IMG/VR virus record: IMGVR_UViG_3300038809_000011 | Location: 1 to 38,182 of that record | DNA length: 38,182 nt | Origin: a virus | Strand: one strand, 5' to 3' | Shown: positions 1 through 38,182 of the stretch, piece after piece | How the letters are laid out: each line of letters starts with the position of its first letter | Position numbering within the stretch: the first letter of the stretch is position 1 | Made by a program: the position numbers and the translations under genes | Notes under the pieces: model-generated | What the model was told of the DNA's origin: nothing | What the model saw: only the letters and a program-made list of their open reading frames with translations | Database searches by the model: none

Positions 1-55
1 AAAACCGATTCTTTGCAGAAGTACTAATGAACGCATATTACTTCATCACACAGGC
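1..55. repeat. Terminal overlap copy 1 (identical to 38128-38182)
   Basis: Direct comparison: AAAACCGATTCTTTGCAGAAGTACTAATGAACGCATATTACTTCATCACACAGGC occurs at both ends. Confidence 0.95.
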
Positions 56-413
56 ATTTGTGGGTATTCCGTATTTTAAACGCAATAAAGACGAATCAGG
101 AAATGTAAAAACGACTGCTGATTCTAACGTGAAACAGTTAGCAGTCAGTGTAGGTTTAGGTTTTATTGCGATGGGTGCATTCAGTTATTTCTTAAACGGA
201 AATATGGTATTCCTAGATAGTTTGCAGAACGCAATCGCAATCACTGCACAATTCAGACAGATGAACGGTAAAGCGGACGGTTGGTTGTTGTGGGTAGTAT
301 CAAACATTATCAACATGATCGTATGGGCTTCAGTTGGGAATTGGATATTAGTAGCATCATTTGGTGCGTATGTTGTGATTGCTTTGACAGGATATTGGAA
401 TTGGAGTGAGTAG
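1..413 (+). CDS. pnuC: PnuC-like nicotinamide riboside/NMN transporter, C-terminal part (continues the ORF starting at 37917)
   Basis: In frame with 37917-38182 through the 55-nt overlap; the joined product is 207 aa. It is a multi-TM protein. ITAQFRQMNGKADGWLLWVVSNIINMIVW and the terminal LTGYWNW resemble PnuC signatures. The ORF-track start at 27 is an internal Met. Confidence 0.65.
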   Translation, partial: NRFFAEVLMNAYYFITQAFVGIPYFKRNKDESGNVKTTADSNVKQLAVSVGLGFIAMGAFSYFLNGNMVFLDSLQNAIAITAQFRQMNGKADGWLLWVVSNIINMIVWASVGNWILVASFGAYVVIALTGYWNWSE

Positions 414-416
414 AAG

Positions 417-638
417 ATGACTAAACCAATTATTTACAGTAAGTACAACTGTATGCAATGTAACTTTACTAAAAAATTTCTAACTGAACATAATATCGAA
501 TACACAGAAATCAATGTGGAAGACGACCAGGAAGCATTGGCACACGTTAAAGAGTTAGGCTTTCAGGCAGTGCCAGTCGTAGAAACGGAAACAGAAATTT
601 GGTATGGGTTTCAACCTGATAAGTTGGCAAAGTTATAA
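417..638 (+). CDS. nrdH: NrdH/glutaredoxin-like small redoxin
   Basis: 73 aa. CMQC redox motif near the N-terminus in a thioredoxin-fold context (KPIIYSKYNCMQCNFTKKFL ... AVPVV). The size is typical of NrdH. Confidence 0.75.
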   Translation: MTKPIIYSKYNCMQCNFTKKFLTEHNIEYTEINVEDDQEALAHVKELGFQAVPVVETETEIWYGFQPDKLAKL

Positions 639-661
639 ACCAAAACTTTGGAGGGATATTA

Positions 662-1075
662 TTGAAGAAAGGTACTTTTAATTTTATTGAACAAATTTTG
701 ATTGATTACACGCAGACTGAAAAACACATAGCCCAACGAATCCAGGAACTCAAATATCCAATGCAACAACCTGATGAGAATATTGGTGGTGGTAAGTCTT
801 CATTCACTTCAAACGTACCTGAACGTTTAGCAGTGACATTAGCAGACGACATGCTGCTAACTAATCTTAAACGTAATCATGATATTGTAACAGATGTGCT
901 ACAAGAGTTAGAACCCAACGCAAGACAAGTGATCGAGTTGTATTACATTAATAGTCCACGATTATATACATGGACGGGTGTCTCTGAAAAGACAAGATAT
1001 TCTGAAAAGCAATGCAGAAACATTCGAAACATTGTATTTGAGAAGATAGCTAAGAGATTAGGTATGATAATCTGA
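662..1075 (+). CDS. arpU: ArpU/RinA-type phage late transcriptional regulator
   Basis: 137 aa. TTG start 6 nt after GGAGGG. The C-terminal segment (ARQVIELYYI ... SEKQCRNIRNIVFEKIAKRL) looks sigma region-4/HTH-like. It is the last gene before the packaging module. Confidence 0.65.
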   Translation: MKKGTFNFIEQILIDYTQTEKHIAQRIQELKYPMQQPDENIGGGKSSFTSNVPERLAVTLADDMLLTNLKRNHDIVTDVLQELEPNARQVIELYYINSPRLYTWTGVSEKTRYSEKQCRNIRNIVFEKIAKRLGMII

Positions 1076-1247
1076 TTGCCGTTTTATTACCGTTTTGACA
1101 CTTAAAAGCATATATAATTATTAGTGTAGAAGATTAAGCAGACATACTAACTTCTACTTCCTCCTAAAGTATCTAACAAAAGTCTTGTGGTTACGGAAAT
1201 AACTTACAAGCAAATAGCTGAATACATTCAGTATTATATCCAAGCTA

Positions 1248-1277
1248 GGCAGTGAGCTAACTACTCACTGTCTTTTT
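1248..1277 (+). terminator. Intrinsic terminator about 175 nt downstream of arpU
   Basis: Stem CAGTGAG (1250-1256) pairs with CTCACTG (1264-1270), with a 7-nt loop, followed by TCTTTTT. Confidence 0.7.
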
Positions 1278-1379
1278 AATTAGTGAAGACTGTCGGTCAT
1301 GTTTAGCAAAGGCTAAGAAGTAGACGTCGACTTTAGCATGGACGGCAGTTTTGAGTAATTAATAAAAGGTGGTGAGTAA

Positions 1380-2585
1380 GTGACAAATGATGAACTAAGT
1401 GAACTGATTAGGCCAATGTATCGGAACGGTGTTGCCTGGGCTGTCATTGCTGATGAGTATGGGATTAAGTTAGAACGTGCAAGAGCAATCGCACGCAATT
1501 CTGACTGGTATGAGAAAGAACGTGATATTCGTAACGCACCAAGAAATAACGACATTCCATATGATGCAGAAGAATTCGACCGCAAGACAATTAATGCTGA
1601 CAGTTCGATTGCCAGTGAAATTAAAAAGAGAATGCAAGCTAAGAAAGTATTTACGAAACGTGAACTACTTGAAGTACATGCGTTAGATCCTGATGAATTT
1701 GAGATTTCAAATATCATTAGTAATGAATGGTCAGTAACGAATGGTGACGGTGAGAAGTTTTGGAACTATCAAAGTAAGATTTCTGCTAAGCCAAAATCAA
1801 AAGAACTCACTTTAGATCGTGTAGCTGAAATCATTAAGGATGTCGCACCAGTAACAATTGAGTTATTAACAGACGAAGTGCCAGAACAATATCTACGCTT
1901 ACCGTTTTACGATATGCACTTTGGTTTAAATACCTTTGAAGATTATAGCTATTTGCTAGCTAGAGTTGTGGATATTATTGAAAACTCTTACGAGGAAATT
2001 TTAATCATCGTTGGTGGTGATTATATTCATGTAGATAACCTTCAAGGTACGACAGAAAAAGGTACTTATATCGACACAGTAGACTTTGAAAAAGCTGTAA
2101 GTGATGCGACCAAATTCTTAAAAGTAATTATCGAAACGGCACTACGGTATTGTCCGAACGTCAAACTAACTTACTTGCCCGGAAATCACGCACCATCGAA
2201 TGATTACATGCTGATGCAAGTTATCAAAGCTACCTATCCTGATTTAAATGTGGATGATGCTATTACGGAGTTTAAACATGCTTGGTTAAATAATCACGCT
2301 ATTTTTATGCACCACGGAGATAAACGTAAAGCAAGTAATAAGATTATTGAAGTGATTGTCAGTGAGTATGCGAAAGAGTGGGGCGAAGCAAGTAGTCGTT
2401 ACTTAATTACAGGACACTTGCATCATGAGCGTTCACTCAGCAACTCAGGTATCACACATTATCAGGTCATGAGTCCAAGTAAACCTTCAAGCTATGACAA
2501 GCGTATGGGCTATGTGACAAGTGAGGATGGATTAATGTTGATTGAGTTTGATAAGAATAAGCGCAGTGCTATCTATTATCTATAA
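1380..2585 (+). CDS. HTH-like N-terminal domain fused to a calcineurin-like metallophosphoesterase domain
   Basis: GTG start after AAGGTGGTGA. All five metallophosphoesterase motifs occur in order: D-M-H (1911-1919), GGDYIHVD (2013-2036), GNH (2181-2189), HHGD (2310-2321), GHLHH (2412-2426). Confidence 0.7.
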   Translation: MTNDELSELIRPMYRNGVAWAVIADEYGIKLERARAIARNSDWYEKERDIRNAPRNNDIPYDAEEFDRKTINADSSIASEIKKRMQAKKVFTKRELLEVHALDPDEFEISNIISNEWSVTNGDGEKFWNYQSKISAKPKSKELTLDRVAEIIKDVAPVTIELLTDEVPEQYLRLPFYDMHFGLNTFEDYSYLLARVVDIIENSYEEILIIVGGDYIHVDNLQGTTEKGTYIDTVDFEKAVSDATKFLKVIIETALRYCPNVKLTYLPGNHAPSNDYMLMQVIKATYPDLNVDDAITEFKHAWLNNHAIFMHHGDKRKASNKIIEVIVSEYAKEWGEASSRYLITGHLHHERSLSNSGITHYQVMSPSKPSSYDKRMGYVTSEDGLMLIEFDKNKRSAIYYL

Positions 2586-2652
2586 AGGAGTAGTGATCCA
2601 ATTATCTTGGACTGACTGACATGCAGTCAGGCGATCGCTAAGTTATAAGGAG

Positions 2653-2970
2653 ATGATTGTAATAGCTAAAGAGTACGCTAAGTCTTTCTATGCAAGTAAG
2701 GCTTGGCTTCAATGCAGGCAAGGGTACATTAAGTCAGTGAATGGTTTGTGTGAGCGTTGCTTAAAGCGTAAGAAATATAAAAAAGGTTTGATTGTCCATC
2801 ATAAGATTTACATCACGCCTGAAAATATTAACGATGCAAACATTACATTGAATTGGGATAACTTAGAATACTTATGTCATGAATGTCACAATGCTGAACA
2901 CTTTAGTAAGTATGAAGCAACTAGAAACGATGTGACATTCGATTCAAACGGAAATTTAATTCAAGTATGA
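2653..2970 (+). CDS. HNH endonuclease (packaging-associated)
   Basis: 105 aa. CERC ... VHHKIY ... CHECHNAEH gives an HNH/zinc-finger pattern. It lies directly upstream of terS/terL, as in cos-type HNH-dependent packaging systems. Confidence 0.85.
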   Translation: MIVIAKEYAKSFYASKAWLQCRQGYIKSVNGLCERCLKRKKYKKGLIVHHKIYITPENINDANITLNWDNLEYLCHECHNAEHFSKYEATRNDVTFDSNGNLIQV

Positions 2971-3064
2971 CTCCCCCTATCATCTAAAATTTTTAAAAAT
3001 TATTGGGGACCGAGTGGGGACCTAAATATAACGCACAGGCACTCCGCGTGAGGGGTGTAGTTAA
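2971..3064. other. Candidate cos / terminase recognition region
   Basis: A G+C-rich island in an AT-rich spacer between HNH and terS. It contains CTCCCCC (2971-2977), two TGGGGACC copies 11 nt apart (3004-3011, 3015-3022) and CACTCCGCGTGAGGGGTG (3040-3057). Confidence 0.35.
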
Positions 3065-3121
3065 CATAATAAAGGTGGTGATTTTATCAGAACGAAGAAA
3101 GTTTTAACCGTAGATGAGCGT

Positions 3122-3454
3122 GTGAAGAAAGAAGAAGCAAAACTTTGGGGCGCTTTGTCAGAACTTAGCGATAACAAGAAAGAGATTGTGCAAGGCACCG
3201 TTGCTGACGCAGCGTTCAAGGCAATTCAGTTGGAAGATTTGCATAAGCAAATTCAAGACGAAGGTGTTATCGAAGAATACCAAAATGGTGCTAATCAATC
3301 TGGACGTAAAGTATCGTCTATTGTTCAAGTTTATAATTCTTTGGATAAAAGTTACCAATCGCAAATCAAGTTGCTACTTGATGCTTTACCAAAAGATGTA
3401 GCAGAAGTTGATGATGGCTTCGATAGCTTCATCCGAGGACGTGATAGTGATTGA
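3122..3454 (+). CDS. terS: Terminase small subunit, P27-family-like
   Basis: The pattern LWGALSEL ... AAFKAIQLEDLHKQIQDEGVI ... NGANQSGRKVSSIVQVYN resembles P27-type TerS. It overlaps the terL start. The start is uncertain: the frame is open from 3065, and a strong SD (3071-3080) precedes an in-frame ATC at 3086. Confidence 0.7.
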   Translation: MKKEEAKLWGALSELSDNKKEIVQGTVADAAFKAIQLEDLHKQIQDEGVIEEYQNGANQSGRKVSSIVQVYNSLDKSYQSQIKLLLDALPKDVAEVDDGFDSFIRGRDSD

Positions 3455-5133
3455 GTTACCTAAATTACAATCCTATCACTGAATACTACCAACAAATGCT
3501 AAATGACGAAGTAACAGTTGGCAATAAGATATTCAAGACTTATAAACATAACGTAGAAGACATTATTAGAAATAAGAAATCGCAATGGAAATACGATCAT
3601 GAGAAGGCAATGCACGCAATAGAGTTTATTGAACGATATTGTAAGCACTCGAAAGGTGCTAATGCAGGTCAACCGTTCATTTTGGAACTGTGGCAAAAGG
3701 CATTAGTTGCAGCTGCTTTTGGAATCGTGGACAAAAAGACAAATACACGGAAATATCACGAAACATTATTGATTGTGGGTCGTAAGAATGGTAAGTCAAC
3801 ACTTGCTGCTGCAATCGGTCTTTACATGATGATTGGTGACGGTGAGCATGGACCAGAAATCTATTCGGTCGCGACTAAAAAAGACCAAGCCAAAATCATT
3901 TGGTTAGAGTCTAAGCGGATGATACAAAAGTCGCCTGCACTTAGAAAACGTATCAAAACGAAAGTAGCTGAAATCGAAAGTGGCATTAATGACGGTGTTT
4001 TTAAACCGCTTGGCCGTGATTCAGATACTTTAGATGGTTTGAACGTGCATTGTGGGCTATTCGATGAAGTCCACGCGTGGAAAGATATGAACTTATATGA
4101 CGTTATTGTCGATGGTACATCCGCGCGTGATGAGCCTATGATTTTCACTTCGTCTACTGCGGGGACTGTGAGGGAGTCAGTGTTTGACCGTTTATATGAC
4201 GAGTCGGAAATGATTATCAATGGTTATGATGATCCAGATGGTTATGTGAACGAACGTATGCTGCCAATCATCTACGAACTAGATAATCGGAACGAATGGA
4301 CTGACCCAGAATGTTGGGCGAAAGCTAATCCAGGTCTTGGCACAATTAAACGTGTTGAAAACCTAGCGGACAAAGTCAATAAGGCAAAAGCTGACCCAAA
4401 ACAAGTCAAGAACTTGGTGTGTAAGGACTTCAATATCCGAGAAACATCAAGTGAAGCATGGTTGACGTTTGAACAAGCAAATAATCAAGAAACATTCGAC
4501 ATTACCGAGTTAAAACCAAGATATGGTATCGGTGGTGTCGATTTGTCGTCTACAACCGACTTAACGTGTGCATCCGTGATATTCAAAGTACCAAATGATG
4601 ACCGTATATACGTTGAACAAATGTATTGGTTGCCTGAAGACTTACTAGAGAAGCGTGTCGCTGAAGACAAGATACCGTACGACAAATGGTATGAAATGGG
4701 TCTACTTCGAACGACACCAGGTAATAAAGTGCATTATAAATACGTGGTTGATTGGTACATGGAAGTACAGAACGAGAAAGATATCTATATCTACAAAGTA
4801 GGTTACGATGCTTGGTCTGCAACTTACTTCGTTGAAGATATGAAAGGTGTGTTCGGTGAAGAAGTCATGCAAGCAGTCATTCAAGGGAAAAAAACATTGT
4901 CAAGCCCTATGAAATCACTAGGTGCTGACTTCGAAGCAAATCGAATTATTTACAATAACAATCCAATTCTGAAATGGAACTTAACAAATGTGGCGATTGA
5001 TGTTGATAAAAATGACAACATTCAGCCAATAAAAACAAGCAACACAAAGAAAAGGATTGACGGCTTTGCGAGTCTGCTAGATGCGTATGTGATATACGAG
5101 AACAATTTAGAAGACTACATGGCCGTAATTTAA
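3451..5133 (+). CDS. terL: Terminase large subunit
   Basis: 560 aa. Walker A-like GRKNGKST, a LFDEVH-type Walker B, and a C-terminal nuclease-like region. TTG start overlaps the terS stop. Confidence 0.9.
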   Translation: MSYLNYNPITEYYQQMLNDEVTVGNKIFKTYKHNVEDIIRNKKSQWKYDHEKAMHAIEFIERYCKHSKGANAGQPFILELWQKALVAAAFGIVDKKTNTRKYHETLLIVGRKNGKSTLAAAIGLYMMIGDGEHGPEIYSVATKKDQAKIIWLESKRMIQKSPALRKRIKTKVAEIESGINDGVFKPLGRDSDTLDGLNVHCGLFDEVHAWKDMNLYDVIVDGTSARDEPMIFTSSTAGTVRESVFDRLYDESEMIINGYDDPDGYVNERMLPIIYELDNRNEWTDPECWAKANPGLGTIKRVENLADKVNKAKADPKQVKNLVCKDFNIRETSSEAWLTFEQANNQETFDITELKPRYGIGGVDLSSTTDLTCASVIFKVPNDDRIYVEQMYWLPEDLLEKRVAEDKIPYDKWYEMGLLRTTPGNKVHYKYVVDWYMEVQNEKDIYIYKVGYDAWSATYFVEDMKGVFGEEVMQAVIQGKKTLSSPMKSLGADFEANRIIYNNNPILKWNLTNVAIDVDKNDNIQPIKTSNTKKRIDGFASLLDAYVIYENNLEDYMAVI

Positions 5134-5152
5134 AACAGGAAGGAGGGATATT

Positions 5153-6349
5153 TTGGGATGGTTAGATAAATTATTTAATCGACAACAAGAACGTGTAACG
5201 ACAACTGAATACAAGATGATTGTAGACACAGGCGACTCATTCTTTGCTTACAACGGGCAATACTACGAGTCAGACATTGTACGTTCATGTATCAGACCAA
5301 AAGCCCAAGCAGTTGGTAAAGCAGTCGGTAAACATATCCGTGAGTACAATGGGAAAACTGATGTAAACCCAGATGTGTACTTGCGTTTCTTACTTGAAGA
5401 ACCTAATCAATTAATGACAGGCCAAATGCTTTTGGAAAAAATGACTGTTCAGTTGATGCTGAACAACAATGCCTTTGCATTAATCCAACGTGACAGTAAC
5501 GGTTTAGCAAATGCGATTTATCCGATTGACTCAGCAAGCGGTGTTGAAGCAATTCAAGATAAGTCAGGTGCAATGTACTTACGTTTCAATATGTCGGACG
5601 GTAAATATTACACGTTCAGATATGCAGACATTATTCATTTAAGGCGAGATTTCTATTCTAATCAAATCTTTGGTGATAACCCTGGTAAAGCATTGTCAAA
5701 CTTAATGGAAGTTGTCACAACAACAGACCAGGGCTTGATTAAGGCAATTAAAAACTCGAACGTGATCCGATGGCTATTGAAATTCAATCAAACGTTACGT
5801 CCAGAAGACTTGGAGAACCAAACAAAGAAATTCGTTGAAACTTACTTAAGTTCCGAGTCAGACGTAACAGGTGCTGCCGCAACCGATGCGAAGTTCGATG
5901 CACAACAGGTAACACCTAATAACTACGTGCCTGATGCCAAACAAAATGAAAACATCATTCAACGGATTTACAGTTTTTTCAATACGAACGAGAAAATCGT
6001 TCAATCAAGCCACAATGAAGATGAGTGGATTTCTTATTATGAAGCGGAAATCGAACCAGTTGTAACACAATTGTCTGGTGAGTTCACTAGAAAATTATTT
6101 ACAAGACGAGAACGTGGCTTTGGTAACTCAATCATCTTTGAAAGCTCAAATCTGTCGTTTGCAAGTATGCAGACAAGATTGCAGTTAGCTGGATTAGTTG
6201 ATAGGGGTGTTATCAGTCCAAACGAAATGCGTAAATACTTGAACTTAGCACCAATTGATAGCGGTGACGAGTACATTCGTAGACTTGATACTGCACCAAT
6301 TGAAAGCAGTAAAGGGGGTGATAATACAGATGGCGAAAGTGAAGATTAA
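5153..6349 (+). CDS. Portal protein (HK97-family-like)
   Basis: 398 aa. TTG start 5 nt after AGGAGGG. The position between terL and the prohead protease, and the sequence character, fit a portal. Confidence 0.85.
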   Translation: MGWLDKLFNRQQERVTTTEYKMIVDTGDSFFAYNGQYYESDIVRSCIRPKAQAVGKAVGKHIREYNGKTDVNPDVYLRFLLEEPNQLMTGQMLLEKMTVQLMLNNNAFALIQRDSNGLANAIYPIDSASGVEAIQDKSGAMYLRFNMSDGKYYTFRYADIIHLRRDFYSNQIFGDNPGKALSNLMEVVTTTDQGLIKAIKNSNVIRWLLKFNQTLRPEDLENQTKKFVETYLSSESDVTGAAATDAKFDAQQVTPNNYVPDAKQNENIIQRIYSFFNTNEKIVQSSHNEDEWISYYEAEIEPVVTQLSGEFTRKLFTRRERGFGNSIIFESSNLSFASMQTRLQLAGLVDRGVISPNEMRKYLNLAPIDSGDEYIRRLDTAPIESSKGGDNTDGESED

Positions 6350-6986
6350 CGGAACAATTGTAAGCTCAAATGACAAATGGATTTACGACTTATACGAAAT
6401 TGAGTCATTCGCACCTAGTGACCTATACAAAGTGCTAAATGATAACACAGAAGTAGAACCGCTTGATATTGAGATTAACTCACCTGGTGGATATGTGTTT
6501 GATGGTAGTGAAATCTATACTGCATTGCTTAATCACAAAGGTAAAGTTACCGTAACAATTACAGGCATTGCAGCATCAATGGCGAGTGTCATTGCAATGG
6601 CAGGTGATACAGTGAAGATTAGTCCGACTGCTCAAATCATGATTCACAATGCGAGTGGACGTGTAGCTGGTGACTATCGCGACATGGAACATTATGCAAA
6701 CACTTTGCGTAAGACCAATGACACAATCGCAAACGCATACGTTAGCAAAACAGGTCTTTCAAAAGACGACTTGTTAAGTTTAATGGATGATGAAACGTGG
6801 CTCACACCTGATGATGCCTTAACTTATGGCTTTGCTGATGAAATTCTAGGTAATCAAGGTGGCGAATTACAATTAGTCGCAGGCTTTGAGCCAAACCTAT
6901 TACCCAATGAAGTGATCAATAAGGTAAAACGTGACAAGGAATTGGCACAGATTGAAATTTTAAAATTAAAAGGAGATGTAATTTAA
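6330..6986 (+). CDS. ClpP-like prohead serine protease
   Basis: INSPGGYVFDG ... GIAASMASVIAMAG ... MIHNA matches the S14/ClpP-type pattern. ATG at 6330 follows AAAGGGGGTG. The longer ORF-track start at 6255 would overlap the portal gene by 95 nt. Confidence 0.85.
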   Translation: MAKVKINGTIVSSNDKWIYDLYEIESFAPSDLYKVLNDNTEVEPLDIEINSPGGYVFDGSEIYTALLNHKGKVTVTITGIAASMASVIAMAGDTVKISPTAQIMIHNASGRVAGDYRDMEHYANTLRKTNDTIANAYVSKTGLSKDDLLSLMDDETWLTPDDALTYGFADEILGNQGGELQLVAGFEPNLLPNEVINKVKRDKELAQIEILKLKGDVI

Positions 6987-8206
6987 TGAACAAACAACAA
7001 TATTTGGAACAACGTAATGCTTTACTTGCTGAAGCTGAAACTTTGGTAAATGAAGCAAAATTTGATGAGTCTGCTCAAAAACGTGATGAGGTAACTGCTT
7101 TAGACGAAACTTTTGAAAAAGCTAGCAAGGAGTTGGCGAACTTAAATGCGTTACGAGATGAGCAAGCACCGATTGATTTTGAGAATAATGCAACCGCCGT
7201 AAAAGAAGGAGTGAAAATCGAAGATATGAAATCAAACAACACAACTATTAACTACGAAGACGTATTCGCAAAAGTAGCGTTAAAACGTGACTTAACACCA
7301 GATGAAGAACAAGTGTTCAATGCATACAACCCAACTAACGTATACACGCACACAACTACTAACACTGAGATTGTAATCCCAGAAACAGTTGTTTCAGGCA
7401 TTATTTCTACAATGGAAGAATTACACCCAATCTTAGCTGATGTGCGTTCTACACGTATCAAAGGTACTGTTAAGTACGTTAAACACACAGGCATTGCTGC
7501 AGGTGATGCAGATTACTACGATGAAGCAACTGCTACTGCCGATGAAGAAAACGTATTTGGCGAATTAACTTTAGGTGCTAAGGAACTTTCTAAGGCTGTT
7601 ACAGTATCTTGGAAATTACAAGCAATGGCCGTATCTGACTTCATTCCATTTATCCAACGTGAGTTAGGTGAACGTATGTCATACGCTAAAGCTAACGCAT
7701 TTGTTCGTGGTGCTGGAGATGCGAAATATCCACAAGGTATCATCACTGCATTAGATGCACAAGCTGACAAACCACAAATCGCTGAGTATGCGGCAGAAAC
7801 AGGTATCACTTACAAAGATATCACTTCTGCAATGGCTAAATTGAAATCTAAATACGCTGGTGGCGCTAAGATTTACGCAAATAACGCAACAATCTGGAAC
7901 CAATTAGCAAACATTGTTGACGGTAACGGTCGTCCAATCTTCATTGCTGATGCAACAGTTGGTGGTGCAGGTCGTATCTTCGGTATTCCAGTGGCAGAAG
8001 AAGATGCAATCAATGACGGTGAAGTGTTATTCGGTAACGTATCTTCTGGTTACACTGAAAACGTGCAAGAAGCTATGACATTAACTACTGAACAACATGC
8101 TAAAGGTCGTACAACTGACTTTGTTGGTTACGAAGTACACGATGCTGGTGTAACTGACGAATTCGCGTTCGCTTTAGTTCGTCCTACAACTGTTCCTGCA
8201 GGTTAA
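6986..8206 (+). CDS. Major capsid protein (HK97-fold) with N-terminal coiled-coil delta domain
   Basis: 406 aa immediately after the protease. It has a Glu/Ala/Lys-rich N-terminal ~100 aa and then a capsid-like body. Confidence 0.85.
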   Translation: MNKQQYLEQRNALLAEAETLVNEAKFDESAQKRDEVTALDETFEKASKELANLNALRDEQAPIDFENNATAVKEGVKIEDMKSNNTTINYEDVFAKVALKRDLTPDEEQVFNAYNPTNVYTHTTTNTEIVIPETVVSGIISTMEELHPILADVRSTRIKGTVKYVKHTGIAAGDADYYDEATATADEENVFGELTLGAKELSKAVTVSWKLQAMAVSDFIPFIQRELGERMSYAKANAFVRGAGDAKYPQGIITALDAQADKPQIAEYAAETGITYKDITSAMAKLKSKYAGGAKIYANNATIWNQLANIVDGNGRPIFIADATVGGAGRIFGIPVAEEDAINDGEVLFGNVSSGYTENVQEAMTLTTEQHAKGRTTDFVGYEVHDAGVTDEFAFALVRPTTVPAG

Positions 8207-8231
8207 TCAAAATCAAAGGCGGTGTTAGCTT

Positions 8232-8522
8232 ATGGCTAGTACAGAATTAATTAAAGATTTTAAAGACCGCCTACATATCAGTCATTCGTCTGAGGATACA
8301 CACATTGGCAATCTTATTGATATGTCAGAAGCGTATATCCGCAGACGGTGTGGCGATTTTGTTATTTCTGAAAGTTTCACAGGTCGCGAGTTAGTCCTAG
8401 AACGTGCTAAATCAGCATACGAAGGACAGCTCGCTTATTTTGATGAAACTTACGAGATGATGATCGTTGCGTTTGGCTTAGATTTGCAAAGTGCGGTGAT
8501 TGCTGATGAAACTACCGTTTAA
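8232..8522 (+). CDS. Head-tail connector (gp6-like)
   Basis: 96 aa. Position and the pattern LIKDFKDRLHISHSSEDTHIGNLIDMSEAYIRRRCG fit a connector. Confidence 0.6.
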   Translation: MASTELIKDFKDRLHISHSSEDTHIGNLIDMSEAYIRRRCGDFVISESFTGRELVLERAKSAYEGQLAYFDETYEMMIVAFGLDLQSAVIADETTV

Positions 8523-8874
8523 AGCACCACGCATTGACACAGGCGATTTGAGAACAATTGTTACATTTTATGAGTACCAAGCAAATGACGGACCGGAACC
8601 TGGTGAGTCAGAGAAGAAAGTTCTATTCACTTGTTATGCAAAGATTGATGAAGTTTGGTCTAAAGATTTGGAAGTAGCAAAGGCAAATGACACTTTGTCA
8701 GACATCACGCTAACTATCCGTGATACGCACGGTGAGTACATTCCAACGACCAAACATTACATCGAAGTAGACCTACCAGAATACGCTGACAAGGTTTACA
8801 ACATTAAACACACGCAACCTGACCCACAATCGAGAGATTTTATCAAAATTATTTCTGGAATGGTGGCGGACTAA
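8506..8874 (+). CDS. Head closure / head-tail adaptor protein
   Basis: About 122 aa. The position in the connector cluster supports the call. ATG at 8506 is preferred over TTG at 8500. Confidence 0.55.
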   Translation: MKLPFKAPRIDTGDLRTIVTFYEYQANDGPEPGESEKKVLFTCYAKIDEVWSKDLEVAKANDTLSDITLTIRDTHGEYIPTTKHYIEVDLPEYADKVYNIKHTQPDPQSRDFIKIISGMVAD

Positions 8875-9272
8875 TGAGTGTGAAAATTACAGGAGAAGAA
8901 CAACTGCTTAAAAAGTTAGATAGTATATTTGGTAAGCAACATCTTACTGAAGTAACTGACCGTGCATTGAAAGCAGGTGCAAAAGTATTCGTAACAGAAT
9001 TAAGAAATCAATTCGAAACATTCAAAGACACAGGTGCTTCACTCGATGAGATTACGCTGTCAGACCCAATGTGGGTAGACGGTAAGCGGACTATCAAAGT
9101 CTATTGGAAAGGTCCTAAAGACAGATACCGCATTATTCACTTGAATGAGAATGGCACGATTAATAACCCTAATCCTAAAGGTAAAGGTGCGATTGCACGC
9201 GCAATGTCACGAAGCGAACAAGGCTTTCGTGCAGCGATGGTTGAGGAGATGAAGAAATTAACAAATGGCTGA
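8874..9272 (+). CDS. HK97 gp10-like tail/neck component
   Basis: 132 aa. The start overlaps the upstream stop (ATGA-type coupling). Called mainly from position in the connector cluster. Confidence 0.5.
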   Translation: MSVKITGEEQLLKKLDSIFGKQHLTEVTDRALKAGAKVFVTELRNQFETFKDTGASLDEITLSDPMWVDGKRTIKVYWKGPKDRYRIIHLNENGTINNPNPKGKGAIARAMSRSEQGFRAAMVEEMKKLTNG

Positions 9273-9645
9273 TGTATTGATGAAAATTTATAACGCGCTA
9301 CTTGCAAATGACTACATTTCTGAAGCATGTGCAGGTCGCATTAAATTCTATGAATATCCTGAAAATGGTGATGTGTCACAACCATATATCATTATTGATC
9401 CGTTAGACTCACCGTTACCTTCTGATTTTGCTGATGATGATTGGCTATATTACATTCATCTATTCCAGGTTGATATTCGTTCACAGAAGCGAATTACAAC
9501 TGAGAACTTAGCGCTTGAAGTCGACAAGGTACTGTGGAAATTAGGTTTCGGACAATACGGTGGTGGCGATAACGAATTCGATAAAGCAACTAATGTATTC
9601 AGAATTGCCCAAAATTATAGGGGCAAGACAAGAAAAGGAGATTAA
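9265..9645 (+). CDS. Tail terminator/completion-like protein
   Basis: 126 aa, immediately upstream of the major tail protein. Confidence 0.45.
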   Translation: MADVLMKIYNALLANDYISEACAGRIKFYEYPENGDVSQPYIIIDPLDSPLPSDFADDDWLYYIHLFQVDIRSQKRITTENLALEVDKVLWKLGFGQYGGGDNEFDKATNVFRIAQNYRGKTRKGD

Positions 9646-9648
9646 AAA

Positions 9649-10254
9649 ATGGCTGATAAAAAATATTTAGCTTCAACAGGTGTTGACAAATTTTACTATG
9701 GTGTCTTAGGCACAGACGGAATGACAATTACAGCAACCGCACCAGAACGCGTGCAATTCTTACAAGATATTGATGTCGCAATGTCGTCAACTTTAGTACG
9801 TGCGCACGGTGACAACGTGACTGCAGAAATGGCAGTTTCTCACGGTGCAACTACCGTTACAGGTAACTTCCACAAATTACCACAATCAGACAAAGATGTG
9901 CTATTAGGTTTGGAAGTAGTAGACGGTTTATCTGGTTTAGGTTCAAGTGATAATCCACCTTACGTTGCAGTGGTGTTCGCTAAAACTTACGAAGATGGCT
10001 CAACTGAATATGTCGGTTTACCAAAAGGTAAATTCTTAAAAACTAACATCACAGGTACATCTAAAACCGCTGAAACTTCATTCGGACAAGATGCAATTTC
10101 TGCTGAATTTATGGACCGCAACGTGACAGGCTTCACTCGCCCACAATCAGTAGTAACAGGTGCTGATGAAGCAGGTGCTACAACTAACCGTGATGCTATT
10201 TTCATGAAAGTTTTCGGTAAAGCATACCCAACTGAAACTGTACCTGCAGGTTAG
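9649..10254 (+). CDS. Major tail protein
   Basis: 201 aa. It precedes the G/GT chaperone pair and tape measure. An intrinsic terminator follows one gene downstream. Confidence 0.75.
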   Translation: MADKKYLASTGVDKFYYGVLGTDGMTITATAPERVQFLQDIDVAMSSTLVRAHGDNVTAEMAVSHGATTVTGNFHKLPQSDKDVLLGLEVVDGLSGLGSSDNPPYVAVVFAKTYEDGSTEYVGLPKGKFLKTNITGTSKTAETSFGQDAISAEFMDRNVTGFTRPQSVVTGADEAGATTNRDAIFMKVFGKAYPTETVPAG

Positions 10255-10266
10255 GAGTTGAACTAA

Positions 10267-10536
10267 ATGGCAACTTATAAAGCAAATATGACCTTCATCG
10301 GTAATAAAGAATATAAGACTTTTGAAGCGAACGTACCTTTTGAAATGTCAGAAGAACGTGCAGCGGAATTAGTTCGAAATATTCAAAACAACTTTCCTAA
10401 CTTTGAATTGGAACGTTTAGACAAAGACTTGTCTGAATTGACAGTGAAAGAGTTGAAAGAATTATTGGATGAAGAAGGTATCGAATACCAAGCGACTGAT
10501 AAGAAGGCAGATTTAATTAAATTGGCTGAGGTTTAA
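10267..10536 (+). CDS. Small protein with C-terminal SAP/HeH-like helix-extension-helix motif
   Basis: 89 aa. LSELTVKELKELLDEEGIEYQATDKKADLIKLAE resembles Rho-N/SAP/HeH motifs. Confidence 0.45.
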   Translation: MATYKANMTFIGNKEYKTFEANVPFEMSEERAAELVRNIQNNFPNFELERLDKDLSELTVKELKELLDEEGIEYQATDKKADLIKLAEV

Positions 10537-10551
10537 TTCCTCAGCTTTTTT
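10525..10551 (+). terminator. Intrinsic terminator after the major-tail gene pair
   Basis: GCTGAGG (10525-10531) pairs with CCTCAGC (10539-10545), with a 7-nt loop containing the stop codon, followed by TTTTTT. Confidence 0.8.
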
Positions 10552-10573
10552 ATTTAATTTAAGGAGAATAGAA

Positions 10574-10924
10574 ATGGCAGACATTCAAAGAAAAGCAATT
10601 AAGTTATTTAAACAAGTTGATGATTTAACAAAAGACCCAGAATATGAAACTTATTACACTAGCCCTTACATTTCATTGCGTGACACGCGTGAAGCATGGG
10701 TTCTGAATAAAGAATTGGAAGACCCTGAAAATGGTCTATCCCAAGATGAACGAATTGATAAATTAGTAGACTTTGTCGCTAATCGTGCTTTCAAAGGTCA
10801 ATTGACCAAAGAAGATATCGAAGACCGCTTAGTCGGTGGACTGCAAGAATTGAATGCAGTATTAGCGTTTGTTGCTTTTGGCCAAGACATTCAAGCAAAA
10901 AAGTCCCAGGCGAAGAAGAACTAA
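10574..10924 (+). CDS. Tail assembly chaperone (gpG analogue)
   Basis: 116 aa directly upstream of the tape measure. It ends shortly after a slippery heptamer. Confidence 0.75.
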   Translation: MADIQRKAIKLFKQVDDLTKDPEYETYYTSPYISLRDTREAWVLNKELEDPENGLSQDERIDKLVDFVANRAFKGQLTKEDIEDRLVGGLQELNAVLAFVAFGQDIQAKKSQAKKN

Positions 10925-11109
10925 CTGAAGAAGATTTTACGTTAGAAAAGCAAATCGAGTATTTAGATAACTTTGTTTTGAGCCTATTCAAAACAGGCAA
11001 AGACATTAACGAGATACTTGATATGCCGTATCACTACTCACTGCAGTTATTAAATGAAGAAACAAAACCAGTTAAGAAGAAATCGCTGATTGAAGCGTTT
11101 GGTGGTTAA
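10574..11109 (+). CDS. Tail assembly chaperone frameshift product (gpGT analogue, -1 shift at 10897-10903)
   Basis: The -1 frame is open from the heptamer to TAA at 11107-11109. It reads KKVPGEEELTEEDFTLEKQIEYLDNFVLSLFKTGKDINEILDMPYHYSLQLLNEETKPVKKKSLIEAFGG. Confidence 0.7.
10897..10903 (+). promoter_or_regulatory. Slippery heptamer A AAA AAG for programmed -1 frameshifting
   Basis: The zero frame reads GCA AAA AAG, which fits X XXY YYZ. Confidence 0.7.
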
Positions 11110-11132
11110 TAAATGAAGAAAGGAGGTAACAC

Positions 11133-14100
11133 ATGGTAGAACGTATTGAAGGTATGTCCATTGGCATGGACTTAGACAGTATTGCGGTTGAGCGTGGCTT
11201 AACAGGTCTGAAAGATAGACTGAAAACTGTTAATGCTGAAATGAGAAACCAATTATCTGTCTTTGATCGTGCGGACAAATCAGTAGATAAATATACGACT
11301 ATTATAGATAACCTTTCTGAAAAGATTAAAATTCAAGAGAAAATCGTAGCAAGCACGAAAGCAGAATTTGAAAAAATGACTGCTGAATATGGTGCGGGGT
11401 CTAAAGAAGCTGAAAAAGCAAAACGTGCATATGAAAATCAGTCAACTAGCTTGAACAATATGAAACGTTCGTTGACTCGAACGACTGATGACCTTGAAAA
11501 GTTCAGAAAAGAACAAGCTAAGCAAGACTCAACCTGGACGAAGATGTCTAATGGTGCGAAAGACTACGCTAAGAAATTAGATACAATCGCTGAAAAGACT
11601 AAAACAGTCGGTGACGGTTTAACCACAGGTCTGACTGTTCCGTTAGTAGGTATCAGTGGACTATTACTAAAACAAGCAAGTGATGCAGAAAGCTCACAAG
11701 CGCGCGTGCAAACTGCTTTAGGTTTAACAACTGATGAAGCAAAACAATTATCTGATGCAATTACTAATGTCTATGAAGCAGGTTGGGGCGAGTCGTTTGA
11801 CAATGTGGAAGAAACTGCTAAGGCAGTCGTAACACAACTAGGTTACATTGACGACCCGCAACAACTATCCAACATTATTAAGAACGCTCAAATGCTAGCT
11901 GATACGTTTGGCATGGATACAAATGAAGCACTTCGTGGTGTCAATGCTTTAATGGAAACATACGGCATGACTGCAGAAGAAGCATTCGACTATATGACTG
12001 TCGGTGCGCAAAATGGTTTAGACAAGACCCAAGAACTAGGGGATAACCTGTCTGAATATGCACCATTGTTAGCTGATGCAGGATATGAAGCGGATGAGAT
12101 GTTCGCAGCACTTCAAGCAGGGTTAGATGCAGGTGCTTACAACTTAGATAAAGTTAACGACTTGATCAAAGAGTTCTCAATTCGTGTGGGCGATGGCACA
12201 ATCAAGACCGCAGTTGAAGAAATGGGTGGCGAATGGCAATCACTATACGACACTTGGGAAGCATCGGGCGGAACGGTTGACGAGTTATTCAGATTATTAG
12301 GTGACAAGTTAGCTGGTATTAAAGACCCAATGGAAAAGCAAAATGCCTTAACAACCATTTGGGGTTCATTAGGTGAAGATGCAGGGGCTAAGGTAGTTGA
12401 AGCAGTGGCGGGTGCTACTGATAGCTACAATGATGTAAATGGCGCTGCAAAGAACGCTAGTGACACAATGGAACAGACGTTTGGTGAACGTTTCCAAAGT
12501 TTAATGCGTGAAGCAGGTGACTCACTATTACCAATCGGTAACACGCTAATGGATATGGCAGAAGACTATTTGCCTAAGTTAGATAAAGCAGTGCAGGAAA
12601 CGTCTGAATGGATAGCTGGGTTAGATGAAGATACTGTTCAATTAGCAATTGGCATTGGTGGTGTGTTATTAGTCGCTGGTCCAACACTTAGCTTACTAGC
12701 AAATGGCGTCACAATCATTTCAGGTTTAGCAGGTGCATTTAGTGCTACAAGCGCAGTTATTGCAGGTGCAGGTGGTTTTACAGCATTGATGACAGGTACG
12801 ATTTTACCTATCGGTGCTACATTAGCTGCAATCACAGGTCTTACCTGGTATATGAACCAAGATGCGTTCCAAGCGTTTGACGGATTTGGCAATAAGGTTT
12901 CTGATACAACAGACGATGCAGTCACTGACTATATCAATATGTCGTCTGAAACAACTACTGAACTAGACTTAATGTTTATTCGTCAAGAAGAAATCACAGA
13001 CGAAAAAGCAGCAGTCTTAACAGGTAAATTTGACTCACTTTACGGCACGATAAAAAAAGCAGCAGAAGATAATTTTACAGAACAGACAACTATTCTGACT
13101 GATTTCTTTGCTGAAACAGGCGTGCTGACAGATGAGAACGAAACGAATATCTTAGCTAAAATGCAAGAGAACTACTTAAATCGTGAAACTGCTTTGAATG
13201 AATATAATGATCGTGCAACTGAAATTGTGAATACCGCGAATGAAGAAAATCGGTCATTAACCCAAGCGGAATACGATGAGTTAGCTTACTTGCAAAAGAT
13301 TGCACAAGACTACGCGTTGACGGAATTATCTGCAAGTGAAGAAGAACAATTAGTCTTACGTGAAACAATGTCGCAAATGAAAGATGAGATTGATGCAGAA
13401 ACTGCTGCGAATACCGTTAAGCGTTCAATGGAAGCGCGCGACCAAGTCATCGCTGATGCAAACACTAAGTACGAAGAAGTAGTAGCGGCAGCTATCTATC
13501 AACGTGATGAAATGGGAACTTTAACTGCTGAAGAAGCAGATAAAATCATCGCTGAAGCAGGTAGACAACGTGACGGTGCAGTTGAGAAAGCACAAAATAT
13601 GCACTCAGAAGTAATTAAAGCAGCACGCGCACAATCTGGTGAACATGTGAATGAAGTCAACTGGGCGACTGGTGAAATCATGTCTAAATGGGACACGATG
13701 ATGGTTTCTATTGTAAACGGTATGTGGAACTTGCCGGGCAAGATGGGCAATGCGCTAAGCGGTCAATCGTGGAGAGTCCAAAATGCAATTCAAGGCATGA
13801 TGAACGCCGGTATTACTAAAGTTGAGAAAGGTGTTAACTCGATGATACGGGCAATGAACGTTATCTTTGAAGCATTGGACTCAGACATTAGTTTCTCGCG
13901 CGTGACATTACCACGAGTTGGCTTTAGTGACAGTCCATCCACACAACAATCAGGTAATATGGCATATGCGAATGGTACAGGTATTGGCGGACATCCAGGT
14001 GGCCCTGCAATCGTAGGTGACGGTGGAATGAAAGAGCTAATCGCTTTACCAAGCGGTGAAATGTTCATGTCACCTGATACTGATACCATGATTGATTTAC

Positions 14101-15110
14101 CTAAAGGTACACAAGTATTCAGTGGACCAGACACCAAGCAATTCATGAATGCAATCGGTATTCCAAAATATGCAAACGGTATTGGTTCTAAGATTTGGGA
14201 ATGGTTAGGCAACGGTGCTGAGTCGCTATTAAATAACACTTTAGGTGCTTTAGGTCTATCTGCGCCAAGTAAGGCAGGTAACTTTGGTAACTTAGCCAAT
14301 TCAGCGTTTAACATGATTAAAAATGAGTCAATTAGTTTCTTAGGGAATAAAATTGATGATTTCTTTGCTAGCTTCACTGGACCACTTGGTGGTGGTGCAA
14401 GTGCATGGGCACCTATTGTGCAACAAGCAGCATCTATGATGGGTGAGTCAATTAGCGGTAGTGAGTTAGCTGGTATCTTGGCTCAAATTCAAAGAGAGTC
14501 AGGCGGTAATCAAAAGATTATCCAATCATCTGCAGTTGTTGATGTGAATACGTTAAGCGGTAATCCTGCTAAAGGTTTACTGCAATATATTCCACAGACA
14601 TTCGCTGCATATGCTGTTCCTGGTCACAATAACATTTTTTCTGGTTTAGATCAGTTGTTAGCATTTTTCAACAACACAAATTGGCGCAATGACTTACCTT
14701 ATGGGCAAAGTGGTTGGGGTCCAAGCGGTGCTACCAAATATGCGACAGGTGGATTAGTAAATCACGGACTATATGAGCTTGGAGAAGAAGGTTATCCAGA
14801 ATGGATTATCCCAACTAACCCAGGTAGACGCAGTCAAGCAATGAAGTTATTAGCACTTGCTAATAAAGATGTGCAAGGTAATGCAAGACCAGAAGATTTT
14901 GGCAATGTGGGTAGTGCATACGATACATCAGTTGACATGACTGAAACCAATGAATTATTAAAAGCCTTAATTAACATGGTAGCACAAGGTCATGTGATCA
15001 ACGCAGATGGTAAGGCAATTGCAGATGTGACTTATGGTCATATCACGAATAATTTACAACGCGAAACAAACAGAACAAGCATTATGAATATGAAAGGGGG
15101 CCTTGCTTAA
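11133..15110 (+). CDS. Tape measure protein with C-terminal lytic transglycosylase (SLT-like) domain
   Basis: 1325 aa with coiled-coil regions and central TM-like segments. ILAQIQRESGGNQKIIQSS ... GNPAKGLLQYIPQTF (about 14440-14640) matches the SLT catalytic Glu-Ser pattern. Confidence 0.9.
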   Translation: MVERIEGMSIGMDLDSIAVERGLTGLKDRLKTVNAEMRNQLSVFDRADKSVDKYTTIIDNLSEKIKIQEKIVASTKAEFEKMTAEYGAGSKEAEKAKRAYENQSTSLNNMKRSLTRTTDDLEKFRKEQAKQDSTWTKMSNGAKDYAKKLDTIAEKTKTVGDGLTTGLTVPLVGISGLLLKQASDAESSQARVQTALGLTTDEAKQLSDAITNVYEAGWGESFDNVEETAKAVVTQLGYIDDPQQLSNIIKNAQMLADTFGMDTNEALRGVNALMETYGMTAEEAFDYMTVGAQNGLDKTQELGDNLSEYAPLLADAGYEADEMFAALQAGLDAGAYNLDKVNDLIKEFSIRVGDGTIKTAVEEMGGEWQSLYDTWEASGGTVDELFRLLGDKLAGIKDPMEKQNALTTIWGSLGEDAGAKVVEAVAGATDSYNDVNGAAKNASDTMEQTFGERFQSLMREAGDSLLPIGNTLMDMAEDYLPKLDKAVQETSEWIAGLDEDTVQLAIGIGGVLLVAGPTLSLLANGVTIISGLAGAFSATSAVIAGAGGFTALMTGTILPIGATLAAITGLTWYMNQDAFQAFDGFGNKVSDTTDDAVTDYINMSSETTTELDLMFIRQEEITDEKAAVLTGKFDSLYGTIKKAAEDNFTEQTTILTDFFAETGVLTDENETNILAKMQENYLNRETALNEYNDRATEIVNTANEENRSLTQAEYDELAYLQKIAQDYALTELSASEEEQLVLRETMSQMKDEIDAETAANTVKRSMEARDQVIADANTKYEEVVAAAIYQRDEMGTLTAEEADKIIAEAGRQRDGAVEKAQNMHSEVIKAARAQSGEHVNEVNWATGEIMSKWDTMMVSIVNGMWNLPGKMGNALSGQSWRVQNAIQGMMNAGITKVEKGVNSMIRAMNVIFEALDSDISFSRVTLPRVGFSDSPSTQQSGNMAYANGTGIGGHPGGPAIVGDGGMKELIALPSGEMFMSPDTDTMIDLPKGTQVFSGPDTKQFMNAIGIPKYANGIGSKIWEWLGNGAESLLNNTLGALGLSAPSKAGNFGNLANSAFNMIKNESISFLGNKIDDFFASFTGPLGGGASAWAPIVQQAASMMGESISGSELAGILAQIQRESGGNQKIIQSSAVVDVNTLSGNPAKGLLQYIPQTFAAYAVPGHNNIFSGLDQLLAFFNNTNWRNDLPYGQSGWGPSGATKYATGGLVNHGLYELGEEGYPEWIIPTNPGRRSQAMKLLALANKDVQGNARPEDFGNVGSAYDTSVDMTETNELLKALINMVAQGHVINADGKAIADVTYGHITNNLQRETNRTSIMNMKGGLA

Positions 15111-15827
15111 TTGGAAAGTAGAGCTTTAATTTTGAATGGAAAATCAACTGATGAATTTAGTTTTAAAACGCACGTTCTACAAAATGATGGTTTTAATTAT
15201 GCTAAAAAGAAAAATCAATTAATTGAAACGGAATATATCACAGGTGCAATTAAACGAACAATTAACGCTTGGCCGCCAATTCAAAAATCATATATCATCT
15301 TCTGCAATACACCAGATGTAAGAGATTTAAGAGAAGTGAAATTGTGGGCGAAAGATTACGGCACACTAACACCATCTGATGAGCCTGATGTGTTTTACGA
15401 AGTAATTGATGTTGAAATTGGTAATACACGTATTAACGAGATGAAGGCATTTGAACTTGAAATTACTTTTATAGTTCAACCTTTTGGTTTTGAAATAAAT
15501 CAACAAACGAAATCATATTCATCAGGTAACACGATTACAAATCATACAAACGCACCAATGTTCCCGAAAGTAACAGTCTACGGAACAAGTGCCGTTCAAA
15601 CGAATGTACAAATTGGTAGTCAAACTATCTACCTTAAAAATTTACAAAATGAAGTAACTATCGAAAGTAAGTATTTGATGCAGAACGTTTTTAACCAATA
15701 TAATGCACAGTCGAATAGTTTAATGCGTGGTGATTTCTTTGAGATACCTGCTGATACTGTAAGCACAATTACCTTAGGTAGTGGTATTGATCACATTGAT
15801 ATTTTGGAAAGGTGGTGTTGGTTATAA
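15111..15827 (+). CDS. Distal tail protein (Dit)
   Basis: 238 aa, immediately after the tape measure and before Tal. Confidence 0.7.
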   Translation: MESRALILNGKSTDEFSFKTHVLQNDGFNYAKKKNQLIETEYITGAIKRTINAWPPIQKSYIIFCNTPDVRDLREVKLWAKDYGTLTPSDEPDVFYEVIDVEIGNTRINEMKAFELEITFIVQPFGFEINQQTKSYSSGNTITNHTNAPMFPKVTVYGTSAVQTNVQIGSQTIYLKNLQNEVTIESKYLMQNVFNQYNAQSNSLMRGDFFEIPADTVSTITLGSGIDHIDILERWCWL

Positions 15828-18800
15828 TTTATTTATATGACAGTACATCCACAGATTTTACATATAATGGTGTGCCTTTATCACAAGCGCACGATGTAAA
15901 TGTAGAGTTTGAAATTAATGGTAGCTACTATGTTACTTTTAAACATCCATTAGATACAGAAGAAATTTACAAAACAATTCAAAAGGATATGATTGTAACT
16001 GTTAACACACCAGACGGTTTACAACCTTTTAGGATTATCGAAAGTGTAAATACAACTAAAAAAGTTGAGTTTGAAGCGTGGGCATTACTTTATGCTGATA
16101 TGCGAAATAAGTTGGTCAAGCCAATAACTATCAGGGGGTTGAGTGGACAAGCAGCAGTGAACACGTTCGTGAACAATCTATTGATCGACACACCATTCAC
16201 GTTTACGTCAAACATTACAGACGCGCACGATTATCATACGCAAGATACCGAGGAACGAAAAAACAACCCTAACCAACTATATAATGCGCTAGACGTGTTT
16301 AAAGATATTGTGACACGTTGGCAAGGTGAATTGGTTATCAACGGTTATGATGTTCGTGTAGTGAACAGATTAGGTAAAAATACGGGTGCGTTGCTGTACG
16401 AAAAGAAGAATATCTCAGACTTCACGGACGAAGAGTCTATTCAAGATATTGCTACCCGTTTATATGGAAAAGCTGAATGGACAGAACGTCCAGAAGGTTC
16501 TAACCAAGAAATTAAACATGAAATATCTGTAAAGGTAGAAAGTCCACTAATTAATGCTTATAGCGGTATTGTATTTGAAAAACAATACACTAATAACGAT
16601 ATCCGTACAGAGAAAGAAATGACAGATTGGTTGAATCTAAAATTCACCACTGACAATATTGACAAACCATCTCGGAATATCAAGGTTGGTACTAATATTG
16701 TAGATAACACTGTTATTAACATAGGCGATTCCCTAGTGCTTAAATACGTTAAACATGACGTAGATATGGAAATTAGAATGGTTGGTTACACCTATGATGG
16801 GTACGCTAATCGATATATCACTATTCAATTAGGCGACGCTAAACAATCTTATGTTGGTAATGTCCAAAATACTGTTAGGGAAATTGAAACAAACGTCAAT
16901 ACTGCCGTTAAACAAACTGTTAACCAAATTTTAAATGCTAATGGAGAACGTATGATTTATTCAGTTACCGAACCCGTGGGTAACTTTAAAAATGGTGATG
17001 TTTGGTTTGATCAACAAGGCGGTATGTATTTCTGGGATGAAGCAAGTGGAATGTGGATAGACCATCCATATAATCGAAACATGCGCGTTATGGAGGATGA
17101 AGTCAACACCGCAATTGAAACTGCTGAAACTGCTAAAGCATTAGCTGTAAGTGAAGCGGAACAAGCATTGGCTGATGCTAATAAGTATGCTGATGAGCAA
17201 GATGCATTAATTACGCAACAGGTTAGTAGTGACGTCAATACAGCAATTTCAACTGCTAATACCGCTAAGGCAACAGCAGAATCGTCTTATACTAACGCAG
17301 TTGCCGAAGCAACACGACTTGATGGTGTACAAAAAATAGCGTTTGATAATAGATTTGGTACCATACAAACTAGCGTAGATACATTTAATCAATCTGTTGC
17401 TGACGTTGATGCAAAAGCTGATGATGCATTGGTGAAAGCTGGTGCAAATGCTAACTTACTAACCACGCATCAAAATACATTAGACACAATCAACACCGTT
17501 ACACTTCCGAATATTTCATCAACAGCGGGAACTGCACTAGCTAATGCTAAAAGTGCTATGGATGAAGCCAAGTTAGCTGACGGTAAGATTGCAAATTATG
17601 TAACTACGAATGGTTTAGTAAATGGTACTACTGTTGATAGTAAGATTAATACTGCTACTGGGGAAATTAGTAAGAAGATTACGGCTGTTGAAGGTAAAAT
17701 ACCAAAGGAAATTGGCGGACAAAACTATGTTATAAATTCGAATTTTGCATCCAAATTTAGCAATTGGCACGTAAACAATAGCAGTTACATATCTTTAAAT
17801 GGCAAAGTGGTTAAAGCATCAGGTTTCGCTGGTGCTGGTATATTCGCTACAATCAACAACACTAGCGAAACCGAAACTTACACAATATCGGTTTATATTA
17901 AAGGTACAGGCTCAATCAGAATAGGTTTTGAGTCGGGTGTTAGAATTATCCCTATTCCAAGCAAAGATACATTTACTAGAATTAACTTTACAACGGTTAG
18001 AGGTGCGTCAAGCACATTCGTCCTTTATACCAACACTGTGGACACCGTTCTGGAATTTAAAAATATACAAATCGAGAAAGGCTCTATTTTAACAGACTGG
18101 AAACTTGCACCAGAAGATAACTATACAAAAGAAGAATTTAAAATCTTTGAAAGTACATACAATTCCGATGTGACAGGTATTAGGTCATCACTAACAGATT
18201 TATCTAACAAGAAACTAGATGGAACTACCTACACAAACTTCTATAATAATGACTACAAGATAACCGCCCAAGGTGTAACTGATGCTTGGACAGCAGTCAA
18301 CAAGATTGTTGACGCAAATGGCAACACAACAGAAACCTTTGCTAAAGCGGTATATGACAAAAATGCCACAAGACGAACAGAAGATTTTGATGAAGTTACA
18401 AAAGATTTAGTTAAAGAAGCGACATACACCGCTGGTATCAATGGTCTAAGTGGTAGTATTAGCACAGTTAGTGGACGAGTTGATAAATTAGTGGCTGGCG
18501 GTGGAGGTAGAAACTATGCCTTGAAGTCAAACGCCTATTACTACACAACTAACTATAAAGTGTCCGAATACGACTTAGCTAAGATACCAAAAGGCACTAA
18601 AATTAAGGTTAGCCTTTGGGGCGGGTTAGATTCAGGAGTTAGAACTTTTGGTGTTTACATCAACAATGGTAACGGAACTGCTTCTGGTAATTCTCAAATC
18701 ATCGAATTGACTAAATTAGACGGAGTGTTCGGTCAAGGAGTTGCTGTTCCTTTAGCAAAATGGACAGGCGAAGCGATCTTAAATGTAGACGCAAGTAAGA

Positions 18801-21244
18801 TTTTAATCTACGGGTTAGACAATAACAGTACATCACCAAAACGTATTGAATACGTTAAGGTTGAAACTGGCGAAACATTTACTGATTGGACGGTAGCTCC
18901 AGAGGACATGTTAGGAAAAGCAGACTTCCAAGTTTTCAAGACGACTTATGAAGCGAATGACCAAGCTATCAAAGCACGATTATTAGCTATTGATAGTAGC
19001 GAAGAAGGCTCAATTGTATATCGATTAAATGAAACAGAAAAGACGGCTAGTGGGAATACGACCACCATTTCTGACATTAAAACAAAACCTGGCGAACAAA
19101 TCACAGGCTATCAAACGATAAAAGAACGTAGCGAATTATACGAGCGTGTAATCGGAACAGATGAAGCGGGAATTAAAAGTAACATGGCACGAATAGTAAT
19201 GACTGACAGCCTGTTTAAAACAGAGGTTATTAAGAATGTACCATCATCTATTGGCGGTAGGAACTATGTACTAAAATCAAATGATTATTATTACACCAAC
19301 AATTACAAGGTCGCAGAGTACGATTTAAGCACCATTCCTAAAGGTACAAAGATTAAAATCAGTCTTTGGGGCGGGCTGTCTAGTTCAGTTAGAACTTTTG
19401 GCGTTTATGTAAATAATAGTAGTGGTGTAACGTCTGGAAATTCTCAAATTATTAAATTGGCTAAACTTGATGGTGTATTTGGTCAAGGGGTTAGTGTTCC
19501 ACTAGCTAAGTGGACAGCAGAAGCCACATTGAATGTTGATGCAAAGAAAATTTTAATCTATGGGTTAGACAATAACAGTACATCACCAAAACGTATTGAA
19601 TACGTCCAAATAGAAACTGGTGACTACTACACCGACTGGACTGCTGCACCCGAAGATAAAGCCAACATGTCAGCTATTACACAGTTGGAAAATAGCATTA
19701 GTTTGAAAGTATCAAACGCTGAATTATTAAGTGCGATTAACTTACAAGCTGGCGGTGTTCTTATCACAAGCGGTACGAACAAGTTGAATATCACACCAGA
19801 AACAACATTTATCCAAGATGCCACAATTAAGTCAGCTATGATTGATACCATTGACGTTAAAAAAATAACAGGTATCGAAGCAGATTTCACTACAATGATT
19901 ACTAAGGGTTTAACCGCTGACGTGATTACATCTACTATGATTAAAGCTGATGATGCTATGTTTACTAAATTGTTCACAAACAGCCTTGCGACAACTAAAC
20001 TGGCAGCACAAGGAGCTTGGATTACAAATGCTAATATTGTTTCGTTAGATGCAAGTAAGATTACTGCTGGAACTATTGCAACTGCTAGATTAAATGCTAC
20101 ACAGATTGTAACTACTGGATTAAGTGCTAATGTGGTTAAATCAGAGCATATTTTGGGCAGTACGGCTTTGATAGATAAGATATTCTCCGATACCGCATAC
20201 ATTACACAGCTTACAAGTAAGACAGCGTTCATTAGTTCGATACAAGCTATTGACATTAGTGCAAGTAAGATTACAAGTGGTACATTAGATGCAAGTAAGA
20301 TTACAGTAAGTAATTTAGATGCTAGTAGTATTACGGCAAACCAAGCAAACTTAATCAAAGCAGGGCTAACAAGTTCTTCTGGAGGTACTCTAGCGCTAAG
20401 TGGAGACCAATTCTTAAGTACCGCAAGTGATGGCTCACAGACATATATACAAAATGGTGTTACTGGTACTAGAAACCCACAAGGTGCAACTATTGGACAG
20501 ATTGGTTATGCTTATGAATCTTCAAGTCCATGGTACTCTATGCAAGTTTCACACGGTTCTCACTTCCAGATTCGTATGAGTCGTGGTGATGGGCAACTTA
20601 ACAAACAAGCCTTCTACATTATCTCTGGTGGTACTGAGTCTTATCTAAACACAGATAACATCTACTTAAACCCAGCTTCAAGTGGACGTGTTCGGGTGCA
20701 AGGTGCTATGACAGTTGATGGAGTCTTACGTACAGAGGGTACTGTGCTTGTACGTTCTAAGTTAGAATACTTGAATGGTGGTTTTATCGAGTCGCAATCA
20801 GCTAACTCAAACATGCTAATCAATGCTTCTAACAAGTTGGTTATCTATACAAACGGCTCAAACGCCTTAGAATTTGATGCTAACAACGCAGTATTTAGAC
20901 GTAAGATTTCCGAGAACTCTGATGCTAGGTTGAAAACTAATATCGTAGATATGCCGATTGATAGCCTAGATGCAATCAGAAACATGGAGATTAAGAAGTT
21001 TGACTACCTAGATGGTCGTACAAACTATTACGGTATCATTGCCCAACAAGCACAACAATACCTACCAGAGCTAATTAATACTGATAGTGAAGGGTACTTA
21101 ATGGTAGACAAGTCAGCAATGACTTACGTTAATATGCACGCTATTCAACAGTTAGATAACAAGGTAGATGACGAAGTAACCAAATTAAAAGCTAAGATAA
21201 CAACATTAGAAAAAGAACTAGCGCTATTAAAAGGAGCAGCATAA
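15812..21244 (+). CDS. Tail-associated lysin-like / receptor-binding fibre protein (Tal N-terminus, coiled coil, three carbohydrate-binding-like modules, repeat-rich shaft, C-terminal S74 chaperone)
   Basis: 1810 aa. The N-terminus (IYLYD ...) resembles prophage tail endopeptidase/Tal proteins. The three modules each end in TDW-x-APED. SDARLKTNI (from 20918) matches the autoproteolytic chaperone motif. The start is ambiguous (GTG 15812 or TTG 15818). Confidence 0.85.
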   Translation: MVLVIIYLYDSTSTDFTYNGVPLSQAHDVNVEFEINGSYYVTFKHPLDTEEIYKTIQKDMIVTVNTPDGLQPFRIIESVNTTKKVEFEAWALLYADMRNKLVKPITIRGLSGQAAVNTFVNNLLIDTPFTFTSNITDAHDYHTQDTEERKNNPNQLYNALDVFKDIVTRWQGELVINGYDVRVVNRLGKNTGALLYEKKNISDFTDEESIQDIATRLYGKAEWTERPEGSNQEIKHEISVKVESPLINAYSGIVFEKQYTNNDIRTEKEMTDWLNLKFTTDNIDKPSRNIKVGTNIVDNTVINIGDSLVLKYVKHDVDMEIRMVGYTYDGYANRYITIQLGDAKQSYVGNVQNTVREIETNVNTAVKQTVNQILNANGERMIYSVTEPVGNFKNGDVWFDQQGGMYFWDEASGMWIDHPYNRNMRVMEDEVNTAIETAETAKALAVSEAEQALADANKYADEQDALITQQVSSDVNTAISTANTAKATAESSYTNAVAEATRLDGVQKIAFDNRFGTIQTSVDTFNQSVADVDAKADDALVKAGANANLLTTHQNTLDTINTVTLPNISSTAGTALANAKSAMDEAKLADGKIANYVTTNGLVNGTTVDSKINTATGEISKKITAVEGKIPKEIGGQNYVINSNFASKFSNWHVNNSSYISLNGKVVKASGFAGAGIFATINNTSETETYTISVYIKGTGSIRIGFESGVRIIPIPSKDTFTRINFTTVRGASSTFVLYTNTVDTVLEFKNIQIEKGSILTDWKLAPEDNYTKEEFKIFESTYNSDVTGIRSSLTDLSNKKLDGTTYTNFYNNDYKITAQGVTDAWTAVNKIVDANGNTTETFAKAVYDKNATRRTEDFDEVTKDLVKEATYTAGINGLSGSISTVSGRVDKLVAGGGGRNYALKSNAYYYTTNYKVSEYDLAKIPKGTKIKVSLWGGLDSGVRTFGVYINNGNGTASGNSQIIELTKLDGVFGQGVAVPLAKWTGEAILNVDASKILIYGLDNNSTSPKRIEYVKVETGETFTDWTVAPEDMLGKADFQVFKTTYEANDQAIKARLLAIDSSEEGSIVYRLNETEKTASGNTTTISDIKTKPGEQITGYQTIKERSELYERVIGTDEAGIKSNMARIVMTDSLFKTEVIKNVPSSIGGRNYVLKSNDYYYTNNYKVAEYDLSTIPKGTKIKISLWGGLSSSVRTFGVYVNNSSGVTSGNSQIIKLAKLDGVFGQGVSVPLAKWTAEATLNVDAKKILIYGLDNNSTSPKRIEYVQIETGDYYTDWTAAPEDKANMSAITQLENSISLKVSNAELLSAINLQAGGVLITSGTNKLNITPETTFIQDATIKSAMIDTIDVKKITGIEADFTTMITKGLTADVITSTMIKADDAMFTKLFTNSLATTKLAAQGAWITNANIVSLDASKITAGTIATARLNATQIVTTGLSANVVKSEHILGSTALIDKIFSDTAYITQLTSKTAFISSIQAIDISASKITSGTLDASKITVSNLDASSITANQANLIKAGLTSSSGGTLALSGDQFLSTASDGSQTYIQNGVTGTRNPQGATIGQIGYAYESSSPWYSMQVSHGSHFQIRMSRGDGQLNKQAFYIISGGTESYLNTDNIYLNPASSGRVRVQGAMTVDGVLRTEGTVLVRSKLEYLNGGFIESQSANSNMLINASNKLVIYTNGSNALEFDANNAVFRRKISENSDARLKTNIVDMPIDSLDAIRNMEIKKFDYLDGRTNYYGIIAQQAQQYLPELINTDSEGYLMVDKSAMTYVNMHAIQQLDNKVDDEVTKLKAKITTLEKELALLKGAA
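17714..18118 (+). repeat. Diverged first copy of the TDW-x-APED module in the fibre gene
   Basis: GGQNYVINS ... ILTDWKLAPED has the same boundaries as the two downstream modules, but the interior has diverged. Confidence 0.5.
18503..18907 (+). repeat. Module repeat copy 1 (paralogous to 19253-19657)
   Basis: GGRNYALKSNAYYYTTNYKVSEYDLAKIPKGTKIKVSLWGG ... TDWTVAPED. Confidence 0.9.
19253..19657 (+). repeat. Module repeat copy 2 (exactly 750 nt downstream of copy 1)
   Basis: GGRNYVLKSNDYYYTNNYKVAEYDLSTIPKGTKIKISLWGG ... TDWTAAPED. A 44-nt identical block lies at 18812-18855 and 19562-19605. Confidence 0.9.
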
Positions 21245-21678
21245 TGAAAACCATTAAAATTAAGAATATTGAAACGGGTCAAATCTTTAATTTCTTACAA
21301 AATTTAGAATTAAAAGGTAAAGCAAGTCGTGGACGCACACAGTTAATGAAGCGACTTGATGAAAAGAATAAAGAATTCTTAGCTGATTTGACGGAATTAC
21401 AAAAAGAACATTTTGAGACTGATAAGAATGGGGATTTAATCTCTGATGAGAATGGTATGTTAAATCCTCTAGGTGAAGCTGAAGCACGAGAAGCAGAAAC
21501 GAAAGGGGGTGAATTACAACAGGAAGTTGTTGAAATTAGTTTTGGAGAATATTCATCAAAGTATGAGGCACTCTTCAGTGCTTTAGACGAGCTGGATGTG
21601 CCTTTGGTAGGACATCAAGCAGAAGTATACGACACACTTATGACCGCTTATGAATCAATCGAAAAAGGAGATAAATAA
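21244..21678 (+). CDS. Hypothetical protein (post-fibre)
   Basis: 144 aa. The start overlaps the fibre stop (TAATG). No motif recognised. Confidence 0.6.
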   Translation: MKTIKIKNIETGQIFNFLQNLELKGKASRGRTQLMKRLDEKNKEFLADLTELQKEHFETDKNGDLISDENGMLNPLGEAEAREAETKGGELQQEVVEISFGEYSSKYEALFSALDELDVPLVGHQAEVYDTLMTAYESIEKGDK

Positions 21679-21680
21679 TT

Positions 21681-21980
21681 ATGGGATTAAATAAAAATAA
21701 AACAACATTCGTCATTTCTCGCATAAAGAACGGTGTTGAGGAAGTAGCTCAATATAACGATTACAACGGTACAATTTACTGGTACTCAAATCGTGATAGC
21801 GCCACAAACTTTGAAGATTTAGAACTTGCTAAAGGTATGTTACAAGTACAAGATATGATGGCTAAGCTAACTAAGCAAGACGTATCTTTCAAATTATATC
21901 AATTAGACGCTGAAACATTTGAAATCAACACAGACGGTGAACGTGTAGTGGTTGAAGAGACGCCAGTCGAACCAGCGTAA
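21681..21980 (+). CDS. Hypothetical protein
   Basis: 99 aa. GGAG-type SD upstream, tightly packed with its neighbour. Confidence 0.6.
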   Translation: MGLNKNKTTFVISRIKNGVEEVAQYNDYNGTIYWYSNRDSATNFEDLELAKGMLQVQDMMAKLTKQDVSFKLYQLDAETFEINTDGERVVVEETPVEPA

Positions 21981-21988
21981 CATTAAGA

Positions 21989-22023
21989 AAGCACTCAATT
22001 CATTTTGGGTGCTTTTATTTTTT
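21989..22023 (+). terminator. Intrinsic terminator ending the tail operon
   Basis: AAGCACTCAA pairs with TTGGGTGCTT (one G-U pair), with a 6-nt loop, followed by a T-rich run. Confidence 0.7.
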
Positions 22024-22041
22024 AATGAAAGGAGCGTGTAA

Positions 22042-22425
22042 ATGGATTGGCAACAAGTAATTGAACGAATCGCAGTAAATGCAGGTTATATCGTCACGAT
22101 TTTCACGGCGATCAAATACTTCGTTTTGAATCCGTTGGAAAAACGGCGAAAAAAAGAAGATGATGATAAAGTTGCAGAACAGAACGCATTCCAAGAGCGC
22201 ATTTTACAAAAGACTTCCGAAAATCAAAAACCGCTAGTTGAAGCGCTTGATAGCTTGAAACAACTTATCGAGGACACACGGCGTGAAAGTGATAATCTAC
22301 ATAAGATTGCTGATGTTAATGTAAAAGCGATTGGGGAATTAGACGAGGAAATGGGTAACCACGACAAGCGCATTTATCGGTTGGAAGTTAAAAATGGTTT
22401 TATAAAAATGGAGGAAGAAAAATAA
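22042..22425 (+). CDS. N-terminally membrane-anchored coiled-coil protein of the lysis cassette
   Basis: 127 aa. One TM segment (AGYIVTIFTAIKYFVL) followed by a charged coiled coil. It abuts the holin gene. Confidence 0.55.
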   Translation: MDWQQVIERIAVNAGYIVTIFTAIKYFVLNPLEKRRKKEDDDKVAEQNAFQERILQKTSENQKPLVEALDSLKQLIEDTRRESDNLHKIADVNVKAIGELDEEMGNHDKRIYRLEVKNGFIKMEEEK

Positions 22426-22697
22426 TGGACATTTTAAATTATGTCGTTCAAGAAGGGCTGGTAATGATACCAGTCCTTTTTATTATTGGTGAGATTATTA
22501 AAGGTACGGAAACGATTGAAAATAAGTATATCCCAGTTATTTTATTGGTGTTATCTTTGGCATTAACACCTTTCGTTTTAGGCGGATACACAGCAGATAA
22601 TATCGTGCAGTCTGTTTTGGTTGCTGGTGTAACTGTATTTGGTAATGAGTTGATTAAGCAATCAAGTAAAGGAGAAAAAATAAATGGTAGTAACTAA
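22425..22697 (+). CDS. Holin
   Basis: 90 aa. Two or three hydrophobic segments and a charged C-terminus (KQSSKGEK). It lies directly upstream of, and overlaps, the endolysin. Confidence 0.75.
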   Translation: MDILNYVVQEGLVMIPVLFIIGEIIKGTETIENKYIPVILLVLSLALTPFVLGGYTADNIVQSVLVAGVTVFGNELIKQSSKGEKINGSN

Positions 22698-23835
22698 AAT
22701 CCAAAAACACTTAACGCTAGTAAATAGCGGCACTAAGGGAACTAACACCCCTGAATGGATTATCTTCCATTTTGTAGGTGCAGCAGGTCAAGCAAAAGAT
22801 AATGCTAACTATTTCCGTTCAGTGTATCGTGGCGCTTCCGCTCATTATTTTGTTGACCCTAAAAACATTATTCAAGTTGTCGAAGACACGACACCTGCTT
22901 GGCATATTGGAGATGGTTACAATTCAGGCAAAGGTACATACAATGGCTATGTTAAAGCCAAAGGCGCCACCAACACTAATGCGATTGGTATTGAGCTTTG
23001 CCAAGATACGTCAACAGGTTCTGATGTATGGCATTGGGATTTTGAAAAGGAAACGGTTGATAATGCTGAATGGCTAATCAATCAATTGCAAGTAAAATAC
23101 GGTATTGACGATGATCACATTATTCGTCACTATGATGCTTCAGGCAAATTGTGTCCTGGTAACTGGCAATATGACAACTGGGCTAAATGGACTGCTTTCA
23201 AGAAACGTTTAGCAGGAGTACCACAATCAACATCTACTGCAGTAGCAGTTTCAGATGGTAAGCCATCAGTTACAGGCATGTACCTTGTGAAAGCAGGCGA
23301 CACATTAGCTAAAATTGCGAAAGCAAATAAGGTGACTGTTAACGATTTAGTGAAATGGAATGACTTAGACAATCCAAACTTAATCTTCCCAGAAACGAAA
23401 CTATTCATTAAAGCACCAACGGTTAAAGGAACTACTGATATTGATGCCTTAGCTCGTAAAACAATTAATGGCGAATTTGGTTCTGGCGAAGCCCGTAAGA
23501 AAGCATTAGGCACTAATTATGACAAGGTACAAGCTCGAGTGAATGAAATCTTGTTAGGCACTTCAGCAACTGTAACTAAGACTACTAAGCAATTAGCCCA
23601 AGAAGTTTTAGATGGTAAACATGGTTTAGGAGATGCACGTAAGAAATCATTAGGTTCTCGATATGATGAAGTGCAAGCAGAAGTTAACAAGATGCTAGCT
23701 GGCAAATCAGTAGATACGCTTGCTAGAGAAGTTTTGGACGGTAAGTGGGGTAATGGTGTAGAACGTAAGAATAGATTAGTGAAAGCTGGGTATGACTACA
23801 ATGCGGTGCAAGCTAGAGTTAATCAGTTGATGTAA
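22684..23835 (+). CDS. Endolysin: N-acetylmuramoyl-L-alanine amidase (Amidase_2/PGRP-like) + LysM + three CW_7 (Cpl-7-like) repeats
   Basis: Amidase pattern: FHF ... SAHYFVD ... AWHIGDG ... NAIGIELC ... RHYDASGKLCPG. LysM lies at about 23281-23411 (YLVKAGDTLAKIAKANKVTVNDLVKWN). Three ~40-aa repeats of G-x-G-x-x-R-K-x-x-LG-x-x-Y-x-x-VQ-x-x-VN lie at 23437-23832. Confidence 0.85.
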   Translation: MVVTKIQKHLTLVNSGTKGTNTPEWIIFHFVGAAGQAKDNANYFRSVYRGASAHYFVDPKNIIQVVEDTTPAWHIGDGYNSGKGTYNGYVKAKGATNTNAIGIELCQDTSTGSDVWHWDFEKETVDNAEWLINQLQVKYGIDDDHIIRHYDASGKLCPGNWQYDNWAKWTAFKKRLAGVPQSTSTAVAVSDGKPSVTGMYLVKAGDTLAKIAKANKVTVNDLVKWNDLDNPNLIFPETKLFIKAPTVKGTTDIDALARKTINGEFGSGEARKKALGTNYDKVQARVNEILLGTSATVTKTTKQLAQEVLDGKHGLGDARKKSLGSRYDEVQAEVNKMLAGKSVDTLAREVLDGKWGNGVERKNRLVKAGYDYNAVQARVNQLM

Positions 23836-23876
23836 TTGTATGACAATCATGCGTTAAAATTTAAAAAATAAAGCAC

Positions 23877-24010
23877 AAAAGGACAGCTCGTTATGAGTTG
23901 CCCTCTTTTTTTGTTGGATCTTATACTTCAATGTTTTGTGTTTTATATCTTGCCTCTCTTAAAATGTAGCAAAAAATCGCAAGCGTCTTGTTTTTCAGTA
24001 TGTTTTTATT
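23877..24010. repeat. Left copy of the ~135-nt imperfect direct repeat flanking the moron cassette
   Basis: Aligns by eye with 25584-25721. Both start AAAAGG + terminator hairpin + T-run + GTTG, and share TTTTATATC(T/G)TGCCTCTC (17 of 18 identical). Confidence 0.75.
23881..23912 (+). terminator. Intrinsic terminator after the endolysin (imperfect stem)
   Basis: GGACAGCTC pairs with GAGTTGCCC (one mismatch, one G-U), with a 5-nt loop, followed by TCTTTTTTT. Confidence 0.6.
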
Positions 24011-24088
24011 TTCAATAAAAGCATGAGATTTTTATTATCTGTTATTATATAATAAATTAAAAATCTAATAGTTGGGAATGTGGTTTAA

Positions 24089-25465
24089 TTGGTCTATAGA
24101 AATAAGAATTTTGAAAATGTATCAAAGTATAACGATATTATAAGTAATTTCTATGAAACAATAAAATCTTTAGATGCATATTTAAAAAATATTCAAAAAG
24201 GTATGCGAGTTGTAAATATAATTGATAGAGGTGGAGATGTTAGGCCGTTAGAATTACTTTTAAACTTGAGAGTAGGATATTCTGATGGAATAATTTCTTT
24301 AGAAGAATATGAAAAAAGGTTGAACAAAATAAAAGAAGATTATGATAGGGCAGAAATGATAGATGAAGCGTTAGTTGAAGACGAAAAGGGAATAACCTCA
24401 AATAATCCTTATTTTGCAAGACTTATACACATTCTTAACACTAGTAATAATAATACAAAGAATGAATTATTAAAAATCCAAGAAATGACATTCGTTAATA
24501 TATTGAGCATTTTTGAAAGTAGTATAAGTTCCCTACTAGTTCTTTATTTTTCTAAAATTCACCAATCGACGAACGATATAGATAAGAGAAAAATTCAATA
24601 TTCTGACATTTCTTTTGTAGATTCGAAAGATGAATTGAAAGAATATTTTGTTTCTGATTTTATCAAAAGTAAAATGTATGAAAAATTTGAGAGTTGGATT
24701 GAATTTGCTTTAGATAAATTAACAAAAATGGATAAGAATACCTTGAAAAAGGAGTTTGGACAAGATATTGAAGAGATATCTGTAGCATATATATATAGAA
24801 ACCTTGTACTACATAATCAAGGAATTGTAAATTACGAATCTTTAAAGTCCGGAAAAATTAACAGCTATAACAACGGCGATAAATTAGAAATTGATGAAAA
24901 ATATATTTATCACATCAAAAATATACTGTATAAGCTATTCTCTATAATTTCTCTACAATGTATTAAAAAATTTAAAAATAATGATAAATTTAGTGAACAA
25001 TTTGCACTAAATAATATTAATTCTATCGCAGTTGAAATAATGAATGAGAATGATTATTTAGGATCGGCCATAATTTTTGAGCAACTTAATATCTATTGTA
25101 ATAAGGATTTAGATGATAATTATGAATTTAGAAATTTTAAAAGAATTGTATATTATAATAGCCTACTGAATAGCTTATTATTGAATGATGAAAGTAAAGA
25201 AGATCTGTTAAAAGATTATGATAAATTTCTTGAAATTAATAAAGAATCTTTTGAATCTGGAGATTTGTTTGCTGAAGGTATTTTTAAATATAAATCATCC
25301 AATGAATTTGACATAAATTATTTGGATACCATTATGGATGAATTTTGTGATTCTAGAAGTGCAAAAATTAATGTTCTCCTGGATTGGCCAATGTTTAAAT
25401 TAATAGAGAATGATGTCGATTTTATTGAATATAAAGAAAAAATGTTGTATTATAGAGATGTTTAA
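24089..25465 (+). CDS. AT-rich moron-encoded 458-aa protein with HEPN-like R-x4-H motif (candidate abortive-infection/defence RNase)
   Basis: Long ORF in a very AT-rich segment. YRNLVLHNQG has R at 24797-24799 and H at 24812-24814, preceded by helical segments (ILSIFESSISSLLVLYF ... WIEFALDKL). The C-terminal ~200 aa look helical-repeat-like. The start is uncertain (TTG 24089 or ATG 24203). Confidence 0.5.
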   Translation: MVYRNKNFENVSKYNDIISNFYETIKSLDAYLKNIQKGMRVVNIIDRGGDVRPLELLLNLRVGYSDGIISLEEYEKRLNKIKEDYDRAEMIDEALVEDEKGITSNNPYFARLIHILNTSNNNTKNELLKIQEMTFVNILSIFESSISSLLVLYFSKIHQSTNDIDKRKIQYSDISFVDSKDELKEYFVSDFIKSKMYEKFESWIEFALDKLTKMDKNTLKKEFGQDIEEISVAYIYRNLVLHNQGIVNYESLKSGKINSYNNGDKLEIDEKYIYHIKNILYKLFSIISLQCIKKFKNNDKFSEQFALNNINSIAVEIMNENDYLGSAIIFEQLNIYCNKDLDDNYEFRNFKRIVYYNSLLNSLLLNDESKEDLLKDYDKFLEINKESFESGDLFAEGIFKYKSSNEFDINYLDTIMDEFCDSRSAKINVLLDWPMFKLIENDVDFIEYKEKMLYYRDV

Positions 25466-25494
25466 GCCTAAGAACTTTGATAGGAGGAATATTT

Positions 25495-25554
25495 ATGACT
25501 TCAACTGAAGATAAAAATATTAACGAGGTTCGAGATGTTATCATAAAAAAATAA
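25495..25554 (+). CDS. 19-codon micro-ORF (MTSTEDKNINEVRDVIIKK)
   Basis: ATG lies 6 nt after the strong SD TAGGAGGA (25481-25488), 29 nt downstream of the moron ORF and upstream of a terminator. Confidence 0.35.
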   Translation: MTSTEDKNINEVRDVIIKK

Positions 25555-25587
25555 AATTTTGCCTGTAGAGTAACTCTTAAGGTAAAA

Positions 25588-25621
25588 GGGTAACTCGTAA
25601 ATGAGTTATCCTATTTTTTTT
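25588..25621 (+). terminator. Intrinsic terminator after the moron and micro-ORF
   Basis: GGGTAACTC pairs with GAGTTATCC (one G-U), with a 6-nt loop, followed by TATTTTTTTT. Confidence 0.75.
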
Positions 25622-25692
25622 GTTGATTTTTATTATCCAATCGTTTATATTTTATATCGTGCCTCTCCCAAAGTGTGGCACACAACTTCAAG

Positions 25693-25718
25693 CACCCTGT
25701 TTTGCAGGGTGTTTTTTT
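25693..25718 (+). terminator. Intrinsic terminator
   Basis: CACCCTG pairs perfectly with CAGGGTG, with a 5-nt loop, followed by seven T. Confidence 0.8.
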
Positions 25719-25723
25719 ATTGA

Positions 25724-25753
25724 GCCCTCACTTAATTGTGGGGGGCTTTTTTT
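25724..25753 (+). terminator. Intrinsic terminator
   Basis: GCCCTCAC pairs with GTGGGGGGC (one bulge, one G-U), with a 6-nt loop, followed by seven T. Confidence 0.65.
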
Positions 25754-25809
25754 ATTTTGCCTATTTTTCGGCAATTATCTTAATTGGTGTGAATTTTGGA
25801 AAACCTTTC

Positions 25810-25840
25810 GAGTAGCTTTTGAGTAGCTTTTGAGTAACTG
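25810..25840. repeat. Tandem 11-nt repeat GAGTAGCTTTT x2 plus partial GAGTAACTG
   Basis: Read directly from the sequence. It abuts the left TGTTGACC pair. Confidence 0.8.
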
Positions 25841-26055
25841 TTGACCCAATGTTGACCAAACGTGTCTAAAACCTTGATATATCAGCACCTATTACCCCGG
25901 CCACCGGTATTATAAGCTTAAAATAGAACATAATATAAATTTTAAGCAACTAGCTTAAACGTTGATATAACAGCGTTTAGGCTTTTTTTATTGCTTTAAA
26001 GGTCGTCAAACAATATCAAAGAATACAAACTTCTGTTGACCATTTGTTGACCAAA
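25839..26055. other. Candidate attP: two pairs of TGTTGACC arm-type repeats flanking a repeat-rich core region
   Basis: TGTTGACC occurs at 25839, 25850, 26034 and 26045, all in the same orientation with 11-nt phasing within each pair. Between the pairs lie TTGATATATCAGC (25874-25886) and TTGATATAACAGC (25962-25974), the inverted repeat GCTTAAAAT/ATTTTAAGC (25916-25924/25939-25947), and a G+C island CCCCGGCCACCGG (25895-25907). The region lies directly downstream of int. Confidence 0.5.
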
Positions 26056-26056
26056 A

Positions 26057-27223
26057 TTACAACTTGTCTGCTGCTTTAAATGATTCTTCAATTAGTCGAT
26101 TCGTTTCTTTCGATTCCTTCTGTTCAACTGATCTAACTACATGACTGTACTTGTTTAAAGTCGTACTAATATCATTGTGTCCAGCACGTCTACTAATGTA
26201 GGTATATGCCATTTTATGATTTAGTAACCAGGTAATGTGTGTATGCCTTAAGTTATGATTGGTGAAGCGTGGAATATGGATGCCTGCTTCTGCTAAGTAC
26301 CTAGTCAGACTTTTATTAATCGTGTTGTTACTATATAACTCACTGTCTGCATTAATGAAGACCAGGTTTCGATTCACATAACCATTCTTCACTTGCCAAG
26401 TACGCAACATTTTAAGATATTTTAGTGTGTAACTATCAACTGTTATTTCTCTATCTGAAGATACATTCTTGGTAGGTGCGAAATCCTTATTAATGAAACT
26501 CCAAGTCTTTTTGATGCTGACGACACCGTTCGTCCAATCAATCGCATCCCAAGTCATTCCTGCAGTTTCAGAAAAGCGTGTACCTAAAGATAAGGAAGTC
26601 AAATTAAAGACTGCCTGCACCTGCATGTCGTCCACATTAATATGACTGATTAAAACTGCACGTAACTTATTAATTTGGTCATCATCTAAAGCCATAGTAT
26701 TTTCTTCGTTTCTTCTGATTAAACCAACTGATTTTACATCTTCAGCAGGGTTGAAACGTATCTTACCTAACTTGACTGCTTTAGATAGGGCAGACTTGCA
26801 ATGTCTGTTTACTTTATCAACCGTTTCCTTGTAATGCTCTTTGGCTACCTTATTTCCACGTTCATCAATGCCGTATGCGTACCAGTTGATGAACTGTTGG
26901 TATTTTACTTCAGTTAGATTTTCAAGCGTTACACGGCCAAAATATTCGCTTACAAGCTGTATTGAACGCTCATAATGTGATTGGGTTTTATCAGTAATCG
27001 TATTCTTTTTATAAGTGACATACCATTCTTGAAAGTAATCAGCAAAAGTGATTTTCCCACCATGAACATCTGTGCCATGATCCAATCGGTATTCTAATTC
27101 ATTCGCCCACACATTCGCTTCACTTTTGGTTTGAAAAGTTTCTGAAAATTGTTGCAGCTCACCGTCTATCCGTCTGCTGACGACTGCACGGTATTTTTTA
27201 CCACGTTTTGAAATACTAGCCAT
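26057..27223 (-). CDS. int: Tyrosine recombinase-type phage integrase
   Basis: 388 aa. The N-terminal SAM-like/arm-binding region begins ISKRGKKYRAVV. The C-terminal catalytic pattern is TRFSE ... HNLRHTHITWL ... GHNDISTTLNKYSHV (R ... H-x-x-R ... H ... Y). Confidence 0.9.
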   Translation of the reverse strand: MASISKRGKKYRAVVSRRIDGELQQFSETFQTKSEANVWANELEYRLDHGTDVHGGKITFADYFQEWYVTYKKNTITDKTQSHYERSIQLVSEYFGRVTLENLTEVKYQQFINWYAYGIDERGNKVAKEHYKETVDKVNRHCKSALSKAVKLGKIRFNPAEDVKSVGLIRRNEENTMALDDDQINKLRAVLISHINVDDMQVQAVFNLTSLSLGTRFSETAGMTWDAIDWTNGVVSIKKTWSFINKDFAPTKNVSSDREITVDSYTLKYLKMLRTWQVKNGYVNRNLVFINADSELYSNNTINKSLTRYLAEAGIHIPRFTNHNLRHTHITWLLNHKMAYTYISRRAGHNDISTTLNKYSHVVRSVEQKESKETNRLIEESFKAADKL

Positions 27224-27241
27224 TTAATTACCCTCCATTTC

Positions 27242-27336
27242 TGTTATAATAAGGTATGCAAAAAGCACACCTATTAAGTGTCTTATCGCCATAGTCTCAC
27301 TCCTGGGTCGCCAAACTTGGGGAGTGGGATTTTTTT
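27242..27336 (+). ncRNA. Candidate ~80-nt plus-strand small RNA (extended -10 promoter plus intrinsic terminator), antisense to the int leader
   Basis: TGTTATAAT at 27242-27250. Terminator stem TCTCACTCC (27295-27303) pairs with GGAGTGGGA (27321-27329), followed by seven T (27330-27336). There is no plus-strand ORF. Confidence 0.35.
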
Positions 27337-27340
27337 ATTA

Positions 27341-28099
27341 CTAATAAAGTGCTATACGTTCTACATAAATCATAGGTATTTCTAATTCAGCACCCATTAC
27401 AGTTTCGTAGTTTGTAGTACCTAAAGAAGTGCCTGTAAAAGTTACATAGTCATCGTCAATTATTCTTCCGTCAGGAGTATCCTCTTCATAGCCAATTAAA
27501 ACCACTGTGTCATAATTATCATATAGTGCTACACGATGTTGAACTTCACCCTCACCTTGCATAGTTTGAATTATTGTACCTTCTAAAGTTACCAATTCAC
27601 CCATATAATCATCGGGGTATCTCATCAAATCGTCATAAGTCAAATCAGTTCTCGCATTATCCAAGTCACTTTGTAACTGAGCTTCAATACTCTCAGATTG
27701 AGCCTTAGATTCACTTTGATATTTTGCAATAGATTCAGACTCAGCTATGCTTTCTGATTCAGCTTTGGACTCACTTGCAGCTATTGATTCACTTTTAGCT
27801 TTTGCGATAGATTCTGATTCAGCAATACTTTCAGATTCTGTCATACTTGAAGATTCTTCAACTTTTGATTCTACTGATGTCGAACTACTGCTCTCATCTG
27901 CTTCAACAGATTCAACAACTTCTGAGCTACTACTTGATGCTGACGAAGTGTCATTTTGCGTACCGTTCGGAGTAATTAAATTGATAATTGAAATAGCGAC
28001 TAAAGCTGACAACCATACTTTCCAATTTTTATACCATTTTTTATCTGTATCTTTTACCCAATTTACATATTTCGACCAAACTTCTCTTAACTTTTCCAT
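27341..28099 (-). CDS. Single-pass membrane protein with Ser/Glu-rich SESIA tandem repeats and a C-terminal beta-rich domain (superinfection-exclusion candidate)
   Basis: 252 aa. TM segment VWLSALVAISIINLI. Repeats SESIAESESIAKAKSESIAASESKAESESIAESESIAKYQSESKAQSESIE. The C-terminal domain resembles that of the upstream neighbour. GGAGG SD upstream. Confidence 0.6.
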   Translation of the reverse strand: MEKLREVWSKYVNWVKDTDKKWYKNWKVWLSALVAISIINLITPNGTQNDTSSASSSSSEVVESVEADESSSSTSVESKVEESSSMTESESIAESESIAKAKSESIAASESKAESESIAESESIAKYQSESKAQSESIEAQLQSDLDNARTDLTYDDLMRYPDDYMGELVTLEGTIIQTMQGEGEVQHRVALYDNYDTVVLIGYEEDTPDGRIIDDDYVTFTGTSLGTTNYETVMGAELEIPMIYVERIALY

Positions 28100-28145
28100 A
28101 CTTTTTCCTCCTAAATATGATATATTGTATTTGCAACAACTAGAA

Positions 28146-28183
28146 GTCCTATCTCAGCTCCCAACTCTGATAGGGCTTTTTTT
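28146..28183 (+). terminator. Plus-strand-oriented intrinsic terminator between two minus-strand genes
   Basis: GTCCTATC (28146-28153) pairs with GATAGGGC (28169-28176), with one G-U pair. Seven T (28177-28183) follow on the plus strand only. Confidence 0.5.
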
Positions 28184-28185
28184 GT

Positions 28186-28689
28186 TTATTCTTCAATATA
28201 AGAACTTTGAAGAATAGGCATCGACATATCGTTATTCCCTTTATAAATACCATAGATGGTAATTTCATCCCCTACCTTCAATTCTGCATCTAAGTCAAAA
28301 ATTTGGACCTCGTACATGCCGTAACCATCTCCACTTTTTGTAGAAAATAATATGGTAGGGAAAGCAGAACCATCGTCGATAATACTTTCGACTGTTCCTT
28401 TTGCAAATAGTTTCGTTCCTTCTTCATATTGATCAGCATTTGCGGTTACAAAGTCAACTTCGACAGCTTCTTTTTTTAATTTATTATCTAATTCTTCTTG
28501 TGAAGGTTCAGATTCACTCTCTAATGATGACTGATTACTTTCTTGTTCAAATTCAGTAGGTCCAGCAATGCTACCTAAAATATATAGAAATGCAAACACT
28601 AGAATTGGTATAAAGATTATCCCAATAACTATTTTCTGCCAAAGTGGCCTTTTAGGTGCTTCAAACGTTTCTCTTTTCTTTCTCCCCAT
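28186..28689 (-). CDS. Single-pass membrane protein with C-terminal beta-rich domain (superinfection-exclusion candidate)
   Basis: 167 aa. N-terminal basic stretch, TM segment IVIGIIFIPILVFAFLYILGSI, an acidic linker and a ~100-aa domain. Confidence 0.6.
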   Translation of the reverse strand: MGRKKRETFEAPKRPLWQKIVIGIIFIPILVFAFLYILGSIAGPTEFEQESNQSSLESESEPSQEELDNKLKKEAVEVDFVTANADQYEEGTKLFAKGTVESIIDDGSAFPTILFSTKSGDGYGMYEVQIFDLDAELKVGDEITIYGIYKGNNDMSMPILQSSYIEE

Positions 28690-28700
28690 ACCAATACCTC

Positions 28701-29096
28701 CTAAATTTCCCCACGCAACTTATACATGTATATCGCACTTTCAACAATCTGATCAGGTAGATTCAAATCGTCTGCAATTTCGTATAAAAAAACTGCATCT
28801 TCAGTTTGGTACTTCTCAATATTTTCAATTGGTATTAATTTAGCGTACGACCACCTGCGAGCAGTTTCTTCTTCTTTGGCAAATATTTTATAATTTGTAA
28901 TATTTTTCCGTGTTGAAGTTTCGTAGTGCCCAATTTCTTCAGCAATGGCAACTATGGATTCTTCAAAACTTAACTTGTTATTAATATAAACAGTTTTATT
29001 TACGATTAATCCTGAAATACCTTCCGGCATATCATCCCTAAATTCAAAATTTAACTTATCTTCATATTTAGCAATCCATGATTCTATTTCATTCAT
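28701..29096 (-). CDS. ImmA/IrrE-like (DUF955-type) protein with degenerate metal-binding motif
   Basis: 131 aa directly downstream of the repressor. IAEEIGH occupies the place of AHELGH (codons at 28926-28940). The downstream EEETARRWSYAKLIP resembles the family's E-x-x-AN-x-FA-x-x-LLxP segment. Confidence 0.55.
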   Translation of the reverse strand: MNEIESWIAKYEDKLNFEFRDDMPEGISGLIVNKTVYINNKLSFEESIVAIAEEIGHYETSTRKNITNYKIFAKEEETARRWSYAKLIPIENIEKYQTEDAVFLYEIADDLNLPDQIVESAIYMYKLRGEI

Positions 29097-29104
29097 CTAA
29101 CCAC

Positions 29105-29524
29105 CTAATCTTGTTCTTCAATTAATTTATTAATATAATCATGTAATTCTTTTTCCTTATTAAAGTTTTCATCTTTATGTGCAGCAATTAAAATATCGTC
29201 TTTTTTATTAATCGCAGTTTGTTCATCAAGTTGGTGTTTAGCATATTTGTAGACTTTGGTTTGTCTTAAATCGTCTAGTTGATTGTAGATGTCGGTGATA
29301 TTACCACTTTCAATACGATTAATCCCTAAAATAAACTCAGGGGATACTCCAAAAGCTTTTGCGAATTCAGAAACTCTATTTAATGGAAATTGTCTAGATC
29401 TATTAAAATATCTTGAAACTGCAGATTTAGCCATACCAACTCGTCTAGCAATTTCACTGATAGACAAGTTCTTTTCATCTTTTAAATTATCTAAAATATC
29501 CATAATTTCATCATTGCTTCTCAT
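29105..29524 (-). CDS. CI-like repressor (XRE-family HTH)
   Basis: 139 aa. HTH LSISEIARRVGMAKSAVSRYFN. It is divergent from the cro-like gene across an operator-rich spacer. Confidence 0.85.
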   Translation of the reverse strand: MRSNDEIMDILDNLKDEKNLSISEIARRVGMAKSAVSRYFNRSRQFPLNRVSEFAKAFGVSPEFILGINRIESGNITDIYNQLDDLRQTKVYKYAKHQLDEQTAINKKDDILIAAHKDENFNKEKELHDYINKLIEEQD

Positions 29525-29565
29525 ATTACACCTCCTATATTTTATGCAGTTATTATATATGGAAT

Positions 29566-29581
29566 GTTCCCAAAAGTAAAC
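29566..29581. promoter_or_regulatory. Operator-like site O1 (GTTCCCAAAAGTAAAC)
   Basis: Shares the 14-mer AATGTTCCCAAAAG (29563-29576) with O2 (29662-29675). It lies next to the palindromic CATTATAATG at 29581-29590. Confidence 0.55.
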
Positions 29582-29590
29582 ATTATAATG

Positions 29591-29620
29591 ATAAATAAAT
29601 TTAAATTGAAATTTATTTAT
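29591..29620. promoter_or_regulatory. Perfect 12-bp inverted repeat ATAAATAAATTT-N6-AAATTTATTTAT between the divergent promoters
   Basis: Read directly from the sequence. It may be a second operator type (Cro or antirepressor-related) or an intrinsic bend. Confidence 0.45.
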
Positions 29621-29629
29621 AACAAAATG

Positions 29630-29658
29630 TTGACAACCGAGAACGGAGATGATAAATT
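29630..29658 (+). promoter_or_regulatory. Early lytic promoter (TTGACA-17 nt-TAAATT with a TG extension)
   Basis: TTGACA at 29630-29635, TG at 29650-29651, TAAATT at 29653-29658. O2 lies just downstream. Confidence 0.65.
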
Positions 29659-29664
29659 ATAAAT

Positions 29665-29680
29665 GTTCCCAAAAGAGAAC
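29665..29680. promoter_or_regulatory. Operator-like site O2 (GTTC-N8-GAAC palindrome)
   Basis: GTTCCCAAAAGAGAAC overlaps the predicted +1 of the lytic promoter. Confidence 0.6.
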
Positions 29681-29698
29681 GAACATGGAGGTGAATAT

Positions 29699-29950
29699 AT
29701 GGAGTTAAGATTAGACTTAAAGCGGTTAAAAGCTGAAAGAATTGCGAAGGGATATACCCAAGAAGAAATGGCTAATTATATGGGGTACAAAGATAGAGCT
29801 AGCTATGCGAAACGTGAGAATGGATTTGTAAATTTGGGAGCTGATGAACTAGCAAAGATCACTGAAATATTAGAAATTCCTATCGAAAATATGTATATTT
29901 TTTTTACCCTAACCGTTCCCGAAAAAGAACGAAATCACCAATCAATTTAA
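29699..29950 (+). CDS. Cro-like XRE-family HTH regulator
   Basis: ATG at 29699 lies 5 nt after GGAGGTG. HTH GYTQEEMANYMGYKDRASYAKREN. The longer ORF-track start at 29663 lies inside O2 and has no SD. Confidence 0.8.
   Translation: MELRLDLKRLKAERIAKGYTQEEMANYMGYKDRASYAKRENGFVNLGADELAKITEILEIPIENMYIFFTLTVPEKERNHQSI
29915..29930. promoter_or_regulatory. Operator-like site O3 (GTTCCCGAAAAAGAAC) inside the 3' end of cro
   Basis: Same GTTC-N8-GAAC architecture as O2, 250 nt downstream of it. Confidence 0.5.
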
Positions 29951-29962
29951 GGAGGCGAGAAA

Positions 29963-30694
29963 ATGAACGAACTAAAAGAAAGAAATTCTATTATCAATCT
30001 TCAGGAACAGGAAGATGGTTCAGTTGCTGTTAGCGGTAGAGAACTTCATGAATTTTTGGAAATAAAGACTCCATATTCTAAATGGTTTGAAAGAATGACT
30101 GAATATGGATTTGAAGAAAATATTGATTATGTAGTGACGGACATTTTTGTCCCTAACTCAAATGGGGGTAAACAATTCCAAGTTGATCACATCTTAACCA
30201 TCGACATGGCAAAAGAGATTTCAATGATTCAGCGAAACGAAAAGGGCAAACAAGCTCGTCAATATTTCATCCAAGTTGAAAAGGCCTGGAATAGTCCAGA
30301 AATGGTTATGAAGCGAGCATTACAGATAGCAGATAAGAAAATCGAGACGATGCAGCAACAGATTAATCTTGATAAACCAAAGGTACTTTTTGCAGATGCA
30401 GTAGCAACTAGCCATACATCAATTTTAGTCGGAGATTTAGCGAAGTTGCTAAGACAAAACGGTGTTGAGATTGGCCAAAATCGATTGTTTGAATGGATGA
30501 GAAGTAACGGCTTTTTAATCAATCGTAAAGGTGATAGTTGGAATAGTCCGACACAGTACTCAATGGACCGTGGTTTGTTAGAAGTTAAAGAACGCACGCA
30601 CCAAGAACCTGATGGCAGCATTCGAATCACCAGAACAACAAAAGTTACTGGTAAAGGACAACAGTATTTCATTAATAAATTTTTGGAGGTGTAG
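29963..30694 (+). CDS. ant: Antirepressor (AntA-like N-terminal domain + KilAC/ANT C-terminal domain)
   Basis: VSGRELHEFLEIKTPYSKWFERMTEYGFEENIDY matches AntA-like proteins. PKVLFADAVATSHTSILVGDLAKLLRQNGVEIGQNRLFEWMR matches KilAC-like proteins. Confidence 0.8.
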   Translation: MNELKERNSIINLQEQEDGSVAVSGRELHEFLEIKTPYSKWFERMTEYGFEENIDYVVTDIFVPNSNGGKQFQVDHILTIDMAKEISMIQRNEKGKQARQYFIQVEKAWNSPEMVMKRALQIADKKIETMQQQINLDKPKVLFADAVATSHTSILVGDLAKLLRQNGVEIGQNRLFEWMRSNGFLINRKGDSWNSPTQYSMDRGLLEVKERTHQEPDGSIRITRTTKVTGKGQQYFINKFLEV

Positions 30695-30698
30695 CGAT

Positions 30699-31001
30699 GT
30701 GGAAACGAAAGAGTTAATAATCCAGCTTATCGAAACAGACAAACAAAAGTTGCTACTCGAAAAACAAGCAGAAATAGCAGAGTTGAAAGAACAACTCGAA
30801 TATGGATCCATTGGAAATATGCGGTGGTTCTGCGAAAGAGTTGATATGTCTCAGGTAAATGCTAAGGAACGAATTCTATATCCATTTCGCAAAGAGTTAG
30901 AAGGAAAAGCAATTAAATATCCTGAAACGCAGGGTCAAAAATGGCAATTCAATAAAGCAGTTGTAAACAAGTGGATAGTAGAAAACTTCGAAAGGTGGTA
31001 G
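30699..31001 (+). CDS. DUF771-like small protein (possible excisionase/DNA-binding)
   Basis: GTG start after GGAGGTG. The C-terminus ...YPETQGQKWQFNKAVVNKWIVENFERW resembles DUF771 family ends. Confidence 0.5.
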   Translation: METKELIIQLIETDKQKLLLEKQAEIAELKEQLEYGSIGNMRWFCERVDMSQVNAKERILYPFRKELEGKAIKYPETQGQKWQFNKAVVNKWIVENFERW

Positions 31002-31006
31002 ATGAA

Positions 31007-31201
31007 ATGAAAACTAAAGAATTCAAACAGACACAATGGGGTCTAATCACATTACTAGGTGTCTGCAATCTAGTCGGTGGCGCATTAATCAGTGAATTCA
31101 AAACAGGCCTAGCATTCATTTTAATTGGTTTAGTTTTGAGTGTGTTTGGCACATTTAAAAGTGCGGTTTGGGAGATGAAAGATGAAGAAACGAACCAATA
31201 A
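31007..31201 (+). CDS. Small two-TM membrane protein
   Basis: 64 aa. WGLITLLGVCNLVGGALI and LAFILIGLVLSVFG are the hydrophobic segments. SD AAGGTGG upstream. Confidence 0.55.
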   Translation: MKTKEFKQTQWGLITLLGVCNLVGGALISEFKTGLAFILIGLVLSVFGTFKSAVWEMKDEETNQ

Positions 31202-31358
31202 ACAAAAAGCAGAACGAGCAATATCTATGATGCTTGGATATATCGAAGATGGCAACATTGAAAACATTAAAGAAGTTAGGTTACTTGTAAGTCAGATTTT
31301 GGCAGATGAAGGTATACAGGCTAAGTTTTCTGAAATGAAAGCTAAGAATTTTAGTTAG
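31182..31358 (+). CDS. Hypothetical 58-aa protein (below the ORF-track cutoff)
   Basis: ATG lies 6 nt after GGAGA and overlaps the upstream gene end. It fills an otherwise unexplained 160-nt gap. Sequence: MKKRTNKQKAERAISMMLGYIEDGNIENIKEVRLLVSQILADEGIQAKFSEMKAKNFS. Confidence 0.5.
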   Translation: MKKRTNKQKAERAISMMLGYIEDGNIENIKEVRLLVSQILADEGIQAKFSEMKAKNFS

Positions 31359-31360
31359 GG

Positions 31361-31594
31361 GTGAGTGTCTTGAACAAAGGTAAAGCATTAGCTTATCTTG
31401 CTGAATTAGGCTTCAAAGAAGCAAAAGCAATCAAAGGCGAAAAGGTTTCAGTAACTGTTGAAGTGCCTGCAGAAGAAGATTTGATTTCTACAATTGCAGA
31501 AAATACAGAAACTGAAATTGACTACTGGGCAAGCAACTCATTTGCAACTTATCTCACAAACGATTGGTTGAACGTGAATGTAAAGGAAGTGTGA
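31361..31594 (+). CDS. Hypothetical acidic protein
   Basis: 77 aa. GTG at 31361, or TTG at 31370 after AGGGGTGAG. Confidence 0.55.
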   Translation: MSVLNKGKALAYLAELGFKEAKAIKGEKVSVTVEVPAEEDLISTIAENTETEIDYWASNSFATYLTNDWLNVNVKEV

Positions 31595-31597
31595 CTC

Positions 31598-31789
31598 ATG
31601 GGAACAGGTGTTTGGAATAAACAAATAGGCGGTTGGGAACCTGATGATGAACCAGAAACAAGTGAGTACGAAGTTTCAATTCTAATTAGTGCAAGTATTG
31701 AAGCCCAGGATGAAGAAGAAGCAAAAGAAATTTTCTGGGATGAAATGAAACATTATGCGAGCATGTCAGACATTGAAATTTACGAATAA
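31598..31789 (+). CDS. Small highly acidic protein (DNA-mimic candidate)
   Basis: 63 aa, roughly 30 percent Asp+Glu and very few basic residues. It lies upstream of the recombination genes. Confidence 0.55.
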   Translation: MGTGVWNKQIGGWEPDDEPETSEYEVSILISASIEAQDEEEAKEIFWDEMKHYASMSDIEIYE

Positions 31790-31863
31790 AAAAGCACCTA
31801 TTGCGAGTAGGCGCCTTACACAAATATTCAAGTTAATTTTAACAGAAAACAGGAGGAATTTAA

Positions 31864-32550
31864 ATGGCATCAACAAATAACATTTTTGAAAAGTTAAACA
31901 CGCTCAATGTGAATGATCATGTAAGTGTTAAGAATAACGGGAAAACTGATTTGAAATATCTATCTTGGGCTTGGGCTTGGGAGTCAATCAAGAAATTGTA
32001 TCCAGAAGCTAACTATACGATTGAGCGTTTTGAAGATAACAAACCTTACTTATATGACGAGAATTTAGGCTTCATGGTATTTACGAGCGTAACTATTGGC
32101 GAATTAACACATGAAATGTGGCTACCAGTCATGAATGGCGCTAATAAAGCAATGAAAGCTAAACCATATACATACAAAACTAAATATGGCGATAAATCAG
32201 TAGAGCCTGCAACGATGATGGATATTAATACAACAATCATGCGTTGCCTAACAAAGAATTTAGCGATGTTCGGATTAGGCCTATATATCTATGCTGGTGA
32301 AGATTTACCTGCAGAAGATTATACAGAACGAATTAATTCAGCTTATGCAGTTTTAGAAAAAATGGATTCTAAATTAACAAAATCAAAAGTTGATGAAGAA
32401 TTGCAAAAACGTTCAGATGTTGAGTTGAAAAAAATGGGGAGCGAACAATTCTTTGAGTTAATTTCTGCTTATTACAAACAGGTTCGAGTAGAAATTGAGA
32501 AAGCAGAAGCAGACAAAGAAAAAGAAACTGAAAAAGTACCAGAAGCATAG
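31864..32550 (+). CDS. sak: Sak-type (Rad52-like, DUF1071) single-strand annealing protein
   Basis: YLSWAWAWESIKKLYP ... LPVMNGANKAMKA ... RCLTKNLAMFGLGLYIYAGEDLP are hallmark segments of the Sak/DUF1071 family. Confidence 0.8.
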   Translation: MASTNNIFEKLNTLNVNDHVSVKNNGKTDLKYLSWAWAWESIKKLYPEANYTIERFEDNKPYLYDENLGFMVFTSVTIGELTHEMWLPVMNGANKAMKAKPYTYKTKYGDKSVEPATMMDINTTIMRCLTKNLAMFGLGLYIYAGEDLPAEDYTERINSAYAVLEKMDSKLTKSKVDEELQKRSDVELKKMGSEQFFELISAYYKQVRVEIEKAEADKEKETEKVPEA

Positions 32551-32561
32551 GAGTTGATTAG

Positions 32562-33233
32562 GTGGAATTTAGAGCTGAAATAGTTGATTACAAGCAAAGC
32601 ACAGGAGAAATGACTATCAAGCTCTATGACCAACCAAACGTCAAAGACTTGGTAGCAAGTGAATACAAAGGTCGTTTGTGGGGCATCTTCGATACTTACG
32701 AGAAAGACACTATTACACCTGACCAACGTAGTCATTTCTATGCACTAATGGGCGACTATGAAACCTATACAGGCACGACATTAGAAGCAGCGGAAAGTTT
32801 TTTCAAATACGAATTCATGATTGAGAAGAATTTAGACCGCTTCCCAAGTTTAGCTAGAAATAACATGACGATGAAGCAAGCAAGCGAGTTACTTGAATAC
32901 GTGATTACTTACTTTATCCAAAATGATATTCCGTTTAGAAAACAACAATTCTACCTGACTATGGATCAATCAAAGATGTTATATGCACTAACGATGAAAC
33001 GTATCTGCTGGGTATGTGGTAAACCGCACGCTGACATTCATCACGCTACTAACTTAGTCGGGCAGGGGAATAATCGTAAGAAACACGACCATTGGAATTC
33101 AACGTTCATGGCGCTATGCCGAGAACATCATAATGAAGCGCACACAATGGGCTTAGACGAGTTTATGAAGAAACATCATGTGAAACCTATCAAGTTAAAT
33201 ATCGAAGATTTAAAACAGTTAAAAATTATGTAA
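32562..33233 (+). CDS. HNH/His-Me-finger nuclease-domain protein (DUF968-like) of the recombination module
   Basis: C-terminal pattern CWVCGKPHADIHHATNLVGQGNNRKKHDHWNSTFMALCREHHNEAH. Confidence 0.6.
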   Translation: MEFRAEIVDYKQSTGEMTIKLYDQPNVKDLVASEYKGRLWGIFDTYEKDTITPDQRSHFYALMGDYETYTGTTLEAAESFFKYEFMIEKNLDRFPSLARNNMTMKQASELLEYVITYFIQNDIPFRKQQFYLTMDQSKMLYALTMKRICWVCGKPHADIHHATNLVGQGNNRKKHDHWNSTFMALCREHHNEAHTMGLDEFMKKHHVKPIKLNIEDLKQLKIM

Positions 33234-33245
33234 GGGGAGAAAATT

Positions 33246-33446
33246 ATGCCACCAGAATTCCACGAAAAAGAGTATGTAGAAACATATCAAAAATTTGTCA
33301 AGAAATTAGAAAATGCAATGAATTCAGAAGAAATGTCTTTTGTAAATAGCTTTGAAGCTGGAATTGCAGAAGGTTATAAGCAAGCTTTAGGTGAAGTAAT
33401 TATGGAAATGAGCAAGACCGTTATCAGTTGGACTTATGGAGAGTAG
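33246..33446 (+). CDS. Hypothetical protein
   Basis: 66 aa. SD GGGGAGAAA upstream. Confidence 0.55.
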   Translation: MPPEFHEKEYVETYQKFVKKLENAMNSEEMSFVNSFEAGIAEGYKQALGEVIMEMSKTVISWTYGE

Positions 33447-33458
33447 AAGGTGGTTTGA

Positions 33459-34259
33459 ATGTGGAACAAGTTATTAATTGATGACTATCCAATTCAAGTG
33501 CTACCAAAACTAGCAAAGGAAGTCGGATTGAATGAAGCGATATTTCTACAACAACTTCATTATTGGATTAACGGTAAAGCGGGCAAGAAAATCGAAGGTA
33601 AGAATTGGGTATATAACACCTACAAAGATTGGGAAGACAATTTCCCGTTTTGGAGTAATGCAACAATTCGCAGAACGATTTCATCTTGTGAGAAACAAAA
33701 CCTTATTCTCGTAGGCAACTATAATCGAGCAGGTTTTGACAAAACAAAGTGGTATTCAGTCAATTATGACGAGATTACACGAGTGAGCAAACGAGTTGCT
33801 CAAAATGAGCAAACGAGTTGCTCAAAACGAGCAAATGGAGATGCTCAAAATGAGCAAACCAATACCATAGACTACACACAGACTACTTCAAAGACTACAA
33901 GTAATTCTAGTCAACAATCGCTAAAGCGATATGATGACGACTCACCTTATATTCACGCTTCAATTTATATGTTTGAACATGTAAAGAAATTGAATCCTGG
34001 TAATAAAGAACCAGACTTTCAAAAATGGGCTGACGATGTAAGAAAGACAATCGAATTAGATAAACGACCGATTGAAGAATATAAGAAACTTTTAGATTGG
34101 GCACATACTGATAAATTTTGGGAAGACAAGATATTGAGTCCAAAGAAATTTAGAGAGAAGTATGATCAGTTGCTTATCCAAATGAACAAGAGTAATCGAG
34201 TGGGCAAGCGTACTGAATATGACCCGAACGCAAAAATAGATGAGGAGTTGGGCTTTTAA
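33459..34259 (+). CDS. Replication initiator / replisome-organizer-like protein carrying the putative origin
   Basis: 266 aa. The N-terminal segment looks winged-helix-like (LPKLAKEVGLNEAIFLQQLHYWIN ... ATIRRTISSCEKQNLILV). Iterons lie inside the gene, and a helicase-loader gene follows. Confidence 0.6.
   Translation: MWNKLLIDDYPIQVLPKLAKEVGLNEAIFLQQLHYWINGKAGKKIEGKNWVYNTYKDWEDNFPFWSNATIRRTISSCEKQNLILVGNYNRAGFDKTKWYSVNYDEITRVSKRVAQNEQTSCSKRANGDAQNEQTNTIDYTQTTSKTTSNSSQQSLKRYDDDSPYIHASIYMFEHVKKLNPGNKEPDFQKWADDVRKTIELDKRPIEEYKKLLDWAHTDKFWEDKILSPKKFREKYDQLLIQMNKSNRVGKRTEYDPNAKIDEELGF
33785..33860. repeat. Iterons: 22-23-nt tandem repeats x3.4, each containing a GAGCAA-N5-TTGCTC palindrome (putative ori)
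   Basis: GAGCAAACGAGTTGCTCAAAAT (33785-33806), GAGCAAACGAGTTGCTCAAAAC (33807-33828), GAGCAAATGGAGATGCTCAAAAT (33829-33851), GAGCAAACC (33852-33860). Confidence 0.7.
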
Positions 34260-35051
34260 TTGGAATCTAAATGGCTGTATATCAAAAAAACAGATAAAAC
34301 GTGTCCGAATTGTGGCGAACCGTTATATTCTCACAAGCTGAATAAAGAAGCACTGACTTGCTTATCATGTGGCAGAAAACGACTTGAAGATAAGAATCGA
34401 GAAATCGAGTTACAAGGTGGCGAAATGGCGCTAAAACATGGCACGTATGACGTTTTCTACAAAGATAGCATTATTGACGACATCACCTTGCGAGAAGCTA
34501 CATTCGCAACGTATGAAGCGGTAGATGATGAAACGAACCGCAACAAACAAATAGCATTGCAATTAGCAGACGATTACCTGGAAGGGAAAGTGTTCAACTC
34601 AATTCTGCAAGGTAAGCAAGGTACAGGCAAAAGTCACTTAGCTATCTCAATGCTGAAACATATTAATGAGAATAGCAAACCTTATCAAAAATGTTTGTTC
34701 ATAGACTTTACATCAGTTATTTCGCAAGTGCGAGATTTTAAAGATGAATCTACTTTGAATGAAGGCCAGGCGATTAAACTCATGAGTGAAGCTGATTATC
34801 TAGTGATTGACGACATTGGTGCAGAAGGTATGACTATCGGAAATGGTGCGAAAGAATTCGTATATCGCATACTACAAGCAGTCATGCAGGCAAGGCAAGG
34901 AAAATCTACCATACTAACGACAAACCTTACCAGTGCCGATTTAAATGCGTTATATGGCAGTAAGTTAACTAGTCGCTTGTTGCGTGGAATCAAAGGGCAT
35001 GCAGTTATCTTCAAAGAAACATCTGACAAGCGTATGAATTATGAATTTTAG
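34260..35051 (+). CDS. DnaC/DnaI-like AAA+ helicase loader with N-terminal zinc ribbon
   Basis: CPNCGEPL ... CLSCG. Walker A GKQGTGKSH and Walker B LVIDDIG are present. Confidence 0.8.
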   Translation: MESKWLYIKKTDKTCPNCGEPLYSHKLNKEALTCLSCGRKRLEDKNREIELQGGEMALKHGTYDVFYKDSIIDDITLREATFATYEAVDDETNRNKQIALQLADDYLEGKVFNSILQGKQGTGKSHLAISMLKHINENSKPYQKCLFIDFTSVISQVRDFKDESTLNEGQAIKLMSEADYLVIDDIGAEGMTIGNGAKEFVYRILQAVMQARQGKSTILTTNLTSADLNALYGSKLTSRLLRGIKGHAVIFKETSDKRMNYEF

Positions 35052-35061
35052 GAGTGATGAA

Positions 35062-35277
35062 ATGAGTTTTGAATATTTTGAAGCAAGGACATTTGATCCA
35101 GGTGGAGTTGGGAAGTGGCAAGTGAACGACGGGTATAGCTGGACGCACTACTTTGAAACTGCAGGCGAAGCCGAAGCGTTTGCTAGAAAGATGAATGTTA
35201 ACACAATCGGACAGTTGAAAGAGAAAGACGGGCATTATATCCATAGCCCTGTGAGATTTCTAGAGGAGTGGGTGTAG
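35062..35277 (+). CDS. Hypothetical protein
   Basis: 71 aa. ATG after TAGGAGTGATGAA. The stop overlaps the rusA GTG (TAGTG). Confidence 0.55.
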   Translation: MSFEYFEARTFDPGGVGKWQVNDGYSWTHYFETAGEAEAFARKMNVNTIGQLKEKDGHYIHSPVRFLEEWV

Positions 35278-35705
35278 TGTTTCAAATAACATTAGATATT
35301 GAACCAGTGGCACAAGGTAGACCACGATTTTCTACAAAAGGTGGTAATAAAAGAGCCTATGACCCAGCAGGTAGCAGAAATTTTAAGAAAAAGCTTAGAC
35401 CATTAGCCGAGCAGGAAAAAACTTATTTTGCTGAACAATATGTACCAATTTCAGTTGATTTAAAATTCTATATTCCATTGCTCAAGAGCTTTAGTCAAAA
35501 GAAAAGAGAAGAAGCAGGACAAGGATTGCTTAGACCATTTAAAAAACCAGATATTGATAATTACATCAAAGGAACTTTGGACGGACTGAACGGTATATTT
35601 TGGCACGATGACGGCCAGATAGTTGAGCTGCATGCAAGCAAATTTTATAGCAAAACACCACGTATTGAAATGACAATCACAGAACTTAAACAGGAGGAAA
35701 AATAA
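35277..35705 (+). CDS. rusA: RusA-family Holliday junction resolvase
   Basis: PVAQGRPRFS ... KPDIDNYIKGTLDGLNGIFWHDDGQIVEL matches RusA. GTG at 35277 is preferred, 8 nt after GAGGAG. Confidence 0.85.
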   Translation: MFQITLDIEPVAQGRPRFSTKGGNKRAYDPAGSRNFKKKLRPLAEQEKTYFAEQYVPISVDLKFYIPLLKSFSQKKREEAGQGLLRPFKKPDIDNYIKGTLDGLNGIFWHDDGQIVELHASKFYSKTPRIEMTITELKQEEK

Positions 35706-36151
35706 TGATTAACAATGTAGTTTTAACAGGACGATTAACACGAGATGTAGATGTTCGATTTACACAATCAGGTACAGCAGTTGGTAGCTTTTCGTTAGCA
35801 GTTGAACGTAATTTCAAAAATGCACAGGGAGAACGAGAAACAGACTTCATTAACTGTGTAATTTGGAAAAAATCAGCAGAAAATTTAGCAAAATTTACAA
35901 GCAAAGGTTCACTAATTGGAGTTGAAGGAAACATTCAGACGCGTAATTATGAAAACCAACAAGGCCAACGAGTATATGTTACCGAAGTATTAGTAAATAA
36001 CTTTAGCCTACTAGAAAGCAAAAAGGATAGCGGTCAACAAACAAATAACTACTACCAACAAAAGCAATCTGATCCATTCGCTGGTAAGCAATCGTCATTC
36101 GGTATCAATGACAATACGCTAACAGTATCAGACGATGATATTCCATTTTAA
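35705..36151 (+). CDS. ssb: Single-stranded DNA-binding protein
   Basis: OB-fold N-terminus MINNVVLTGRLTRDVDVRFTQSGTAVGSFSLAV, a Gln-rich linker and the acidic tip DDDIPF. Confidence 0.9.
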   Translation: MINNVVLTGRLTRDVDVRFTQSGTAVGSFSLAVERNFKNAQGERETDFINCVIWKKSAENLAKFTSKGSLIGVEGNIQTRNYENQQGQRVYVTEVLVNNFSLLESKKDSGQQTNNYYQQKQSDPFAGKQSSFGINDNTLTVSDDDIPF

Positions 36152-36170
36152 CAGATAACTAGAACGCATG

Positions 36171-36270
36171 TTCGCCCTGCAGTAGAGTGCAGAAAAATCA
36201 TAGAGAAATGAGGTGAATGCACCTCCATTACACAAGTTGCATTCATTTCTGCATTCCATTGTGGGGCGAA
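36171..36270 (+). ncRNA. Candidate structured RNA element (three nested stems plus alternative pairings) between ssb and the next gene
   Basis: P1: TTCGCCCT (36171-36178) with GGGGCGAA (36263-36270). P2: GTGCAGAAA (36187-36195) with TTTCTGCAT (36246-36254). P3: AATGAGGTG (36207-36215) with CACCTCCATT (36220-36229). Alternatives: CTGCA/TGCAG (36177-36192) and TGAATGCA/TGCATTCA (36214-36221/36238-36245). Confidence 0.4.
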
Positions 36271-36296
36271 GATATATTTGGCGAGGAGAATGAATA

Positions 36297-36611
36297 ATGA
36301 TATTCACATCTTACATACTAAACGACGATTGGACGCACCAGGTAACTGCAGACAAAGGCGAAGTAATCGAACATGAGAAACGTGATTACACACACGCAGA
36401 AATTACAAGCATTGCTAAATCAGCAGTTAAGGTAGACCACAGGCAATACGGGTTTGACTTGCTATATACAGTTGATGGCCACAACTTAGAATTATTCGTT
36501 CGAAATTTTGATGGCGAAAAAGTCAATCATACAACTGCAGGTATGAAAAGTGTATTCGAGTGGATTGACTATCTATATGGCATGGCAGATGAGCAGACGA
36601 GTTTGTTTTAA
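36297..36611 (+). CDS. Hypothetical protein
   Basis: 104 aa. SD GAGGAGA upstream. Confidence 0.6.
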   Translation: MIFTSYILNDDWTHQVTADKGEVIEHEKRDYTHAEITSIAKSAVKVDHRQYGFDLLYTVDGHNLELFVRNFDGEKVNHTTAGMKSVFEWIDYLYGMADEQTSLF

Positions 36612-36621
36612 AGGAGATACT

Positions 36622-36777
36622 ATGGAAAACGAAAACCTAGTGACCGATGCACGATTCTTTCATGACAAAGGTTATTCGATTAAGCAGATAGCAAAGATGT
36701 TTGGGGTTAGTGAAGATTACGTTTCAGAAGTGGTTACTGATATTACCGAGAGATTGGAGAGTGTGAGTAATGAATGA
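36622..36777 (+). CDS. Small HTH protein
   Basis: ATG at 36622 after AAAGGAGA. YSIKQIAKMFGVSEDYVSEVV is HTH-like. The longer ORF-track start at 36550 overlaps the upstream gene. Confidence 0.55.
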   Translation: MENENLVTDARFFHDKGYSIKQIAKMFGVSEDYVSEVVTDITERLESVSNE

Positions 36778-36979
36778 CGAAATTATCTTAACAGGTGCAG
36801 ACTTAATCGCACAACTATTCGTGGACTGGGTAGAATTCGATGAGCGACAAACACCATTCGAACAATACGCACCAGAAATCAACACGATTGACCCGTTTAA
36901 GTTATATAGCTGTAATGCAGAACTAAGCGAAATATTTGAAGTTTGGGAAGGGGATTACTTATGGCCTACCTATTATTAG
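36770..36979 (+). CDS. Hypothetical acidic protein
   Basis: 69 aa. The start overlaps the upstream stop. Confidence 0.55.
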   Translation: MNDEIILTGADLIAQLFVDWVEFDERQTPFEQYAPEINTIDPFKLYSCNAELSEIFEVWEGDYLWPTYY

Positions 36980-37131
36980 CACCAGTCATCATAGTAGCTA
37001 TCGTGTTCTGGTTAGCACTCATTGATGGTGCGTTAAATATATATTATGAACGACAAGATTTGAAAGAAGTGAAGGATCGGATGAAGGAGCGTGAACGACA
37101 TGATAGCAAACGGACGAGTAGAAATCATTAG
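36961..37131 (+). CDS. Small membrane-anchored protein
   Basis: ATG at 36961. TM segment LLLAPVIIVAIVFWLALI followed by a basic tail. Confidence 0.5.
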   Translation: MAYLLLAPVIIVAIVFWLALIDGALNIYYERQDLKEVKDRMKERERHDSKRTSRNH

Positions 37132-37456
37132 AATGTTGCGATTGGAAAATCAAGATGTCCAGGCAGACAATGAGCAACTGAAACGTGAAATTGTGCTACT
37201 GAAACGTGAAGTACGCAATCTTACTGAACGGAATAATTACCTGGAAGGCAAACCTAATCATACTGAATATCTGATTGGCAAGTTGGAAAAGTTAACGCAC
37301 GAATTAACGCAAAATAATGACATTTTAAGCCAACTAAAGAAGGTGGCAAATAAAGGTATTCGAAACGCTACAATCGAGCTTAAACGAGAACCAATGGATA
37401 AATTAGAACGTGTGAAATTAGAAATCTATACAGAAATTTTAGGAGTGATGAAATGA
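37100..37456 (+). CDS. Coiled-coil protein
   Basis: Heptad-rich (LKREIVLLKREVRNLTERNNYLEG). ATG at 37100 lies 10 nt after AAGGAG. GTG at 37091 is too close to the SD. Confidence 0.55.
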   Translation: MIANGRVEIIRMLRLENQDVQADNEQLKREIVLLKREVRNLTERNNYLEGKPNHTEYLIGKLEKLTHELTQNNDILSQLKKVANKGIRNATIELKREPMDKLERVKLEIYTEILGVMK

Positions 37457-37716
37457 TAAACGAAATGTTAAAAATGAAAACGGAAGACAAAATCAATCAT
37501 CCTAATCACTATCAAGGTATTAATAATCTCGAAGTCCTGGAAGTACACGAAAACTTCCTACCAAAATACGACAAGTATGGTGCGTTGGTCGGTGCGTATA
37601 TCTTCAATGCAATTAAGTACATCTTAAGAGCACCTGACAAAAATGGTATCGAAGACTTAAAGAAAGCTAGATTTTATTTAGATGAAGTAATTAAACATTT
37701 GGAGGACAACCAATGA
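37453..37716 (+). CDS. DUF3310-like protein
   Basis: NHPNHYQG ... FNAIKYILRAPDKNGIEDLKKARFYLD matches the DUF3310 pattern. Confidence 0.65.
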   Translation: MINEMLKMKTEDKINHPNHYQGINNLEVLEVHENFLPKYDKYGALVGAYIFNAIKYILRAPDKNGIEDLKKARFYLDEVIKHLEDNQ

Positions 37717-37913
37717 TTACATTCAACGCACCAGGTTACGTTCCAACTAAGAAAGAACGTATCTAAAATAACAGAACTATTTTAGAAAATAAGTTAGAAC
37801 GCGTTTTAGAATTACATGCTGCAGGATATTATACGAGTGATCGTGCAATACGTGAACTGAAAACTGCACATGCTAATTTTAAAACGAATCGCACTAGAAT
37901 TTATGGGGAGTAG
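37713..37913 (+). pseudogene. 66-codon reading frame interrupted by an in-frame TAA at 37764-37766
   Basis: ATG (an ATGA overlap with the upstream stop) gives MITFNAPGYVPTKKERI, then TAA. The same frame stays open for 49 codons (NNRTILENKLERVLELHAAGYYTSDRAIRELKTAHANFKTNRTRIYGE) with no ATG, GTG or TTG in frame. Confidence 0.5.
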
Positions 37914-37916
37914 AAA

Positions 37917-38182
37917 ATGAAGAAGAAAATTATCGTAACTTTACAATCGCTGGTAGTCGTTTATCTAATTACTAACATGATTATTAATAACTTAAATCAA
38001 TTTGATTTACTGTCAACTGCAATGGGTTTGCTTGGGCTATTTGGGAATATCCTTTTAACGCATAAGAAAGAAAGTACGTTTGCATTAAACATGACAAATA
38101 ACGTATTAGGCTTCATCTTAAGTTTTCAAAACCGATTCTTTGCAGAAGTACTAATGAACGCATATTACTTCATCACACAGGC
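37917..38182 (+). CDS. pnuC: PnuC-like transporter, N-terminal part (continues at nt 56 through the overlap)
   Basis: ATG 6 nt after GGGGAG. Hydrophobic N-terminus MKKKIIVTLQSLVVVYLITNMII ... There is no stop before the window end, and it is in frame with 3-413. Confidence 0.65.
   Translation, partial: MKKKIIVTLQSLVVVYLITNMIINNLNQFDLLSTAMGLLGLFGNILLTHKKESTFALNMTNNVLGFILSFQNRFFAEVLMNAYYFITQ
38128..38182. repeat. Terminal overlap copy 2 (identical to 1-55)
   Basis: Same 55-mer as nt 1-55. It lies inside an open reading frame, which suggests an assembly or circularisation overlap rather than physical ends. Confidence 0.95.

Follow-up and report, generated by a model that had tools for sequence, protein, structure and literature searches.

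A horizontally mobile cassette encoding a probable HEPN-family protein between the endolysin gene and the putative attP region of a temperate phage

The interval between the endolysin gene and the putative attP region of the window (the whole stretch of DNA analysed, 38,182 nt) was found to contain a horizontally mobile cassette, which is present in near-identical form in an otherwise unrelated phage, L002. We consider that the cassette is probably a mobile moron, a prophage-expressed HEPN abortive-infection or defence module exchanged by recombination in terminator junctions. Given that many unrelated phages have relatives of its cargo gene in this slot, we regard the cassette as a good candidate for a new anti-phage system carried by prophages.

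Organization of the cassette and its flanking repeat

The window is a complete phage genome; the phage is temperate and of siphovirus type, and its host is a low-GC member of the Bacillota. The assembly is circular, with a 55-nt overlap between the termini. As to the host family, we tentatively guess Aerococcaceae. Among the phage genes are those for a Sak-type annealing protein and RusA; no tRNAs were found in the window. The cassette has the endolysin gene, the final gene of the late operon, as its left neighbour and a tyrosine integrase gene as its right neighbour (Table 1). The interval consists, in order, of the lysin terminator within the left repeat copy, an AT-rich leader that is promoter-like, a HEPN-type gene of 458 aa, a 19-aa micro-ORF, a second and intact terminator copy (T1 and T2), and a third terminator, T3. 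This agrees with the contents listed in a preliminary description of the sequence, namely one long ORF, a micro-ORF and a terminator of its own. Beyond T3, the putative attP region carries arm-type direct repeats, CTGTTGACC…TGTTGACCAAA, at 25838-25860 and 26033-26055.

Table 1. Positions of the cassette, its components and its neighbours in the window
Feature	Position	Strand	Details and evidence
Endolysin	22684..23835	+	Amidase_2 + LysM + 3x CW_7; Pfam Amidase_2 6e-22, LysM 3e-13, CW_7 1e-49; PHROG endolysin 3e-67
Segment common to the window and the unrelated phage L002, whole lysin-attP interval	23869..25814	+	blastn 99.3% identity; difference map
Left repeat copy	23877..24012	+	Lysin terminator T1' (hairpin 23880-23904 + U-run), conserved block 23941-23958, decayed remnant of a second hairpin (about 23981-24005)
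Promoter-like element of extended -10 type, TGTTATTAT, with overlapping TATAAT	24040..24053	+	Consensus match only
Cargo gene, 458 aa, TTG start	24089..25465	+	Homologue search, alignment, hhalign, AF2
R237-N-L-V-L-H242 codons, R-x4-H HEPN motif (predicted catalytic)	24797..24814	+	Alignments, 41 sequences
Micro-ORF, 19 aa, MTSTEDKNINEVRDVIIKK	25495..25554	+	AGGAGG ribosome-binding site at 25482-25487
Right repeat copy	25584..25721	+	Intact T1 (25587-25612 + U8), block 25650-25667, strong T2 (25690-25714 + U7)
Third terminator T3	25722..25760	+	-13.8 kcal/mol; terminator scan; L002 comparison
Putative attP region	25815..26056	.	Position beside integrase; direct-repeat family; L002 identity boundary
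Tyrosine integrase	26057..27223	-	Pfam Phage_integrase 3e-23; PHROG integrase 9e-63

The cassette is bracketed by a diverged direct repeat. The gapped local alignment of the two copies (23877-24012 and 25584-25721) had a score of 60 at about 74% identity, compared with 10.7±1.7 in 2000 dinucleotide shuffles (maximum 20) and a best score of 18 elsewhere in the window. The repeat search recovered the same identity over 107 ungapped nucleotides (23906-24012 versus 25615-25721), with a spacing of 1709. The diverged repeat that the preliminary description had reported is therefore real, and its finer details also held on reading the sequence: both copies start with AAAAGG, the T-run and hairpins are as described, and the perfect hairpin CACCCTGTTTTGCAGGGTG in the right copy (25693-25711) and the TATAAT at 24048-24053 could be read directly. 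A 17-of-18 match between the copies, TTTTATATCTTGCCTCTC (23941-23958) and TTTTATATCGTGCCTCTC (25650-25667), fared less well. These are indeed the sole pattern matches in the window, but a perfect run of about 12 is the longest expected in a 136-column alignment at 74% identity, so the match is close to chance level for such an alignment and the block alone is no evidence of selection; exact-pattern matches elsewhere were to unrelated sequence. The small ORFs within the repeat copies (23893-24018, 41 aa; 25601-25723, 40 aa) were rejected as conserved coding sequence, because an indel shifts the reading frame across the conserved block.

The two copies differ in their predicted folds. The right copy folded at -37.9 kcal/mol (z = -6.1) and the left copy at -20.9 kcal/mol (z = -0.8), indicating that the second hairpin of the left copy has decayed, as had been noticed from the sequence; this hairpin alone reached -6.4 kcal/mol in the left copy versus -24.1 kcal/mol in the right copy. 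Downstream of the cargo gene, the terminators T1, T2 and T3 were assigned -13.8, about -20 and -13.8 kcal/mol, respectively, and the window as a whole held 6 terminator-like sites against 0.4 expected. T3 is older junction sequence, about 88% shared with L002, and resembles the terminator that precedes attP in another phage, L021. The right copy also contains a small hairpin, GUGCC…GGCAC, at 25659-25681, and may possibly specify a putative sRNA of about 60 nt. A search of the repeat and intergenic DNA for known RNA families found none, Rfam at E<=1 giving two sub-threshold chance matches. Since the copies have diverged by 26%, the repeat is not a fresh duplication, which argues against a recent duplication in situ.

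The cassette is compositionally foreign. The GC content of 24013-25583 was 24.8%, versus 37.7% in the rest of the window and the lowest among all segments of 1.57 kb, and GC3 was 0.19 in the cargo ORF, the structural genes having values of 0.29-0.39. The AT-rich interior described earlier was thus borne out, and the hand counts of G+C on which it was based (15, 7 and 27) proved exact. The same contrast between cassette and flanks appeared in five other loci with homologues of the cargo gene, and in every case the homologue gene is richer in AT than the sequence on either side. Within the leader, the promoter-like element is weak evidence, given the many promoter-scan matches in AT-rich DNA (27 against 15.8 expected). 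At locus L028, a perfect TGGTATAAT accompanies the homologue.

Exchange of the cassette between phages

The segment shared with L002 comprises 1946 bp, and its core (23891-25608) is 100% identical in the two phages. Of the 13 differences, 12 lie within the outer 95 bp (P about 2e-15), a clustering that is expected if recombination fell in older, conserved junction sequence. The surroundings differ: the L002 lysin is of the Amidase_2-SPOR type, and the L002 att region, unlike that of the window, is homologous to the tRNA-Thr site of L021 and L022. Homology with L002 stops at the start of the putative attP region (25815). Identity of 99.3% despite another lysin and another att type supports the earlier proposal of a horizontally acquired moron.

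A close relative has the same lysin terminator but lacks the cassette. In L021, L022 and L006, whose lysin is 86% identical to that of the window, a homologous T1 is followed by two unrelated small ORFs before attP, and the T1 hairpin of the left copy has its homologue in the lysin terminator of L021, which is free of the cassette. The preliminary description had named two findings that would speak against it, flanks lacking significant similarity and the same segment in all relatives; the flanks are significantly similar, and L021, L022 and L006 lack the segment. The empty-site relatives that it had suggested looking for were not found; the relative with the 86%-identical lysin carries other cargo. 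Neither an empty site nor a further repeat copy was found in IMG/VR, JGI metagenomes or INPHARED. Pattern scans of IMG/VR and the JGI metagenomes gave only chance matches or the already known relative. A lysin scan of GTDB genomes produced one remote match, and blastn against INPHARED, in near and distant modes, produced only 30-nt terminator matches. Lysin homologues at 55-59% identity came from phages laid out differently, with many small genes after the lysin.

Several routes of transfer were considered. A transposon or integron cassette was rejected: there is no transposase, no IntI-type gene and no terminal inverted repeat, and the phage integrase is the only recombinase nearby. The near-identical block of the window and L002 (23891-25741, one mismatch) exceeds one repeat period in length, which speaks against the last transfer between them having been a simple Campbell insertion of a single period; a double crossover fits the block length better. 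On the favoured account, the cassette would pass between co-infecting or co-resident phages via homologous recombination in the terminator-containing junctions, and the direct repeat would either have been left behind when a circular intermediate inserted by a single crossover (Campbell-type) or represent the joined junctions of two phage lineages.

It is also possible, if not what we would expect, that the direct repeat is neither an insertion scar nor a mobility element, and that the homologous terminator regions of two lineages were simply joined by module shuffling, the cassette being exchanged via longer flanking homology. Such shuffling would accord with copies that are 26% diverged around a cargo 100% identical between phages, with T1 as a conserved lysin terminator that the cassette-free relative also has, with a recently exchanged block of more than one period, and with the lack of flank duplication in the homologue loci L033 and L028. 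It accords poorly with the duplication of a local terminator around the cassette in three independent lineages, with scores of 60 in the window, 22 in L031 (shuffle maximum 16) and 23 in L035 (shuffle maximum 22). Moreover, homology between the window and L002 stops within about 20-70 nt of the repeat ends, and they have no longer flanking homology.

Cargo protein, micro-ORF and proposed function

In the cargo protein, an N-terminal helical region is followed by a predicted RiboL-PSP-type HEPN domain (about aa 105-300) and then by a helical-repeat domain at the C-terminus (about aa 300-458). The latter resembles TPR weakly, the profile matching kinesin-light-chain TPR at E 5e-4. AF2 models were all-helical and confident, with a pLDDT of 89 for the whole protein and 90 for the HEPN domain only. 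An exhaustive search yielded 87 homologues. The alignment identified E143, R237, H242, N243 and N357 as invariant, the first four being unchanged in all 41 aligned homologues, and the family consensus at the HEPN motif is RRNLxVHNNGxVN.

The window protein itself had no match in Pfam (even at E 0.1), NCBIfam, PHROG or PADLOC, and it scored below the gathering threshold of PF18735. Two homologues, P0089 and P0090, exceeded that threshold (28.8 and 33.7, respectively, versus 28.4) over nearly the whole model, and hhalign of the window family against PF18735-positive proteins gave a probability of 100% and an E of 1e-49; PF18735 matches at E<0.01 were seen in only 3 of the 41 family members. The window protein, below threshold and linked through these two homologues and hhalign, is thus a remote relative of PF18735 and not a formal member. 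PADLOC-DB v2 gave no match to it at E<=1, and three single weak matches among the 41 homologues (RTasHEPN, Cmr5 and CARF_HEPN, E 0.0025-0.009). Structure-based naming was abandoned: Foldseek against the PDB returned no match at E<0.1 for the full or the HEPN-only model and no solved HEPN structure, the full model giving generic alpha-solenoid/TPR matches (E>=0.2) and the HEPN-only model nothing meaningful. Profile searches of PDB sequences with the HEPN domain found no match either. Collectively, the sequence comparisons indicate that the cargo is probably a HEPN-family member and an RNA-cutting protein, and with a protein of this predicted family, the earlier guess of an anti-phage cargo is plausible. 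Neither PADLOC nor a set of 50,697 sequenced phages contains the family. Public databases annotate the relatives of the cargo as "hypothetical", including members from Staphylococcus saprophyticus, S. xylosus, S. hominis and S. epidermidis.

Charged micro-ORFs of 18-26 aa with a ribosome-binding site lie 3' of the homologue gene in four of six loci (the window, L028, L031 and L033), the chance per locus being 1.4-2.5%, and are missing at L035 and L036. The micro-peptides consist of 37-54% D/E/K/R and contain no hydrophobic segment or signal sequence.

HEPN proteins are common toxins of toxin-antitoxin systems (PMC3710099), and the cassette could be read as an addiction module in which the 19-aa peptide, as a labile proteic antitoxin, attaches to the helical-repeat domain of a HEPN toxin, so that the prophage is stabilised or cured cells are killed and phage exclusion is a side effect. 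The small gene, with its strong ribosome-binding site and its position downstream of or overlapping the gene end in four of the six loci, would suit that role, and the homologue loci hold no other conserved partner gene. We nevertheless regard an addiction module as unlikely, given that an antitoxin of 18-26 aa located 3' of its toxin would be unusual, that the peptide is absent in two loci, that no MNT nucleotidyltransferase partner was found in the window or the homologue loci, and that the solo HEPN protein HepS is latent without an antitoxin (PMC13043305).

The homologue lies directly 3' of the lysin gene in the window, L002, L028, L029, L031/32 (S. saprophyticus), L033 and L035. Strict lysin adjacency on the late-operon strand in 7 lineages might suggest an accessory of lysis or of another late function, such as lysis timing or late host RNA shut-off, kept beside the lysin. 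This seems improbable: an intrinsic terminator separates lysin and homologue in every locus inspected, the composition is foreign, the cassette is missing in the closest relative, the preceding lysins are of seven different architectures, and distant family members reside in ordinary chromosomal or plasmid contexts, far from phage genes. Most improbable is RRNPP-like peptide signalling, in which the mature micro-peptide, a signal between or within cells, would be bound by the TPR-like domain and so gate the nuclease: a TPR-like receptor is followed by a tiny ORF, and Rap, PlcR, Rgg and NprR are among the weak Foldseek matches (E about 2), but those matches are not significant, the TPR similarity is weak, the charged peptides lack a signal sequence or a hydrophobic SHP-like tail, there is no HTH or export-signal propeptide, and no link between RRNPP and HEPN was found in the papers searched.

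Returning to the mobile moron, we propose that the cassette would be transcribed in the lysogen from its own promoter and that its cargo would be a latent HEPN RNase, which infection with another phage may activate and which would then stop that infection by cutting RNA. The C-terminal repeat domain may be the sensor or regulatory part, and the micro-peptide a regulatory partner, either inhibitor or ligand. A more specific form of this proposal, which we put forward tentatively and with some doubt, is an undescribed two-gene prophage defence family in which a HEPN RNase with a fused TPR-like domain is gated by a co-transcribed intracellular peptide of 18-26 aa acting as inhibitor or ligand. 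This family would be specialised in the post-lysin slot of temperate Bacillota phages and would spread terminator-to-terminator, recombination at the lysin terminator inserting it and leaving the terminator duplicated.

Relation to known systems

Post-lysin morons and HEPN-based abortive infection are already known, and the general picture is in this sense ordinary. What is new is a family annotated "hypothetical" that recurs in the same prophage slot behind seven kinds of lysin, a conserved micro-peptide gene that hints at peptide control of a nuclease, and repeatedly duplicated lysin-terminator flanks that hint at the insertion route of such cassettes. If confirmed, a defence family would be added for Gram-positive cocci, together with a concrete case of accessory genes moving among unrelated phages.

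With HEPN-MNT and RnlA/LsoA-type toxin-antitoxin systems, the cassette shares a predicted HEPN RNase effector and a small adjacent gene as a possible neutraliser; it differs in having neither an MNT nucleotidyltransferase nor an RnlB-like antitoxin, its neighbour being an 18-26-aa gene located downstream. In PMC3710099, RiboL-PSP-HEPN is presented as a distant relative of AbiD/AbiF, the abortive-infection proteins of lactococci. The window protein has the conserved glutamate and the RN-x3-H-x-x-G motif of PF18735 (HEPN_RiboL-PSP) but lacks the endoribonuclease L-PSP fusion and the ParB neighbour, the contexts of the original family description; its C-terminal repeat domain and post-lysin prophage context fall outside that description.

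HepS, encoded by the Salmonella prophage Gifsy-1, is a HEPN protein that acts alone in abortive infection (PMC13043305). Like HepS, the cargo is a single prophage-encoded protein with an R-x4-6-H motif and no conserved large partner, located in an accessory slot of a temperate siphovirus. At 458 aa, it is much larger than HepS, with an additional helical region at the N-terminus and a helical-repeat domain at the C-terminus, and its cassette is distinguished by a conserved micro-ORF, the post-lysin slot and Bacillota hosts; the likeness drawn here is one of description.

In S. thermophilus phages, a lysogenic-conversion module follows the lysis module, according to a paper that also cites the moron concept (PMC3952083). 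The cassette resembles the morons and lysogenic-conversion modules of Gram-positive temperate phages in being an extra unit after lysis and before the attachment site, with its own terminators, a promoter-like leader and deviant composition, absent or different in close relatives and common to unrelated phages. It differs from them in its flanks, two diverged direct copies (136 nt) of the lysin terminator region, a duplication with similar counterparts in two other lineages.

The cassette and its flanking repeats

The preliminary description had read the AT-rich interval between the endolysin gene and attP as a horizontally acquired moron. This was borne out by three independent lines of evidence: sharing of the segment with an unrelated phage, a differently filled slot in a close relative, and a foreign composition. 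The window is the entire JGI metagenome contig Ga0418683_000306, and its exact 55-nt terminal direct repeat (1-55 = 38128-38182) indicates a circular assembly and a complete phage genome of ~38.1 kb. No DNA-level resemblance to it was found among the sequenced phages of INPHARED. Since the named homologues of its lysin come from Aerococcus, Facklamia and Fundicoccus, the host is tentatively placed as an Aerococcaceae-like member of Lactobacillales.

Features of the window
Feature	Position	Strand	Remarks
Packaging, head, tail genes	up to 21244	+	
Holin	22425-22697	+	
Endolysin	22684-23835	+	
Left repeat copy	23877-24012		T1'
Cargo ORF	24089-25465		458 aa
Micro-ORF	25495-25554		19 codons
Right repeat copy	25584-25721		T1, T2
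Candidate small RNA	25623-25720		~60 nt
Its promoter-like sequence	25623-25651		TTGATT-17-TATATT
Its hairpin	25659-25681		GUGCC…GGCAC, C-rich loop CUCUCCC
T3	25722-25760		terminator
GAGTAGCTTTT units	25811-25837, next to integrase		putative arm-type sites
Direct repeats CTGTTGACC…TGTTGACCAAA	25838-25860, 26033-26055		putative arm-type sites
Tyrosine integrase	26057-27223	-	
Lysogeny genes after integrase		-	two membrane/secreted-looking proteins, IrrE/M78-type peptidase, HTH repressor
Genes for 252-aa and 167-aa products	27341-28689	-	between integrase and repressor
Second low-GC stretch (~29%)	28751-29500		over IrrE-like peptidase and repressor genes
Early region	beyond lysogeny genes		Ant, Sak, HNH, DnaC-like, RusA genes

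The 252-aa and 167-aa products both have a hydrophobic segment at the N-terminus, and the former carries a Ser/Glu-rich ESESIA-type repeat. Neither gave a significant Pfam match, and their genes look like a second accessory slot, possibly superinfection-exclusion-like.

All the elements first described around the cassette were found where they had been placed. The flanks aligned at ~74% identity with a local score of 60, compared with 10.7±1.7 (maximum 20) in dinucleotide shuffles (n=2000) and a best score of 18 elsewhere in the window. A 17-of-18 block is ordinary in flanks that align at this level, so the one seen here was ruled out as remarkable in itself; its hits in public collections were due to chance. 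The sharp composition drop was confirmed (interior 24.8% GC vs 37.7%, the genome's lowest-GC stretch), the three hand counts of G+C proved exact on recount, and the GC3 of the cargo ORF was 0.19. The right copy folded into three stable elements, namely terminator T1, a small hairpin and the strong terminator T2 (-37.9 kcal/mol in total, z = -6.1), with a third terminator, T3, lying 3' of it. The left copy retained T1', and its second hairpin had indeed decayed, the T2 equivalent reaching -6.4 vs -24.1 kcal/mol. The junction appears intact at the right copy plus T3 and in decay at the left copy.

A possible small RNA was also noted in the right copy, in which a promoter-like sequence and a hairpin precede T2. 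The candidate had no Rfam match, and the left-copy counterparts of its elements were decayed.

Exchange between phages and the variable slot

L002, a contig from another phage, codes for the identical 458-aa protein. Its lysin and tail genes differ from those of the window, and its att region has its homologue in L021/L022, a phage that integrates at a tRNA-Thr gene. The only DNA common to the window and the 11.9 kb of L002 was the interval 23869-25814 (99.3% identity), running from just past the lysin stop to the start of the integrase arm-type repeats, exactly where the homology stopped; these repeats are probably attP arm-type integrase binding sites. Within this interval, 23891-25608 was 100% identical, a single mismatch fell at 25609, and the other 12 differences were confined to 23869-23890 and 25742-25814 (clustering P ~2e-15). 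From this very uneven placement we infer that the outer ~20 nt and ~70 nt are older homologous junction sequence already in both phages, and that the core changed hands very recently through crossovers within these junctions.

A relative with an 86%-identical lysin (contigs L006, L021, L022 and L024) has a lysin terminator homologous to T1; in the four T1 sequences taken together, 97% of cells were paired, with one compensatory change (C-G to U-A). The relative's terminator is followed by two unrelated small ORFs and a T3-like terminator, and then by attP-int or, when integrated, by tRNA-Thr and host genes. Since this relative keeps T1 but carries other ORFs, T1 belongs to the native backbone and the slot after it is variable. 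Neither a strictly empty site nor a further repeat copy was found in IMG/VR, JGI metagenomes, a GTDB lysin scan or INPHARED.

The L021/L022 phage integrates into a tRNA-Thr(cgt) gene at its 3' end (L022 8424-8496). Next to its integrase, this relative encodes a 521-aa SIR2_2-domain protein (L021 9866-11431; Pfam 2e-18), a likely defence function placed in the slot on the lysogeny side. Contig L025, with a lysin 71% identical to that of the window, encodes a 275-aa TIR_2-domain protein just upstream of holin and lysin (475-1302).

Elsewhere, prophage L031 of S. saprophyticus has its local lysin terminator duplicated at the flank (30 nt, 87% identity), with a significant score of 22 vs a shuffle maximum of 16. 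The duplication at locus L035 was borderline (23 vs 22), and the same flank alignment against shuffles gave none at L033 and L028. Single-crossover insertion of a circular intermediate would duplicate the homology region in direct orientation, and such a repeat would permit excision too. The window phage encodes a Sak-type annealing protein and RusA, and a Sak-type (Rad52-like) recombinase with RusA could help short, diverged sequences recombine. Against a simple single-crossover model, the repeat copies are 26% diverged and the block last exchanged with L002 exceeds one period; for this last exchange a double crossover, with one event in T1 and the other near T3, is the better fit. Movement of the cassette by recombination in conserved terminator junctions is supported, and single-crossover insertion is one possible origin of the duplication; a main alternative is that module shuffling merely left the repeat behind.

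The cargo family and its micro-ORF

The cargo ORF had no match in Pfam, NCBIfam, PHROGs or PADLOC, and a word-indexed protein search returned only itself. An exhaustive HMMER search (E<1e-3) recovered 87 relatives, mostly of 430-480 aa and at best 27-31% identical; the named ones are all "hypothetical protein", chiefly from coagulase-negative staphylococci. In a 41-sequence alignment, E143, R237, H242, N243 and N357 were invariant, and the family core, (F)xRRN(L/I)x(V/T)HNxG(I/V)VN, reads as a canonical R-x4-H HEPN motif. Relatives P0088-P0092 matched Pfam PF18735 (RiboL-PSP-HEPN) over almost the whole model, two exceeding the gathering score, and profile-profile comparison linked this subgroup to the window's family (E 1e-49, 320 columns). 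Anantharaman et al. (PMC3710099) describe RiboL-PSP-HEPN as distantly related to AbiD/AbiF, abortive-infection proteins of lactococci. AlphaFold models were confident (pLDDT 89-90) and helical throughout, the C-terminal 150 residues being weakly TPR- or alpha-solenoid-like. Since Foldseek retrieved no solved HEPN structure with these models, the HEPN assignment is made from sequence and motif, not fold.

Every one of the closest relatives with retrievable DNA lay directly downstream of an endolysin gene, behind a terminator, and was AT-rich relative to its flank (0.25-0.29 vs 0.34-0.43 GC). In temperate phages of Gram-positive bacteria, lysogenic-conversion genes classically occupy this post-lysin position (PMC3952083); a lysis-associated function of the cargo gene is a main alternative. 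More distant members occupied ordinary chromosomal or cyanobacterial plasmid settings, and none turned up among 50,697 deposited phage genomes.

Lysins upstream of the cargo gene and micro-ORFs downstream of it
Locus	Upstream lysin	Micro-ORF
Window	Amidase_2-LysM-CW_7	MTSTEDKNINEVRDVIIKK
L002	Amidase_2-SPOR	
L028	Glucosaminidase-CHAP-LysM-PG_binding	MQNLDNKQLRKEKDQIIVEKKKNKKK
L029	Amidase_2-CW_7-ChW	
L031/L032 (S. saprophyticus prophage)	Amidase_2-CHAP-SH3b	MMPKNELENVEIKDTIKIN (L031), overlapping gene's end
L033	CHAP-GH25-LysM	MLPKRVQESKTIDKKISK
L035	Amidase_3-LysM-PG_binding	none
L036	Amidase_3, one gene removed	none

The window micro-ORF has a perfect AGGAGG 7 bases upstream, and its ribosome-binding-site context (CTTTGATAGGAGGAA) is near-identical to that in L028 (CTTTGGTAGGAGGAA). 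A micro-ORF with a ribosome-binding site was present at four of six loci, compared with 1.4-2.5% of shuffles per downstream region; because the criteria were chosen after seeing the data, this is a strong suggestion, not proof, that the micro-ORF is real and conserved, as it probably is. Charged residues make up 37-54% of the micro-peptides, and hydrophobic segments are absent; this composition speaks against a secreted signal. An RRNPP-like signalling module is a further main alternative.

Downstream of the cassette, the two prophages of staphylococcal type (L031 at 5455-5906, L033 at 4780-5204) carry a YolD-like gene behind a LexA-box-like sequence (CGAACAAGTGTTC / GAACATACGTTCG). The distant chromosomal homologue P0088 (contig L013) has a divergent HTH_XRE gene upstream and is followed by a 59-aa CxxC-containing ORF behind an AGGAGG ribosome-binding site (9340-9519), unrelated to the phage micro-peptides.

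Predicted function and known systems

The likeliest role for the 458-aa protein, drawn from analogy to HEPN proteins of abortive infection, is that of a latent RNase. It would be expressed from the prophage and its RNase activated by an incoming phage, with the C-terminal repeat domain acting as sensor or regulator and the micro-peptide modulating the protein; expression, nuclease activity and phage resistance are all predicted from this analogy. A toxin-antitoxin or addiction role for the cassette is the remaining main alternative. The moron-after-lysin architecture and the HEPN effector class are already known. New are an uncharacterised cargo family missing from defence databases, the strict preference of its closest relatives with retrievable DNA for a place behind lysins of many types, a conserved micro-peptide (4/6 loci), and recurrent terminator duplication around the cassette. 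The closest analogue of the predicted latent RNase is HepS, which prophage Gifsy-1 encodes as a solo HEPN protein (PMC13043305).

Follow-up and report, generated by a model that had tools for sequence, protein, structure and literature searches.

A mobile prophage cassette pairs a candidate HEPN ribonuclease carrying a TPR-like domain with a conserved micropeptide gene

The window analyzed here is the whole 38,182-nt viral sequence of IMG/VR record IMGVR_UViG_3300038809_000011, and it carries a two-gene operon on its plus strand. The upstream gene (24089-25465) encodes a protein of 458 amino acids from a TTG start; similarity to homologues begins at residue 13, and no alternative in-frame start precedes that residue. 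Its GC content is 24.7%, against 37.3% in the 5 kb upstream, and in the loci compared the family gene is always GC-poor relative to its flanks. The downstream gene is a micro-ORF of 19 amino acids (MTSTEDKNINEVRDVIIKK; 25495-25554, plus strand), a conserved partner gene with homologous ORFs in the closest clade, and an AGGAGG Shine-Dalgarno sequence (25482-25487, plus strand) lies 7 nt before its ATG. A first-pass annotation of this DNA had placed the large ORF correctly on the plus strand, along with a YRNLVLHNQG stretch whose R237 codon occupies 24797-24799 and whose H242 codon occupies 24812-24814, and the moron position it reported, here behind the lysin gene, is kept in relatives. Its description of a single-gene system must be revised, because the conserved and co-directional micro-ORF follows the 458-amino-acid gene and makes this a two-gene operon.

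Both genes lie within an AT-rich moron cassette after the lysin gene (23869-25814, plus strand), delimited by the 1,946 nt that blastn finds in common with L002, an otherwise unrelated phage contig. The cassette is 99.3% identical in the two, which share no other DNA. All 14 differences fall at its edges, positions 23891-25608 being 100% identical, and L002 encodes the identical protein yet carries different tail genes and a different lysin. The cassette is mobile and is exchanged as a moron between phages. Comparing the two copies gives no information on selection, since the coding part is 100% identical. At the left edge, 3' of the lysin gene, a scan for terminators found a terminator-like hairpin (23884-23900) that aligns with a hairpin at 25587-25612; the latter, together with a T-run, forms the intrinsic terminator-like element that closes the operon (25587-25622), and two further terminator-like hairpins mark the right edge (25690-25714 and 25725-25744; all on the plus strand). 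A direct repeat of 107 nt flanks the genes on the plus strand, its copies at 23906-24012 and 25615-25721 being 74% identical, and the window holds two copies of its 18-nt core where none is expected. The AT-rich leader holds a putative promoter of the cassette's own (24009-24053, plus strand), a match to consensus only, with TTTTCA-18-TATTAT at 24009-24038 and TATAAT at 24048-24053. A search of 23700-26200 with Rfam recovered no family and no abiF motif at E <= 1, and a type III or AbiF-like RNA antitoxin was ruled out as the leading idea on that ground. The earlier reading of this DNA had overlooked the 19-amino-acid micro-ORF at 25495-25554, the discrete borders of the cassette and the flanking 107-nt direct repeat.

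A word-indexed search of 5.8 billion proteins matched the window protein to itself alone, after which exhaustive HMMER recovered a family of 87 hits, 13 of them below 1e-10, with about 15-27% identity to the window protein. The predicted catalytic R-x4-H motif reads R237-N-L-V-L-H242 (24797-24814, plus strand). Taken by itself such a motif is weak and within chance expectation: when the 458-amino-acid protein was shuffled 20,000 times, 11% of the shuffles contained R-x4-H, 31% R-x4-6-H and 2.2% R[NDH]x3H. It is significant because it is conserved across the 87 distant homologues, H242 being present in 87/87 and R237 in 86/87 of the family alignment. Position 238, directly after the Arg, is occupied in the 87 sequences by N (72), H (13) or D (2), the window protein having N; N243 and G245 are each kept in 80/87. 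The HEPN survey describes as hallmarks a conserved R-x4-6-H in which the Arg is directly followed by a polar residue, usually N, D or H, and a second conserved acidic residue upstream, typically in the form E-x3-[KR] (PMC3710099). In the first HEPN helix of this family, the conserved acidic position is E143 (codon 24515-24517, plus strand), which is E in 82 and D in 3 of the 87 sequences (85/87 acidic); position 147 is S or A, not K or R, and the E-x3-[KR] form is absent. The HEPN signature that the first-pass annotation had read from one protein is thus genuine and family-wide. The window protein itself departs from the family at V232 (E in 79/87), Y236 (R in 71/87) and S251 (Y in 82/87).

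Homology supports the assignment of the central domain (24461-24973, plus strand; approximately residues 125-295) to the RiboL-PSP-HEPN clade, represented by PF18735 (HEPN_RiboL-PSP; 191 model positions, gathering cutoff 28.4 bits). The family consensus (31.8 bits) and the relatives P0089 (33.7 bits) and P0091 (28.8 bits) pass that cutoff, each covering nearly the whole model, and P0088, P0090 and P0092 reach 24-26 bits. The family profile recognises P0088-P0091 with E-values between 1e-85 and 1e-92, and P0089 aligns to residues 138-242 of the window protein, through RNLxxH, at E = 3e-5. The window protein alone gives no match to PF18735 even at E <= 10; its placement there is argued from transitive homology via these relatives. 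A RiboL-PSP-like HEPN had been one of the candidates listed at the outset, and it is the one to which the relatives point.

The family is otherwise absent from PADLOC, PHROGs and NCBIfam. The window protein has no usable match in Pfam, PADLOC (PADLOC-DB v2), PHROGs or NCBIfam, and the PADLOC check for a known defence system that had been proposed for it returned zero matches; family members and the consensus gave sub-significant touches in PADLOC to the HEPN parts of RTasHEPN (6e-4), CARF_HEPN and Csx1. Among 50,697 phage records, megablast and tblastn detected nothing that matched the cassette, the window protein or P0003; scans of representative genomes and IMG/VR found no relatives, and a metagenome scan returned solely close copies of P0004 and P0005. 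Neither the family profile nor the consensus HEPN domain retrieved a HEPN chain or a solved relative from PDB sequences. Every named relative is annotated by NCBI as a hypothetical protein, and the literature searched yielded no experimental work on PF18735 proteins, a single paper on an unrelated subject giving the family name. The novelty claimed for the protein therefore holds for its architecture and its partner, which are undescribed, and not for the HEPN core, which falls in an existing uncharacterised Pfam family.

An alignment-based AlphaFold2 model (pLDDT 90.0, pTM 0.90; single-sequence AlphaFold gave pLDDT 33.8) is confident, all-helical and three-part, with an N-terminal helical region, the candidate HEPN core and a TPR-like C-terminus. 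The N-terminal region (24089-24460, plus strand; residues 1-124) belongs to no recognisable family, its consensus having no above-threshold Pfam match, and is modelled as helices at residues 6-42, 52-65, 71-84 and 88-94 followed by a beta-hairpin at 95-104. The HEPN region of the model is all-helical over residues 107-295. The C-terminal helical-repeat domain (24986-25462, plus strand; residues 300-458) is modelled as paired helices across 300-455, and the family profile matches the kinesin light chain TPR at E = 1.2e-4. Pfam TPR models found no match in 40 members. Whole-chain Foldseek searches of PDB and BFVD returned no HEPN structure and nothing at E <= 1e-3; TPR-like repeats dominated the ranking, and the best matches were all TPR or alpha-solenoid proteins, none of them significant (TPR E > 0.5). 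We call the domain TPR-like because it has paired helices and a profile match but no Pfam TPR and no significant Foldseek match. The helical stretch before the motif and the helical-repeat C-terminus (about 160 residues) that the initial reading predicted are both backed by the confident model, and profile match, model and Foldseek ranking agree in giving the latter a TPR-like character. This C-terminal domain could serve as a sensor.

The micro-ORF is the better translated of the two genes by prediction, with Shine-Dalgarno to anti-Shine-Dalgarno pairing of -12.3 kcal/mol versus -7.0 kcal/mol for the 458-amino-acid gene, and the small ORF has stronger translation signals than the large gene in nine of ten loci. 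A homologous ORF of 18-20 amino acids is found in 7/8 closest-clade loci; by chance, 1.3% of loci would be expected to have such an ORF, and the probability of finding one in 6/8 is 1.5e-10. The micro-ORF products resemble one another at z = 9.7, the window peptide being moderately similar to the other six (z = 3.0; 30 of 5,000 shuffles). Conserved peptide residues are encoded by different synonymous codons, and the peptide is kept at the amino acid level while the large proteins are 25-30% identical. A sister clade has at the same position, instead of the micro-ORF, a conserved Cys-rich ORF of 58-59 amino acids with a CxxC...HxC pattern. The micro-ORF is not universal in the family, since L029 either lacks it or has it in degenerate form and L026 has none. 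The 18-20-amino-acid peptides are strongly hydrophilic (GRAVY -0.3 to -1.1) with hydrophobic runs of at most three residues, and consequently have neither a signal peptide nor an SHP/ComS-like core. The micropeptide is probably a neutraliser or ligand of the HEPN protein, and it represents a conserved system component that gene callers overlook.

The slot after a lysin or small terminase gene is the classic accessory or defence hotspot. The family gene sits directly after six different lysins (the window, L002, L014, L017, L027 and L029), and one relative occupies the accessory end of a PICI-like, satellite-like island, after the small terminase. Another has been kept in what is left of a decayed S. 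xylosus prophage, and P0088 stands alone on the chromosome of a gut bacterium. The closest relatives sit in staphylococcal prophages. No ParB was found in any relative context examined, and no endoRNase L-PSP domain in 40 members. The integrase and lysin of the window are at most 37% identical to proteins of Listeria, Lactobacillus, Terrisporobacter and Streptococcus phages, and the window has no tRNA.

These settings bear on how the cassette compares with known systems. The bacterial RiboL-PSP-HEPN clade was named from a fusion to endoRNase L-PSP and from a ParB operon (Anantharaman et al. 2013, PMC3710099). Like its members, the window family is bacterial and has a homologous central domain with R-x4-H and N after the R; it differs in having neither the L-PSP fusion nor the ParB operon, in adding an N-terminal helical region, a TPR-like C-terminus and a micropeptide partner, and in that the window protein falls below every Pfam threshold. 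Abi_2 (PF07751) covers AbiD/AbiF, a distant sister of this clade (PMC3710099), and found no match at E <= 0.1 in 40 members. In C. difficile prophages a toxic AbiF HEPN is neutralised by the adjacent RNA antitoxin RCd22 (PMC12373285); the window system resembles it in its prophage location, its HEPN clade related to AbiF's and its small adjacent element, which however is a downstream micropeptide ORF and not an upstream structured RNA.

Two characterized prophage HEPN proteins offer closer functional parallels. Tha-1/Ith-1 of S. aureus prophages acts by abortive infection and has a small cognate inhibitor gene; Tha is a 301-amino-acid protein with a C-terminal HEPN domain, encoded between int and cI and overlapped in antisense by the inhibitor (Rostol et al. 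2024, PMC11087260). Tha and the window protein are both prophage HEPN proteins with RNxxxH, an unrecognisable N-terminal part and a small adjacent gene, and staphylococcal prophages house both Tha and the relatives of the window protein. The window protein differs in its 458 amino acids, its central HEPN domain, its TPR-like C-terminus, its post-lysin position and its co-directional 19-amino-acid downstream ORF. Homology to Tha was ruled out: hhalign gave a probability of 0.2% against 80alpha gp03, and tblastn of the phage records was blank. HepS of the Salmonella prophage Gifsy-1 is a solo HEPN Abi protein, a compact tetramer without a partner gene that stays inactive until a phage protein activates it and then cleaves tRNA anticodon loops (Sargen et al. 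2026, PMC13043305). It shares with the window protein a prophage accessory slot, and the window family differs in its TPR-like domain and its conserved small partner.

On balance, we think it somewhat more probable than all contrary views taken together that the cassette is a lysogen-expressed abortive-infection or toxin module, built on a HEPN RNase under the control of the TPR-like domain, with the micropeptide as its probable neutraliser or ligand. In this proposal we infer the RNase activity, the toxicity, the expression in the lysogen, the anti-phage function and the interaction of the peptide with the TPR-like domain. The cassette, a moron at the prophage end beside the attachment site, would work as an independent operon, its two genes served by a promoter-like region and a terminator of their own. 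In the lysogen, the RNase may be made at a low level from its TTG start and weak Shine-Dalgarno sequence, and would be held inactive. The micropeptide, hydrophilic and presumably cytoplasmic, would be made in excess from its ATG and AGGAGG and would neutralise or ligate the enzyme, most plausibly by occupying the TPR-like domain. An infecting phage may lift this inhibition, either because the short-lived peptide is lost when host expression shuts off or because a phage protein displaces it. The HEPN domains could then dimerise to form the active site, and RNA would be cleaved and the infection aborted. It is tempting to speculate further that the 18-20-amino-acid micropeptide is a cognate antitoxin or allosteric ligand acting through the enzyme's own TPR-like domain, and that the sister clade has swapped in a 58-amino-acid zinc-ribbon-like protein; we offer this more specific version tentatively, and would sooner expect it to fail than to hold. 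If it is true, the cassette would represent a new class of peptide-gated toxin or Abi module, in which the trigger would be set by an antitoxin smaller than any other proteinaceous one known, or by a phage protein that displaces it.

One other reading of these genes gives the peptide no gating role. TPR-type domains often sense phage proteins, as in Avs/STAND systems, and the 458-amino-acid protein may be a self-sufficient, autoinhibited sensor-effector, in which a phage structural protein binds the TPR-like or N-terminal domain; the micro-ORF would then tune expression or mRNA stability, or have an unrelated role. HepS and Tha, both solo HEPN proteins switched on by tail proteins, set the precedent (PMC13043305, PMC11087260), and the loci without a micro-ORF, L026 and L029, keep the full architecture and the catalytic residues. 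We nevertheless regard this alternative as unlikely, if the most serious of those considered: the micropeptide is kept at the amino acid level through synonymous codon turnover, beside large proteins of 25-30% identity, another clade has independently retained a small ORF of a different kind in the same place, and the stronger translation signals of the small ORF recur in nine of ten loci. A toxin-antitoxin addiction module that serves mainly to stabilise a prophage or satellite through post-segregational killing, and has no function dedicated to phage defence, would also account for a two-gene layout of putative RNase toxin and small, highly translated partner, and for its carriage by prophages, the remnant of one and a satellite-like island. 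Among type II toxin-antitoxin systems, the toxin-first order, with the antitoxin downstream, is less common, a point against the neutraliser role that we favour. Addiction and anti-phage roles can coexist. As a sole explanation, addiction seems to us improbable, because the gene persists in the decayed S. xylosus remnant, where little is left to stabilise, and as the lone chromosomal gene P0088, and because it favours the accessory and defence hotspot after lysin or small terminase genes.

A role in the phage's own program would suit a gene that follows the late lysis genes and shares their strand, and whose product has lost three family-conserved residues near the active site (V232, Y236 and S251); the protein might then be a catalytically altered HEPN that, for instance, processes RNA or turns over host mRNA late in infection, or a regulator that binds RNA or nucleotides. 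Such a role appears very unlikely to us, given that a terminator-like hairpin parts the gene from the lysin and a promoter-like AT-rich leader precedes it, that the catalytic motif keeps its R, N and H, and that the cassette is exchanged independently between unrelated phages and the gene also occurs outside phages. Moreover, none of GenBank's 50,697 phage records encodes a relative, which argues that the gene is dispensable for phage growth. In genomes, Rap-Phr, NprR-NprX and AimR-AimP are likewise recognised by a TPR receptor gene whose 3' end abuts a small co-directional ORF. The likeness to these RRNPP systems is one of gene layout only: a receptor-sized TPR-type protein of about 450 amino acids, a short co-directional ORF at its 3' end and a home in Firmicutes phages, with Rap and NprR among the non-significant Foldseek matches. 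By analogy, the micro-ORF product would be exported, build up as cells or lysogens become denser, and be re-imported and bound by the TPR-like domain, placing the RNase under quorum control. However, the window peptide lacks both an export signal and a hydrophobic core, the protein has HEPN as its effector and no HTH, phosphatase or Rap-type effector domain, the structural similarity to RRNPP receptors is non-significant (Foldseek E-values of 1.7-3.8), and our literature search found no paper linking RRNPP and HEPN. We hold RRNPP-like signalling to be the most improbable of these readings, a secreted pheromone being judged unlikely for a peptide so hydrophilic.

Solo HEPN Abi RNases of prophages have been demonstrated recently, Tha in 2024 (PMC11087260) and HepS in 2026 (PMC13043305), each silenced in a different way. 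The family described here, which stands outside PADLOC, PHROGs and NCBIfam, adds a third architecture, in which a HEPN domain and a TPR-like domain are accompanied by a conserved partner of 18-20 amino acids, and it raises the testable question of whether a micropeptide can gate a HEPN nuclease. It also provides a first functional handle on Pfam PF18735. That two unrelated phages carry almost identical copies of the cassette, each flanked by duplicated terminators, illustrates the exchange of morons behind the lysin gene, and the family as a whole points to unannotated defence candidates in the prophages of coagulase-negative staphylococci.

The 458-aa HEPN-TPR protein is encoded from a TTG start at 24089-25465 on the + strand, exactly where the first-pass annotation had placed it, and the YRNLVLHNQG motif reported there is present (R237, 24797-24799; H242, 24812-24814). 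The R-x4-H motif by itself is little proof because it is common in shuffles of the window protein (n = 20,000; R-x4-H in 11%, R-x4-6-H in 31%, R[NDH]x3H in 2.2%). Conservation of the Arg and His in homologues, named at the outset as a test of the proposal, is close to complete: across our 87-sequence family alignment H242 is invariant (87/87) and R237 is retained in 86/87. The conserved Arg is followed by N, H or D in 87/87, and N243 and G245 are each conserved in 80/87. The acidic character of E143, on the first long helix, is kept (E or D) in 85/87. The family consensus around the motif reads ExFxRRNLxVHNNGxVNxxYL; at three otherwise conserved positions the window protein deviates, with V232 where 79/87 have E, Y236 where 71/87 have R and S251 where 82/87 have Y. 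At the level of sequence, this pattern matches the hallmarks given by a survey of HEPN proteins (PMC3710099), namely R-x4-6-H, a polar N/D/H after the Arg and, upstream, a further conserved acidic residue; the last typically takes the form E-x3-[KR], and position 147 here is S/A.

Searched alone, the window protein had no match in Pfam, PADLOC, PHROGs, NCBIfam or PDB sequences, and a word-indexed search of 5.8 billion proteins recovered it and no other. Exhaustive HMMER comparison with 1.84 billion cluster representatives yielded 87 relatives with E < 1e-3 (13 of them E < 1e-10), mostly of 430-480 aa, with a common core at residues about 130-300. NCBI names every relative 'hypothetical protein', and the closest named ones come from S. 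saprophyticus, S. xylosus, S. hominis and S. epidermidis; no relative is encoded in 50,697 GenBank phage records, and none was found in species-representative genomes or IMG/VR. The Pfam model PF18735 (HEPN_RiboL-PSP) is matched weakly by 4 of 40 members. Relatives P0089 and P0091 score 33.7 and 28.8 bits against it (curated cutoff 28.4 bits), covering model positions 6-189 of 191, and the central-domain consensus of the family scores 31.8 bits (E = 1.6e-7). Run against an annotated collection, the family profile finds PF18735-annotated members at E = 1e-59 to 1e-92, and a direct alignment pairs the window protein with P0089 over residues 138-242, through RNLxxH (E = 3e-5). The HEPN assignment is now backed by family-wide conservation and by this link to a curated model. 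Placed through its relatives, the HEPN core is that of an existing Pfam clade; the architecture of the whole protein and the micropeptide partner are undescribed. The survey depicts the RiboL-PSP-HEPN clade as bacterial, with a conserved R-x4-6-H and distant kinship to AbiD/AbiF, and occurring in endoRNase L-PSP fusions or in association with ParB (PMC3710099); neither context applies to the present family. Our literature search found no experimental study of this clade.

Structure prediction gave a pLDDT of 33.8 from the single sequence, and a pLDDT of 90.0 and pTM of 0.90 with the 87-sequence alignment. The alignment-based model is confident and all-helical, in three parts: an N-terminal region (residues 1-105) with a predicted beta-hairpin at 95-104, a central bundle (107-295) with the R-x4-H motif at the end of helix 216-243, and a C-terminal repeat region (300-455) of paired helices. 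The family profile matches the last region to kinesin light chain TPR repeats (E = 1.2e-4); we call the domain 'TPR-like' because no Pfam TPR model matched among the 40 members scanned. The top Foldseek matches to the whole chain, none of them significant, are TPR or solenoid proteins throughout (SNAP, LGN, Rap, NprR, FKBP51), and no HEPN structure was retrieved in this comparison, which the repeats dominate.

The gene had been proposed as a single-gene system, a claim that is not supported: a conserved micro-ORF of 18-20 aa lies directly 3' of the HEPN-TPR gene in 7 of 8 closest-clade loci with DNA, starting -7 to +30 nt from the stop codon. In the window this ORF has 19 codons (25495-25554, MTSTEDKNINEVRDVIIKK) and begins with ATG 30 nt past the HEPN-TPR stop; a perfect AGGAGG Shine-Dalgarno (25482-25487) lies 7 nt before the ATG, and a terminator-like hairpin (25587-25612) lies 3' of the ORF. 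The corresponding peptides are MPKNELENVEIKDTIKIN (locus L014, P0003), MDKELMEVEEVKDTIKLK (L018, P0004), MQTIKEIKEVEVNDTIVVEK (L022, P0005), MIPLSQVEEKKLNDEITKK (L023, P0007), MLPKRVQESKTIDKKISK (L027, P0002) and MQDVNSKEINEVKDTIKISR (L030, P0009). All have an Asp at position 13-14, 5-6 residues before the C-terminus, within [EK]-[VIL]-[KRN]-D-x-I. An ATG, Shine-Dalgarno and 16-24-codon ORF arise at the same place in 1.3% of shuffles per locus, and strict automated criteria find the micro-ORF in 6/8 loci (P = 1.5e-10). Mean pairwise similarity of the peptides exceeds that of all 2,000 composition-preserving shuffles (z = 9.7); for the window peptide against the other six, z = 3.0, the observed value being reached in 30 of 5,000 shuffles. 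Synonymous codons vary across loci at conserved residues (V GTT/GTA/GTG, T ACG/ACA/ACT, I ATC/ATA/ATT, D GAT/GAC). Since the large proteins of these loci are only 25-30% identical, the micropeptide, judging by these comparisons, is kept by selection and not as residual DNA similarity. Shine-Dalgarno pairing of the small ORF is stronger than that of the large gene in 9/10 loci, and the small ORF always starts with ATG; three of the large genes (window, L014 and L027) begin with TTG. The small ORF is missing from L026, and in L029 it is at most a degenerate remnant-sized 14 aa, so a two-gene operon is the usual but not the invariable arrangement.

In the clade of P0088, P0089 and P0091 a conserved 58-59-aa CxxC...HxC (zinc-ribbon-like) ORF stands in place of the micropeptide directly after the HEPN-TPR gene (L003 11340-11519; L011 1862-2039, its ATG +40 nt from the stop at 1823; L012 1481-1657; L013 3533-3709). 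It has no significant Pfam match. For L011 the gene caller begins at 1890, giving 49 aa.

The HEPN-TPR gene sits in a sharp low-GC island (24.7% vs 37.3% in the 5 kb upstream) between the lysin gene (22684-23835) and a divergently oriented integrase gene (26057-27223), and all family members are GC-poor relative to their own flanks. A second phage contig, L002, encodes an identical 458-aa protein among different tail genes and beside a different lysin. Its only DNA in common with the window is 23869-25814 (1,946 nt, 99.3% identity), with all 14 differences at the edges and 23891-25608 100% identical. A 107-nt direct repeat (74% identity) brackets the operon, with a terminator-like hairpin before each copy. 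A second copy of the upstream (lysin) gene's terminator also follows the cassette in L014 (7889-7918 and 9416-9445, 87%), L029 (1090-1132 and 2826-2868, 74%) and, more weakly, L023 (6806-6845 and 8384-8423). This recurring scar suggests that the cassette is inserted or exchanged through recombination at terminators. Relatives lie directly 3' of lysins of six different architectures: Amidase_2+LysM+CW_7 in the window, Amidase_2+SPOR in L002, Amidase_2+CHAP+SH3b in L014, CHAP+Amidase_2+SH3_5 in L017, CHAP+GH25+LysM in L027 and Amidase_3+LysM+PG_binding_1 in L029. P0004 is kept in an S. xylosus prophage remnant, adjoining a lysin SH3b fragment and a truncated integrase; a staphylokinase-family gene (L018-L021 13575-14094) lies a few kb away, staphylokinase being a classic prophage conversion gene. 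P0007 sits at the accessory end of a satellite-like (PICI-like) island (L023 1-8293) ordered PriCT primase, VapE, small terminase, small ORFs, HEPN-TPR gene and micro-ORF. P0017 lies within a Paenibacillus phage region, and P0088 is a lone chromosomal gene of a gut bacterium.

The window itself has the look of a complete genome of a temperate siphovirus, about 38 kb long and running from terminase to replication module with the integrase mid-genome and no tRNA genes. It has no megablast match or close relative among the 50,697 GenBank phages, and the identity of its integrase and lysin to proteins of Listeria, Lactobacillus or Streptococcus phages does not exceed 37%. Between cassette and integrase gene, CTGTTGACC(N3)TGTTGACCAAA boxes (25838-25860 and 26033-26055, also 25827-25849) probably serve as arm-type sites for integrase binding on either side of attP, and an 11-nt GAGTAGCTTTT tandem (about 25811-25832) falls exactly at the right cassette junction. 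Within the 1,810-aa tail protein (15812-21244) a stretch of about 180 residues occurs twice (GGRNYALKSNAYYYTTNYKVSEYDL... and again GGRNYVLKSNDYYYTNNYKVAEYDL...), suggesting that a receptor-binding or carbohydrate-binding module has been duplicated. Two genes, 27341-28099 (-) and 28186-28689 (-), adjoin the integrase gene on the lysogeny strand. In their products a membrane-anchor-like N-terminal segment is joined to a small C-terminal domain by a low-complexity linker rich in Ser/Glu (SESIAESESIA repeats). These proteins have no Pfam match on record and are candidate surface-exposed lysogenic-conversion or superinfection-exclusion proteins.

Precedent exists for prophage HEPN proteins in defence. 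Tha (PMC11087260) and HepS (PMC13043305) are solo HEPN RNases that are triggered by tail proteins and abort infection, and in a C. difficile prophage a neighbouring RNA neutralises the toxic HEPN protein AbiF (PMC12373285); the AbiF clade is the nearest to RiboL-PSP-HEPN (PMC3710099). In sequence comparisons the present family proved homologous to neither Tha nor AbiF, and probably not to HepS either: hhalign gave a probability of 0.2% against Tha-1 (80alpha gp03), none of the 40 members scanned matched Abi_2, and Rfam found no abiF motif in the cassette. Profile and consensus searches found no PDB chain resembling the family HEPN domain in sequence, members and consensus gave only sub-significant PADLOC touches to HEPN parts of other systems, and PHROGs and NCBIfam hold no model for the family.

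The main alternative to a two-component system is a self-contained sensor-effector like HepS, with the micro-ORF in a secondary role. The layout, a TPR-type protein with an abutting small ORF, also resembles the RRNPP receptor-peptide pairs (Rap, NprR, AimR), although our literature search found no paper connecting RRNPP with HEPN. The peptides are hydrophilic (GRAVY -0.3 to -1.1), their hydrophobic runs never exceed 3 residues, and they hence have no signal peptide; the present family differs from RRNPP in this want of any export feature, which makes quorum control through an exported peptide less likely. A pure addiction module and a non-defence role in RNA processing are also less likely readings. 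The most economical is a lysogen-expressed two-component module of predicted HEPN RNase and micropeptide, for which context and precedent suggest an anti-phage function. The RNase, poorly translated and with its own TPR-like regulatory or sensor domain, would be kept inactive by the well-translated micropeptide or would use it as a ligand; phage infection would free the RNase, and the ensuing RNA cleavage would abort the infection.
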